Positions 1 to 64,000 of a stretch of 64,000 nt of DNA are shown one piece after another. Numbering within the stretch: position 1 is the stretch's first letter; each line of letters opens with the position of its first letter. Origin of the DNA: Phyllosticta citribraziliensis (lineage: Eukaryota); contig NW_027117348.1 of assembly GCF_038025025.1 (NCBI RefSeq), positions 1,426,001 to 1,490,000 on the forward strand. Direction: 5' to 3'. The translations under genes and the position numbers were made by a program. The notes under the pieces were generated by a model. The model ran no database searches, had not been told where the DNA came from, and saw only the letters and a program-made list of their open reading frames with translations.

Positions 1-1
1 C

Positions 2-598
2 AGCGGCAGCAACCCCGGCGGCTATCACAGCCCAGGCTCCCCCACGCAAAATGGCAGCAATGCCGATTCTGGCGACCCGCTCATGTCAATGAACCGACGC
101 AGCACCATGGACTCTGACGCACTCGGAGCCCTCGGCCAGGGTCCAGTTGCAAACGGATACAGCACTCGCCCGGATCTCGTCAACACGGCCAATGGAGGCG
201 TGCATCGCGGGCCGTCCAACGCGTCGTCGTCGTACAGCGCGCACCACAGCGACAGCTCGGAAAACGGCAACGCGGCCAACAATGCCAACCGGCGCAGCAA
301 CAGCTACCACTACAACTCGAATTCCAACGGCTCGAGCAACGGCGGCCCGCAAGACTATTACCCGGACAACGGCTACTACCAGGCATACAACCCCAGCGGC
401 GGCAATGGAAACGGCGCCGCCCCCGCGAATGGCAGCGGAAACGCCAACGCCAATGCCAATGCCAACGCCAACGGCGCAGGCAACATGTGGGACGGCGGCC
501 CGGTTGTGCAAAATGTTGCGGCGAGACGCAACACGCGCATCGAGAACCCGGTGCGCTATCCGCCGCAGGGCAACTCTGGAATTGCGCAAAACTTTTAG
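2..598 (+). CDS. 3' end of a gene entering from the left; Asn/Gly/Ser-rich low-complexity C-terminus, product unknown
   Basis: The frame of ORF 83..598 is open back to base 2, has GC3-rich coding-like codons and ends ...RYPPQGNSGIAQNF*. A T-rich UTR-like tract follows. Confidence 0.75.
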   Translation, partial: SGSNPGGYHSPGSPTQNGSNADSGDPLMSMNRRSTMDSDALGALGQGPVANGYSTRPDLVNTANGGVHRGPSNASSSYSAHHSDSSENGNAANNANRRSNSYHYNSNSNGSSNGGPQDYYPDNGYYQAYNPSGGNGNGAAPANGSGNANANANANANGAGNMWDGGPVVQNVAARRNTRIENPVRYPPQGNSGIAQNF

Positions 599-1185
599 AC
601 GGAAAAGAATTAGTGTAGTAGTAGCTGTTGTTGTTAACAAGTGAGGTGTGGTGGTGATGGGACGAGGGAGGACGATATCACATGTGCATGTCAACGACCT
701 GAAGGAGGGCGGCCTCTTTGTCAGTGTCGAGTCGATACCCGGATTTACTTTGCTTCTTTTTTTTTTTTTTTTTTGCTTCGATCTTCTTTTTTACTCCATT
801 TGCTTTGGCACCTTATTTTACCCCTCTCCTTCTTACCTTTCTTGTCGATCAATCAGTCGGTCAGATCCAGTCCAATCGATGCCCATCCCATCGTTGGCGT
901 TGGTTGCACGTTGTAGTACGTTACGTAGCATAGCTCGCTCTGTCTATCCTGTCCATCTGCCCATCTGCCTGTCTCCCTGTCTGTTTGTCTGCAGATACGG
1001 TCTATATTTTCCTTTGTTTTTGGCTTGCTTGCCGCGGTGTGTGGGCGATCAGTTGGGGAGCGTTGTTGAGGAGCGCACGCAGCAGAGCGCGGCGAAGGGC
1101 GTCCGTCCTCTCTATCTACCTATCTACATCATATTACATAGTCTGCGCTCGTCGTCACCATGTCACTACTACTACTACTATATCA

Positions 1186-1339
1186 TATCTCACTTGTCAC
1201 TCTGTTTTCTACATTATTACTACTACTATATCACCACATCAATATTCCCTGTCTTATCTCACTTGTCACTCTGTTTCCTACATTATTACTACTACTCTAT
1301 CTCTACGATGCTACATCACCACATCAATATTCTCTGTCT
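1186..1339. repeat. Tandem duplication of a ~70-85 bp AT-rich unit
   Basis: tatctcacttgtcactctgttt(t/c)ctacattattactactact...atcaccacatcaatatt(c/t)... occurs twice back to back, the second copy with a short insertion. Confidence 0.85.
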
Positions 1340-1750
1340 ACGCAGCTGTGTGGGGAGCTGGCAGTTATTTGCGAACGCACCTCAAAGACGCAGACCGACT
1401 GCGTGCGTGTGTGGGCGTGCGTGCGTGCGTCTTGGGAGCAGTCCGTCGTTTGGCGTGCGTGCGTCTCGGGAGCAGTCAGGTCAGTCGTTTGGCGCCATGA
1501 CTGCCCGCCTGCCCACTTACCTGGTGGTACTCAGCCAGCCAGCCAGCCAGCCTACGTAAGAGAAGGGAACATTGACAGTGTGATAGTAAGCCTAGCCTGG
1601 CCTGGCCTGGCCTACCTGCTTGTTCCGCCCGTGACTGGCCGGCTGGCTGGCAGTATATATATATATGGGGGCGTGCATGAGATGTGGATGTAGATGCAGG
1701 TGCTTCTTGGTTGGTAGCCAAGGCGACAAAGGAGACGAGACGGGACGGGC

Positions 1751-1755
1751 AGAGA

Positions 1756-1800
<45 letters not shown>
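1751..1800. repeat. (AG)n microsatellite, one of many SSRs in the intergenic DNA
   Basis: Read directly from the sequence. Confidence 0.95.
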
Positions 1801-2995
1801 CCGAGGGTCCGGGGCATCAGATAGATAGACACATAGATAGATGGACAGCGTAGCACGCACACACACACAGCAGAGACAGCACGCATACCTAGCACGACAC
1901 CAGCAAGAGCACCACACCGCTCAAAGGGGTCAAGAGGGGGGGGTGGGGTAGGGGGGCAAAAGCCTCGTTTCTTCTGTCCTATGTATATGTATATATATAT
2001 ACGTGTGCGTACGCGGTGCGTGTACTCGGTATGAGGTGAGGTATCCAGGCCCCCCAAGAGGCAAAGGCTAGGACTAGGACCCTCGCATTCCAGCCACTCC
2101 TCCTCCTCTTGAAGAAGTGGTGGTAGAAGAAGAAGAAAAAGAAGAAGGGAAAAAAAAAAATTCTCGCTCCTTCCTCCGTCGCGATGCACTCTCCAGCCGC
2201 TCCCTAGACGGGAGGGACGGATGGTCTCCTTGCGCCACGCAGTGAGTCGCCGACTCGCAGACAGACAGGGGATGGACAGATGGACAGTGGTAGCAGCAGA
2301 AGTGAGCGACGAGAGAGAGGCAGCCAGCGCAGCCGGCTGCGTGCGTGCGTACGTACATATCTATCGAGCTGTATGTATGTATGTGCGTGTATATGCCGTG
2401 CCCAGCGATGCGATCGATCCGTGAGGACGGAGCGGTGATGACGATGGCGCTAGACAAGCAGACAGACAGACAGACAGACGGATAGAGTCAAGGCCAGCGC
2501 GGCTGTCCTGACTACTGCTGCTGCTAATGCTGCTGCGACGACTGTACAGGAAGCAAGGAGAAGACGACGGACGGACGGACGGACGGACCGCGCGGGCCGC
2601 CTGCACTCCACGTGGGATAGCCGGCGGCGGCGGGCGGGTCCGCGTCGACGCCGTCCATCGTCAATGCAAGTCGCGACCTCAAAGGAGAAAGGGGGAGAAG
2701 AGAGAAAAAAAAAAAAAAAAAAAAAGAGCCGTGGCTCGGTTGTTGAAGCGTCAAGGAATTTTGAACAAGAAAGGCAAAGGGATGCATGCATGCTGCACCG
2801 TCAAACGTCGACGATGAGCAGCCAAAAGGCAAAAGAGAGGCAGCCGCCGTGCCGTGCCACTGAAGGGCAGTGTGGTGTGATGGTCGTCAAGTCGTGCAAC
2901 AGACAGAAAGAGAAGAAGCAAGCAAACTACCACGCTAACTGGCGTGGGGTCGATAGTTAGGGGGGCCGCGTCGTTGGAGTGGCTGGCGCCAGAGT

Positions 2996-3781
2996 CTAGG
3001 CGAACCACCACTCGGCACCGTCCATGATGCCGGCCGTCAGAGGCGTCAAGGCGGAGAACAGCGAGGGGGACAGGTCGAGGCCGTAGGTGCCGGGGCAGCC
3101 AGGGCACTTGTCGCCAATGTAGCCGTCGACCGTCTTGCCGCCAAACGAAATCTTGATCTTCTTGTTGCACATGTCTTGGGACATTTGGCCGGCCGCCAGC
3201 GCGACAACAGGCTCCGTGTTCTGGTAGACGGGCCCGCAGAAGCTGGTGCCCACGTCCGGGCTGTAGTACGTCAGGTGAGCAGTGTGCTTGTCGCTGCTGG
3301 CGACGCTGGCGGCTTGCACGGCGACGCTGGAGGCGGCGGGAGCAGCGCTGGACTCGACCACGGATGTCGACGACGGGATGTAGACGCTGGTCGAGGAAGA
3401 GGACGTCACAACCGGGACGAGAGTGGTCGGGGCGACGTAGGTGGAGCTGGCGGAAGAAGAGCTCGGGGTAGGAGTAGGGGTAGGGGTCGAGAAGGACTCG
3501 GCAGGGGTTGACGAGACCAAGGGAGTGGTCAGAGACTCGACAGTGGTTGGCTCGGGCTCCTCGACGTCGTCGGTGGTCGTGGCGGCGGGAGCAGAGGTCG
3601 GGATGGCTTCACCAGGGTTGACGTAGACGGTCGTGGTCTGGTAGACGGTCTCAATGACTTCATCGACCTCGGTGACCCAGACCATGTCGCGCTTGTTCTG
3701 GTGGAGCTGGACATGCTGCTTGTGGGGCGCGGCGGCAGCGGCCGAGAGGAGGGTGAGAGCAACGATGCCGGAAGCCTTCAT
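2996..3781 (-). CDS. Secreted expansin-like / RlpA double-psi beta-barrel protein (allergen Asp f 7-like), single exon
   Basis: Signal peptide MKASGIVALTLLSAAAA, KR site, long Ser/Thr/Pro linker, then C-terminal TYY...CG...VVAL...C.K.I.I...DKCPGC...LDLSPSLFSAL typical of fungal DPBB proteins. Confidence 0.85.
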   Translation of the reverse strand: MKASGIVALTLLSAAAAAPHKQHVQLHQNKRDMVWVTEVDEVIETVYQTTTVYVNPGEAIPTSAPAATTTDDVEEPEPTTVESLTTPLVSSTPAESFSTPTPTPTPSSSSASSTYVAPTTLVPVVTSSSSTSVYIPSSTSVVESSAAPAASSVAVQAASVASSDKHTAHLTYYSPDVGTSFCGPVYQNTEPVVALAAGQMSQDMCNKKIKISFGGKTVDGYIGDKCPGCPGTYGLDLSPSLFSALTPLTAGIMDGAEWWFA

Positions 3782-6700
3782 GATGGTTGATTTTGGAGAA
3801 TGAGGGTAGAAACTGGCTAGCAGTCCAAGTTGGATGATGTGTGTAGAGAAGGTGGGTGATGAGCGCTAGCGCTGCAAAAGAGAGAGACTAGATGGTAGGT
3901 AGAGAGAGAGTGTGTGTCGACGCAAAAGCGGATGCAGCAGATCAAGGAGCGACTGGGATGCGAGGTTTAAGTAGGATTTTGGTGGTGAAGGTGAGGGTAG
4001 TGTGTCGACAGGGGGGAAGGGGTATAAGAGGCGAGTCGTAGTCACTAACGGCAGCCACGGTGGGCGGCAAAACAGTTTCGATTGGCGCAGGGCCCCACAG
4101 CGCAGTGCAGGTGGTGTCGGTCTGGTCAGCATCCTCATCTCGTCGTCAGGTCGAGTCCGGCGGCTCGTATGCGCTCAGGCCGGGTCCAAGGACGCGCCAG
4201 GGCTGCAGGGCTGGCTGGCTGGGGTGCTTGCTGGCGGCTGGCTCCACCGCGACGTTGACGTTGACGAGGGCGACATGTCGGTCAGCATGGGGCGGCGGGC
4301 TTTGTTGTTGCTGTCGTTCAAGGCACATGTCGAGTCAGACGGGCGCAGGTAGCACTGCTTTGCGTCGAGACATGTCGACGAGTCGAGCTGTTTCAGCCAC
4401 GGGTGGTGGAGTGGTGGTTGAGTTGATGGAGTTGGCTTAAGCCGTGATCCATGCGAGGCGATTTTCAGGCACTCGGGACGATCCACCTTGGCACACTGCT
4501 CACCCGCTGCCCCTGACGCTCCGTATGCCAAAATTTCTGTCTCTGCCTTTTCCTCTTTCTTCGCCGCCGCTCGTATGCGACGGGACGCTGCACGGCAAAG
4601 CCCGCTTTGAACAAGTTCCGTTGTCCCGACCTGCCCGCTGGCCCACTGCGGCGACGACGACGCCTCCTCCCAATATTCCCATTGGCCGCGTCGCTGAATT
4701 TGGGGGCCGTCGCTGCGCCCAATGGCTGCATTTACTTACATGTCGCAGCAGATGATGCGTCTAGCCCGCGCTCCTCAAATTAACAGTGGACCGCCTCTGC
4801 CCTACGAGATTTTTTTCGTTGCGTCTCGAAGCCCAAGAGCCCAGAGTGCAGACAAGGTTATCGATATGCTCAAGATCAAGGTTGGTTGCACACGCCCCGA
4901 GCCTGTCCTGGTCCTGGTCCTGGTTCTGCGTCGTGCCTGTGCCTGTGCCTGTGCCTGTCTCGGGGTTTGGGTCTCAACCGTTGACTTGCGGGGTCTAGCA
5001 GTAGTATGCCACGATCCAGGCGACACGTCGGACTGCAGCTTCTGACAGCTCTACCACTCACCACTCACCACTCACCACTCATCTCCAGTGCCTGGCCCGC
5101 GTCGCCGAATCGGAGCCGGCGGGGTCCTGAACGTCCATGCAGGAACACACGTCACGGCGACTCGCCCGCTTCATTCGCAGTCCATCTCGACCCCGCGACA
5201 CCTCGCCTCCGGCATTGTCCTTGTCCCATCCTGTCTCGCTCCGTGGGACGCCTCGCTGCTCCTAAGCCCTCGATGCGTCGGCCTGCAGCGACTCAAGAGA
5301 CACCACGCCCTGCACGCCCACGCCTCACCACATGTCTTGTACCATCATCCACCTCAGCCAGCTCCATCACCGTCCGCCGTCTGTCCATGTGACGGCCCCA
5401 GTGCTCCCGCACTTTGCCAACTACTTCATGTAGTGTCTCGCTCTTGTGCGCGCCTACACATGAATACTGCACCTACTTTCTTTTCCTCTACATCTGCCAG
5501 CGACCTAGCTACATACATTCGTCCATATCCCGGCCGTCACGTAATACGCACGCACGCACTCCTCTTCTTGGCTCTCGTCCTGGCTGCTCCCACTTACAAA
5601 CCACCCCAACGCATCCACTCTCCACAGCATGCCATGCCCGCCCGCTTGATTGCCTGGCCTGCTGCAGTCATTCTCCAGTTCTTCCCCAACGGCCCCAGAA
5701 CCCCGCCAGCCACTGGCCTCACAGTCAGTCGATTCAGTCTCACTTTCTCCGCCTCGGTCAGCAGCAGCGTCGTCTTCTCGTTTCGTTTCGTCTCTCCTCC
5801 GTCCTCTCTTCCCAGTCAAAATCCCTCCCTGGTCAGTCTAGACCACAGCTACCTAGCCGAGAGAGACAAAGCCTAGAAGCGACTTTAGGCTAGCTATCCT
5901 AGCCTCCCACTCTTTCCTTCTTCCTTCCCTATTTCTTGCAGTAACGCCTCGGTGGCGCCCAAAATGCCTCACGCAACCCCGCGCGCACAAAAACGCCCCG
6001 TGGAATCCTTTGCGCGTCTGCTTTCAAGTCAGTCGAGTCGCCGAGACCAACATTCTTCTTCTTCGAGAGAGATGGTTGAAAGGCAGGAAATAGGCCCCTT
6101 CGTTAAGCTACACACACATACGCCCCATGCCCCATTCGTTCACGTGGTCGAGGTTGGAGCAACACGTAGCGAGCGCTGCTGCGGCCAGCCAGCCAGCCAG
6201 CTAGCCAAGACCAACATTGCCTGCCATTCTTCCTCCTCGTTTTCCTGCTGCGATGAGCACGCCTCTAGCTAAGGCGCACGCAATCACACTGCGTCTGCTC
6301 TACCTACACTCCCACGCTACTGACGGCCGCTGCCCGCGAATGCTCCTGTCTGCGCGCGCGGGAGGGTGGTTCTAATGGGTCAATCAACCCGCATCCATCT
6401 CATCCCAGATTGTCCCTTCTCCATTTCCCTCTCAGCATACCCGCACTCACAGCATGGCCAAAGCAAGACACGCCACGCCAAATTATAGGTGCACGACCCA
6501 GCGCCGTCTATTCCTTTGACAGCTCTGACAGCTGCCCGAGCTGGGCGCCAGCCAGTCTGTGCGGGCCCTGAATCCTTCTTTCATTCTTCCTTCATTCATG
6601 CACATCGCCTCCGCCTGTCTTCGCATCGCATCGCGAGGCAAGCTCACGGCACTGCTGCCACTTAAAGGCGGCGTGGCGTGGCGCAGCAGCGAGCAAGAAC

Positions 6701-8136
6701 GCAAAGGGTCTAGATTCGCGCGGCTTAAACCGCCACGGCCTGTCTGTCTCTGCGGCTCTTTGTTTACAGTCTGAGCTAGCTACGGTGTGTGAATGGCTAG
6801 GTAGGTGGTTGATCCTGGTGTTGGCTGGTTTGGCTAGGTAGTTGTTGAGTCGATGGCAACTACGGACGTATGTGTAGGAGTTGCCAACTGCCAACACTCC
6901 TGCCTGTAGTACGTGCTTGTATCGGCCGGTATCCAGGAGAGAGGCATTCCTATGTATCCTTCTCTGTCTCCGATGCGTAGTCTCTTTGCGACGTCTCTGT
7001 GGTGGTTTGTCTGTTTTACCCTTTTCTAGTCCGTCCGCCAGAGACACTTTCCTCCCTCTCCTCTCCTCTCCCCTCCTCATGCCATTCACCGCACCACGCA
7101 ATTCCCCTTTCATCCTCTTTCCTTCTTGACCTCGCGTGCTCGCCCGCTGTGTATTGGTTATTGACTTGACGTGCAAACGCGGCGTTCAAAGCCCACAATT
7201 CACAACGAGCCAGACGACAAATTAGCCAACGCAACGGCACCTCGCACTTCTCTCGACGAATGAATGTATCTATCTTTTCCTTCACGCTGCACTGCTGTCT
7301 CGCGGCGCCGCTTTCTTCTGCTGCGATGGCGTGGTTTGGTCGGCTTTTTGCTGCTGCTGCTGGTCTTAATTAAATATCTGCTATAGACACTTTCCCTTGT
7401 CTGGCTCGATGTACCGTCTAAATGCCCGTGCCCTCTACTGTCCCCCCTCCCCGTCCTTTCGCCTCAGCCTTGCCAGCCTTATGCCGCACAGTCCACACTA
7501 CACCACCCACACGCTCAGCCAATCAACCAAGCACGCACCGCGTCCATACCCTTCACGTACTCCTACAGGACACACAGACTGCATAGCCCAGCCCAGGAGA
7601 CAGGCAAACAGCACAGCGAACCGAGGCGCCGATCCCTCCCCTCGGCCGTCGCGATGGGCTCGTAAGCTCGTATGCGCACGTGCGCCCCACGTATACCGCC
7701 TCGTGTCCGTCGAGCGTATGTATGTATGTATGTATGCACTGTCGACATGTCGAAACGTGTACGGGTGCGTGGAGCATCCTTTCCTGACTCGCGGTGTAGC
7801 GTGGCGCGTAGCTGTCTCTTGCCTTGAGAGATGCTGGTTATAGAGAAGGGGGGAGGAGGGGACGTCGGCGTCGCCGAAGCGGACGGAGCGAGTGAGTCGG
7901 GTCGGATCGAGTCGTTCTGGGGTGGTTGGCCGGTTTGCTTCGAGGCCGTGTTTGGAGACGTTTCGGAGTGTGGGGAAGTGCCCAAGTGCAGTGTCGACAG
8001 ATGGATGCGTCCGCAGTGGTAGAGGCGAGCAAGGACGGCCAGTGCGATGATTGTCGAGAATGCCGCTGTCGTTCGTGGTTCGGCCAGCTGAGCTGCGCTG
8101 ACATCCATCCATCCATCCATTGTCCACCGCCGTCAG

Positions 8137-9565
8137 CTAGTTGGCCAACCTGTTATCCGGTTTGCGCGCGTAGACGACGGCTCTACAACACCCACCACCA
8201 ACGTCAGTCAGTCAGTCCATCCACAGTCAACCAGCCATCCAGTGCAAACCCAACACTCACACATCCTGATACGCATGCACGCGCCTATCCCTCAACACCC
8301 CCCTCACCCTCCTCATCAACACGCCCACCTCCCCCCTCGACCACCCCAACCACCGCGTCAGCAACAGCAAACTCCACCCCTCGACCCCGGCCTCCCACTG
8401 CAGCCGGTTCCACACGCCGCGCGCGCGCAGCGCCGCCGGCCGCGCCATCCACCCGCCAATCGGCCACTTCCACCGCCGCTGCGTCGCCGCGACGAAGCCG
8501 GCGCCGCGGATGTGCTGCGCCATCTCGTCCACGGTGCGTAGCGACTTGCCCGCCGCGTCGCCGGCTGCCAGCAGCAGTTGGCTCCATGTTGTCAGTGCCG
8601 AGGTGCTGGGTAGTGTGCCGTCTTCGCTTTGTGGCGCGATGCTGACTTCGAGCTGCTCGATGAGGCCGCCGGGCTTGAGGGCTCTGGCACAGGCTCCGAG
8701 TTAGCCTCGTTCGGCCGTGGGTGGTGTATAGCAAGGAGTTAGGAGGAAGGGAAGGGAGGGCACAAAGTACTTACTTGAAGCACTCGGCGTAAAAGGCCGG
8801 CCAGTCGGCGACGCTGCCGTACAGGCAGCGCACGTGGATGTAGTCGAACGACTCGGGCGCGAACGTCCACGGCTGCGTGCAGTCGTCGACTTCGAAGCGC
8901 AGGTTCGCCGGCACGGCGCGCGGCTGGATGGGGCTGAGGTCGGTGCCGACGACTTCGGCGCATGGGAAGGCGTCGGCGAAGGCGATGGCCCAGAGACCGG
9001 TCCTGTGGGCGGGGAAGACGCGGCGTTAGCCTACAAACTTGCGGCACAGGATGCGAGAGGGGGAAGAGGGCAGGGGAAAGGGGGCGGCCAGGGGGTGGTT
9101 GGATGAGTGGTCGGTCTCGGGTTCGGGGCTCGGGGTTGGGGTGGCCCGCGTACCCTGTCCCGACGTCGAGCACGCGCTGCGGCTGGTCTCCGATTGGCGC
9201 CAGGAACAGCTGCCCGTCGAGCGTCAGGTTGCACAGGTGGTGGCAGATGTCGAGCTGCTCGGCCTGCTGCTCGTCGTTGGGGCTCCAGTACTCGCCGAAG
9301 CGGTACGCATTGTAGCGGCGCCCGTTCTTGTAGGGGTAGTCCCATATGCAGGAGCGGAGAGACGTCGTGTTGCTGCGGTGGTCAGCGCGAGGACGAGTTG
9401 GGGCTTGCTGCCTCCTCGACTTACGACGATGTTTCTGCTTTGACGCTGGCCGAGTCGCTTTCTTCCGAAGTCTCGTCCTACGGTGTCGTTGGTATAGTGT
9501 TAAGCGGTGTCTAACCGTTGGCATACCGCATAGCAGTGGTTGTTATTTCGCGAAGATTCCGGCAT
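8137..9565 (-). CDS. Class I SAM-dependent methyltransferase, LaeA-like/TAM family (about 6 exons)
   Basis: Spliced translation gives YPYKNGRRYNAY..YWSPNDEQQAEQLD, VLDVGTGTGLWA (motif I), GTDLSPIQP, FEVDD, FDYIHVR, LKPGGLIEQLE, KWPIGGW and VYARKP. Canonical donors, branch sites and acceptors were found. The start ATG at 9565 rests on two short predicted exons and is less certain. Confidence 0.88.
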
Positions 9566-10529
9566 CGTGACTCGGTCTCAATTGCATTCTGGTCGAACGA
9601 TGCCTCTTGTGGCAGCATGCGAGGACGGTTGTCAAGTGTTGATCGGTCGTCATGGACGTTTCTGCAGTGGTTAGACCGTGAAAGATGCAGACGGGACGGC
9701 CCTCGTCTTCGCATCGAGAACTTTGGACTGCGTTCAAGATAGAAAGAAGCTTTTACTCCGCGCGGAGCCGGCAGTTTCCACCCAGCAACAAACAACGAGG
9801 GGCATCAAACCGCGAAATGAGACGGAGCTGAAATAGAGACTGGATTCGGAGCGGAGCTGAGAGCGCGAGGCGGAGACATGACTCCCGCGTTAAGTCGCGT
9901 GGGATTGGCGCAGACAGAGGGCCGGACTGGTCGGAGACGGGTCGCAGAGCAACGGTAGACCCCTGCAGCCGAGTTCGCGACTCGGATTGGTCGCAGGTAC
10001 AATTTCAAACGCAGGGGACCAAGGCCGAGGTGGAACACAAATTGCGCTCTCTTCTCCCGGCCTTTGTGTTTGGCACGCGGGACGCACGCGGGACGCGGAC
10101 GGCGGGAGCTTGCCGTCGTGGTTCCGCCGCGGGCTCGGGCGTTTGGTGTCTGGTGCCGGTTCTGACCTCATCACCCCGTTCTTCTTCGTCGATATGAGCG
10201 TTTCTTCCTCTGCGTTTCGGATCAGTGTTTGAAACAGTCGTGGAGTTGACGAGCTTACCATCAATTCTATCGATCGAGCGTTGCTGGAAACACACAAAGA
10301 TATGAGTCTCTAGAAACGTCGAGTCACCGTCCAAGACTCCGAGAGTCGCAATCACCCAACCTTGACGGGGCGTGGGAAGAAACCAAAATTAAAAGGCTAA
10401 GGTATAGAACTCCAAGTGATTCCGCCCACCTAAACAACCTAAACAACCTACCCATCGTCGCCAACGCCCGGCCAATGATGTCAACGGTGACAATAGTCCA
10501 AGAAAGTAGGTGGTCCTTGATTTGAACCC

Positions 10530-13040
10530 TCAATCCCACGCATCGCCCCATCCGTCATCCATGTCCTCCTCTTCTACAGCCTTCTTCTTCTCTTCCACCT
10601 TCTTGACCTCTTTCTTGACTACCGTCGTCTTGGCCTTGCTGGCTGGCACAACCGGCGTTGTCTTCTTCACTGCTGCAACCGGTTTCATTGTCGGCGCTTT
10701 GCTCGTCGTACTTGGTTTGCTCAACCCCTTTGGCAACGGCTTCTTTGCTGCCTGTTTCGCCTGGGCCTGTGCCGTCAACCACCCTGCAAAGTCGGGTTCG
10801 CCCTTGTCATCAAATGGGACAGATGGCGCGGGTGTGGCCGCGGTAGGCGTTGCAAATGGGTCGTCGTCGTCGTCCGCATTTCCCCAAGCATCCAAGTCGG
10901 CATTGTCGTCGTCTCCGCCAAAGTCGTCGCCCCATTCGTCACCAAAGTCCTCAGGCTCGGGCTCGGGCGTGGCGCCTGCAGTTGCCGGGAGCGAGGTACT
11001 CGAGGCCGAAGCAAAGGGGTTCGCAGGCTTTGTGGCTTGGCGATGGAGAGCTGACGCGGTCGAGGTTGAGGAAGTAGGTCGGGCGGCAGGCGGGACGGAC
11101 GAGGAACGAGAGTCGGTTTGGGAAGAAGTGGGAGCTCCGCCGCCGTTGGTATGTGGTTGAATATCGCCAGTGGCTGCTGCAAGCTTGTTGGTGAAGCTGG
11201 AAATGGCCCAACCAGCCCACGAGTTTTCTTGCTGAGGGGTACTCATGCGCGGCGTAGGACCATTGGCCGAAGTGGTCGAGGCAGGAGGTATGGCGGTTTC
11301 CGGGAGGGTGGCTTGGTATTTTCGAATGCGGTTGAGATAGGCGTCAAGGGTCTTGTTTGCTTGATCACGCACTAGCTTTTCCTTGTCTACAAGCGCCGGG
11401 CATAGTGCGGGAAGAAGCTTGTTCGCGCAGTCATCTTCGCTGTACAAATCCGACGTTGCTGCGAGGGCGAGGAGAGCGGCGTTGCGGCCGTGGACAAAAG
11501 GATCGCGCAGAGCACGAGCAAAGGCTGCTGTCAGCACCTTGGTGCGAGTCTACCAGTTGTCAGCAACATGAAAGCATTTCAAACGATAAACGTACGCTCG
11601 CTCCCAGGTTTCGTGCAATCTTGCCCAAACAAATGGTTGTGTTTGTCCTGATTCCAGGCTCAGGATCATTTGCCGTCTTGGCGAGATGTCGAAGGAGGTC
11701 TCCATTCACAATCCGATCCGAGAGCTTTGGTACCAGGGTAAGCACCGCCTTGACAGTCTGCTCACGCATGACTGGCGCCGTGTCAGAAAAGCCAGTGACC
11801 ATTTGCGGAAAAATCTTGTCCGTGACAAGCTTGTTTGGTAAATGGTCAATCATCAGGGTAAGGTTGTCGAGTAAACATATGCGGATAGCCCTGTCTGGAC
11901 TCTGGAATAGTCGAACGATGACGGGCGTAATTTGAGATTCATATTCTTCATCCGACAGCTTTTGGGCAATTTTCATAACCAGACCAAAGACCTTGGGGCC
12001 GCCGCCCCCAAACTCGACAGACTTGAGGAGCTCAGGAAGCACTTTTGCCTTGAAGAATTCTTCGGGAAAATCATCCGTCACTTCTTCCAACTGGCTGAGC
12101 AACTCGTCCCTCTCAATCTCGCCCTTGAGCCCAAGGTTCTCAATGCCTTCAGAAAGAGAAATGATGGGTGTCTGGAAAAATCCGCCTGCGCGCTGCCCTT
12201 GGTCGAGAAACTGGCCCACGCTCGACCGTGACTTGGGGCTTGGGTTGATCAATCTCCTGTAGCTCATTTGCATGGTCGATGGGACTCGTTTGGGTTGCCC
12301 AAGCTGGTCGCCGCCTGGAAACCCGCCGTTGAAGGCTTCGTAGACCAAGATGCCGTAATTGTAGGCGTCGACAGCTGTGACAGGGTTCCGCCTGATGGAG
12401 TCCCAGCCGCCCTGGGCAATCTCAGGAGGCGCGTAGCGACCCGAGTCTGGCACCAGGCCTCCGTATGTGTAAATGACTGCGTCGTCCTCCTTGACGGAAC
12501 TCAAGACGTCGAAGCCGCCCAATTTCCACTCGCCGCTTTCGCTGGTGTACACGGAGGATGCGCGAACGCTTCCATGGACCGAGGAAGCTTCCGCATTGAG
12601 GAATTTGAGCGTCTTTGCAACGTTGTACAGGCCCCATTTGATCGTCTCTTCGGATAGGGATTGTCTGCGAATGTGCCAGGTCAAGGGTGTGAGGCGCTCG
12701 GTCGCAATGTAGATGTATGTCTCGGTCTCGACAGTGTCCAAAACCTTGATTACGCCAGGATGTCGCATGGTTCGCAGTTTACGGAGCGCATTCTTCGCAA
12801 GGGGTAATCTCGACTTGTTGGCGGTAATGTCAAAGGAAAAGATGCTGCACTTGGAGCCATCGTCCTGTGAAGCATGTGAGCCATATATCAGAGCAGCGCC
12901 AGTAGGCCAATCCTTACTCGCTTCGTGCCATTATGAAGGGTCCATATGGACTGGTCAATGTCGACGACATCCCCGAAAGAGTAACCAAAGGCTGGGCCTT
13001 TGGCAATGGCGGAAGCGACAGCAGACTTGAGAAAGTCCAT
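10530..13040 (-). CDS. CEX1: SCY1-family pseudokinase with HEAT repeats (Cex1/SCYL1-like), 3 exons
   Basis: Starts MDFLKSAVASAIAKGP. Contains RHPGVIKVLDTVE, VHGSVRASSVYTSESGEWKLGGF, EPGIRTNTTICLGKIA and RALRDPFVHGRNAAL, and ends in an acidic tail DDGWGDAWD. Joins ORFs 11560..12768 and 10530..11537 through short introns. Confidence 0.9.
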
Positions 13041-14085
13041 GAGGCTTCAGGCGACGATTTGAAGCTCTCAGGCTAGGGGCGAGGATTGAACAAAGCTGGG
13101 CCCTTAGTCTGTAACCAAGAGAGTTGTAGCAGCGCGGCCATGATCCATCATCCCCCACACTCGTGAGCTGTTCGGCCAGCAGTTGCCAAGGCGCTACGGC
13201 TACGCGGGTGGCCCGAGCGTCGAAGCGAGCGCCCTGAGCCCTGACGCGCAGCGCGTAACCCAACCGAACCATCCGTCTCTCCATCCTGGCCCTGTTCTTC
13301 TGCAATAACGACATTGACGAAGAACAAGGCAAAACTTCACCCTTTCTCACGTCCAATCTGCTCGCAGTCTCACACGCTTCGATTCTGCTGTCTTTCTTTC
13401 CAGAGTATGTCACATTCCAGCTGTTCACCAAACCCAACCCTCCATCAATGATGAATATGGTAAAAGGTCTGATCGCAAAGCCGCCTCATGGTTCTTGGTG
13501 GACCCTTCTTTGCTAGCCAGCATGCTGAGGACGCTTCAATGTCGTGCTGCATCTCGGATGATTTGCCAATGAGCTCTCGTCCCGACCTCGACAGACGCCT
13601 TTCCGCGGCTGTTGGATCACGCTGAGAGAGCAAATCAATCTCCAAGTCTTGCAACTTTATGGAGCTCGAGTCCAAAAGCTGCTTCCACGGGCTTGAGTTA
13701 ATGGCTGTTGCGCACACCTGCGAATCATGAGCTCAGCTTTCTGGTTCCGGGAAAACCCTCAATCTGGCATTCTGATGAGCTTGCAAGATGCACCATTCAA
13801 GCCGAGGCACTGGCCCTGCAACGTTGGGGAATCCTCGAACCTTTGGCGGTCGAAATGACCATCTTAAAACTGAAAAGATCTGAGATGACGAGTCGCAACT
13901 TTCACGTCGTTCTTTGCTGGCTGCAACACTCTGCTAATTTGCTACCAAACTAGCTCCGATCCGGCCTCCACACAACAATCGAATTGCCAAGCGGTCGACA
14001 AACAATTGCGATTTAAATGGATTACTGTTGACAAAATTCCCACTGGCCTCTGAGGGAGTATCAATCAAGAGGGTGCCCAGGGACC

Positions 14086-17000
14086 ATGGGTAACCCAAAC
14101 ATGGATTGGTCTCCGGTCCGAAAGACGGGCAGTGCAAGACCAAGGGAGAGTCCGTCCTACTCTCCTTATCGAACCGACGACCAAGGAGCATACGACTCGG
14201 ATGGCTACAGGCCAGGTAGACCAGGACCGTACCCAATCCCGAATAAACCTCCATTCGCAAAGTTTCCCCCCCGGCGGCCCTTCGAGCCAACTCCAACTGA
14301 TCGCTATCGACATGACGACTTCCACCAGCCCAGGAGCCCTCCTCAACGCATGGAAGATGGTCATCAAAAGGGCAGTCCTCGTCCTTCCGGCCGTTTTGAA
14401 GACTTGAATCGGCCATGCAACAATCGCCCTCGCCCGTTCCAAGACAGCCCACCAAGCAGCCCTCGACCTCCTCGACCAAGCGGTCGTTCTGATCCTTTCG
14501 ACAACGGGTACTTTGACTCTCGTCCGCAACCAAGTGGATCAGCGGACAGGAAAAGGTTTATGGAGGCCCCAAACTTCGTTTCCAACAGCAGCTTGACGTG
14601 GAAGAAGCCGACGAGCCGTGACTCTTCTCGGTCCGAGTCAAGCCGTCAGCCCTTCAATGGCTCAGGGAGTGAAGATCCACCACGATCAATTGGCCCTGGA
14701 TCAAACCTCGTATCTGGGTCCGCAGGAATGACATTTGCAGAGCAGGACTTCCAAAGACAACTTGTCGAAGGAAGAAGTTGGGTGGTCACTAGAGAAGAGC
14801 TACCTGCGCTCCTGAGGCTCCCTCACATTTTCATTTCCGCCAGACACGTACCATACAGGTCTACGAACCCGCCTCATATTGCGAGGTTACTGCGCTCAGC
14901 ATACAAACAGGTTAGGGTGCAAGGCTGCGTTGATGGGTACTATGTTAGTTTTCGGAATAACAGCGACGGCAGAGCTGGGCTACGGCGCTGTGTGGAGAGG
15001 CACGACGGTACACTTCTCTTCAATAAGTTTGAAATGGTCATGGAGCCTCACCTTCCTGGTTTGGACAGCTCGTCATCGCAAGATTTGACGCCTGTTACCC
15101 ACGCACCGCACCAGCAGAGCGCCGAGATGCTGGAACGCAATCTGCCTCCAGCCCCGACTGCTTCTCCCGCTCAGACGACCACGTTGGGTCGACACAGTCT
15201 GCGCCCAGATGCTCTCCAAAAGCCAAGCGACAATATCTCTAGTGAACGAAATCTGCCTCTGAACAATCCTCACCTGCAAAGCGCCGAGATGTCGAGCCAG
15301 CACAATCTCTCCCCAAATGTTCCTCCCACCAGGACCATGAAACCTCCCGATCGTAACCCGAACACCCTTCGCCAGCAGATCGTCAAGACATCAAACCAAC
15401 TCATTCTGGAAACGAGTCCTCTTCACCAGCAGAGCTCCAGAACCCCGCGCCAACAACTCGATGAAGCTGAGGAAATTGCAATTCAGGGTGCTGCGTCACG
15501 CGCGACGCCCACCGAGAAGGTCTCGAATTTCCTCCAACAGTGTAAAAATAGCGGGGTGGTGGCCATCTTCGATCATGCCGAGGCGTGGGGCTTGCCCAAG
15601 GGCCGCCCAGGCTGGAGTGTCAAGCTGAAAGTGGACGATCTCGAGATTGGCGATCCCGGCCCTCACCCAAGCAAGATGGATGCCAGCGCCGCCATCGTTG
15701 GTCGCGGTTTCCGCCTTTTGGAGCAGGCACTGCAGGCACAGGATTGCAAATCACCAGTCAAGCTTGAGAGCCTTGAAACTGCGGAGGCTTCGACAGATGC
15801 TACGGTCGGGTCAGCTGCAACCAATGCAAATATACGCAGGCTCCAAGAAGACATAAACTCGCGTCTTTCAAGGGCAAAGGAGCTGCAAGATTGGTTGGTC
15901 GCGAATCCAACAGCCGAAGAGGCGACGATTGAAAGAAGCCGTGGTTATCACAATGACATCATGGACAGAGTTGAGGGAATCCGGCAGGAGATTATCAAGC
16001 TTGGTGGTGTTCCAGCAAGCGCAGAGGGTCATGGCGCTGATGAATCGTCGCCGCCTGTAGTGAGAGAACCTACTCCACTCGCCTCTGCAGACAAGGGGCC
16101 TGGTGTTGTTCCGGCGAGCGCAGAGGAGGATCACGGCACTGATGGATTGCCCACACCTTTAGCAAAAGAACCTCCTCCACTCGCCTCTGCAGATAATGAG
16201 TCTGGTGCTTTTTCGGCGAGCGCAGAGGAGAGTCACGGCGCCGATGAATCATCGCCACCTCTAGTCAAGCAGCCTCCTCCCCTCGCCTCTGCAGACATTG
16301 AGCCTGGTGTCGATCACCAATTGCTCACATCTCGGGACTCGATCTCTGCCCCAGACCATGGACAAGCACGACCCATCAATGAGCCGACCAGAAGGAAAAG
16401 CACCGCAACACTTTCGGATGCTTCGGAAACCAGCTCGAAAACCAAGGTAACTCGATGTGCATACTGCAAAACCAAGCATTTTCCGTCGTACAACCCGAGG
16501 AAAACTTGTTCTGGCTGTCGAAGGGCGTACTGTAGCTCCTGCTGGAAAACAGAGTCAGCGAGGGCACTAGACAGGTAAGATATCACTACTAATACGTATT
16601 ACATGGCTGACCTTTCGGCAGTAATGCTGAACCAGAGGGCTGCCGACACTGTGTCAAGACCAACACTCGAATGCTCCCGATGAACCATGAGAGCCACCCA
16701 GCCACCGAACAACTCATTGCTCCCAAGACATCTGAGCCAAAAGTCACGACGCCTCCGGTGGATATCCCTCAACCAGCTCATTCTGCAGAAGTCGTGACAC
16801 GCGAAGCACCTTCTCCAATACGCCATGACGAGCGCCTGGAAAGCGAACACAGAGAAGGACCAGCAGAGGCTTTAAGCCAGGTCGAGAAGAGGCTTCTGGA
16901 ACGCCGGGGATCAAACCGCGACGAAGCTCCAGCAGCTTCTCCAAGTCATGCAGAGACACGAATGCTTCCAGATCCCGAGCAAGCTGAACGCAGTGATGCT

Positions 17001-18671
17001 CCAGCAGCATCTCCAAGTCACACAGGCACAGGAACTATTCCAGGTCGCGTGCAAACTGACCGCACGGAGGCTTCAGAGCTGTATCTGAAGAAGCTTTCAG
17101 GCATCAATGAGCTGTCGTGGTCCGACTTGTTGGGATTTGCGCTTGCGGACAATGGAAACCGTGGAATGACCTGGAACGAGATTTCAGCCTGGATGTATGA
17201 CAACTTCCGGGACAACCGAAGAAACATACAGTCATCAAGCATCCAAGCTACTTTGTCCGGGCAAAAAACTCGGTTTTCTCATGTCGTGAACTCCAAACCT
17301 GCCCGATATTACGCAACAGATGCATTCGCCCAGAATTGCACAAAGCGTCTCTTGCAACTGCGGGCACAAGCCCGCTATATTGTAAAGCTTCCTCTCACGC
17401 AATCCCACAAGCTGGGAGTTGAGAAATCAGCCATCCAGAGCAATGAGGCGACAGGTCCTCAGGCCACTCGAAACATGGATGGTGCCCAAGAGACGAACGA
17501 AAAGAACCTCAAGCGGCCCAGAGAAGAGAGCCACGAGGAGATGCCAAGCCCAAAGGCGCCTCGGAAGTTTGCCTACAGAGCTCGAAAGTCGGCAAGCAAT
17601 GGCAAACGTCTTCAACCACCTGTGAAACAGGAGTCTGTGAGGATCTCAGCTCCTGCCTCGGGACCCGATGGAATTTCTTCAGCGGGTTCTCAGTCTGAGG
17701 CAACGCCTGGGGCTGTTGAAAACCAGGGATTTGGATCTGCGCCGAAGAGTGTCGAGGTCATCAGCCTGAGTTCGGATAGCTCTTCGGACGAGTCGAGACC
17801 TGTCTCTCCGGCGCCTTTATACGCTCCCCGCGTCTCGTTGCGATCTGTCTCTCCGGAACCTGTCTCTGCTCCGCCCGACTTGTCGCGACCTGTCTCTCCG
17901 GCATCTGACTCTGACCCCCCTGACTCGCCGCAAGACCCTCGCATGGCTTTCGCCTTGGCCACTTTGGAAAAGGCCAAAAGCCTGCCTGGGTCACGTCCAG
18001 TGACCATGCCAGAGGACTTGGTCGTCAACGGTTTCTCAGAGGAATTTCAGGACAGACTTACGGCCCGCTACAAGGCCGAATTCTGCAGCGCTCCAACGAT
18101 AGTCAAAGACCTGGCTAAAGAGGCGCCCGCATTCTGTCCCCCGCCCTTTGACCGTGAAGCCAAGATTGCAGAGATCAAGGCGCGTCCTAAACGCAAAGCG
18201 CGTCTCGAAGCGCTCAACGCGAAAGTGGACGCTCCGCGCCTGTTGCACGCGCGCCAGGAGCGTTCGCGCGACGCCATCCACAAGGAAGAACATCACCCTC
18301 TCCCACCTGCGTACAAGGCGCCGCCCCCAGGCGCGTGGTCCTTCGGCTTCGGCACAACACACGACTTGACGGTATCGCAGGAGACGGACGACGTGGACAT
18401 GGACGCGGACAACAAAGCGCCACGACGCAAGGAGAGACGCCACTTCGAGGTAGACGACACGGATGTGGACATGGATGCGGACAACGAGGCGCCGCAGCCC
18501 AAGGAGAAAGACTACGTCGAGACGGTCGAGGAGTGGCTCGGGGGCCCGCCGGCCGACAGCGTGACGTACATGATTACCGACAGAGGCAAGCTGGCTTTTC
18601 GCGAGAAGGCAGCGCCGAATAGGGACGGCAGGATGCCGCGGCCCCGCAAGGTGTGGGTTGTCCCCGACTGA
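14086..18671 (+). CDS. Large (~1,500 aa) putative nuclear protein: Set1-type RRM (SET_assoc), dsRBD-like, PHD-like finger and forkhead-like regions
   Basis: ORFs 14086..16578 and 16671..18671 join in frame across intron 16575..16621 (gtaaga..gctgac..cag). The join completes CAYC..CSGCRRAYCSSC..GCRHC. Domain calls were made by motif recognition. Confidence 0.8.
16003..16305 (+). repeat. Intragenic tandem repeat, 3 x 99-102 bp (33-34 aa)
   Basis: Units start at 16003, 16102 and 16204, each G..(P/S)ASAE..HG.D....P....P.PLASAD. Confidence 0.9.
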
Positions 18672-21600
18672 AGAAGTCGTGGATTGCGCTTCTCTGAGTG
18701 CGCCTGGCTGGCTGCACGGCTGGCAGGAGTTTTAAGGGCCATGAGCTCTTTCTGATTTGGAGTATTGGACAACAAGGTGACGATGAAGACTGATATACCG
18801 GGAGCATTCATCAGCGACGAATGGCACGGAAAAGGACGGTCAACACGGTAAACGATACCCTATATTACCTGATGGCGGCAAAGGTTTTTGTTTTTCAGGA
18901 CGACGGAGCAAAATGGCAGTCTCCTTTTATGAGAGGAGCACTGGATGACGAAATGATGGCACGACAGCACGACGGCACGACGGAACGATTTCTTTACTTT
19001 CTTGCTTGGCTTGCTGGTGATGAATGCTTCATGCACGGCACACCAAGCAAGCAAACGCACAGAGGTGCAAAGAGAACCTGGAGCTTTCTCACTTTTTCGT
19101 GGGCTCAAAATCCCCTGGCGAAGGGGAGAGGCGTTGAAAAGGATGGCTGGCTCAGACAGAAACGGAGAGTAGAATAATAATGATACCCAAACCCTACATG
19201 ACGACGCGACAGACTGCTATTTTTCTCTTCTAGTGCGCAGTTCACAGTGCTGCTACTACAGGCGTGAATGCTCCTTGGCACGATGTAATACCTTACCTTA
19301 CCTGGCGCGCCGTTTAGTTTGGATCAACGAACAGACAGGACAGACAGATAGAGCACTAGAAGTCTGCTCTGTGCGGCAGTAGGTAGGGAGAGCACTGCGG
19401 AGACGCGGTCGTCAGCGTGCGTGGAATGGACAAATAGTGGCAGCCCTGGCGCTAGCATGGCATGGCATGGCATGGCGTAGAACGGCATGACATAGTAGCA
19501 TGGCAGCAGCAGTAGTTGCAATAGTCAGTCGTAGGTACGTTAGCAGCAATAGCAGTAGCAACAGCATCACCATCGTCACCAAAGTATCAGTCAATCAGTC
19601 TACCTCTCCGCATACAATCTACACCGCGCGCCTAATCCACCAACCGATCGACCACCACCGCCGCTGCCGCCGCCGCCACTCCCTCATAGGTAGAGAATGC
19701 AAGTATGGATGGACGACGGATTAGAGTTGGAATCAGAGTGGTGGCACGTGGGCAGGGAAGGTTTCCCACTCTACCATCCCATACCCTACTGCTGGCCCGA
19801 GCTGTGCTATAGTTAGCGGAGCGAGGGGGATGGAGGGTTCAACGCTGCGTGCTCGGCCGGTGTCTTGGCAACAACAAGTGCAGGGCAGGCGAGCAAGAGG
19901 TCTACCGGCCGCCGGCGTCGTCGTGCACATGGTAGTGCTGTGTGAGATAGGTGGGTAGGTAGAAGGCTAGTGCAGCCCACTCAGGCGCCATGCGTGGAAA
20001 CAATAGTGGCGCTAGGGCGCTGCACGGGGGGACGGGGATGATGCGTGGGAGAGGAGAGAACCAAGGACGTTTGCCTCCTTCTTCTCTTCCTTTCATTCTC
20101 GTTGTCTCGCCTTGCTGCAGCATCTGTAGCGAACAGTGGTCGAGTCAATGAGGCAGCAGCAACAACAGCAGTAATAGAACCGGTGGCAATTGTCAGGCTC
20201 ACAAAGATTCCAAGGCAGACCAGACACGAGCAGACGAGGAGGAGGCGAATCATGGACCAGGAGCAGGAGGCGAAAGGACACAAAAGAAGGATCATGCCCA
20301 AGGACGAACAAGAAGCGGGAAGGAACGAGACAAGGTAGACAGACAGGTGGTTGGCTGGCAACTTGACGAAGAAGCTTATGCATCCGTCATCCGCCATCCG
20401 CAAGGAATCCGCCAGCCTCAGGCACACGGCGGCCGGCAGAAGAAACGCCCGCGCCCTCGCTCGCATGCTCGCACGAGGAGCTACATGCACATCGCAACTT
20501 TTTCCTGGTGATCGTCTTGTTGCGAGTGTCGAGAAACGCGGAGACTGGTGGATAGAGAAGCGAGCGAGGGTTGTTGGAGAGGGGACCACCGGAGCGCAAA
20601 CAGACAAGGAAGAGGTCGGCCGGGATGGATCATGGAGCAAGGCACTACGGCGGAACCGTGCGCTTCCCGTCAAGGTTGCGGTGGCCGGCCGCTCGTGCCG
20701 CTCGCAAGGTTGGCTTTAGACTTTTTTTGTCCTTGGGCCATATGGTTTCTTCTTTTAGACGGCGATGAACAGCCTTTTTCCCTGCAAGGCTCGCCGGGGG
20801 CGCCAGAGCCAGCGAGGTGCCTTGAGACTGCGACCAACGACATGTGCAGAAAAAGGGGTTGCGCAGAAGATGAGCGAGGGGGCTGTGTATGTGGCAAGCA
20901 AGCAAGAAGACATGATGTCGCCGCCGTCGTCGTCTGCTCAGCCCTGCCGTGGAGGTGCGGGCGTCTGGTTGGTGGCCACTGTTACAGCGACAATGATGGG
21001 GCGAGGGCGCGCCCAATGAACGGACCTGGCACCTGGAGATGTGCGGGTGGTGGGCCAAGGACTGTCCCTGTCTTGTCTTGGTGCGAGTGCTGAGACCCTG
21101 GAGCGCGGCCGTTGGATGACGGTCGTATCGAAAGCTCCCTGTTGGTGTTGACTGCGCGCGCACAGGAGGGGAGGAGAGAAGGGGGGCCCACCTTTCGCAA
21201 CCAACCAATGCAAGCGACGGGACTCGACGACTCGTCGCCGTCAACCCTCTTTGCTGCTCTCCTCGTATCCCGTCCCTCGCTCCTTGTCGGCCGTTTTTCA
21301 TGCGTCAAGCTCTGCTCACAATCTCATCTCCAAAATCCTCATTTGCGTCTGTTCGGCCGACGCCAAGACCAACCCGGCACCCAGCGCTGCTCGACCGTCT
21401 CCGCTCGGTACGAACGACGACGCGCGTCGCCCTGGACATGCAGCCTATTCGAGCGCGACGGTGATGTGATCGGGAAAAGAAAAGCAAAGAGAAGGAAAAA
21501 GATTGACCTGGCGTGGGTGCAAGCGACGCGACGGACGGCAGCCCTACGGGCCAAGCACAGCCCACAGCCCACAGCCCATTCCAGCCCATCCAGGAGACAG

Positions 21601-22781
21601 CCAGCCCTGTCCTGGGTGGAGTCGTCGAGAAACGACTTTTGCTGCCCCCCGCCAGCCCTGTGAGCTGACCGGGTCCCAGTCCCAGTCCCGGCCCCGCTAC
21701 CTTTCAGAGCCAACCGGCTGCCCTCCGTCGGGTGCGAGCTCAGAACTGTCACGACTCACCACCTCCGTCATACCTCCATCAAGTCCCTCGAAACAACATC
21801 TTCCCCTCCGACTGCTTCATCCTCCAGCTCAGTCTGCCAGCTAGCTAAATTCAGGGTCCGCGACCATGCCGACCGTCAGCCAAGCCACGGTAGCCTGACG
21901 ACGCGCCTCGTGTAGACCGTCAGTCGTGATATTGAAGGGGCCACATCATGTCCGTCCGTGGTCTGCGGATACGGCAGTGGTCGTGACGTTTGCGGAGAAC
22001 GAGACGAACAGGAACGAAAAAGAGCCTGAACACCCACCCACTCTCCATGCGCAGAGACCCATACACACGCCGTCTCAGTCCCTCGTCCGTCTCTCGTCTC
22101 GTCTCGTGGCCCTCGCGCGCCTAACGTACGGACGGCTCGCGGACGCCCGCCGCCAGACTATATCCGCAGCCTGCTCTTTGCCAAATTTTTTGCCCTTCTG
22201 CTTTTGCGCAGAGATACGAGGGCGGCCAACCGCCCGCCTGCTTGCCTGTCTGTCTGCCTGTCTGCCTTGCCGCCCAAGGCACGCATGGGGGCATGCGCGC
22301 GCGCCGCCCGTTGATTGCTTGCTTGCTTGTGTGTGTGTGTGATGACCGGCAGCAAGGCCAGGAACCTGAGGAGCGCATGCACGCACGCAGCGGGCAGGCA
22401 AGCAAGCAAGCATCATCGAACCGAGCTTGTCCATCCGTCCATCTATCTCTCCATCTAGGTAGGTAGGTAGGTATCTATCTCGCCGGCCACCCCAGCCACT
22501 CGCCCACCCACCACCTCACGCATCCATCCGCTCATCCACTCATCCACCCATTACCCATCCCGCCTGCCGCAGCCCTCCCTCTCCCTCTCGCTGTCTCTCA
22601 CACACAAGTCCCTCATTTGCGATGACGTGATTGGCCACACCGACACAATTTAGGGTTTCGGGCCGACGGACGAGCAGATATGGATGGATGCGGAGACGGG
22701 CCTAGGATCCGAGCTAGGCAGGCCACGCTAGGCTTGGCACTATACTATGTTGTATACTGGACTGGACCAGACTGGGGGTTT

Positions 22782-22808
22782 GGGGGGGGGGGGGGGGGGG
22801 GGGGGGGG
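22782..22808 (+). repeat. Poly-G run (~27 nt) with flanking G-tracts
   Basis: Read directly from the sequence. Confidence 0.9.
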
Positions 22809-23703
22809 ATGTCTGGGTGCCCGGCATCAGGAGGGAGGGGCGGTCGGGGGGTCGGGTAAATGTGTACTTAGGTACATAGGCACCTACGTAGTCTGATTTT
22901 ACGTCTATGTTTGGCATGCACGTATGTATGTAGTGAGTACATAGGGACGTGGAGATGACAAGGCCATAGTAGTCACTGGCTGTGTGACATCTGCTCTGAA
23001 GAACTCGGAATGCTGCTGCCATTTGATGTTATGAAGATAGAGGCTCATCCATGTCTAGCATCGCATTCACGATGAATGTAATCCGCATGGACATCGAGAC
23101 GGCAGCAATATAGAAGACGCAGACCCTTGGGCGCAACTTTCCACACTCCAATATATCTACACTTGCACCTACCTAGCACTGACCTCGTCGACATCTCAAC
23201 CCACCCATCCACACAGCGCATTCAGCCTAAACGGAGCACGGCCTCTGAAGAGCAAGTGTGCCCATCTTGCCTTGTAGGTACAGCAGAGTACACGGGCGGG
23301 TATTTATGCTCCAACTGCCTTCTTTCTTGGCTGTTCTCCATTCTTCTTTAGAGTTAGATTTTGGTTAGGTTTGCATAACTGTTTCTTTTTTCCCTTTCGT
23401 ACTATCTGATGCCTTACCACAGTACGGCGGCATGAATGCTCCTTAGGCGCCTTGATCGGCCTGCCGCTACCGCCGCCGGCGCCGCTACTGACAGATCTGT
23501 CAAACCGACTGCCTCCCTCCCTCCCTCCCCACGCGCAGCAGCCCACCGCCCAGGAAAAAAAAAAAAAAGATAGCGCTACAAAAAGCCGCCACTAAACGGC
23601 GCCGGTGGTGGCAGGCAGTCTCCTAGCACCAACAGCCGCGGGTCGCGCCCCATGCGCCTTTTAGCAGCAGCCATCTTCCCGATCGACTCCGACGCCGACT
23701 CTA

Positions 23704-25468
23704 CTACAACGACGACGACGACGATCCGGGGGGCACCGACATCGACACGTTCCCGCCAGCGGCGGCGGCGGCGGCGGTGGGGACCGACACCTTGCGCAGC
23801 TCGTCGATGCGGCCCTTGGCCAGACTGATGGCGGGCACGACCCAGGCGCCGCACGAGCAGCGCATGCCCTGCCACGCGTACTTGCCGACGAGGGAGCGGC
23901 ACTTGGGGTTGGGGCACTCGAGGCGGCCGTCGAGTTTGCCTTGCTCGAGCTCCGGGCGCATCCAGCTGAGCGGGTCGACGAAGTGGTGGGAGCACTGCTG
24001 GTTCTGTTGTTGTTGATGCTGGGTCGAGGATGGGGGTGTGGAAGCGGTGGGTTTGCCAGGGTGCTCGTTGATGAAGGTCGATGTGGCTAGTGGCCGTCTA
24101 GTGGCGAGGGGCGCGGTCAGCTGCCATTCTTTGCTCAATTGATCCATCAATCAAGCAAGCAATCAATCATGCCATGCCATGCTATGTGTGCAGCGTGGCC
24201 TAGTCTGGCCGGGGACGCCTGATGTCGACGGTAGATTGAAGCCAAGATAGGAGACGATGTGGTGATAACGATGACGGTGGCGCCAACGAGAAGAAGAAAA
24301 GTAAAAAAAAAAAAAGGGCCCGGTCAGGTGCACGACCGACGACGGAGACGACGGACAGCGGAGACAATGCTGCAACGGCCAGGGCTATAAGGCGTATCGC
24401 ATGGCATGGCGCGCTCGGGCCGTTGACAATCTGGAGGAGGGGAGGGAGCGAAAGAAAAGGAGGGGGGGCGCGCGCGCGTACCTGCATTTGCGGCAACGGA
24501 GCTCGAGGGCAGCCTGCTGAGATAGATGGTGGTGCTCGTCTTCGAATCTGATCTTGTCGGCCTCGGGGGCCATGCCGCACGCGCGGCTGAGCTCGACCTC
24601 GCGCTGGTACAGCCAGCGCTGATATGCGGGGCTGGCTTGGACGTCGTCGGGCGTGCCCATGGCGTGATATATTTCGAGTTGTTTCATGAAGCCTTCGTTT
24701 GGCTCGCATAGGGCCCGGGCCTGACGCACCTGGTCCAGAGCCTCGTGGGGCGTGATGTGATGTTTGTGCATCAAGTAGGCCATGACACAGGTGGCGGAGC
24801 GGGACTTGCCCATTGCACTACAGACGGGGGGGTTCTCGAGTTGGCACACGTACGGACTAATCCATCTTCAACGGCGCTTGCAGCAAGGGAAAGAAACTAA
24901 AAGCAGGCCATGTCATGACATGACGGGCACCGCTTCGCTGCACCACCAACACTACCATCACCCACTCCGGCCGTCCAGATACCGCGAGCCCGGCACACCC
25001 GAGCTGCGTTGAAGCGCTTTGCTTTTTGTGCGCCGAGCAGCAACCGCATCTGGAGACGGGTGCATGATTCAGGAGGAGCAGACTCGGACAGACTCGACTC
25101 ACCAATGCACGAGGACGCCACCGCCGCCATCAAGGGCGCGCTGAATGAAACGATTGGTGGCCGGAAAATGCTGGAGCAGGTCTTCATCGTCGACGTCGTC
25201 GACCTCGACGACCATGTGCTCGCGAAAGGGCGCAAACAGTTCGGCGTCGAGGGGCAGGCGCAGGACCGACAGCACGTGGGTGATGTTTGCGGCCTCGAGG
25301 GCGTCCCGCCGGCGCAGGGTGAAGAGGCTGCGGCCACGGCAATGTTAACATGAGGATGAAATGATGGTGCGGGCTCGGTGCATTGATGGATGGATGAGCA
25401 GCGGTTGCGACGCACCCGCCAATGTACAAGTTGTGGCCGCCGGGCACTTTGTCGAGCAGGCCGGCCAT
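23704..25468 (-). CDS. YVH1: Dual-specificity phosphatase Yvh1/DUSP12 with C-terminal zinc-binding domain (4 exons)
   Basis: Starts MAGLLDKVPGGHNLYIGG. Catalytic VLVHC|AMGKSRS is split by an intron. Also EPNEGFMKQL, LRCRKCR, CSHHFVDPLSWMRPELEQGKLDGRLECPNPKC and GKYAWQGMRCSCG. Confidence 0.92.
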
Positions 25469-27246
25469 TATGACGTGTGGGGACGGGTATCGCGGAGTGG
25501 TTGGCGGGGGAGGTCGAGGTTGCAGAGGAGACGAGGTGTGGTGGTTGTGGTGGTGTTGGCGCAAGCGAGGCGCGTCTGACAAAGCTGAAACCATGCAGAG
25601 GCTCTCTCTGCTCACGCAGCACAGGGCCGCAAGGCGAGCTACACGACATTGGTAAGGACGCTTTGCCAAATTGTCAAGGCCATTTCTGTCGACGACTTTT
25701 CGTGTGCATTATCGTATCCATCAGACACGACGCGATGGAGTGAGGACAGCCCTATCTCGAGGGGGAAGGTGGGACTGGGCGTCGATCGAGAGGCAGAGGG
25801 TCAGGTCGATTGAGGGGCGGCGTGTTGCACTGTCAAACGGAGGCATATTAGAAATCGCCGATCGGCAGTACATGTAGTTAGTGCCTTGTAGGCAAAGGCA
25901 GGAGTAGAATAACCGGGTGAGAGTGCAACAAAGGGAGAGGCGTCGGTCGTCCGGACGGACATAAGGCTGGACCTGGGCAGGGCAGCACACAGGACAGACA
26001 AGGCAGACGGGGACGGACGGGGCGACAAGGGGCACGGGAAACACGGGTGGAGTAGCAGAGCGGCGAGCAGGATGAAGAAGGCGGTAAGGCTGAGAGGATT
26101 GGGAGCCCTGGGGGAGGTGAGTCGTTGAGAGTTGACGATTGTTTCTTTTCGCACATGTACATGGCCATCGCTCTACCTACAGTACCTCGAGGGCATCAGT
26201 TGTAAGGAACAGACCTGACGGTACAGTCATGGGCTGGACTCCTCCCGCCGTCAGGTCAGTCAGGTCAGTCAGGTCAGTCAGGTCAGGTCGGTCGGCCCTT
26301 CGATTTGGCCGTCTGGTGCCCTACTTGGGTACATTACAGTACCCTTCCCTTCCCTTGGTGCCTCCCACACGGCATACGGTACCCATCCATCTCTCGACCA
26401 AGTCCAATCCGACTCGACTCTTCATCCTCAACTCTCCTCCGCTCTCCTCTCTCTCCTCTCCCGCCCACTTCATCCCATCACATCACTTTGCATCGCATCT
26501 GCACCGCGCGCGTCCCGCCCTGCTGGCCAGCTCCCGCCCTGCTGCACTCTGCACTCTGCGCTGCACGCTCCTCGCTGTGCAACCTTGGCCAGCCTACCAC
26601 CACGAGCTCCGAATCCGACTCTTCGTCCTCGACGCCAACTGCCGTCGTCGTCCCCAAGGCAAGTTACGCCGCCCTCGTACACGCCGCTGTCAGCTGCGCG
26701 CTGCCCCCAAGCCCTCAGCCCTCCCCTCTCTCTCGCCCTCTCTCGCTCCGTGACTTGGTTGCGCCGTCAGCCTTGTCCCATTGCTGACCTGGACCGTAGG
26801 GCTGAAGAGCGTTCCCGGCGGAAACCCGTGCTCCCCGTCACGTATCACCTCTCACACACGCTGCCGCCGCCCGCCCGCCCTAGACCTCCAAGGTCCTACC
26901 TGTCGGCCCTCGAATTGATTTACCCTCGACATACCGTACCCAACCCGCCACTACTGCCATTGCTGCCGCTACCGCTACCGCTACCTCCTACTACCCTACC
27001 GCTAGGCCTGCCGCTGCCGCTCGTTGCCGCTGCTCCTCCACAAACTCAAAACCCACAACTCGCATACCCCTCGCTGTTTCTGCTGCTCACCCCCCAAGCT
27101 CGTCCTCCCCGGGGACTCCCTCCATCCTCCCGCTCCTCCCGGCCACTAGCCGCTGAGCCCTCATTCTTTGCTCGCCGCCACTGCCCGCACGACTCAGCTG
27201 GCGGCGCCTTGCGCTTCACGCTTGCCTCCGTCCTCCCCCCCCCTAA

Positions 27247-29398
27247 ATGGACATGTCGCACGCAACGTCGACGCCGGCCATTCGAATATATGATTCTGGC
27301 GCCCACCACTCACATTTCACCATTCCGCGCCGGTCGTCGTCGTATGCAACTCCCACCGCCATTCCCATGGCCATCCCCAACGCAAGAGATTCCCCTCCGC
27401 CGCCCTTGCCTCCGCCGCGTCACATCACCGAGTTGAGCGAGGGACAGGACCCGGGCTGGCAGTGGGGCAATGGCCCGAATAGCTTGTCTTTCGGGAAGAA
27501 TTCCTTTGGCTCGGTTAAGCCGGGCTCGAGTCTGCTGGGCGGTCAGGTAAAACGCACCCAGCCCTCCTTTGACGAGGGCGACTATGGAACGGCCGCCCGG
27601 AGAGGAAGCTCCCTTTCCACCGTCAAGCCCCAAGATACCGACATGGGCACCGACTCCCAGAGCCACCACAGCGACGACGATCGCCCAGATCTCCCCAGAC
27701 CCTCGCTGGCCAACCACAGGTGAGTTGCTCGTAAACATCTGCTGGTCGTTTTTGCCCCCACTCTAACACTTGCCCAGGCTGCAAAGCGAACGCCAGCTGG
27801 GCCAGCGGTCGCTCGAGGACTCGTCCCAGGCGTACGACAAGCAACTCCTCTCCAAGATTGGCGGTCCCAACACCCCAACCCGAAGCTCGGGCTCGGGTTT
27901 CCTGTCGACGAGCGCCCAAGAAACATCGACCAGTCCGCACAATACACTGAGCAAGCTCAATGGCCAGCTCAAGCCATTGTCCATGCCCGAGAGGCGAATG
28001 AACTCGATAGATCTCTCTGCAGCTGGTTGGCCACCCAGTTCCGGTGGAATTTCGCCCGGCCAGACCGGCTTCCGCAGTCCAATCTACGGTCCAGCTCCTA
28101 GCGAACATCCTCGACCGTACGGCAGCGTTTCAGGCCCGGCCGGCTATGACGAGCCGCACTCGCACCGAGGGAGCTACGATCACACCGTCTTCCTGGAGCC
28201 CGACTTCGCCATGGAAGAAAACGGGATGCGCGACTTGAACCTCAACGACCGCAGTCCTGCCGGCTCGGACGAGTACCAGCTTAGCTCTCACGGCGGCCTC
28301 AAGAGACGGGCTTCTTCACCGCCCTCTGAAGCCGCCCGCGAGGACCGCCCCAGCGGTGGCAATGACCTTTACCACCGTCGCTCTGCTCAGATGCTGGTAA
28401 ACCGCAACTCGCCCATTTCCCGGTTCCACACCAACCACGGCTCCGTGTCGTCGACCTCGTCCATTGGACAGCGCAACGGCTCCCTCGGGTCGTCGTACGG
28501 CCTGTCGGTTGCCAGCAGCGCGACGAGCTACCACACCGACAGGCTGTCGCCCAGCACCCTCTCCCCTGCTGTAGACGAGTTCGGCCCGATTTCTCCGTAT
28601 TCCACCACGAGATCGCTCAACCCGAGCCCACGCGGATCCCTGTCCAAAATCCACCACCAGCGTGGGCTGTCTGGTGAAGAAGCGATGCATGCACGCAAGT
28701 TGTCTGCTGACAGCTTGGCGCATTCGCGTCAAAATAGCGTCTCCAAGCTCCAGGGAATGTACATTTGCGAGTGCTGCCCCAAGAAGCCCAAAAAATTTGA
28801 CAGTGAGGACGAGCTCCGGTAAGGACTGCCCCGCGTCCGGTCGATGCGTCGCTAATATGCTTGCAGGCTGCATGAAATGGAGAAGCAATACACGTGCCAA
28901 TACTGCCCAAACCGGTTCAAAAACAAGAACGAGGCGGAGCGGCACCAAAACTCGCTGCACCTGCGCCGGCACTCGTGGTCGTGCGCGGCCTTGTCTGGAG
29001 TGCAGGCGGCCTTTCACCCGTCAACGGTGCATCCTCAGGCTGCAGACGTCTGTGGATACTGCGGTGAGGAGTTTCCGAACCCCGCCAACTGGGATGTCCG
29101 GGGCGACCATCTCAACCACGTGCACAAGTTCGGCGAGTGCAACCAGGCCAAGAAGTTTTACCGCGCAGATCACTTCCGCCAGCACCTCAAGCACAGCCAC
29201 GCTGGCACGAGCGGAAAGTGGACAAACATGCTCGAGAACGCCTGTATGAAGGACGAGCCCCCACCGCCAAAGGACCGCCTGCCCTCGGTTGCCTCGTTGC
29301 CCGGAGCGCCCCCAATCGCCCAGCAGCAGGCAGCCGCCGCCCTCTCCGTTGCCGTTCCCAAGCCGGGCGTCATCAGCGAAGCGCGAGACGAGTCGTAA
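27247..29398 (+). CDS. C2H2 zinc-finger transcription factor (3 exons; introns 27720..27777 and 28819..28866)
   Basis: Ser/Pro-rich N-terminus, then CECCPKKPKKF, YTCQYCPNRFKNKNEAERHQNSLH, CGYCGEEF..HLNHVH and FYRADHFRQHLKHSH. Canonical splice signals join the three ORFs in frame. Confidence 0.9.
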
Positions 29399-32300
29399 TG
29401 TTTGTCGTTGAATCTTTTCTTGCCATCATGATTTGACGGGAGGCGCCTTGATGCCCATCTCCTGCGTTGCATACCACGCCGGCGCACCATCATGACACGT
29501 ACAACTCTCTTGGTCAGTCTGTTTCTTTTTTCATATCATTACAACTAGTCCTTGGCATGGGTGGATATAAAAGTACCATGTTGGGGGGAGGACTCTCTAG
29601 GCCTGCTCAAAATTATCGTCACATCATCATCATCGCGCGCTTTTTGATCATCACCTCATACTCATCATCATTATCATCATACCATCATCCAAACATTTTG
29701 GGGTCTGGGAACAACTGTTTTTTGCCCTTGTTGTTGTCGCCTTCTGCTCCGGAGCATCCCCCTTGACATGACGTCCCGTCAAAGATGACCTCTCGACCGA
29801 CAAAAAGATTTTTCTTCTTGGTTGAGCTCTTTTTTTCTTATCTTCGTTCTTCTTTTTCCTATACTCCGTAATTTCTTCCCCTCTCCTTTCCTTCCTTGAT
29901 TCGGACGATGTCATGACGGCGTTATTTTTTCTTTTGATTCGTTTCCCTCCCCTCCCCCTCCCTCCTGCCCTCCCTTTCCTTGCGGGCTGGACTGGACAGG
30001 ACTGGACGATGATACTTTTTGCGGTTGATTTTGGGTGGGTATACAGTTTTTTACATTTCTAGTTTTTCGGATTTTTGGGGGGTGGGGTGGGATGCGGTTT
30101 GATGGATGGGGTGGTGTGGCGTAGGATGAGAGCTATCTGCTGTCAGCTGGCTGCTGCCTTGAATTTTTGTCGTCTCGTCGGTGGTTCGGTATCACCGCCA
30201 GAGAGACGGGAGTGCTTGGGGTGTGGGGGTGGGGTTGGGGTTGGGATTGAGAAAGTAGGCTGCCTGCGATGGTGGGATGGTGGGATGGATGGATGGATGG
30301 AGGGATGGATAGTTTTGATACTACCGTATCTATGGATGCTGCTCCCCCTGCTTTTGTGGGTGTCTTTTGACCACGTCGTTGGAGAGGTGGGGAGGGTGCT
30401 CGTAAACTGGCAGATGTGTAGACAGGCAGGCAAGTCAAGTCTGGAGTGAAACACTTTACACACACACACACATACATGTATATACAGGTACTCACGTAGA
30501 AAGAAGAAGACGCAGAGAAGCCAACGTCCGTCCTTTCCACCTGCCTGCCCCTCTGTTTCCATAGTCCATCGCACAGATGAAGAAATACTATATATAGCAG
30601 TAAAAGATGCTAAGGCAAGCAACCCCCCTTCATCTCCGTCGTCTGCGTAGCTTGTTCACGAGCATGACTGACGTGACTATGTGTGCTACTTGGTTCATCT
30701 ATCTATTCGGTCTGTCACAAAGATTTGTTTACTGTTACTTATGGCGTTGACTCCGCTACGCTCTGCTCTGCTGACCTCCTTGGCCCTTGCGCCTGAGGTT
30801 GGGATGGACGTAGAAAGACGGGGGGGAGGGAGAGAGGGAGAGAGAGAGAGAGAAAGTGTGTGTGTGTGTGTGTGTTGTGTGGGTGTGGGGAGGAGGAGCA
30901 GAGAGAGCAAGTGCCGAAAAACAGCTAAACTGCCGTGAATGGTTGATTATGTTGCTTGGGCGTGCCTGACTGGCTAGGAAATTGACGGGCTGGGCTGGGC
31001 TGACTGACGGGCAGGCGCGGGATACCAGCAGCGTAGACACAGCAAAGCATTATCGCAGGGAAGAGATGAGTGCACCAATACATCTCCATCTCCTTCCTGC
31101 TAGCCCCTCTCTTGAACGTCTGTATTTCTCCTCTTCTTCTTCTTCTCCTCCTCTCCCTCCCATCTCGTCTCATTCCTCCCATCAAGTTTCTCCCCCAACT
31201 CCTCCCTCTGCCGAAACTTTAGCCCAATCGTCCAGCTGTCCCGGACCCAGCGCCGAGTGGCGCATGCGTGCATGCGTGCATATGTGCAACGAGGCTGAGG
31301 CGCCCGCCCGTAGGGCTGGGTTGGGCTGACACACTGTCGAGCTGGACTGGGCTGAGGTGGGGTGGGGTGCGGTGGGGTAGGGAGTGGATGTGGGCGAGTG
31401 AGAGGAGGAAGAGTAACAGCAGGTGTAACAGGAAGGGTATGAGTTTTGGCGGAGCGTGCAATGAATGGATGGACGGGTAGACGGATAGAGCATTTGTCCG
31501 CCTTTGCGATGTGGGCGTCCCGTTGCTGTTGCTGTCGACTTCACAACACATCGTCAACAAACATCTCAAGACGCGTGAGAGTTGCACCTAGACACAACAC
31601 AGCAGCAGCAGCGGGAGTCGGACAGAGCCAAAGGCAGAGAGACAGACGGACAGATCGAACATGCGCGTGCGGCGCTGGCCATGTCACCATCTGCCGCCGC
31701 AGCGAAGACATGCGGGCAGGTCCAGCCAGCAGTATCTACCGTGCCCGTTTGGCATGAGTGAGATGGATCTGCGGCGGACAGGACAGGAGCCAAGAAGGGC
31801 AGGTAGGTAAGGTAGCTCAGAGTATGGTGCGTGCGTGCGTGCGTGCGTGCGTGCGTGGGGAGGAGTGGGAGGTCCAGGCGATGTGATGTGGGGAATGTAA
31901 GCTGACGGCTGGATAGCCCAGAGAAGAGTGATTGACCAAGTGTTGCGGTGGAATTGATGGAGTGTTCATTGTCTGAGGGATTCTTGGGCGGTGGAGTGCT
32001 GTGTGGAGCAACCACAAAGATTGTTTGAGTGCATGTGAGGAGTGGAAGGGTGGTTTATACATCTCGGAGAGACTCATCAGACGTTGAATCGGCGACTCTT
32101 CCATCTCCTCTCATGCCCTCGGGAGACGCTGGTGGGCCGAGATGCTGCGATGCCGGGCAACCGTGTATCACCATGTACCTGCACCAAAGTAGAAGTCTTC
32201 TGGGCACTCGTCAGCCCATCAACCTCTTCATCTCGACAGGGCACATTTCCGATGCCCATCTCCCGCCTGGATCGAATTCAGCAGTCAGTCGTGGTCGACA

Positions 32301-32908
32301 TTGCCGTTGCGTGCATGCGGAATCTTTTTCTCCGGGTCCTGGAGGGGGCCGAGGCTCGTATCGGCACGGCGTGTGGGACCAAGGGCAGAACAAAAGACGC
32401 GCAACCTCTGACGACGAAAACGAGAAAGACGAGTTGCACAATTCGACAGACGGAGAGAATGATGGACGGTATAAGCTCGCCAAGACCCCCTTGGCCGCTC
32501 TTGGGTCTTTCACCACGCCAACGGGTGGAGCCTTGGGAGCGGTGCTCTCATTGCTGACCGGGGCCTGGAAGAATTTGGGTGAGCAGAGGTCATTTGGCCC
32601 GTAATACTCGGGAGTTGCGACGGCCATTGTATTGGACGTACTCATCCAGCCCGCAAAAAATTCCCTCGCCTTGCTGCGGTCAGCATCGTGTGTGGTGGCC
32701 TCGTGTCACTCGCTAAGCCGCTGACTGCGTCGGACGCTCGTTGCCGGAGCACTTCTAGGACACCCGTCTGCGACATCCGCACAGAGACAGCCACTGAGCA
32801 TAAAGGCATTGATTGATGCGATATGACGAGTCAGGTAGGAGTCGATTCTGGCTTTGTCCACCACGGCTGTGCGGTGTTTTGCACGGCATCATCTGGTGAT
32901 TCCAGTGC

Positions 32909-33609
32909 CTAAGGGTCACCAGATGGGACGGATGGAAAGGTTGCGGGATTGGAGATGCGCTCCCGGTTCCTCTTGGCGGCTTCGGCATCTCGTATGCGCT
33001 TGATTCGCATCTGGTAAAAGTTCCTGGAAACTGTTATGACCTTCCCGATATTGCGTTGGAGCTTGACTCACTTGTGAAGAGTGTAGATGCGAGGCCCTAC
33101 CTCAGTCTGGGATTCAGACTTTTCCGAGAGCGATTTGATCTGACGGCGTGAGACGGGCAGTAACAGTCGGGTTGCAAATGCTCACCTTGTCTTCCTTTTC
33201 CTTTTCATCCTTCTTGTCCTCCTCCTCTTCGTCCTTCTTCTCTTGCTTGTCTTTGCCCTTTTCTTTCTCCTTCTTCTTACGCTTCTCCTGCTTCAGCCTC
33301 TGTCTTTCCTCGTACTCTTTCTTGACCTTTTCGATTTCCTTGTCGAGCTCCTCTTTCTTCTTCTTTTCTTCTATGGCGGCGGCCTCGTCGGCGTCGGGTG
33401 TGCAAAATCCCCTGTCCTTCAAGTGTCCGGGACAAATGTAGAAAAAGTCCTGCCACTCATCAGAAGGTTGCTCGGGCGTATTCGTCAATCAACCGGACCT
33501 TGCTGTCGGGCGTGATTAGCACGCTCGAAGAGGGCTTGTAGCATATCCAGCAGGCCCTGGTCTGCGTCTCAGCCACGCGCCTATGATGCCAGATATTTGT
33601 CAAAGCCAT
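32909..33609 (-). CDS. VFA1: VPS4-associated protein 1 (Vfa1/DUF1742), 4 exons
   Basis: MALTNIWHHRRVAETQTRACWICYKPSSSVLITPD, DFFYICPGHLKDRGFCTP, a Lys/Glu coiled coil, PRIYTLHK|NFYQMR and FPSVP near the stop. Confidence 0.85.
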
Positions 33610-33804
33610 TGTGACGGGTGCTCGCAGTGCCTGAGGGTGCTGTGACGAGGCTGAGAACGTCGGCGGTGGATGACGGTCCCTTGGTCGTTCAGGAGCTTGG
33701 GGCGCCAGACGGCACTAGCGTCCCCAAACACTATCGATAACGCGTCTCCGAATCTTTCATCACGGACCGTGGTTCGTGCAGACCGCTGTGCCGCCTCGAA
33801 CCAT

Positions 33805-33811
33805 TGACTCA
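33805..33811 (+). promoter_or_regulatory. Gcn4/CpcA (cross-pathway control) consensus site TGACTCA upstream of ARG4
   Basis: Exact TGACTCA about 65 nt before the ARG4 ATG. Amino-acid biosynthetic genes are established Gcn4/CpcA targets. Confidence 0.55.
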
Positions 33812-33874
33812 CCCACAACTCGAAAGACCCTGTGCAATCCGCTTTCAACAATCAATTCTTTGCCTAGCATCAAC

Positions 33875-35326
33875 ATGTCCGATTCCAAGCCCAGCAAGAC
33901 CATGCTCTGGGGAGGCCGCTTCACCGGTAACTTTTTCTCTTCCAAACACCCCATTTCAATGCTAACCAGCACAGGCGGCCTCGACCCCCTCATGGTGGCC
34001 TACAACGAGTCCATCTACCACGACCGCGCCTTCTACGCCCAGGACATTGCCGGCAGCGTCGCCTACGCGCGGCAAAACGCCAAGCTGGGCATCTTGACGC
34101 AAGACGAGTTTGCCGCCATCGAAAAGGGCTTTGGACAAGTCAAGGAGGAGTGGGCGAGCGGACGCTTCGAGATCCGGCCGGGCGTCGACGAGGACATTCA
34201 CACGGCCAACGAGCGGCGGCTGGGCGAGATCATCGGCACGCACATTGCGGGCAAGCTGCACACGGGGCGCAGCCGCAACGACCAAGTGGCCACGGACCTG
34301 CGCATGTGGCTGCGCGAGGAGCTGCGCAAGATTGAGGCGCACCTGGTCGAGTTTCTGAGCGTCGTGGCCAAGCGCGCCGAGAAGGAGATCGACCCAGTCA
34401 TGCCCGGCTACACGCACCTGCAGCGGGCGCAGCCCATCCGCTGGGCCCACTGGATGCTGTCGTTTGGTCACCAGTTTGCGCTGGACCTGGAGCGCCTGCG
34501 CGAGGTGGTCAAGCGCGTCAACCGCTGCCCGCTGGGCTGTGGCGCGCTGGCCGGCAACCCGTTTGGCATTGACCGCGAGGCGCTGGCGCAGGAACTGGGC
34601 TTTGAAGGAATCGTCTACAACAGCATGGCAGGCGTCGGCGACCGCGACTTTGCTCTCGAGGCCATGCAGTGGGGATCGACCATCATGATGCACCTGAGCC
34701 GGTGGGCCGAGGACCTCATCATCTACTCGAGCGCCGAGTTTGGCTTTGTGCGCCTCGCCGACGCGTACAGCACGGGCAGCAGCCTGATGCCGCAAAAGAA
34801 GAACCCGGACAGCCTGGAGCTGCTGCGCGGCAAGGCGGGGCGGGCGTTTGGCCAAATGGCGGGCCTGCAAATGACCATCAAGGGCATTCCGAGCACGTAC
34901 AACAAGGACCTGCAGGAGAGCGTCGAGCCGCTCATCGACCACGTCAAGACCGTCTCGGACAGCATCCAGATCGCGACGGGCGTCATCTCGACCCTCGACA
35001 TCAACGCCGACGCCATGCGCAAGGCCCTGACGCCCGACATGCTGGCCACCGACCTCGCCGACTACCTCGTCCGCAAGGGCGTCCCCTTTCGCGAGACGCA
35101 CCACATCTCCGGCCGCTGCGTCGCCCTGGCCGAGAAGGAGCAGGTCCCCATGGACACGCTGTCGCTCGAGCAGCTGCAGGCCATTGACTCGCGCTTCGGC
35201 CCGGACATTATCGAGTCGTTTGACTACGAGAAGAGCGTCGAGATGCGCTCGGCCAAGGGCGGCACCAGCAAGTCGTCGGTGCTGGAGCAGATTGCCGTGC
35301 TCAAGAAGACCCTCGAGGCCAATTAA
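33875..35326 (+). CDS. ARG4: Argininosuccinate lyase (one 48-nt intron, 33927..33974)
   Basis: [54 protein letters not shown], and the signature [23 protein letters not shown]. Confidence 0.97.
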
Positions 35327-36317
35327 GCGGAGGGCATGCGTTGACTCGTGTCACGAATAATGTTTACGATAGTATGGAGCGTAGGAAGCGACACCGCGGT
35401 GTTGGAAGTGGGGCAAAAAAGAACTAACGGGTGTTTGGACTTGGGGAAATAGTTCATGTACAATTTTGCGTCAAAAATGGCATCCAGAACAAACTGTCGA
35501 TTGTAGAGCATCTCTTAAAAACCGACTTGCCTGGACGCACCGTCTGCCAACAGCTCGGTGTCATCACCGTCAGCATCTATCTCTTACCTGCTGCTCGTCG
35601 CCCGTCACCCACCGTCTGCACAATTTGTCCTTTCAGCCATCCTCCGCCGCAGAGCCCGAGGCTCAGCTGCAGCCATCGGCATCATCGTGGCGTGCCCACT
35701 GCCTGTGTGGTCTTTGATTTGGACGGACAGCCCCCTATGCGTTGGTACCGAAGTATCTATAGTTTGCACGCAAGCGGCAAAAGTCCCGACGACGGCAAAG
35801 TGTCAAGGCACGTGGGCAGCATACCATTCGGTAGGCAAGACACGGTGGTAGACACCTAAGCTCAGCTACCTGCCTACCACGCAGGCAGGCAAGCGCAGGC
35901 AGTTGGTCGCTCCATGGCACGCACGTTGTGGCGCCGCGCCCACGTGCAGCTAAATCGAGCAGCAGGTCAGCCACGCGAGCGGGCCGGGGACTTCGCACAC
36001 ACGGCGCCCATAAAGAGCGGACGTTACGGCGACGCTTCCAGGCTTGAGGATATTGTGCGCTGAACTGCTGCAGTCGCATTTGCCATGCTTTTCTGGGCTG
36101 GATGTCTGGGGATCAGCCGACACCGGTCTCAGCATTCACCCCCTTAACATCTTTTTTTTTTTTTTTTTTCTTTCAAAATTTGCAGCAGTAGCTTATCATA
36201 CCAGATATCTCTATTCATTCTGATAACTTCTGCAATCGCGGAGATGGTGCTGAGCTCGCGTTTGTCCTTTGTGCGTGCAATTTATGGTATTTTCTATTTT
36301 TCTCTCTTCCAACAACT

Positions 36318-36389
36318 GGCCGCGTGGCCCAATGGCAAGGCGCTTGACTACGAATCAAGAGATTGCAGGTTCGATCCCTGCCGTGGTCA
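36318..36389 (+). tRNA. tRNA-Arg(ACG), intronless
   Basis: GGCCGCG/CGTGGTC acceptor stem, D arm TGGCCCAATGGCAAGGC, anticodon arm CTTGA-CT-ACG-AA-TCAAG, T arm GCAGG-TTCGATC-CCTGC, followed by a T-run terminator. Confidence 0.96.
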
Positions 36390-37709
36390 TTTAGACATGT
36401 TCTTTTGCCCATGAGTCCTGGTGTTGTTGTGGTGGAGCTCTGAGGGCGTGGGCGATCTTTTTGCGCGGCGGTACGGCGGCGGGCGGTTTAGCGAGACGAC
36501 GGCATGTGACAACGACGCGGCTGGCGCAGAATGGCGTCAAGAGTGAACTGCTGAATGCTAAGCTTGCATGCCGGTCGTCGGAGGTTTGCTTTTCAAAAGT
36601 CAACGGCGCGGCGGAGGGTGTCGCACGACTTTGGGTCCGGGGAAGCTGGAGATGCCCTGTCAACTAGGTAGGCAGCGCGCAGGCCGCGAGTTTAAGGGGT
36701 TGAAAGGGGGCTGCAAGTATTGATATTGGTGGTCCGGGTCTGCCAAGGGTGTACACGTCAAGTGAAGCATGTCGTGCGAATGAGATTTTGGCTGATCACT
36801 GGGGCAAAGCGATTCGAGGAACGGCGGGCTTGCTGGCAGGGGCTGCTTCGTGTCTTGATCAATTGCTCTGGCCGGTGGTCCGGGGAGAGGGAGGTGGAAG
36901 CATCGGGTCCAGACTGGCTTGATTGTTGAGGACAAAGCAAAAGTGGGCGAGCTGACCATGCGGCTCTCGTGTTCCAATATGGTTGGGTTGAGGCCTGGGG
37001 CGCATTCCTGCAGCTGCATCATCATGTGAACATTAATTGAGGCTGGGCCGGATGCAAGGCAAGAAGAGTGTTCAGGTACAGGCAGGTCATCCCGGCGCAG
37101 ATCGCGGAGCAGATGGACGTCGCGGCTCGGCGGCGAGGCGGATGGAAATGTCGGAGTTGCGAGCGGTGGCGGATGCAGGTTTGCGACGTCGAGGACGACC
37201 TGAGAGCTGCGCGTCATGGAACTGGAGATGATGGAGACGGTGGAGCAGCGGTTGGCGTCCAAAAACGTAACCAGGCGGGCGTGGAACGAGGGGTAGCTAC
37301 GCGTGGCCAAGCGAGGCAGGTTTGGCGAGCAGTTCCCCTTGGGGTAGCTGAGATGATGGTGTCATAACAGAGGCACGGCCCGCCTCTCGGGGCTGCTCGG
37401 CCTTCTGGCCGCTCGCGTCTGCGTCATGCTGACCACAACTCCACGCCAAATCCGGTTGTCTGCGAAAGGCCAGAATCGAAGAATCCGTCGGAAAAACATC
37501 CCAGCGCCAGTCCTTGACGTCTGCGCTGCGTACCGTGTCCGTACCCAGCCTGGCGCTTCTCCACGTGCGTGCCGTCTGTCAACCTCCCGCCGCTCCGTCT
37601 TCGCCCCGACCATCCACGCCTCAACGCCCAAATATTAGGCTCCTCGCCCCTCGAGCGCCGCTGAGCGCTTCCTCCTCCCTCCCCATCTTCCCACCCCTTC
37701 ACACTCCCA

Positions 37710-40386
37710 ATGGCTTCCCGAGGCGCGCGGCGCTTGTTGAAGCCGGCGCTCTACACCGTCGGAGCTGCCACCGTCGGTGGTGGCCTCCTCTACGCTTCTT
37801 GGAGACCCCGCGAGATTCCCGGCCATGAAGACGCTGCTGTCCCTCCTCCTACCTACGGCCCTGGCGGCGCCTTCAACCCGCCCAACTTTCCCCGCGCCAA
37901 GCCGCGCGACGAGCAGATTGCCGACTTGAAAAAGAGTTGCGCAAGCAACGTCGCCGCGGCACTGGACAAGGCAAAGAACACGGTCTCTGGTCTCTTGAAC
38001 TCGAGCTCTGACGGCTCCATCCCGGCTACGGAAAACCCCGACGACGAACCCTATGATCTCTTGGTCATTGGCGGTGGTGCGACTGGTACTGGTATTGCGC
38101 TCGATGCTGCGACTCGCGGCCTCAAGGTTGCAATGGTTGAACGTGACGACTTTTCTAGCGGCACTAGCAGCAAGAGCACGAAGCTCGTCCACGGTGGCGT
38201 CAGATATTTGGAAAAGGCCGTTTGGGAATTGGACTACAACCAGTAAGAAGCGCCAAACCCATAAACTCGCAGGATAGGCTGACCATTCCAGGTACAAGCT
38301 CGTTGTCGAAGCTCTCCGGGAACGACGTTACTTTTTGCACACGGCTCCGCATCTCTCTCACTGGCTCCCGATTATGATTCCTATCCAAAAGTGGTGGCAA
38401 GCGCCCTACTTTTGGGCCGGAACAAAGTTTTATGATTTCCTCGCCGGTTCCGAAGCCATCGAGACGTCGTACTTTCTCACCAAGAGCAAGGCCATCGAGG
38501 CCTTTCCCATGCTGAAGAAGAGCGGCCTCGTCGGTGCTCTGGTCTACTACGGTATGTGAGCATGCGCTCCTCAAGTCCAAGGCTAATTGGTTTAGATGGT
38601 GCTCACAACGACTCTCGGATGAACGTCTCGCTTGCCATGACTGCGGCGCTTTACGGCGCCAACGTCGTCAACCACATTGAAGTTACTGGTCTCGAGAAGA
38701 ACGAACAAGGCAGGCTCATTGGCGCTCGCGTCAAGGACTGCATCCAGGAGTCCGACGGCAAGCCTGCTGAGGAATTCACGATCCGCGCCAAGGGCATCAT
38801 CAACGCAACCGGTCCGTTTACCGACTCGATTCGCAAGATGGACGACCAAAAGGTTCCGGAAATTGTCGCCCCCAGCTCTGGTGTCCACGTCATTCTGCCC
38901 GGTTACTTCTCTCCCCAGCGCATGGGTCTGATTGATCCCGCAACGTCCGACGGCCGTGTCATCTTCTTCTTGCCCTGGCACGGAAACACGATTGCTGGTA
39001 CGACTGATGCGCCCACCGACATCAAGCAGAACCCCGTCGCTGGCGAAGAAGAAATCAGCTGGATCCTCAACGAAATCCGTGGTTACCTTGCTCCCGACAT
39101 CAACGTGCGTCGCGGCGATGTCCTAGCTGCCTGGTCTGGTATCCGCCCTCTGGTGCGTGACCCCAAGGCCAAGAAGACGGAAGGTCTCGTTCGCAACCAC
39201 CTCATCACCACCTCGGACTCTGGACTCATGACCTGTGCTGGCGGCAAGTGGACCACTTACCGTGAAATGGCCGAGCAGACTGTCGACGAAGCCATCAAGG
39301 AATTCAACCTCAAGACCAGGCCCATCACCAACCCGCCACGCATCTCTGGCACCGACATTCGCGATGAAGTCGAGCTTGACGGCAGCTGCCAAACCCACCG
39401 CGTCCGCCTGATTGGTGCACACGGTTTCTCCAAGACCCTCTTCATCAACCTGATCCAGCACTTTGGCATTGAGACCGACGTTGCCACGCACCTGACGGCT
39501 GCCTACGGCGACCGTGCTTGGACTGTTGCTGCGCTCTCCGAGCCCACTGGCGAGCGCTTCCCCGTCCGTGGCAAGCGCATTTCCCCGCTGTACCCTTTTG
39601 TCGACGGCGAAGTCCGCTACGCTGTCCGCCACGAGTACTCTCAGACTGCCGTCGACGTCATTGCTCGCCGCACCCGTCTTGCATTCTTGAACGCACAGGC
39701 GGCTCTGGAGGCGCTCCCCAAGGTGATTGATCTGATGAGCGAGGAGCTCAAGTGGAGCAAGAGCAGACAGGAGCTCGAGTGGAAGCAGGCCGTCAACTAC
39801 CTCGGCAGCATGGGCCTGCCCAAGAGCAAGCTCAGCCTGACGCGCGAGGACGTCGAGCAGGGCAAGGTCGGCAAGTACATTGACGAGGAATATGGCCTCT
39901 ACGCAAGGCATGGTAAGTCGCATCCCTCCGCTCCACTCTACGGAGAATTCCATTGTACCACCCCCCTTTGCTTTCGCCAAGCGTGCACCGCATCTGTATC
40001 ATGTACACGCCGTGCCGGTATTCATTCCTGGCGCGCCGCTGTCGTGGCCGCGTTGCACGGCGGGGCAAGACGCACAAAATCATGTCTCGCATTCTCGCTC
40101 GCGTCCGCGCCCGGTTCTCGTCACACTTGGCCGTCGTACACGCACGAGCGCGATTGCATGTACATGATCTAGCCACCACGACGGACGGCAGTGGCAAGAC
40201 GTCGAACCACCGTCGTCATTCAAGCCAACCGTCGTCATTCAGCACAACACATTGCCAGACTCTAGAGCGAAGACGGCAGCATGCTAATTCTTGTGATTGA
40301 CAGACAAGCCCAGCGAGACGCTCCCCTCCGACTCTCACATTCCCGCAAACCACAACCCTGTCCAGGGCGCCGACAGCGCGGCATAA
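37710..40386 (+). CDS. GUT2: Mitochondrial FAD-dependent glycerol-3-phosphate dehydrogenase (introns 38243..38291, 38552..38595, 39913..40303)
   Basis: [67 protein letters not shown] and GGKWTTYR, with a presequence-like N-terminus. The last exon is inferred from gctaat..cag. Confidence 0.95.
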
Positions 40387-43300
40387 GCTGCGAGTAGCAG
40401 GGCTTCGCCCCGCTGGCTGATGTGCTGGCTGTCCGTCCATCCGTCCGTGTGCGGCCCCCCGCAGACTACCTGCTGTATATGCCTCCTCCTCATCCTCCTC
40501 TTCCTCCCCTAGACCTACATGCATCTTCAACCCGGCCGGGGCGCGGCAGACAGACAGCCAGCGGTCGTTGAAAAAGTTTGCACTGCTGCTTCTGTTGTGC
40601 TACCACACCACACCACACACGACACACTCCACCAATCGAACCGAACTGGACCTCGTCGACGAATCGACCGACCGACCAACCGCTTCCCCTCTTCTCCTCT
40701 CGTGCTTCTGCGCCTGATCGTTGATTGGCTACGTAGCACCTGTCTCTCTCACCCACCCTGCAACACTCCCAAGTCTACATTTTCTCCGTCTCGTCTCCGT
40801 CTCTCCTATGTCGACTACTGCATGCATGCGCGCAGCCAGTACGACACAGGCGCGCCACGTGCATACGGTACCTACCTCCCTGCCTGCCTGCCAGCCTGCC
40901 GTGCGGCAACAGGAAGAGGAGGGTGGGAGCCACTCAGACTTGGCTTGGTCAGGCTTGGCCAGGCTGAACTGGACACGGAGCGTCGGCGGCGTATGTGTTG
41001 TGTTGTGGTGCGGTGCGATGTGATGTGATGCGATGGCGTCAGTGGGCGACTGCGGCGTGGTGGCATGGTGGTCGTGGTGGTGATGCGGCGGCGGTGGCGG
41101 TGGCTGCTTGCTTGGTTGCTGTCTGTCTGTCTGTCTGTCTGCTGTCGTGCCACCACCACCACCACCACCTCTACCACCAACATCACCATCACCGGCGGCA
41201 GGAGAAGCAGCGCACCAGAATCTCTCGCCATCTCCCGTTTTCCTTTTCCTCTTCCTCTCTGAAAGTGTGGTGGGATGGAGTGCGTCGGCCGGTCATGTCA
41301 GGTCGGCACAGTACGGCAGATCTTTTTCTTATTTCCCCCCTCATCATCATCATCATCATCACCACCATCATCTTTTTCACTATATCCACCAGATAGTTTT
41401 TTCTCCTTTTTCTCTTTTTCTCTTTTTCTTTTTTGGTTGGCTGTTGGCATGAATTGAATGAGAGAATGGAGTGGATTGATTGAAGTGGATTCAGTGAGTT
41501 GGAGTGACTGGTTGGAACTGAAGGCCACCAGTGAAAGGAGTCGAGTCGAATAGAGTAGAGTAGAGGAGAAGGAAGTAATAGCATGGCATATACCACCACC
41601 CATCTTGTACTGCATCGTCATTCAAATGACATACATATAGTGTGCTTGCTGTTCTTCAACAAATTCTCAGTAAACAACACTCGACTACAAAACCTATCGC
41701 ACGCTGTCACTCTCTCTCTCGCAGGCCGCGCGCACACGTTGCCTCCCTACGTTCGACGTTCAACTTTGCGGTTATGGCCTAATGCGGCTTAGCTCAGCTC
41801 AGCTCAGCTTCGTCGCCTACCGTACCATTTTCCTCTATCGACTGCTCTTCCTCTCTTCCTCGCTTGCTCTTCCTCTCTTCCTCGCTTTCTCTTTCACTCG
41901 CTTACAATAACAACACAATAACAGCAGAAAGAAAGACAGAAACAAAGACAGATAAAGACAAAAACCACCACGTCCCTGCCCAGCCAGCCAGCCAGCCGGC
42001 CAGCCGGCCAGCCGGCCAAGCAGCCAATACGCCAAGGACGCAAGGACAAAGCACACGCAAGGCTCGACAAAACGACAAGACACGCGGGAGGCAACACGAG
42101 CCGAGAGGGCTGAAGAGGGCTGATGAAGGCTGCGTGTGCCTGCCAGGGTCAGCCCAGTCAAGCAAGGCATCAAAGGCAAGGCGCGAGGGCTGGTGAAAGA
42201 ACGGTCGGTCGGTCGCTTGAAAGGACCTGACGATTGAACGAGAGAGCGTTTGCGTTTGCGTTGCGTTGCGTGGTATGGTAAAGAGGGAGAAAGCACATGG
42301 TCACCTCGTCTCAAACCGATACATACCAGCGCAAACAGATTCACAAGTCGGACCTTCCAACCACAAGGACCAATGGCGCCAGTCTACGTGTCTGCCTGCC
42401 CATCTGTTTGGCCGTGCTCTCGAGCTGCTGCGTGCTCACCACATGCCCAGTGCTTTCTCCCTCAGTGCTCTCTCGCCGCTCAGTGCGTCCGGTGCGGTAC
42501 GTGCGTGCGTGCGCTGCGTCGTTTCATATACACAGTTGCTCGAGTGGTCTGTGTGCGTATATACTGTATGTACTCGATTCGATTCCTTTTGTTGTAGGTG
42601 TGTCTACTGCTACTACTTCAGCTACAGCTAGCTACTACCACCACGTATGTGTGTATGGCGTTTTTCTTGAGTAGAGAGGTAGGTAAGGGAGGGGAGATAT
42701 GTAGGGGGTCGTGGTAGTAGTAGTCGTCGTACCCTGAGGCAGCGTAGAGTAGAGTAGTAGAGTAGTAGTGTAGTAGAGTAGAGGTAGGTCATGGTCCATC
42801 GTGTCTTTCTTATCCGTAGCCGGTCGTGCAATCCAACATCCCAATCCAACATCCCATCCAATCCAACAACAACAACGACAGAATCGAAAGGAAAGAAAAC
42901 TTCTTTCTTCCCACGTCATCCCACATAGTCAAAACCCGTCCCCAAAACGAAAGAGAGAAGAAAAGAAAAAAAGAAGTGGTGTCGTATCTCCCTTGCCTTT
43001 CCTTTGAAAAACCGTCAACGCCCCAGCCCCGCCCATCCCACGCCGCCTGTCCATCAACAACAACAACAACCACAGACAGACAGACAGCAACGACATTATC
43101 AACGCCGGTGTAAATGCTAAGAATATGCCAGCCTCCCCTGCTTTCGTGCTTGCTTGCTTGCTTGCCCTGTTTAATGCCCGGTCCCGGAAGAATGTGTGAG
43201 GAAAAAGAAGAAACGAAACAAAAAGATGGCCGCCTCCAGGAGCGGAAGAAGGAAAAAGTTGTACGGTGCACCCGGCCGGCTTGGAACGGTGAACGGACCT

Positions 43301-43654
43301 GGGGCCGGGGCAGGCGTCTGGCCTGGTGCGAATGCAGCGCTCCATCTGAGACGGGATCGAGATGGGAGTCTCAGGCCCCCGAGAGAGCGCGGTGCTAGAC
43401 TTCGCGGACCTGGAAAGGCCGCGAAATGTCCATGGCGCTGCCGCCTTCGTCATCCGACGACGCCGAGCGGTCCTTTGACGAGTGGCCAAACTGGATGGAG
43501 AGTCTCCTGCCGGCCAACTGGCGGAAGGAAAAGCCTATCGGAGCAATTGTGAGTCCGGGATGATTCCTGGCGAGAGGAGAGACTAGTAGGTAGATGGGGC
43601 CGGATGGTGGTGTCCAGTAGGGGAGAAGTCCTTTGTTGGCAAGAAAATCGTGTT

Positions 43655-44860
43655 TCAAAACATACCTCCCTCCATTTGTTGCTGATCGGCGTGATCCTGT
43701 CTCATGTGGCCGCTGCTTCGCTTTTTCCAGCCCAATCTGCTGCTCATGCGCTTCCAACTGCTGCTTTCTCGGCTGTTGCCAGGGCTCGGAGTGCTGCCTG
43801 CCGTGGGACATCCATAGTCGCTCATGGGAGGCGTTGTCGGGGGCGTCATTGGGTCGCCCGTGGCGCTGGGACTGCTAGCCGTCGAGTCGTCCGTCAGGCC
43901 CTCGCGGTCCGAGGGCGAGGCAACCGTCGAGGAGGCGGCCGAATGCGGGTGGCGAAAGTGCGAAGCGCTGGCGAAACGGGCGTGGGCGGCGGCGCCAAAG
44001 TTGCGCGTAACATTGGAGAAGCTGCTCGTCAGCGACGAGGGCGCCGAAGCGCGGTGGGTGTGCGGGCCTGCTGACGAGGGATGTTGTTGTTGTTGTTGCT
44101 GTGCGACGACGTCGCGACGCAGGGCGCGCTCGTCGTAGGATCGGGTGTAGGAGTGAGACAGGTTCTCGTCGCTGGTGTTGTAGGAGGAGGAATCAGCAGC
44201 ACTTTGCGGGGACAGACTGTTGAGGAAGGGAACCAAGACCGACTCCTCCATGAGCTCGTAGATTTTGCGGACGGCGGTGTCCAGGGTCGAGGGATGCGGG
44301 GGGATGCAAGGATGCGACTTTTCCAGAAGGCCGTCTCGTACGTCTGACGGGAGATTGACTTCGCGGGGGCCGTTTGGTGCAATGTAAGCGTCGAGCAGGC
44401 GCTGCCACAGCATGCGCACAAAGTTGCATTCGTCGGACTCGGGGCAGACGGCGGCTTCGGGGTTGGCGCCCACCATCTTGTCGTAGTGCTTCTTGTAGCG
44501 CGAGGCGTCCATGGTGAATTCGAGGGTTTCGAGGCAGTGGTTTTGCGAGAGGTAGGCCATGAAGGCGGACAGGGTCCAGGGCGGCGAGCCCGTGTTGGCG
44601 AGGATCTCGGAGAGGTTTGGTCGTCTGACGCAGTAGGGGCCTTGAGCATAACCCTTGGGGATGGTGACAGTCAGGGGCCGGGCGGGGACATACTCCGAGG
44701 ACGACATTTTGGAGGGGGTCGTTGTGGTGGTGGTGGTGGTGGATGTGGAGGCGGTGGTCGTGTCGTGGTCGTCGAGCAGCGAGGCGGGACGCGACGATGC
44801 AGCAGACGACGAGGAGGTCTTGAGACGGAGGGCGGGAGGTTGGTTCCTGCGGGAGTGCAT
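43655..44860 (-). CDS. rgsA: Regulator of G-protein signalling, RgsA/Rgs2-type; start uncertain
   Basis: RPNLSEILANTGSPPWTLSAFMAYLSQNHCLETLEFTMDA..YIAPNGPREVNLPSDVR..IYELMEESVLVPFL. Alternative in-frame ATGs lie at 44707 and 45445. Confidence 0.85.
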   Translation of the reverse strand: MHSRRNQPPALRLKTSSSSAASSRPASLLDDHDTTTASTSTTTTTTTTPSKMSSSEYVPARPLTVTIPKGYAQGPYCVRRPNLSEILANTGSPPWTLSAFMAYLSQNHCLETLEFTMDASRYKKHYDKMVGANPEAAVCPESDECNFVRMLWQRLLDAYIAPNGPREVNLPSDVRDGLLEKSHPCIPPHPSTLDTAVRKIYELMEESVLVPFLNSLSPQSAADSSSYNTSDENLSHSYTRSYDERALRRDVVAQQQQQQHPSSAGPHTHRASAPSSLTSSFSNVTRNFGAAAHARFASASHFRHPHSAASSTVASPSDREGLTDDSTASSPSATGDPMTPPTTPPMSDYGCPTAGSTPSPGNSRESSSWKRMSSRLGWKKRSSGHMRQDHADQQQMEGGMF

Positions 44861-46444
44861 CCCAATCCAGGTGGAGCTTATGGGGTCGGAAAAGTGTGGA
44901 GACGGTCGGGGCTGGAGAGGGGAAGGTGTGTAGGTGAGGTTGGGTCGCGCGAGACGAGAGGGAAAGGAGGCGGTCGTGTTTTGGATGAGGGGAAACGAGG
45001 AATGGCTTTGGATTTCAGGAAGGATGGTGGTGGGTAAGCGGGTGAGCCAAGGACAGGACCGGACAGGCAGGACAGGACAGGACAGGACAGGTTTGGTGTG
45101 GTCTGGTCGCGTTAGGCGTCGGCGGTGCGCTGGTTCTAGGCCGAAGAGGGCCGTCGCAACAGCAGCGCCTGAAACGGGAGGTAGCGTATGGAAGCCGGAG
45201 TCAAGGATGTGGAGCGATGGGCTGGGCGGCGAGCGAGTCGTTGGATTATTTATTCTGAGCCCGAGACATTTGGCAGCGACAGCCGCAACCAGATGGTTGG
45301 GATGAGGTGGTTTTTTCTGCACACGGGAGCAACCAAGACAAAGAGCTAAAGTGACGGCATTGCGCGGCGCTCGCACACTAATGGGCCGCCACGGCGCCGT
45401 CGAAGCCCGATCGAACGCGCGTAGAAGCTTTGTTGGACCAGCCATGGATGGATGGTGTTTTGATTCGGTCGGTCGGTCGGCCGGCCAAAAGCAGCGGGAC
45501 AGGACAGGACAGGACAGGGCAGACAGCACAGACAAGACACGGCAGTCCTGGCTCTAGGTACCTTAGCTTAGGTACAGTGGCAGTGGCAGTGAGTGAGGCC
45601 TGAGAGACGGAGACGGCAGCCGGCGCCAAGGCCATGAGTCAGCGTCAGTGATTGCCCGGGACCCCTGCATTCTTCTAGCCGCCTTCTAGCGCCTTTCCAG
45701 AAGTTTGCCACTTGCAGCCTGCCCTGAGCTGCCTCCGCTCTCCCTCCTCTTGTCCTCCCTCAGGTCAGGTCCCTCCCTTCGTCATGGCCACGGTCACGGC
45801 CCTGTATTTCGACGGTCTGTCTTGTCTCTCCCTGGCTCTTGTTTTTCTCGCTCTCGCTTTTTCCCCCCCTCTCTCTCGTGTGATTCTGCCACCCCGATTG
45901 CCGAACACATCACCTTCTCTCTCCCCAGCTTCACTCACTGCCCAGCCACAACAACCACGACGACGAAAGAAAAATCCAAACCGGTCCGTTGCCCACTTCA
46001 GCCTGATGGCCACCTTTTTCCCTTCTCTTCCTCCCCTCCTTCCCCTTCCTTCCAGCCACCAGGAAAAAAAGGGCCTGTCTAGCTCCACCACAGTAGTCCA
46101 TGCCTCACAACCCATGTCAACCGAGCAACGCCCATTTCTTCTTCTGTCGCTGCGTTTACGTTTGAGGCGTTCCAGCGCAAAAAAACGCCCCCTCCACCCC
46201 CCCAAGCATCCATGCTTCCCGGACACGTATCCCAATCTAGGGATTTTCTGGAGGGCGCGCCTTGGCGATTTTCTTTCTCACGCTAGTTCCCTACATGCCC
46301 TACCCGCCAACAGAAACAAACCAATAAACACACAGACTGTCTAGGGATCCCCCGTCTTGCTCGCCATTCGCCCGTACGACGACCACCACCACCACCACCG
46401 TACCGTATACCACCTGCATGTCGTGTGGGTGCGCCAAGTGAGCG

Positions 46445-48160
46445 TTACTCTCGCTTGTTGCCACCACCACCACCGCGGCCAGCGTTTTTGCCAACGGCCT
46501 GCAGCCGGCTGCCGGATCTGGTCTCGAGAGCCGCGATGCTCAAGTCCCACCCGGCCGCCTCGAGCCGTTGGCGAGCCAAGCCGCGCCGCCGCGGCAAAGC
46601 ACCTCCTCCAACACCACCACCAACATCAACTCCCCTTCCTTCTCCCTCGCTCTCATCAAACATGTCGCGTGCACGCTCCAGCGTCAGCTGCAGCTCGGCC
46701 TCGCAGGCCGCAAACTCGTCCGCTGCTCCGTCCTCACCATCTGCACTGGCCCCTCCGCGTCCTCCAGACGAGAGAATCTCCTGCGATGCTCCCTTTTGAC
46801 CACCCGCTGGCCCTTCCCTCTTCCCGTGTTGTTGTTGTTTTTGCTGTTGTTGATGCCTGCCGGCATACCGCCCGGCCATCATGAGCGCCTGCGCCCACGC
46901 CTGCACCTGCGCCACGGGCCCGGCGTCCTGCTTGAGCACGATGAGCGCCGTCCGCGTCTTCGCGTCGAACCACAGCACGTAGGCCTCTTGCTCGAAGATG
47001 CGGAGCAGCCGCGCCAGCGACGGGGCGGCAGCGGCGGCGGCGGCGTGACGGGCTTGCTTCTCGCCGCCGCCGGAGCGCCCCAGCACGCGTGCGCCGCTGC
47101 CGGCTATTCCAGCGCCAGACGAGGACGCGGACGGCAGCACAGCAATCACCTCGCCCAGCGCAACGCCCAGCCTGCCCCACCCAAGCACCTCGCGGCGCGC
47201 CCCCCTCAACACGCCGTCGCGCAGCTCAAAGACGCGCTCGTAGCGCTGCGCCACGTCGAGCGGCGACAGCACCTTGTCGGCCTCGAGCAGGTGGGCCAGG
47301 ACGACGTTGGCGCGCTGCCGGTTCAGCGAGCGCATCGCGACGGAGCGCACCGCCATGTAGTTTGTCCACAGGTGGATGGCGAGCAGCACGATGATGAGGA
47401 GGAGGGCGAGCGACTTGGAGGTCACGGCGCTGACGACCACGCTGCCGGCCTGTGGGGAGGGGTTTGTTAGTTTGTTGTTGTTGTGCTATTAGAGGGGGAT
47501 TGATGGTGAGGTGAGTGAAAGTAGACGCGACAACAATGAAGTAGAGAACGAAAACACGACGGAAGAAAAGAAACAAAAAAAAACCCCATGTGTCCACCAT
47601 CCTCATCCTCATCCTCTTTCCTCACCACCACCTACTCCAACCCCCAACAACCACCCTCCTCACCCTTCCACCCACTCCCAAAGCAACAGAGCAAGAGCAA
47701 GAGCAAGGATCCCGCCATCGGGCCCCGGCGCGCGGCAAGCAGACAAACAACCAAAAAGCCAACCCAACACAAGCTCTCGCCCGTATATGTGCGGCAGTTG
47801 AACCCTGCTCCCTCCCCAAGTCTGCTCTTCCCCTGCAGCCAGCCAGGCAGCGGGGCGGCATTTGCTCATGTCATGCTTTGGTGATGCATACACCCACACG
47901 CATACAGTGCACATGCCTTGCAAGCGAACAAGCGTGCATGCACGACAGTTCTGCCGCGCGCGCGCGCGCGCAGGCTGGCCTTCTGGAAGGTTGGCGTTGG
48001 CGTTGGCGCCAGCGTTGTTGATGCTTCTCTGTTACTGCGGGCTGCGGTGGGTTTCTTCTTTCTGGGTCGATGGGAGGTTGTGTGGTTGGTGCGGGTGAGA
48101 GACTGACTGACTGCTGCAGGCGTTGCTTTTGCTTCTGCTCTTGTTTTTGCGTCGTGTTTA

Positions 48161-48204
<44 letters not shown>

Positions 48205-51200
48205 GGCGGAAGGTAGGTTCTTCGATCATGCTTCTGCTTCTGCTTCTGCCGCGCCTTCTGGAAGGTTGGCTTGTTCCATGCCATGCCACGCCATGCCACG
48301 CCATGCAATGCGAGTTTTGCTTCGGGATTTTGTTTGGCGATCAGGGAGCATCTCTCTCCGAGCGCGAGACGGGACTTTCTTCCTCAGTCATCGCGGCATC
48401 TCGTCGCACGTTGACCGCGTTGCCTACAGCAGACTGGCTGGTTGGCTGGCCGGCTGCCTACGCAACTTGCACACAGCGACCTTTCACCAACCGCCGCACG
48501 ACACTCTCCCTCTCTCTTCGAGTCGCCTGTCTCCCCACGAGAAGCAACATGTTCGTCACGCAAGCGAGCCAGCGCTCGAGTCGCGCGAGATGCTCGCTAC
48601 GCTGCGCCGCGCTTGGCCAGCGTGCGGTAGGTAGGCTGTGCTGCCCTGCCATCCGCCTTCTCACAGGGACGCCGACGGTGCGCCGCCGGCTACCACCACC
48701 ACCCCCTTGGTGAAAAGAAGTAGAAGTGGACAAGCAGGTACTCCTAGGCAGGTAGGTCGATGTCGTGGGCCTGACACGGCGCATCGTCGTCGTCGGCGCC
48801 GCAAGCCTGCCTGACGCCCTGTCCGCAGGCAGCCCACTCCACCCGCAGCCATCACCGCCGCCGTCCCTGACAGCCGGGACCGCCAGTAGCAACAACAGCA
48901 ACCGACGATGATGGTGATGATGGCGTGGCGCAGCGCAGTATAGTCGGCCTAACTCGCGGCGTCCTTGGCTCGATGACGGCCTGGCTGCCTGATCTCGGGG
49001 AGGTCGGCTGGCGCCGGCTACCGCCTGTACCGACTGCGACGACACGACTGCGACGGCACAGCTGGTTGGCTGGAATACACGGGGAGGTAGGGTTGAGGCA
49101 GTCAGGGACATTCGCATAGCTGTGTTCTCCACAAAACCCACGGAGAGAGACCCTTCGTTTTTGCGTTTTGCCTGAATGGCCGACTCCTGTCGTGTCCATC
49201 TCTGCCCCCTTTCTGCTGCCCGTCCGCTCTGACCTGAGAGAATTTGTTCGTGTTGACGGCGCGACTCGCTGCTCGACCACGCACGCCATATTGTCGTTGT
49301 TGGTATCAGAGCGCTGTGGTGGACGCACGCATGCGCATGACTTGTGCAGGGGGTGCGGGTACAGCAAAAAATCTCATGGAGCCGACGCAGAGTCAGAGAC
49401 CGCGGGAACTGGCTCGCAGCCGACGCGCTTCTGCAATGGGCGCCGCAACCCAATCAGCCAGCCATGCAGCGCGTCAAAAGACGTACGGACACGCTCGAGC
49501 AAGACGAACAGCGCGTATCGGGGCCAGGCTGACTAGCTGGCCGACCGTTTGCCTGCCAGAGCAGCCTCGACTCATCCATCATCGCATAGGCTTTGGCCGC
49601 CAGCCAGTGTAGTGCGCGCGAGCTTGTACAGCACTTTGAGCCTGAAGCTTGCCGCTTGATTGAACACTTCGTGTCGACAGACGGCGGGGCAAAAGAAGCG
49701 CCTAAGTAGGTACTTGGCGATAAACTTCTCGATTGCAACTCTCTCTCGCGTATCTCCATGTCCACAGAGACCGACTGACTGTCCGACCAACCGACCGACC
49801 GCCACATCAGGCTGATTTGATGAGGACGAGCATGAAGAAGGCGATTGAGACGGAAGCAAAGAGGCGCAAGGTAAATTGCGTGCGAGTCGAGACGCAGGTT
49901 GCGAGGTTGTTTGCGCGATGCGAGGCGTTGAGTTTGACTTTTTTCCTTGACGCCGCTCCGTACAGGGAGCTGGGCCGGATCATAGTGCGTCCGCATGTCC
50001 GCACGTAGGGAAACTTGCTGTCCGTGATGGGCGTGACATGTTTCGGACATTTGTTTCGAAGAATGTCCTTGTTGTTGTCCACGCTCTTGCAACCAGCCAG
50101 CAATATGGCTGTCAGGTGAAGCAAAGTCCGGGATCCAGAAGGAATGAAAGGCGACTAATGAAGGACGCGTGACTTTGCAAGGAAATGGAAGAAGTGACAA
50201 CCATGGCGCCAAAGCAGGACAGAGAGAAAAGGAAGTACGTGTAAGAATGCCAAACGAAGTAAAAAAGTAGACTTACCAACATGCCCATGAGCGAAATCAC
50301 CGTCTCTTGTGAAGAGTCTTTCTGTCTTCAAGTCAGCATCTAGTCCATTGCCAAACAACACCCAACCCAAAAGAGCTGCTGCGCTGCGCTGCGACACCAT
50401 GAGTCAAGTCTCGACATCTCAGTGCAAACCAGCCATCCTCACACCTCAGGCCTCCCTCAAGCCATTCTGCCCTACCCAACGCGCTCACCGCCTTGCCCGT
50501 TGACAGCCCTACCGATCATTCCAAGCCATCTCCCCAGACCCCGTGAGCTTGAGCCTGCGAGGTCATGCGTTCGGACGGATAGCTCCGGAGACCGGAGCAC
50601 GCACCCTTTTGTTGCTGCACGGCCGCGGCCGAGGCCGGCGGCGGATCCTCGCGGAAGCTTGTTGGCTCGTGGCCATGGCAAAGGCGAGAACCTTGAGCAA
50701 AGGGGAGGCGGGGATGAAAAGTGGGTGAGCTGTGCGGAGAAAGGGATGGGTAGGCGGGAAAATGATGAAAAAGCTCAAGGGAGCTGATGACATGAAAAGT
50801 GGAGCTGTTGAAGAAGCAAAAAGAAAACGAGAGAGACTGTAGATGGGACAGCGAGAGGAGGGCAACAGAAAGGGGTGTCAGGAGAGAATAGAGCAACACC
50901 ACGGCCAGCCCAGGACCAGAAGTCGTGCTGACAACCCAAGGTCCCGGAACCACAGCACCAACCCTCCACCGCGCTTCCATCATCCAGTCACCCCACCTCA
51001 TCCACAATCTCGTCAAGCTCCGCTCACCCCACAAACCACACCATCCCGACTGACTTCCACTTTGGTTCGCGTTCAGTCAGGTCAGGTTCTAGATTTGGGT
51101 TTCTGATCTTGAGCGGGCTCGGGAGTTTGACTTTGGTGGCAGGGGCTGCCCTGGTTTCCCTGACCCCGGCACATCCCAAGTGCCGCGTGAAACCAAAACA

Positions 51201-52913
51201 CAAAACATCCGCTGCCGGCACATGCACGCCATGGCGGAGGCGGAGGTGGCGGAAGACCAGGCAGGGATGCGATGTCAGGTAGGGTAGAGGGAACCGGGTT
51301 GGATTCTGAATTCTGAGTGTGACCGAGTCGCGCAAGGTTGGCTTGCTTGCTGGCGGGACCTTGTGCACTTTTTTTTTTTTTTTTCCTGCGCTCAGCTTGG
51401 GCTGGTTGTATTTTTGGATTGGGTTGTGGGAGAGACTGTCTTGGCCAAGTACTCTTGTCTGTGTGCTAGCATGGCGTTTTCGTGTATGGGCAACAGCATG
51501 GCCGAACTGTGTGACGTGTGAAGTTTTGAGCCATGGCTGTTGCCAATGTCGTCAACCGGCACAAGAATGGTGCGCGGCGCTGACGGGCTGTGTACTCAGG
51601 CGGACGCCGTGACGTGTGTGGGGCTGAAGAGTTGACACCATGAAAGAAAGCGGTCATAAGGCTGAGGCGGAGTTCCACAAGGCGCAGCGCAGCGTAGCAT
51701 CCGTCTTCGGCTTGCCGAAACACTTCGGCGTGAGACGTCTAGGAAATGTTGCACTTACCGCGTTCAGTTCTCCCAAATTGCCTTCCTTTGCAAAGTGTGC
51801 ACTCAGGCTAGCTTTACTGCTGCCTGCGGCGACACCGCAAAGCGCTCTCAGAATACTGGCAAGGCTGAGCACGGTAGTGCGAGGAACTCCTGCTGGGACT
51901 CCAGGGGAAATCATGTCGAGAAGCATGCCGGTATCGTTGAAAAAGTCGGCGGCGAGTCGCCAGGACTTGCATTCGGGTTCAAGAGCAGTGCCTAGGCGAG
52001 CGGCAAAGAGAATCGTTGCTACGCGTCCAGCAGAGGATTGAATGACGGAGAGGAGAAGCGCCTTGGTGGGTGTGGCATTCACGTCACCAACGCCAACACC
52101 TAAGCGGAGACTGTCAGAACTCGAATGGGCGGGCCGTGTATGGTTGAGAGTAAGAAAGGCCAGGATGAAGATGCAATGGCCATTTTTGAAGGAGAATTCA
52201 TACCTTCAAGGACAGCTCTTGACGATAGCATTCCAGCAATGGAACTCGAAAATGCCTGGAGAGAGTCCTGCGACGAAAGAATATGTTAGCTATTCCGCAT
52301 GGCCGCGCACCGAGGCACATAGACCGTCGCTGTAGCATGGCGAAGACGAAGAGATACTTGCATAGATCTGGTAGCTAAAAATGGCACATTCAGTCAACAA
52401 TCATCCTGACGGGTGTGGATGGATGATGTCTGTAACGGGAACATTGAAAGTCCCAATGATTGGTGGATTGGACTGTAAGAATGGCACATACGGTAGATAG
52501 TCCTCTGTCACACTCTGAGGATAACCAGCGGGAAGAAAGACATCCAGGATGACTTGAAAAATATTCTTGCGTTCTTCAGGGAGCTATACGAGATTGTTAG
52601 AGACATCTTCATGGCTTAAGGTATCGTTGCGTGAGCCGCATGTGACTTGGGCAGACGTGTCGAATTGACAAAGTTGTGGGAAGGAGGATTAATGTGTCGG
52701 ATGTCCGATAAAAGAGAGATGGGTAGACAACCAAGACTCGAGAGAATCAACGTGATGGAAGTTTGCTGATGTGCTGAGGAGTACGGACGCGATGGGTACA
52801 CTCACAATGACGTCTACGCGGTTGTTGTCGCCGCTCTCGACATACGTTGTAATGACGTTTCCGGCATCGTCGTATTCAATGATTTCGACCTTAGTCGACG
52901 AGTAAGAAGCCAT
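46445..52913 (-). CDS. RUS1/DUF647 family protein (7 exons, two very long introns)
   Basis: Spliced product contains VFLPAGYPQSVTEDYLP|YQIY|DSLQAFSSSIAGML, EPECKSWRLAADFFND, LCGVAAGSSKASLSAHFAKEGNLGELNA|KDSSQETVISLMGML|AGSVVV and HLWTNYMAVRSVAMRSLNRQRA. Exons: 52913-52806, ~52583-52492, 52374-52362, 52267-52204, 52099-51759, 50321-50277, 47449-46445. Confidence 0.88.
48164..48202. repeat. (CTG)13 microsatellite inside the long RUS1 intron
   Basis: Read directly from the sequence. Confidence 0.95.
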
Positions 52914-53381
52914 CTTCAAGTCGTGTGTCGCATCTGCTCCCGGTGGTGGACTTTCAATGGTTGGATGGCGGAGGTGTCGAGTGCAAGTCGAAATTGGCTA
53001 CGTAGCGGCTCTGACAAGAAACGGCAACGGCGGGCGCCACGTTTTATACCGCAGAGCCCCAACGAAAGATGCGCTTAACCAGCACAAAATTAACGAGGCT
53101 CAAGAAATCCTGGACTACTTGCAAAAACCAGAGTTTGATAGATTAATGGACCTGGTGTCGAAAACAAAACTCGTGGCCGCTCTTTGGAGCTCGCTTGCAA
53201 GGATGGACAGCGGTCGCGCTGATGCGTGCACGACGGCCTTTCAGCCCAAGCGCTGCGGTCATGGTGAAATCAATTGAAGCCGCCATGCTTCGAAGTCGGT
53301 CATTTCCTCGCTACTTGATAAAAGTACAAACGCTCAATCCTTCCCGGCTGTGAAACGAAATTTTGTAGAGCGAACTGACGT

Positions 53382-54440
53382 CTAACCCGGAGGCAGCAAG
53401 CTCTGGTCGACCACGTCTTCAATCTCCTTCTCCTGCACCTCATCAGGTCCCGCCAGTGGTGAGCGAGGCAGCGCCATCAATCCTAGTCTCTGTTAGCGCT
53501 TGGAACGGTTGAATCAGTCAATACACTCACCAGTCCTGGCAGATTCGAGAATGCCAAAGGGAGCAATCAGTTTCATAAACGAGTCAATCCTGGCAGGCTT
53601 GGCCGAAACCTCGACAATGCAGTTGCTGGTGCTAATGTCCAGAACCTTGCCACCAAACTGGTGAGCCAGGTGGGTAATGGCCTCCAAATGCTCGTGCTTG
53701 TGTCTCAAGGCCTGGCTAGCGGCGAGCTTGCTGGGGTGGAAGTCCTTCTTAAGTGAGTTCTGAGCAGCCTCTTCCACCGCCTGCTGCTTGGCCAGCTTCT
53801 CCGCCATGTTACTTTCGGCGCTCTCAGTGTCCTGAACGAAGCCAGGGGAGTCGACCATCTCCCGGTGGTGGTTCATGAGTTCCTCAAAGTATTCAGGACC
53901 CAGAATGGAGATCTTGGCGAGGAGCAGCTCACGCTGAACCAGAGGAGCCTGGGTGTAGTCGAGGACTGCCCAAACGGGGACGAGATCCTCGAGTTGGCGA
54001 CGCGCTTGCTCGACGACGCCATCCTGACCTTGCAACACAATGGTCATGCGCGAGAGGTCAGGAACCTCGGTGTTGCAGACGACGAGACTATCAATGTTGA
54101 ACCCGCGGGCGGCGAGAATGCCAGAGACGCGTGAGAGCACACCGGGCTCGTTCTGGACTAGACAGTTCAAAACATGGCGCTTGGGCGGGGCGCGCGACGG
54201 AATTGGCGTCTCGTAGAGGATGCTGCTGACGGCGGCAGGAGCCGACCAGGAGGGCGGAGAGTCGCTGGTAGGAAGAGGGTTGATGCGGCGGTGGAGGGCC
54301 TTGTATGCGAGAGCTTGGGTCGACGAGGACGAAGGTTGGTGCCGCGGACGGACGCACTGCGTGGTGAAGGCCGGACGAGCTGCTGGCTTTTCGAGCGCGG
54401 AGCGCAGGGGCAGAGCATTCAATGCTCGCCTGGAAGCCAT
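53382..54440 (-). CDS. ILV6: Acetolactate synthase small (regulatory) subunit, mitochondrial, 2 exons
   Basis: HVLNCLVQNEPGVLSRVSGILAARGFNIDSLVVCNTEV, QARRQLEDLVPVWAVLDY and FGILESART|GLMALPRSPL..LPPG*. Confidence 0.95.
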
Positions 54441-54700
54441 GTTGGCGAATGGATTCCCCTCAAAGAATGGAAGAGGGCGCGTTTTGGAGAGTTGCGGGGA
54501 ATTGTGGTGTTGAGGGAAGCAAGACCAGTCAGAAGCCAGTGATTGTCCAAAATCCGCCGAGCCCGACTTCGGCGCTGTCGGCGGCAGAACCGGAACCACA
54601 AAGGCGGTGAGGTGAGGTCGGCGCCGCGTCTTGAGCGCGAGCTGCCCGCTCGTCAAGCTGCTTCAAACTTCACTCCCCACCACTCTCCATCACTGCAACC

Positions 54701-56672
54701 ATGACCGAAGAAGGTCGCAAGCGTTCGCGCTTCGATCAGACCGAGCCCGAGCCCAAGCGCCGCGAGTCGCGCTTCGACCGCCGTTCACGATCACCCTCTG
54801 GCCGAAACTCTGACCGCCGTCGCAGTCGCAGTCCCATAGACCGTCTAGCCAGCGATAGTCCCGCAACCGCCGAGAGAAAGGATCCCCAGGCCGCCGCCGC
54901 CGCAGCCGCCGCTCGCATCAACGCTCAAATCCAGGCGAAAAAGGGAATCCAACATGTCGACGTGCCGCCGATCCGCTCGGTATGTCCCCGCGGCCGTCGT
55001 ATGATGCCGACTAACATGAATACAGACTGCGAGCCCGGCCGCCGTCAAATCTCCCTCCGACCCTGACGCGCGCCCCGAAGGCGAGGTATACGAGCAGGAT
55101 GGCGATTACATCAAGGACATAGAAGTCAATGACCTCCGCAACCGCTACCTACTGACCAAGGGGGCAACTCAAAAAATGGTAAATACTTCTGATCATAGCC
55201 TACTGATGGTCCTAGGACGAGCACTACACACATCCCATCATCCAAGCACTGTTCTGCGAGGTCCCCACCTGTCTCATTTCAAACTTGTTTGGAAGCGCGC
55301 AAAAGCTCACTTTTAGCCTCTTTTAGTCGCTGTTCCCAGCGCTCCCCATTTGGCACCTGCTAACCTCACCCGTGTGACATTTAGATTAAAGAGGATACTG
55401 GCGCCGGTACGCTTCACCTAATATTCGTTTGAGTATAGGATGTCTTACTGAATGTGTAAAGATGTCACAACCCGGGGAGAGTACTACCCCGACAAGAGCC
55501 TGGTCAAGCCCGGTGTAAGTCTGCCTGCTTCGAATCGATGTTCCGGCTAACAATGACAGGTGCCTCCGCTTTACCTCCACGTCACGAGCACGACAAAGGA
55601 AGGCCTCGAAACAGCTGTGGCCAAAATTGAAGAGTTGATGAAGCAGGAGCTCCCGAACTTGGTCGACGAGCGGCGTTTCCGTCGGAGGGAGCCGGAGCAA
55701 AACGTCGAGCGTGACGAATTTGGAAGAGTAATGCCGACTATCAAGGCTTGCAGACAAATGCTGACAATCGGCAGCGCAAATGGCCCGAGGAAAAAATCCC
55801 CGTGGACCTCGAGCCGATTCCTGGCTTCAACCTCCGCGCGCAAGTCGTAGGTCATGGCGGCGCTTACGTCAAGCACATTCAGCAAGAGACTCGCTGCCGC
55901 GTCCAGATCAAGGGCCGCGGCTCTGGCTTCATCGAGCACAGCACTGGCCAAGAGAGTGATGAGCCCATGTACCTTCACGTTGCGTAAGTACAGAAACCGC
56001 ATTTTTGGCAGCTGATCCTAATCCAAGCAGCGGGCCCGTCCCAGACGACGTCCAGCGCGCGAGGGAGCTCTGTGAAGACCTTCTCGCCAACGTTCGCCAG
56101 CAGTATGAGCAGTTCAAGGAGCGTGGCCCTCGCAGAGGCTACGGCGGCGGCGATCGTTACGAGGGCGGCGGAAGAAACGGAGGCGGTCGCCACGATAGCT
56201 ACAGCAGCAGCAGCTACGCTGGCTACGGAAACAACAGCTACGGCGGCAACAGCCAGTATGGCGGACAGCAGTCTCCAGCTGGCCAGCAGTCTGCCATGAG
56301 TCCTACGTCGCAAACCGCACCCGGCGCTGCCACAGCTGCCCCCGACTACAGCGCTCAGTACGCCCAGTACTACGGCGGCCAAGACCCTTATGCTGCCTAC
56401 GGCGGCTACCAGGCCTACATGACCATGTACTGGCAGTACTATGCCCAACAACAGGGAACTGGATCAAACTCTGGTACCCCGGCTCCAGCAACTTCTGAAG
56501 CCCCTCCCCCGCCTCCTGGCTCTGCCCCGCCGCCCCCGCCGCCCGGTGAGGCTCCTCCGCCACCACCTCCTTCTGGCTCTCCTCCAGGTGGATACAGTGC
56601 CGTAAGTTTGGTTGCTGATTTCGTGTCGTACTGATCTCACATTCCTAGGTGCCTCCACCTCCTGGCCTGTAA
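54701..56672 (+). CDS. KH-domain RNA-binding/splicing protein (KHDC4/BLOM7-like), about 8 exons
   Basis: RS-rich start, AAAAAARINAQI, KDIEVNDLRNRYLLTKGATQKM|IKEDTGA|DVTTRGEYYPDK, PPLYLHVTS, GFNLRAQVVGHGGAYVKHIQQETRCRVQIKGRGSGF, then a Gly/Tyr and Pro-rich tail. Confidence 0.9.
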
Positions 56673-57172
56673 ATGTTCCATTCGGGTAGGAGACGAGTCT
56701 CAGATGATACCTCGAGTGGGGAGACTGACGATGATGCGTCCAAGCCAGAAGTCTATAGCATGCTAGTGCTCAAAAATTGGATTTGGTAATCCGGAGTTGG
56801 GAGGCAGGGCTGCATGGTCACCAGTGTTCGTCCAAGGTTTAGTATTCATGGCAAACACATGGCTCGCAATTGAGTCGACCGTCTGAAAGCACTGGATGCA
56901 ATGTGACAAGCAGCCACATGTTGCCTAAATTACGCCCCACTTTTACAAGGCATCATCCGCAATGGCTCCATTGCTATCACTAGAGGCACCACTACTGACA
57001 TTTCAATGAACCAAGTGTGTAAAGGCTGGGTTGATTTCAACTGACAGAATCGCGTGGTTGCCTTGGAGTGTTTGATATATTTACTGTAGTCTTGGCCTTC
57101 AATCCATACCACTGTCCAATCCACCTCACATTCTCTCAATTATTTCTTCATATCTTGATATCAAGCTTCAGA

Positions 57173-58004
57173 ATGGGCAAGCGCGTCTCCAGAAACAACA
57201 AGAAAACCATCGACAAGATCAAACGCCTTCTCAAGTGCGCAACACAAACCCAAGCTCCTCAGGATATAAGTTGCTGACGCTCGCAGGGGCCCCACCGTCA
57301 ACCTCATCGTTGGCCGCGAGCAGCAAGCATTCACCGTCCATCGAACGCTTCTCTGCCGACAATCCCGCTTCTTCATCAACGCATTCACCGGGCCATGGAG
57401 CGAAGGACGCACCGGAGCCATGAGACTGCCCGACGTCGAGCCAGAAATCATGAGCGCCTTTGTCGACTGGCTCTACACCGCAAAGCCCCCGCATGCCGAA
57501 ATCGCCCTCGACCTCTACGTCTTCGCCGACTGCTATCAGATGCACCGGCTGAAGAACGCCATTGTGACGTCTCTCTACGCCCATTGGACCGAGTGGAACG
57601 ACATCCTGGGGCAAGTCGAGGTCAAGATGGACACGCTCCCCGGCGCGCAGCAACTCCACTTTGCTATGGACAACCTTCCAGAGACGAGTCCGCTGCTGCA
57701 ACTCATGTTCGCCATTCACGCCAATTGGAGCGGCAAGATGCCCGAGGGCCACGACTGGGAGGAGCTCAAGGACGCCATGTGTCGCTTGGTGAGGTACTTG
57801 CCGTGGAGGCCCAGGGATCTCAAGACAAAGTCTGGCTACTTGGAGGAGGAGGAGGGGTTGGGGAAGAGGTGGCGGGGGGCTAGGGAAGACGTTGTCAGGG
57901 CTCATGTCTGCAAGAAGATGAAGGTAGAGGACGATGAGGACGATGCTGGGTTTGCGTTGGCTGAATGCCGAATAGGAACGATCACCAATGCCACTTCTTT
58001 GTAG
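57173..58004 (+). CDS. BTB/POZ-domain protein (copy A), one intron near the 5' end
   Basis: GPTVNLIVGREQQAFTVHRTLLCRQSRFFINAFTGPWSEG..MRLPDVEPEIMSAFVDWLY..LYVFADCYQMHRLKN. Intron gtgcgc..gctgac..cag. Confidence 0.88.
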
Positions 58005-58349
58005 CTTCGAAACCGGCAACCAAGGAGCCATCGCGCAAAGGCGTGTTGAAATTCATCAGCAGTAGACGGCAGCATCCATTTGCGGCTAGATCTTCAGAAT
58101 CTCTTCGTCGTTTCTCTCCCAGATATTTGGCTGCTCTTCCTTTCTGCTTTCCAATCACTGCTCCAGTGGCTATTTTTTCCAAGAGTGTTCATCTGTAGAC
58201 AATTTAAGAAGCCTCTCGCTTTTCTGCCTCGTGGGGTGGCGGGACTGGCGGAGCGGCGGACATGGCTTCACGTTTGCTGGGATTGCTGCATATCACCGCT
58301 GGTAATTAGGACTTCTGAATTACGCTGCACCCTGTCTGGAAAGCGGACT

Positions 58350-58750
58350 GATCCGCGTCTTTCTGCGGCTGTTTTGCTTGCGTTTTGCTGAAGAAAAAGA
58401 AGCATCTTTTACGCTTCCGGAATCTGATTCCGAGGTCGTCGAAAGCTTCATCATCTGGGCATACAATAAAGGCCTCAGTAGTGGATGGGCTAGGAGCAGA
58501 GTGATTATTTGTTTAGCACCTACGAAAGCCAGTTCGATCGTACTCATTGTCAGGCAGTACATTCAACGGCGTGTAGAGGCCCCGTCTCAGGGATCTTGCC
58601 GCCGCTGCCGTTCAGGTCCTGACTTAACACTGAGGTATTGCTTTAACACTGCGGCGCGGGACCACCGCCTGCTGCGCCCTCCTCCGGACCATGAGACTCC
58701 CCCATACCACCGTTCTGGCCATCTCTTTCGACTGGGCGCTTCGGTTACCT
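58350..58750 (+). pseudogene. Degenerate BTB fragments
   Basis: RFAEEKEASFTLPESDSEVVESFIIWAYN matches the BTB core of the neighbours, and RTMRLPH..FDW near 58690 resembles copy A. No coherent gene model could be built. Confidence 0.55.
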
Positions 58751-59066
58751 CTCGCACCACTGTCTTGGCACGGCAGCGCACACTCTACTATATAATCCGG
58801 ATCGCCATGACAACAACCTCCAGCTCCTCTTCCTCTTCGCCTTCTACGAGCTCCACTTGACGACCAAGGGGCTTCCTTCTCATCTTCTCTGAGATTTGCG
58901 ATCACAGCGCCTCGCAACATCCATATCCTCGCTTGAACATCCAAAGGTACCTCGAAGTGCGCGTGTCCTCCCTCAAAAATACAGACACTCGCTAACACAA
59001 ACCCCATTTTCTAGCTCGGATCGCGTATTCCGTCTCATTCTTGCGTCGTTTCCCGGAGTCTCCAAC

Positions 59067-59857
59067 ATGAGTCAACAAATTTCGACTGTCGTCTACACTG
59101 CGGGTTGTTTCAAGCCAACGTGAGTGGTTCACCCCGAGGTCTACATTGAGAAAGGCACTAACGTCAGCACAGTGGACCCAAGGTCAAATTGGTGGTTGGC
59201 CAGGAGCGCAAGGTTTTCACCGCTCACTGCGAACTCCTCTCTCGTCACTCGCCGGTCTTCCGTAGCGCCCTCACCGGACCCTGGACCGAAGCGACGACCC
59301 GCACTCTCGAGCTCCCAGACTCCGATCCTGACGTTGTCGATGTCTTCCTCCTCTGGGCGTACAAAGGCTACTTGCTCGGTCCCATGTTCGCCTTTGAGCT
59401 TTACGTGTTCTCAGACAAGTACCAGATCCCGCTCTTGAAGATCGACGCGGCGCACACCCTGTACTGGCACTGGACCAGCTGGAACCACGCCTCCAAGAAG
59501 CAGATCGTCGTCCAGGAGGCCGTTCCCGAAGCCGAGACCGTTCAATTTGCCATCGACAATCTTCCGCAGACAAACCGTATCCTCCAGCTTCTGCGCGTCG
59601 TTGTAAACCTCTGGGATGGCCAAGGAGTCGAGTACCAGGAGTGGGTGCAGATGCGCCTTGCCAGGACACGTCTTTTCCAGACCGGTCCTTACGGACCTGT
59701 TGACAGGATCGCCAAGGAGCACATTTACACCGCCGATGCGAAGCACAAGGGCTCGTTCATCAACTGTCCCCGTGCTGCTACTACCACGCTGAAGGCATGT
59801 TACAACTGTCTTTGGCTGGCTGGTGAGAAGCCTTGGCTCGTCAACGACGAGAATTGA
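59067..59857 (+). CDS. BTB/POZ-domain protein (copy B) with Cys-containing C-terminal module, one intron (59120..59172)
   Basis: GPKVKLVVGQERKVFTAHCELLSRHSPVFRSALTGPWTEA..LELPDSDPDVVDVFLLWAY..LYVFSDKYQIPLLK. Intron gtgagt..actaac..cag. Confidence 0.88.
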
Positions 59858-60114
59858 GAGCGCACTGGTGCAATTCGGGGACAAACTTGTCTCGAGGGAA
59901 GGAAGCCATCGCTGGCATGAAGGTTGTGGGATTCGGAGGACAGGTCAACGGTCCCAGGGCAACGAGCAGCCAGACGAATCGGAAAGGCAGAGGAGGGGGC
60001 GGGTTGGCGGGGCTTCTGGCATATGGTTCTACGAATAAGAGCCACGACCAATTGTATAAAAACTGCGGCTTGAATTGGGGTAGGGAGTTGGTAGGAGTAT
60101 AAAAGCAACAAAAA

Positions 60115-60423
60115 CTGCCATCGACAATCTTTCAGAGAGCAACCGCATCGTCCAGCTCCATCCACTATCTCTGGGCCGGTCGCCTCGCTGACCGTCGCTA
60201 CACTACAGCGATGAGGCGTGCTCGGTCCCGCTTGTTTGCCACCGTCGCCTTCGGTCCTCTTGATAAGATTGGACCAGCCGACACTTACTCCAACGATGCC
60301 AAGCCCAAGGGTCCATTCCTTGGCTGTCCCTATGCCGCAAAGAGCACCAAAAATATGATTGCGTGCTATGACTGTCTTTGGCTGGGTCAGGCGAAGCCAT
60401 GGCTCGTCAACAAGAGGGCCTGA
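60115..60423 (+). pseudogene. BTB-less C-terminal cassette 1 (open 70-aa module 60211..60423)
   Basis: Collinear with the last ~100 codons of copy B. A frameshifting deletion lies upstream of the conserved Met, and the module itself is intact. Confidence 0.75.
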
Positions 60424-60659
60424 GGGCTCGAGGGGCACTGGTTGGGGGTCTCTTTCGGAAGAAGGGAACAGCAGTGGGCTACCTGCAGGCTTGGGGAAAA
60501 GCAGCGGATGGCTAGACAAATTCGAAGGGTGAAGGAAGGTGGCGGGCTGTCTGGTCCTCTGGCATTGAGTTCGTTCCACCGAAAGGAACTCAACCAAGGT
60601 GTAGCATTTGGAGCGAGTATTGGGATCGAAAAAGGGTTGGAGTAGTATAGAAACAGAAA

Positions 60660-61193
60660 ATTGCCGTCGATAGTCTCCCAGAGACAGACCGCGTCCTTCA
60701 GCTTCTCCGCGTCGTCCACAATCTCTGGGTCTTTCGCCTTTCTGGCCGTCGTTATACTCCAGCGATGAGGGGCGCCAGGTCCCGCTTGTTCTCAACTACG
60801 CCGTACGGCCCCGTCGACACTAGGACTCAGCGCATCGCTCCGGCGGTGATCCTGGACGCGAAGATCATTCAATTTGCCCTCGATAACCTTCCAGAGAACG
60901 ACTGGATCATTCAGCTGATCCGTGTTGTCCACGCTCTCTAGGAGTGTCGTCTCTCCGACCGCCGTGATACTCGAGTGATGAGGACCGCCAGGGCCCGCTT
61001 GTTCTCTACGACACGGTACAGCCCCACGGATAGGATTGGGTCTGCCTATTCCTACTACGCCGCTGACACCAAGCACAAGGGCGCGATTCTTGGTTGTCCG
61101 CATGCCTTGACGTCTCAGATTGACATCAAGGCGTGCTTCAACTGCCTGTCGCTCGCCGAAGGGAAGCCCTGGCTGATGAACGGAGCGCTCTAA
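60660..61193 (+). pseudogene. BTB-less C-terminal cassettes 2 (truncated) and 3, fused in one frame; open module 60975..61193
   Basis: AVDSLPETDRVLQLLRVVHNLW..MRGARSRLFSTTPYGPVD runs into QFALDNLPENDWIIQLIRVVHAL*..MRTARARLF..KACFNCLSLAEGKPWLMN, with a single TAG at 60939. Confidence 0.75.
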
Positions 61194-62242
61194 GCGCGGG
61201 ATGGATTCGGAAATCGCTCTCCACCTAGCGTCTGGTGTGCGAAGGTTTTGGATGGACAAATTGGAACTTCCGACTTGTACGTGGTTTGACAAAAGGGAAG
61301 ACAGCAGGAGGTGAGGGGACAACAAGAGGATGTGGGAGGAAAATGGGCTAGGAAACGCGGAAAGCTATGCTGTCAGAGTAGTTGAACAGGCGGAGGAAGG
61401 TGGCGGGCAACAGGAACTAAGATCAAATGTACAATAGCCGGAGCTTGGATTGAGATAGAAAATTGGTTGGTGTAGCAGCGCAATCAAGAGACAATGCCTT
61501 GATTGCAGACCGATGCTCCACCGAAGAGGTAGCGATTGTGATTGCAACTCTCCTCGCTGCCGCCACTTTGCCCTTATACACATCGGTAGGAAGTCTTGAC
61601 CTTTTGCAGTCGTTGCTCCTTGTACGCGCTGGCGAATCTACCAAAGCTCGAGGAACAGGGCGTGTCTTGCTTGACTTTTACGTTTGGAGATCGTGGCCAC
61701 CAGATGCTGCAGCTCGGATGTTGCGAGCCCTCAAGCGCCAACCCCGGGATAAGAGCACTCCTTACTTCTTGGACGAGCTGACCTCAGCAACTGAAGCGGA
61801 AAGATCAAAAGAGCCTCAGAGCTACCACGAGAAAATCAAGGCGCGGGACGCCTTCGCGTGTCAGACCATTGACGCCTGCTTTTGGCTGTCGCGGAGGAAA
61901 TCCCGGGGGAAGAATGAGACGTTGGCGATGACAAGAGTGCGGCGAGCTGCAGGGCCGGCGGCGTTATGGAGACGGAGTGCGCCATGGTGGCTTCGGTCTA
62001 CGAGATAAGGATGAGCATGAGGTGGCGACTCTCTTGCGGCTTTGGGTGCTCGGTGGCAGTGAAGGGCTGCTGATGGTGTTTGATTTCGTTTCCAGGCCCT
62101 TCGATGAGTTACGGAGTTGAAGACAAGCATGTTCGCGTTTGGATCCAGGCTGATTCAGACGCCTTGCAAGTTTGGCCAGAACGGCCCCAGGTTTTGCGAC
62201 ACTCGGCAAGGTAGGCAGTCGATGGAATGGAGGTATACGTCT

Positions 62243-63067
62243 TCATTTGCTCGCAAAGCTCCGCGTCTCCATGCTCTCGCCATCGCCCCAGATTTCCTTG
62301 CTCTCCTGCTCCACGCCCTTCATCGCCTTTGCCACCTCGTCCAACTTTGCAACGACATCCAAGACGCCCGCGTTGACTCTTTGAAAGTAGCGGTCGTTGG
62401 CTTCCCTCCTCTTGCGCGCCAACAAGATGTCATTCTCCGTATCTTGCTCCAGCTGGCTCTTGACGCTCGCCTCGGTTCCGCTCCTCGGTCTGCCAGTGAC
62501 GACAGGGGCCGCCGTCCCAAGCCTCTCGTTGCGGTCCGACGCAAGCAAATTGGAAGTGCCCAAGGGTCTTGCTTCCTCCCGCTTGGCGGCCGCGTCTTGC
62601 TGCTCGTCCTCGGCCTCAGTCTTTGCCCACGCCTGAGCAAGTGCAATCTGGGCGCTGCGCAAGTCTTCCAGCGCCTTGGAATGGCCAGGCCTGAAGACGT
62701 GCGTGCCGTGAATGGCGCTGAGTTCGACTTCTTCCAGCGTGTTTTGCATTTCGGCCCAGATGGCGTCGGTGCGCTCGGCACTCTGCTGCTCTGCTTCGTA
62801 GTGCTGCGTCTGCGCAGTGCGCTGCTCCGCCCGGATGGATCTGGTGCTGGGGGCAAGGTTGCCGTCAGCGTCGGTCACGGCCTCGCCTAGCTTGGATCGC
62901 TGGCGGAGTAGCGGCGCGCGGCCACTTGATTGAGCGCCAGCGCCAGTTCCAGAGGGCAGCGCCATTGATGTGTTTGATGCATTGCGGGAGGGAGGTCCAA
63001 TGAACAGGGAGGGCGCTGGCGGCCGGTGTTGGCTGTGACTCCGTTCAAGAGGCGCTTGGTGAGACAT
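62243..63067 (-). CDS. Conserved fungal coiled-coil hypothetical protein (possibly DUF5315-like)
   Basis: 274-aa ATG-initiated ORF with coding-like codons and helical blocks IWAEMQNTLEEVELSA, ALEDLRSAQIALAQAW and ANDRYFQRVNAGVLDVVAKLDEVA. The family name is from memory and tentative. Confidence 0.78.
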   Translation of the reverse strand: MSHQAPLERSHSQHRPPAPSLFIGPPSRNASNTSMALPSGTGAGAQSSGRAPLLRQRSKLGEAVTDADGNLAPSTRSIRAEQRTAQTQHYEAEQQSAERTDAIWAEMQNTLEEVELSAIHGTHVFRPGHSKALEDLRSAQIALAQAWAKTEAEDEQQDAAAKREEARPLGTSNLLASDRNERLGTAAPVVTGRPRSGTEASVKSQLEQDTENDILLARKRREANDRYFQRVNAGVLDVVAKLDEVAKAMKGVEQESKEIWGDGESMETRSFASK

Positions 63068-63238
63068 GTTGTAAGGAAACAGAACCCGGCCAGATCATCC
63101 GTCCACAAAATGTAGAAAACTGTCCTCTTTCTGACTTCTCCGCCTCATGGTAGGTGGCAGCGTAATGCAGTTGATGGTCAGGGTCAAGGGCGGACGTCAA
63201 GAGTCGCGGGGAAGCGTTGATCCGAAGCGAGGCCGCCG

Positions 63239-63246
63239 CACGTGAC
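63239..63246. promoter_or_regulatory. Cbf1-type E-box GTCACGTG (minus strand) in the divergent promoter of RPS23
   Basis: CACGTGAC is read on the + strand. Cbf1 sites are known at ribosomal-protein promoters in some ascomycetes. Confidence 0.35.
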
Positions 63247-63460
63247 GCACTCGATTGGCGGCGCTCGCTCGCCAACTTCAATTTTGACCCGACCCACTGC
63301 GCCTGTTGCAGCCGACAACGACGACACCTCCACCCCCTCCAAAACCCACCACTGCGATAGCCAGATAAATCGGTGCGTACGGCCACGCTGCACTTGTCCA
63401 GACGAAATCCTCCCTCAAAAGAATACCCGTCGCCGCTGACACTCGGAACCTGCAGCCATC

Positions 63461-64000
63461 ATGGGTAAGGGCAAGCCTCGTGGTCTCAACGCCGCGCGCA
63501 AGCTGCGCAACCACCGCCGCGAGCAGCAGTGGTCCGACCTCCACTACAAGAAGCGTCTCCTCGGTACCGCCTACAAGTCGTCGCCGTTCGGTGGCTCCTC
63601 CCACGCCAAGGGCATCGTCCTCGAGAAGGTCGGTGTTGAGGCCAAGCAGCCCAACTCGGCCATTCGCAAGTGTGTCCGTGTCCAGCTCATCAAGAACGGC
63701 AAGAAGGTCACTGCTTTCGGTACGTGCCACTCCCACACAGCTCCCAGGATTCGCGGATGCATTGGACGCGTTGGAAAGCAATGAGGTGGCAAGCAACACG
63801 AGCATGGACTAATTGAACCTCTGCAGTCCCCAACGACGGTTGCTTGAACTTCGTGGACGAGAACGACGAGGTCCTGCTTGCCGGTTTCGGTCGCAAGGGC
63901 AAGGCCAAGGGTGATATTCCCGGTGTCCGCTTCAAGGTCGTCAAGGTTTCCGGTGTCGGTCTCTCCGCCCTGTGGAAGGAGAAGAAGGAGAAGCCCAGGT
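63461..64000 (+). CDS. RPS23: 40S ribosomal protein S23 (uS12), runs off the window; intron 63720..63826 and probable 5'UTR intron 63373..63455
   Basis: [86 protein letters not shown]. Confidence 0.98.

Follow-up and report, generated by a model that had tools for sequence, protein, structure and literature searches.

Introduction

Fungal Set1 (KMT2) is the catalytic subunit of COMPASS. It shows the domain order RRM, SET_assoc, N-SET, SET and post-SET, of which the N-SET and SET regions are the COMPASS-binding parts. In FOX-DNA structures of forkhead (FOX) factors, the base contacts are made by an Asn, an Arg and a His of helix 3. Winged helices can also bind DNA in other modes.

In the literature we found, SET_assoc is treated solely as an accessory part of the H3K4 methyltransferase Set1. 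For yeast, most of Set1's in vivo RNA cross-linking is reported to be carried by its second RRM (RRM2; PMC5492175). A literature search combining fungal Set1, RRM2 and forkhead gave nothing relevant among the matches listed, and the literature found for forkheads in Phyllosticta looks unrelated, judged by title and start of the abstract.

Here, we analyze a gene of Phyllosticta citribraziliensis found within a stretch of 64,000 nt (GCF_038025025.1 NW_027117348.1:1426001-1490000), which we refer to as the window. The encoded protein combines a SET_assoc domain with a zinc finger and a forkhead-derived winged helix and is devoid of the catalytic parts of Set1.

Gene structure and transcripts

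The gene and its parts are located as follows.

14086-18671, + strand: whole gene, Phyllosticta citribraziliensis; 2 coding exons, 47-nt intron, 1512 aa
14032..16578, + strand: ORF 1, long open frame with ATG at 14086
16611..18671, + strand: ORF 2, long open frame
13375..13404, + strand: 3' end of an untranslated first exon, given by the 30 unaligned 5' letters of the X1 contig (single match in the window)
13405..13953, + strand: 5'-UTR intron, 549 nt, GTATGT...TAG; the X1 contig resumes on the window at 13954
13954..16574, + strand: start-codon exon, coding for aa 1-829 plus two bases of codon 830
16575..16621, + strand: coding intron, 47 nt, GTAAGA...CAG, joining both ORFs in frame
16622..18671, + strand: last coding exon, aa 830-1512 plus stop; covered by the X1 contig (16619-18900)

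The 47-nt GT..AG splice is present in one contig each of two sequencing runs, namely X1 (0 differences) and X3 (from a relative). Since the contigs carry this exact splice, the two ORFs form one message. The runs belong to two studies and their RNA status is presumed rather than on record; we infer their RNA nature because two GT..AG joints are seen. X1 is unbroken across 13954-16571 with 0 differences to the window, and the transcript contig extends past 18900. At the 5' end, GTATGT at 13405 directly adjoins the 30-letter UTR match (splice-site letters taken from the sequence).

The spliced product of 1512 aa equals the deposited "uncharacterized protein" P0003 (100% identity, 100% coverage). 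We observe a real, spliced, expressed single gene. An earlier sequence-only reading of this DNA had already combined both ORFs into one architecture and had named separate transcripts as one possible refutation; the in-frame intron and the spliced contigs join the ORFs, i.e., this test did not refute it. The four sub-ranges discussed in that reading also translate to the strings quoted there. Within the window, the gene is surrounded by a housekeeping neighbourhood.

A SET_assoc domain without the catalytic parts of Set1

14830..15045, + strand: SET_assoc domain (Pfam PF11767), aa 249-320, RRM-like and basic

The range 14818-15060 had been assigned to the Set1-type SET_assoc, which is borne out by Pfam: PF11767 scores 31.3 bits (cut-off 24.1, E 1.5e-7) and is covered from profile position 1 to 66 of 66. 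Respective scores for the homologues P0004, P0005 and P0007 are 24.7, 35.8 and 34.5 bits, such that the curated cut-off is passed in 4/4 full-length members. The domain's pI is 9.2-10.0 in all four. AF2 predicts the topology b-a-b-b-a-b (pLDDT 50-67), and Foldseek returns weak RRM rows for this model. The VIA list for the N-terminal model is filled by generic helical hairpins and is therefore uninformative for SET_assoc as well as for the dsRBD-like part discussed below. We provisionally equate SET_assoc with Set1 RRM2, based on the domain order given in the literature and on the low-confidence topology.

For SET, N-SET (PF11764), post-SET and RRM_1, Pfam yields no match at E<=1 in either exon, and SET, N-SET and post-SET are absent from 5/5 homologues at E<=0.1, in agreement with the earlier statement that no SET or n-SET motif is visible. 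AF2 models the residues preceding aa 246 as coil, and no canonical RRM is found ahead of SET_assoc. Likewise, a scan of 16 further large ORFs of the window revealed no SET domain. With SET, N-SET and post-SET missing, the protein is therefore without a methyltransferase part. Compared to Set1, it shares a full-length, basic, predicted RRM-like SET_assoc above the Pfam cut-off but differs in the absence of RRM_1, N-SET, SET and post-SET and in the joining of SET_assoc to a zinc finger and a forkhead.

One reading of this composition is a decoy derived from Set1, i.e., a duplicated N-terminal part without the catalytic half that competes with Set1/COMPASS for RNA or partners. The exclusive description of SET_assoc within Set1, in the literature found, would fit this origin, as would the name 'set1-like protein' of the Diplodia member. 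However, no other Set1 part is left, the gain of SET_assoc by shuffling is equally possible, and the regions by which Set1 binds COMPASS are among those absent. We thus consider a decoy very unlikely.

A short conserved stretch whose fold is uncertain

15514..15735, + strand: dsRBD-like stretch, aa 477-550; conservation in P. capitalensis is limited to the C-terminal half (aa 519-550)

This stretch had been proposed to be a dsRBD, in which case the protein would tie double-stranded RNA to chromatin. The proposal gains some weight from a language-model feature search (Atlas) with aa 468-556, where dsrm clusters come first (0.85 and 0.83; LIX1 0.84) and the ten best family-bearing matches are all in one clan. 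An Atlas score below 0.9 is a lead only: among shuffled proteins, one in three scores 0.8 or more, and one in three also has ten agreeing matches. Within the 412-aa piece modelled by AF2, helices are predicted at the alpha-1 and alpha-2 sites. Furthermore, the identity of the block between the two closest species is 91%, as high as for SET_assoc, and its C-terminal half is 56% identical to P0005 of P. capitalensis.

On the other hand, the AF2 model contains no sheet at this position (pLDDT 28-60). At E<=10, aa 469-558 match 0 Pfam families and the dsRBD-like piece matches 0 PDB sequences (phmmer), and no dsRBD title is among the matches listed by Foldseek for the N-terminal model. The N-terminal half (aa 477-518) aligns to P0005 with 93% gaps and is also missing from the Diplodia protein; for P. 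capitalensis, the gap is plausibly due to an intron-calling error, since the gene model of P. citrichinensis misreads the finger frame.

In comparison to Pfam's dsrm, the stretch thus agrees in length, in its helix ... helix layout and in the language-model lead, but shows no profile or PDB-sequence match, no predicted sheet and no conservation of its first half beyond the closest species. A true dsRBD appears rather unlikely; a sub-threshold language-model lead faces missing profile, PDB-sequence and fold support. We treat the stretch as a short conserved block whose fold is uncertain, and its dsRBD identity as putative.

A zinc finger with PHD spacing

16456..16652, + strand: zinc finger of the cross-brace type, with eight Cys (791, 794, 808, 811, 816, 819, 837, 840) in PHD spacing

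An intron-split Cys finger had been suggested for 16453-16655. We find the pattern C-x2-C-x13-C-x2-C-x4-C-x2-C-x17-C-x2-C, with PHD-like spacing and with the intron falling between Cys6 and Cys7. The finger is the best-conserved block of the protein (69% identity to P0005). Its Pfam matches are sub-threshold only (FYVE 18.7 bits, B-box 17.2 bits, RING-like); the PHD family is matched in the Diplodia homologue P0007 only, again under the cut-off (16.6 bits vs. 24). P0007 is of C4HC3 type and has a Trp two residues before Cys7.

With regard to PHD fingers (C4HC3 cross-brace), the ligand spacing as well as the C4HC3 pattern plus Trp of the Diplodia homologue agree. In contrast, the Phyllosticta fingers have Cys for His, lack the Trp and reach no Pfam zinc-finger family at cut-off, and AF2 confidence is low (pLDDT 46-64). 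In the P. citrichinensis gene model, the finger is lost, since the same DNA is translated in another frame.

A forkhead-derived winged helix

17103..17390, + strand: degenerate forkhead winged helix, aa 991-1061, then a long helix to aa 1085
17511..17567, + strand: NLS-like clusters of basic residues, KRPR (aa 1127-1130) and KAPRK (aa 1141-1145), both invariant in three Phyllosticta proteins

The stretch is a true forkhead-derived winged helix. For Pfam Forkhead (PF00250, cut-off 27), the exon-2 protein reaches 13.9 bits and the 91-aa piece by itself 18.9 bits (E 0.0017); the scores of the Phyllosticta proteins are under the cut-off. The Diplodia corticola homologue P0007 exceeds it with 30.6 bits. 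When the PDB is searched with a family profile, 8/9 matches are FOX domains. AF2 models the domain with pLDDT 65-88 in the order H1-S1-H2-H3-S2-S3, for which FOX domains make up 21/26 of the listed Foldseek rows (TM 0.51-0.75, 21-28% identity). VIA reports Z 7.1-8.9 for winged helices and Z 7.2-8.4 for FOX chains. The forkhead resemblance noted before for 17110-17320 is thus upheld by the Diplodia Pfam score, the PDB profile search, AF2, Foldseek and VIA.

A DNA or chromatin reader role of the forkhead is doubtful because the base-contacting residues are lost: in 5/5 members, helix 3 carries other residues where FOXA2 has its Asn, Arg and His (HMMER alignment, weak, E 0.05). At these positions, the members show Ser or Thr, Gln, Ala or Gly, and Ala. 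In addition, the domain is near-neutral: K+R ~ D+E, and the four full-length domains have a pI of 5.7-8.4. FOX factors (FOXA, FOXP, FOXN, FOXM; yeast Fkh1) thus share the winged-helix fold and a detectable sequence likeness with the domain but differ in their helix-3 Asn/Arg/His, in the basic nature of the domain and in Pfam scores, given the sub-threshold values in Phyllosticta.

These observations also bear on whether the protein could be a working sequence-specific forkhead transcription factor, with SET_assoc, finger and C-terminal parts as accessory regulatory modules. Sequence and fold are forkhead-derived, the S2-wing-S3 segment keeps a forkhead-like pattern and the NLS-like clusters are conserved, all of which would suit such a factor. 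The replaced helix-3 residues, the near-neutral domain and the Phyllosticta scores argue against it, and we find this reading distinctly unlikely. The basic clusters, the sole basis for a nuclear localisation, may mediate nuclear import.

Remaining regions and family range

14149..14172, + strand: SPSYSPYR, aa 22-29, a motif of the disordered N-terminal part; all its columns (S22-R29) are invariant in three Phyllosticta proteins
15802..16002, + strand: helical hairpin / coiled coil, aa 573-639 (two AF2 helices, at 345-378 and 384-411 within the 412-aa piece)
15998..16310, + strand: tandem repeat of 102 nt, in frame, with 3.1 copies of a 34-aa unit (TRF)
18039..18251, + strand: conserved C-terminal helical block, aa 1303-1373 (AF2 helices, pLDDT 59-81)
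18513..18656, + strand: conserved C-terminal end, aa 1461-1508, ...EE.L..P....G.L.FR....G...R (alignment; 46% identity to P0005)

Overall, the protein is mostly disordered, with pLDDT <50 in 247/412 and 467/736 modelled residues. Both AF2 models are poor (mean pLDDT 48.5 and 45.6) because they build on alignments of just 4 and 6 sequences. The helical hairpin is better defined (pLDDT 82-92, 40% identity to P0005); its VIA matches are all generic helical hairpins. The C-terminal end is modelled as a beta-hairpin with pLDDT 55-63. Within the C-terminal helical block, for which no Pfam family is found, the core DREAKIAEIKARP is invariant in 6/6 aligned sequences (columns D1340-P1352); this conserved motif had been missed in the sequence-only reading. 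The N-terminal SPSYSPYR may resemble the Pol II CTD heptad. At the tandem repeat, the contigs from relatives either lack 201 or 110 nt or step back by 102 or 82 nt.

Relatives were found solely in Botryosphaeriales. An exhaustive search with the exon-2 protein yields only 5 proteins, and word-indexed protein searches retrieve nothing beyond the three Phyllosticta sequences and that of Diplodia (3/6352 candidates, 2/8000, 1/325), and no true Set1. As the exhaustive search covered the exon-2 protein, the family may range more widely than stated. In metagenomes, 0 of 149 pattern matches to the C-terminal motif and 0 of 61 to the SET_assoc patterns were confirmed. The Diplodia member is annotated as 'set1-like protein' by one annotator, and we found no literature under this name. 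Its insert of about 170 aa was considered as a BAH domain and rejected, the sole match being DUF6513 (E 0.076).

Conservation follows the domains: beside the finger, identity to P. capitalensis is 56% for the C-terminal block, 46% for SET_assoc and 43% for the forkhead, with 13-31% in the linkers. This pattern has to be weighed when asking if the gene is a rapidly evolving ORF that is largely without function and retains its domain matches as relics. The extensive disorder, in-frame repeats of varying copy number, the low number of proteins in the exhaustive exon-2 search and the degenerate forkhead could all be understood that way. Yet both ORFs are open over 4.5 kb, the splice is retained in a relative, conservation is domain-wise with 13 invariant residues of the C-terminal motif across two fungal families, and the gene sits among housekeeping genes. 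We consider mere relics highly unlikely.

Proposed role and implications

Taken together, we lean slightly towards a mostly disordered, non-catalytic and probably nuclear scaffold of 1512 aa that would function as an RNA/chromatin adaptor. Its parts are ordered SET_assoc, short conserved block, helical hairpin, PHD-spaced finger, winged helix and C-terminal helical motif. By analogy with Set1 RRM2, SET_assoc may bind RNA or a partner. The finger and the DNA-blind winged helix would dock on chromatin or proteins, and the hairpin and the C-terminal motif could drive assembly. Such an adaptor would be neither an enzyme nor a classical forkhead transcription factor.

A more specific version pictures a SET-less offshoot of Set1's RNA-binding module that, in Botryosphaeriales, was combined with a reader-type finger, a DNA-blind forkhead and what would be a cryptic dsRBD. 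The resulting chromatin adaptor would depend on RNA and either guide or antagonise COMPASS or further chromatin machinery. We rate this combination as quite improbable; if it were true, it would define a new class of non-catalytic 'Set1-like' regulator.

Practical value is limited, as the family is small, fast-evolving and known from one fungal order only and has no phenotype attached. The domain mix itself is unusual and so far seen in one fungal order only. A SET_assoc standing alone beside a base-blind forkhead suggests that the function of this module is separable from histone methylation, which makes the protein a natural construct for asking what role Set1's second RRM plays.

Gene model and transcripts

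The gene is read from two long ORFs separated by a short intron, as listed below together with a second intron upstream.

Gene-model features (window coordinates)
14032..16578, + strand: long ORF (ORF search)
16611..18671, + strand: long ORF (ORF search)
16575-16621, + strand: intron of 47 nt, GTAAGA...CAG (sequence between the ORFs)
13405-13953, + strand: 5'-UTR intron of 549 nt, GTATGT...TAG (X1 contig ends and splice-site letters)

Translation starts at the ATG at 14086, and excision of the 47-nt intron fuses both frames via a split AG|T codon. The resulting 1512-aa product equals P0003, a deposited 'uncharacterized protein' of P. citribraziliensis (Dothideomycetes, Botryosphaeriales, Phyllostictaceae; 100% identity, 100% coverage).

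We compared contigs from public sequencing runs, presumed to be RNA, with window 13800-18900. The contig from run X1 (5219 letters, 0 differences) covers 13954-16571 and 16619-18900, i.e., it jumps 47 nt with GT..AG ends once the cut is shifted by +3 (16575-16621), and shows no further joint within the coding region. The same 47-nt joint is found in the X3 contig (4453 letters), whose source is a relative differing at about 7% of positions. The X1 contig has 30 letters ahead of 13954 whose sole match in the window is at 13375-13404; since GTATGT directly follows 13404 and TAG directly precedes 13954, we place an intron of 549 nt within the 5' UTR. The X1 contig thereby adds an untranslated first exon upstream of the coding exon, with its 3' end at 13375-13404. 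The two GT..AG joints argue that the contigs are transcript-derived. As X1 and X3 both carry the 47-nt joint, the ORFs belong to one message and not to the separate transcripts against which the sequence-only reading had asked to be checked.

A SET_assoc domain without SET

The proposed Set1-type SET_assoc region lacking a SET domain is borne out by Pfam. SET_assoc is found at aa 249-320 (31.3 bits, cut-off 24.1, full profile covered), while the same scan of the window protein gives no match to SET, N-SET or RRM_1. AF2 models aa 229-640 poorly overall (mean pLDDT 48.5, 4 sequences); within this model, SET_assoc shows a b-a-b-b-a-b topology at pLDDT 50-67. Respective Foldseek matches are weak (E 0.1-1.6) and 7/43 of those listed are titled RRM, and further ones are RRM proteins as well. 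The domain is basic in 4/4 family members (pI 9.2-10.0), and the aromatics of its first and third strands are invariant. By its position, SET_assoc is the putative equivalent of yeast Set1 RRM2.

Set1 carries RRM, N-SET, SET and post-SET beside SET_assoc, whereas the window protein has SET_assoc without RRM_1, N-SET and SET. Published descriptions give the fungal Set1 order as RRM - SET_assoc - N-SET - SET - post-SET (PMC7040179, PMC9676040) and assign the bulk of RNA cross-linking to yeast Set1 RRM2, aa 415-494 (PMC5492175). In the literature searched, SET_assoc is nowhere described outside Set1, and this family is nowhere mentioned.

A forkhead-derived winged helix

Forkhead scores 13.9 and 18.9 bits in the window protein, i.e., below the Pfam cut-off of 27, and 30.6 bits in the Diplodia corticola homologue P0007, which aligns over the same block. 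A six-sequence family profile yields 9 matches at E<=1 against PDB sequences. Eight of these are FOX domains, all at identical profile positions (E 0.05-0.35). In the AF2 model of aa 777-1512 (mean pLDDT 45.6, 6 sequences), aa 991-1085 are arranged as H1-S1-H2-H3-S2-S3 followed by a long helix (pLDDT 65-88). Among the 26 Foldseek matches listed for this part, 21 are FOX domains (TM 0.51-0.75, probability 0.99-1.00, E 0.0055-0.063), including FoxP3, FOXN1, FoxP2, FoxA, Fkh1, FOXN3 and FOXM1; the other 5 are MarR-type winged helices. All 50 VIA-align matches listed cover the forkhead part with Z 7.1-8.9, where values near 8 may reflect a common arrangement; FOX chains make up 9/50 and are top in sequence identity (17-26%). 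The forkhead/winged-helix likeness thus holds, given P0007's score and the dominance of FOX domains in the profile and Foldseek matches.

In FOX-DNA structures, the Asn, Arg and His of helix 3 contact bases. The weak HMMER alignment to FOXA2 (E 0.05) pairs NSIRH of FOXA2 with SSIQA in the window protein, and other members show SSVGA, TSIAA or SSIAA. That is, FOXA2 has all three residues, whereas they are missing in 5/5 members. Lysine plus arginine roughly balance aspartate plus glutamate in the domain (pI 5.7-8.4 in four full-length domains).

The cysteine finger

The finger cysteines are 791, 794, 808, 811, 816, 819, 837 and 840 (C-x2-C-x13-C-x2-C-x4-C-x2-C-x17-C-x2-C), with the 47-nt intron between Cys6 and Cys7. 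The intron-split Cys finger proposed earlier stands, with PHD-like spacing; all its Pfam matches fall short of their cut-offs (FYVE 18.7 bits, ANCHR B-box 17.2, others lower). The Diplodia finger, with His as fifth ligand and Trp before Cys7, matches the PHD pattern (Pfam PHD 16.6 bits, below the cut-off of 24), whereas the window protein has Cys at the fifth ligand. Compared to P. capitalensis, the finger is the top-conserved block (69% identity).

P0004, the P. citrichinensis model, lacks the finger. Its residues there equal an other-frame translation of window 16536-16574 at 12/13 positions, and the X3 contig is unbroken across the finger; thus, judged from these sequences, the absence points to an artefact of gene modelling rather than to a true loss. 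P0004 reads the finger-coding DNA (cf. window 16447-16574) out of frame.

The dsRBD-like block and other regions

For the suggested dsRBD (aa 477-550), a language-model feature search with aa 468-556 puts dsrm clusters on top (0.85 and 0.83; LIX1 0.84), scores that, being below 0.9, the tool treats as a lead only. The best ten family-bearing matches belong to a single clan (10/10), and AF2 predicts helices at aa 475-489 and 530-552. Also in favour, the two closest species share 91% identity over the block, and its second half retains 56% identity in P. capitalensis. Against this, the block has no Pfam or PDB-sequence match at E<=10 and no sheet in the AF2 model (pLDDT 28-60); its first half shows 93% gaps versus the P. 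capitalensis model and is missing in Diplodia. Lead and helices notwithstanding, we consider a true dsRBD rather unlikely.

The following conserved parts, absent from the sequence-only reading, match no Pfam family.

Further conserved parts
aa 573-639: helical hairpin (AF2, pLDDT 82-92)
KRPR and KAPRK: conserved NLS-like clusters
C-terminal helical block: core DREAKIAEIKARP, invariant in 6/6 sequences
C-terminal end of the protein: conserved

In-frame tandem repeats within the coding region
15998-16310: 102 nt x 3.1
16926-17064: 72 nt x 1.9
17792-17931: 45 nt x 3.1

At these repeats, relatives' contigs skip 201, 110 and 45 nt or step back by 102 or 82 nt; copy number therefore differs among close relatives. 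An N-terminal SPSYSPYR (window 14149-14172), which to us resembles the Pol II CTD heptad, is invariant in 3/3 Phyllosticta proteins. P. capitalensis has several more YRxDR-type repeats downstream of it.

Family range and neighbourhood

The exon-2 protein was searched exhaustively with phmmer against 1.84 billion representatives, giving 5 proteins at E<=0.001; the N-terminal half was covered by word-index search only.

Exon-2 homologues
P. citrichinensis: 87% identity
P. capitalensis: 39% identity
P0007: D. corticola (Botryosphaeriaceae) 'set1-like protein', 1702 aa
P0006 and P0008: shorter, similar to portions of P0007

Two metagenome scans revealed no family member. Both fungal families preserve the arrangement SET_assoc - finger - forkhead - C-terminal motif, with linkers of varying length. 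In Diplodia-type members, some 170 additional aa are inserted between forkhead and C-terminal motif (P0007 aa ~1140-1313; also P0006); no Pfam family was found for this insert, and its sole match is DUF6513 (E 0.076). The insert is hydrophobic and folded-looking, and Phyllosticta proteins lack it.

The genes around the locus are ordinary.

Neighbouring genes
10533-12930, - strand: kinase domain then HEAT repeats, divergent, upstream (presumably a SCY1- or Vps15-like layout)
argininosuccinate lyase
FAD glycerol-3-phosphate dehydrogenase-type enzyme
RGS protein
acetolactate synthase small subunit
fungal C2H2 finger protein

Discussion

The architecture first read from the sequence is largely right. 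The protein is no methyltransferase and probably no classical forkhead factor. Its likeliest role would be that of a nuclear, non-catalytic adaptor, which would act through an RRM-like domain of the Set1 type, a finger with PHD spacing and a DNA-blind winged helix.

Follow-up and report, generated by a model that had tools for sequence, protein, structure and literature searches.

Orphan C-terminal tails behind a BTB gene of Phyllosticta citribraziliensis as probable remnants of tandem BTB paralogues

Background

Tandem arrays of MATH-BTB genes in grasses are described as products of birth-and-death expansion, in which many pseudogenes are transcribed (PMC4091423). A different use of partial gene copies is described for cdiA-CT and rhs-CT, where most tips have nothing in common apart from a conserved junction motif, immunity genes are present, and strains show reloading of tips (PMC3150448). 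In Pneumocystis, msg-I is described as having about 80 copies and one expression site, itself single-copy; a 33-bp junction element is conserved, and 94% of the alleles are open (PMC10622565).

The window examined here, the whole 64-kb stretch of Phyllosticta citribraziliensis DNA analysed, holds three C-terminal tails behind an intact BTB gene, and they resemble each of these systems in part. The tails are probably leftovers of once-complete tandem BTB copies that lost their fronts, with some recombination. In literature on Phyllosticta and BTB, judged by titles and abstract openings, neither this locus nor fungal BTB orphan tails were found, and the main text of PMC9073689 and of PMC12506662 has no mention of BTB; the fungal BTB family involved has hardly been studied so far.

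Gene B and its family

Gene B (59067..59857, plus strand) is intact and consists of a BTB domain, a helical BACK-like extension, and a Cys-containing C-terminal module, with a predicted intron at 59120-59172 read from the sequence. Residues 1-17 and 19-245 match the annotated P. citribraziliensis protein P0164, and the BTB domain scores 31.5 bits with PF00651 (cut-off 20.5), as expected of a BTB/POZ member. Upstream on the same strand, gene A (57173..58004; Pfam BTB, E 2e-11) is an intact paralogue, 43/100 identical to B in the BTB domain; its intron (57235-57286) is spliced in run X1 in a contig of depth 643, and the intron of B was not seen spliced in that run. Between the two genes lies a 3'-truncated, BTB-only remnant (58357..58482, plus strand), matched by P0005 in tblastn (E 1e-5 in a search of the 4.4-kb region) and by the BTB HMM of this analysis at 23 bits. 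A Cys-module-like match in another frame (58352-58402, E 0.005) was taken as chance. In the genome as a whole, BTB matches were obtained for 64 of 70 candidates, many of them in arrays.

The model of B matches SPOP by Foldseek (E 8e-6, about 170 columns), and as in the BTB/3-box/BACK structures of SPOP (PDB 8dwu, 4j8z, 3htm) a BTB domain is followed by a helical extension, which here includes the arm between BTB domain and module. B is about 20% identical to SPOP, with a TM of 0.39-0.47 by query on a model of pLDDT 60, and its module has no confident fold. The candidate SPOP-like extension has helices at residues 124-173 in a model of pLDDT 60 overall and below 50 after residue 153. Going by the modelled fold, B probably works as an SPOP-like BTB adaptor, putatively of Cul3, whose Cys module would bind partners.

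In the searches made here the Cys module appears confined to Phyllosticta. A search of the whole genome with the U3 module (described below) returned only B, U1, and U3 (3/3 candidates match), and the ESM Atlas gave no lead (best feature score 0.79, best TM 0.40). Matches to DUF3716 were not accepted, at 12-13 bits against a cut-off of 22, and a metagenome scan of 176 candidate stretches yielded two loci, each matching BTB weakly, that were left unused. An alignment of the module scored 0 of 934 longer proteins, a result given no weight since it missed the module-bearing P0006.

Organization of the array

As the initial annotation had recognized, the 3' end of B recurs three more times, in units U1, U2, and U3, all of them 5'-truncated homologues on the plus strand with homologous spacers, and no BTB domain occurs anywhere in 59460-62240. 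Spacer S0, the 3' flank of B (59858..60115), carries TGTA at 60053, TATAAAAA at 60055, and TATAAAAG at 60098. U1 (60116..60423) has an arm of D type (as in P0005, below) with an 8-nt deletion after about 60157, followed by an open 70-codon module (60211-60423, ATG at 60211). Spacer S1 (60424..60661) is nearest to S0 and has TATAGAAA at 60646. U2 (60662..60818) has the 5' junction of U1 and is cut after about 52 codons (35 of open arm and 17 of module), continuing in frame into U3 as a 58-codon ORF (60765-60941). U3 (60819..61193), the 3' part of a D-type paralogue, carries a TAG at 60939-60941 ahead of an open 71-codon module (60978-61193, ATG at 60978). Spacer S3 (61194..61500) is homologous to S0 and S1 at a greater distance, and no unit follows it; a 184-aa ORF behind U3 has no Pfam match, and a convergent DUF5315 gene (PF17242, E 2e-23) occupies 62243..63070 of the minus strand.

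U1 and U2 share their first base, each of them following a homologous spacer, with 59969-60236 aligning to 60511-60790 at 67% over 280 nt (E 3e-24), which bears out the common breakpoint proposed for them. The recurrence of B's spacer is likewise upheld, since all three spacer pairs align above the best of 200 shuffles (S0-S1 at 146 against 84, S0-S3 at 110 against 99, S1-S3 at 96 against 87.5). The register points of the four copies (59548, 60116, 60662, and 60875) are 568, 546, and 213 apart. In correction of the initial annotation, U2 has just a fragment of the module and lacks a spacer of its own, and U3 begins at 60819, some 19 codons ahead of the position first given. The modules are indeed about half identical (54, 54, and 49%), and those of U1 and U3 are open with their lesions, the deletion and the TAG, upstream of the module Met; every unit (3/3) has a lesion or a cut. 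At the place in the U3 flank that matches the U1/U2 junction there is a TGCC (6/10 ungapped), a weak hint of microhomology.

Similar remnants were found elsewhere in the genome, where a scan of eight segments gave three more 5'-truncated copies behind BTB genes: one at G000:C6 ~205135-205450 with a stop and a frameshift, one at C6 ~206855-207400 with two stops, and one at C11 1291753-1292010 that is open for 86 codons, has no usable Met, and gives an omega of 0.25 at dS 1.5. A further pair at C6 374202/374801 is a non-coding repeat and was excluded from the orphan count.

Relatives and the origin of U3

P. citrichinaensis, described as the nearest relative of P. citribraziliensis (PMC9073689), has a predicted protein, P0005, in which a U3-like stretch sits behind its own BTB domain. 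U3 is identical to residues 130-177 of P0005 at 42/48 positions and to B over the same stretch at 16/48, so the initial description of the tails as copies of B's tail does not stand. Identities per 100 in the BTB domain are 65 for B and P0005, 68 for B and P0006, and 74 for P0005 and P0006, and the BTB tree joined P0005 with P0006/P0007, of a more distant species, at 93% support; because of this grouping its BTB domain is taken as a paralogue of that of B. P0005-P0009 are of D type and P0164 is of B type, and full-length D-type proteins with BTB domain and module are present in three other species. Full-length paralogues in relatives and lineage-specific loss here (BTB tree, 93%) together make the pattern of birth-and-death evolution.

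P0005, viewed as a predicted protein apart from its underlying DNA, is of D type in its BTB domain and first arm, to which are joined a B-type arm and part of the module (63/80 identical to B); since it stops short of the Cys module and contains the arm twice, it has the look of a broken or mis-modelled protein. Support in the arm tree is modest, at 69-76% for U1 with U2 and U3 with P0005. U3 itself alters residues common to B and P0006 (P to R, G to S, and W to S).

Recombination, selection and decay

Two paralogue lineages have recombined in U1 (maximum chi-square 11.2, p 0.014); a test for gene-conversion tracts had been suggested in the initial annotation. From about codon 10 onward its module is nearer to the B lineage, and it groups with B at 80-82% in trees, and its arm groups with the D type. 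In DNA, the arms share 53-55% identity with B and have lesions inside them; the best tract between B and U1 is 42 nt long and 83% identical, the register tract ranges over 67-83% across units, and where the final 45 nt of the arm meet the opening codons of the module, only 11-14/30 positions agree per window of comparison. There was no sign of RIP, the dinucleotide indices being 0.66 and 1.18 in the array and a similar 0.61 and 1.24 in the whole 64 kb.

Module dN/dS is below 1 at dS 1.1-4.4 (pairwise maximum-likelihood values with dS above about 5 being saturated), and values this low at such distances probably record a long life as full-length genes. The arms of U1 and U2, compared with each other, are near neutral (omega 0.73, interval 0.3-1.7), with nine nonsynonymous and four synonymous U1-derived changes plus the deletion. 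A 71-codon frame stays intact 28-51% of the time at about 0.05 substitutions per site; that of U1 is intact despite neutral decay of its arm by about 0.15 substitutions per site, at which simulated survival was 0.025-0.13. U1 also keeps 28/36 module residues common to B and P0006 (p 0.24 or 0.008, by the history assumed). Lesions of pseudogene kind are seen in the U1 deletion, the U3 TAG, the cut U2, the BTB-only remnant, and the C6 stops. The open frames and low pairwise dN/dS of orphan tails are a warning in this respect, as they need not mean present function.

Alternative explanations

The initial annotation had proposed a cassette reservoir, in which orphans are kept so that recombination in the arm puts a new C-terminal module on B, as in Rhs/CdiA or msg. 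The common junction of U1 and U2, the recombinant U1, the 42-nt tract, and the D-to-B joining in P0005 would all suit it, but it is very improbable because the arms have diverged so far from B and a crossover would load a frameshift or stop: the best-matching tract lies upstream of the deletion in U1 and of the stop in U3, so exchange there gives a truncated B, and exchange through U2 runs into the same stop. Moreover, the modules are one homologous family with related tips, the U3-type tail once had its own BTB domain, and P0005, broken or mis-modelled as it appears, is without the Cys module. A B-cassette joint or sequence difference was absent in the four runs compared, of eight with the locus; their contigs lose rare variants and cover B only in X1. 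Against a reservoir the annotation would have counted module dN/dS near 1, which was not seen, and silence of the array, where RNA contigs are present; it would also have counted full-length paralogues in relatives, and these do have one, with its own BTB domain on a U3-type tail, which goes most of the way to overturning the proposal and leaves C-terminal exchange by ordinary recombination as the part retained. Had tips been reloaded onto B, fungal ubiquitin ligases would have a novel means of diversification. Barely credible is the splicing of B's 5' part onto a downstream module as an alternative last exon: by eye, U1 has a branch-like GCTGAC and a TACAG just 5' of the module Met, and U2 a TCCAG, but the donor of B at 59605, or that of intron 1, joins these acceptors out of frame, and the contigs over U1-U3 are unspliced, the sole joint in 57000-61700 being the gene A intron. 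A long shot, finally, is that such arrays renew tips in general, through selection-kept tails, some micro-proteins from truncation-made TATA words (U1), and linker crossovers that re-tip BTB proteins; it would make a fungal counterpart of polymorphic-tip systems, on ubiquitin-ligase adaptors. Tip renewal is hinted at by the mosaic U1 and by the joining of D and B parts in P. citrichinaensis.

Independently expressed mini-proteins, also proposed at the outset, are possible for U1 only. With the same origin, U1 would have been kept as a small gene with a TATA word (TATAAAAG at 60098), a start at about 60140, and the ATG at 60211, and its product, a predicted 70-residue Cys micro-protein, could rival B or a partner for a target without the cullin link. 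The word is one of only three non-repeat TATAWAWR words on the plus strand of the 64 kb, no ATG follows it until the module Met at 60211 (which has G at -3), the three Cys and KPWL are kept, omega to B is 0.35 (interval 0.16-0.6, codons 12 to end), and the low simulated frame survival is in keeping. RNA evidence consists of unstranded contigs, X1 being judged RNA by its spliced intron and X2 by uneven depth; contigs span U1-U3 in both RNA-like runs (2/2), in X2 even without cover of B, though B is not shown to be silent by X2, X4, and X7 leaving it uncovered. The X2 contig starts at 60144, and the only X4 pieces are at 60176-60568. TATA box, ATG-free leader, intact 70-codon frame, and RNA cover make a micro-protein possible, but the contigs extend to about the 5' end of the convergent DUF5315 gene, and antisense read-through fits U1 equally. 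An X7 piece (59943-60138) lies ahead of the start proposed here. The end of a 3' flank is a place where A/T-rich words are to be expected, and the C11 orphan has a similar word without a usable Met. Retention in module and arm (28/36 and 10/17) does not differ significantly (p 0.20); the module Met is inside the predicted helix 158-173 (pLDDT below 50) and is not kept in P. capitalensis-type proteins. None of five small-ORF sequences was present in the collection searched, and no module-only protein was among the best 150 of 374 matches to a full-length profile of 252 positions, below which distant module-only relatives may rank. A working U1 is on balance unlikely; were its translation and selection borne out, a trimmed adaptor would here be giving rise to a newborn micro-protein gene.

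Origin of the tails and comparison with known systems

In the preferred reading, decay of full-length tandem copies by birth-and-death, an ancestral gene gave rise to full-length B-type and D-type paralogues, the latter duplicating again, as trees and relatives show. Deletions in this lineage would then have taken promoters and BTB domains from the downstream copies, one of them fusing a 3' spacer with an arm of D type, and unequal crossover or conversion would have copied this spacer-arm junction, so that U1 and U2 start alike and U1 is a D/B mosaic, the mosaic being observed and the order of events reconstructed around it. A later deletion presumably took the end of U2 and the front of U3, to judge by their in-frame fusion and by P0005. 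The remnants would have no present coding role, and their conserved look would be inherited from their time as whole genes. This would be ordinary, well-resolved gene turnover, in which genes duplicated, different species lost them reciprocally, a junction was copied, and a mosaic formed.

A putative translated U1 would be like the MicroProteins described in PMC7534434, small single-domain kin of a larger protein, but its module is no known interaction domain. Orphan cdiA-CT/cdiI and rhs-CT (PMC3150448) are likewise 5'-truncated C-terminal pieces behind a full gene, with some upstream homology; here, however, the tips are 49-54% identical paralogues with no partner gene, the arms have lesions, and the U3 type has full-length relatives, so that neither a conserved in-frame arm nor unrelated tips each with an immunity gene are found. 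Pneumocystis msg-I (PMC10622565) is likewise a fungal system and shares promoter-less copies and mosaic genes with the present case, which differs in having three remnants, all lesioned or cut, and no conserved junction element, U3 starting 19 codons before the U1/U2 register. The tandem MATH-BTB arrays of grasses, as described in PMC4091423, are alike in their BTB clusters with pseudogenes, truncated ORFs, and single-domain leftovers, whereas the Phyllosticta array is without MATH, varies in a short C-terminal Cys module, and has its remnants 0.2-0.6 kb apart, two of them with a common junction.

Organization of the BTB cluster

The 5'-truncated homologues behind gene B are probably the remains of a decaying tandem array of BTB genes, in which ordinary recombination has also taken place; no published description of the locus or of the module was found in the open-access literature searched. 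The repeat family reported in the initial annotation is real (62-76% identity over 155-280 nt in a sensitive self-comparison), with register points at 59548 in gene B, 60116 in U1, 60662 in U2 and 60875 in U3. Its spacer also recurs, all three spacer pairs scoring above 200 shuffles each, the modules are about half identical (54, 54 and 49% among B, U1 and U3), and the lesions do lie upstream of the module Met: an 8-nt deletion after ~60157 in U1 and a TAG at 60939 in U3. Two details were revised. U2 (60662-60818) ends after 17 module codons and runs in frame into U3 (60819-61193), and U3 begins at 60819, ~19 codons earlier than U1 (60116-60423) and U2. In a whole-genome search the module was absent outside the locus, the three matches of three candidates being B, U1 and U3. 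Elsewhere in the window, at 16024-16329 and 17787-17927, a 102-nt and a 45-nt repeat, three copies each and both multiples of three in length, probably encode protein repeats.

Gene B's protein matches the annotated P. citribraziliensis protein P0164 and has a Pfam BTB domain. Its structure model (pLDDT 60, module <50) matches the SPOP BTB-BACK region with E 8e-6; from this likeness, and from the common role of BTB proteins as cullin-3 adaptors, gene B may serve as one.

Relatives and the origin of U3

Full-length proteins with both BTB domain and module (D type, P0006-P0009) occur in P. citriasiana, P. citricarpa and P. paracitricarpa. In P. citrichinaensis, the predicted protein P0005 has a BTB domain and then a stretch identical to U3's start at 42/48 residues, the same 48 residues matching P0006 at 27 and B at 16; thereafter it is 63/80 identical to B, ending before the Cys module. 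PMC9073689 places P. citrichinaensis nearest to P. citribraziliensis, so with a single BTB gene bearing exchangeable tails P0005's BTB domain should be orthologous to that of B. It is instead 65/100 identical to B versus 74/100 to P0006, and groups with P0006/P0007 in a BTB tree with 93% support. By these comparisons P0005's BTB is not B's orthologue, so B and D were once separate full-length paralogues and U3 is the tail of a D gene. The comparison among relatives proposed initially, for different cassettes on one BTB gene, returned a D-type full-length paralogue carrying the U3-like tail behind its own BTB.

The D gene's front would have been deleted together with U2's end in the P. citribraziliensis lineage, leaving U3. 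In the arm tree, U3 joins P0005's first arm (76%), U1 joins U2 (69%), and B together with P0005's second arm is separated from all of these at 94%. The D-B join of P0005 may be genuine, or the gene model may run across two genes. Leftovers of both 5' and 3' ends lie in the cluster, for besides U1-U3 a BTB-only remnant, D-like in sequence, stands at 58357-58482 between intact gene A (57173-58004) and gene B; it may have been the first part of a D gene standing ahead of B, an arrangement that would agree with P0005, where D precedes B. In P. capitalensis, gene A appears to adjoin one B/D-like gene, judging by accession numbers that follow each other in two assemblies, and there, too, this single gene may be breaking down. 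Of the P. capitalensis type proteins, P0010 ends exactly at the module start, and P0167 carries the module (CxCxxC, KPWL) behind an unrelated N-terminus that suggests a frameshift.

Recombination and selection

Recombination is evident in U1, a mosaic (permutation p 0.014): as far as about module codon 10 its informative sites side with U3 (30 against 12), and beyond that with B (34 against 20). In the module tree U1 falls with B (80-82%), and of the spacers B's is the nearest to that of U1. A single unequal crossover, or a conversion copying the spacer-arm junction, would account at once for the common start, the spacer homology and the mosaic. As dS is higher between B and U1 (1.1) than in the U1-U2 arm (0.37), the B-like part may have come from another paralogue. 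Two short states are common to B-type and D-type arms within species, Q in the P. citribraziliensis genome and N in P0005, and may reflect conversion or parallel change.

dN/dS in the modules is low (whole-module pairwise omega 0.05-0.18; 0.35, 0.20 and 0.09 from codon 12 to the end), but at dS of 1.1, 2.4 and 4.4 it is mainly a record of how functional genes diverged and tells little about the period after truncation. The junction common to U1 and U2 is dated by their arm, which is near neutral (omega 0.73, 0.3-1.7): in 90 sites, U1 has 9 nonsynonymous and 4 synonymous derived changes and U2 has 6 and 2, with 1 ambiguous. The U3 arm differs from P0005 at 6/48 residues, and on a branch estimated at ~0.05 substitutions per site the module would be expected to stay open in 28-51% of cases. 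U1, at ~0.15 substitutions per site, is the exception among the units, with frame survival of 0.025-0.13. Of 36 residues common to B and P0006, U1 keeps 28 (p 0.008 to 0.24, depending on the assumed history) and U3 keeps 29. Since six remnants were examined, U1's retention and frame survival are suggestive, not strong.

RNA over the array

Contigs from four sequencing runs were compared with the locus, X1 and X2 being judged RNA; depth is one figure per contig, the contigs are unstranded, and since this very stretch was used to find the runs, genes cannot be ranked by their cover. In X1 the gene A intron is spliced (depth 643), gene B is covered unspliced (depth 28), and U1-U3 share a single contig without splicing (depth 929) that runs from 59988 and, by its length, reaches ~63070. 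Gene B's intron (59120-59172) is canonical-looking and needed for the annotated protein, yet it is unspliced in the depth-28 X1 contig, the sole one to cover B, so that contig does not count as expression of B. X2 gives a single contig from 60144 to ~63150 (depth 40); X4 and X7, of uncertain type, have pieces only at 60176-60568 and 59943-60138.

Across 59950-62243, RNA contigs run without a break from the array to a convergent DUF5315 gene. Antisense read-through from that gene fits the cover over U1-U3, and minus-strand contigs would mean a DUF5315 3' extension of >2 kb antisense to the units. Sense transcription from TATAAAAG (60098) fits too: the first ATG after this word is the U1 module Met, and it is one of three non-repeat TATAWAWR words on the plus strand of the window, although words of this kind would also be expected where a 3' flank ends. 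That U1 is a micro-protein gene, as the suggestion of independently expressed mini-proteins would have it, seems rather unlikely.

Comparison with other arrays

BTB matches (64/70 candidates scored) are numerous in the genome, many clustered on contigs C6, C10 and C11, and a scan of 8 segments (~260 kb, part of the BTB arrays) for remnants gave, besides U1-U3, three copies that lack their 5' part and follow a BTB gene at a distance of 513-893 nt; the layout is thus recurrent in this genome. Two, at C6 205135-205450 and 206855-207400 (locus L065), derive from BTB paralogues, contain stops and sit immediately after BTB genes. The third, at C11 1291753-1292010 on the minus strand (L030/L031), is an orphan 3' copy, lacking the BTB, of the adjoining upstream BTB gene, to which it is 64% identical in DNA (omega 0.25 at dS 1.5); it has 86 open codons and a partly repeated spacer. 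It has no in-frame Met near its start and no usable start, so an open tail can last without means of translation. Also on C6, the gene at ~206018 ends early and its remnant retains a CxxC...CxxC tail; internal tandem repeats at spacings of ~204-420 nt lie at 225609-226331 (L067), downstream of a weak BTB match; and a 262-nt repeat (217396-217657 and 222318-222579, 91% identity, 4.9 kb apart) is much younger than the BTB duplications around it.

The initial proposal of a cassette reservoir, with orphan tails kept to load new C-termini onto gene B, we regard as very improbable. The best B-unit tract (42 nt, 83%) lies upstream of the U1 frameshift and the U3 stop, and U2 runs into the latter, so a crossover there breaks B; from lesion to Met only 11-14/30 bases per window match B. 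No B-to-unit joint was seen in the four runs, where B is covered by X1 only and contigs drop rare variants. Slightly less probable still is splicing of B's 5' part to a downstream module as an alternative last exon. In CdiA/Rhs orphans, as described in PMC3150448, a conserved junction is followed by tips that mostly have no relation to one another, immunity genes are present, and reloading is documented between strains. The arms here are only 53-55% identical to B. Pneumocystis msg-I genes, in the account of PMC10622565, have a common 33-bp junction element and are 94% open. A decaying tandem cluster has its likeness in the grass MATH-BTB arrays, where, as portrayed in PMC4091423, tandem genes, truncated ORFs and transcribed pseudogenes are likewise mixed.
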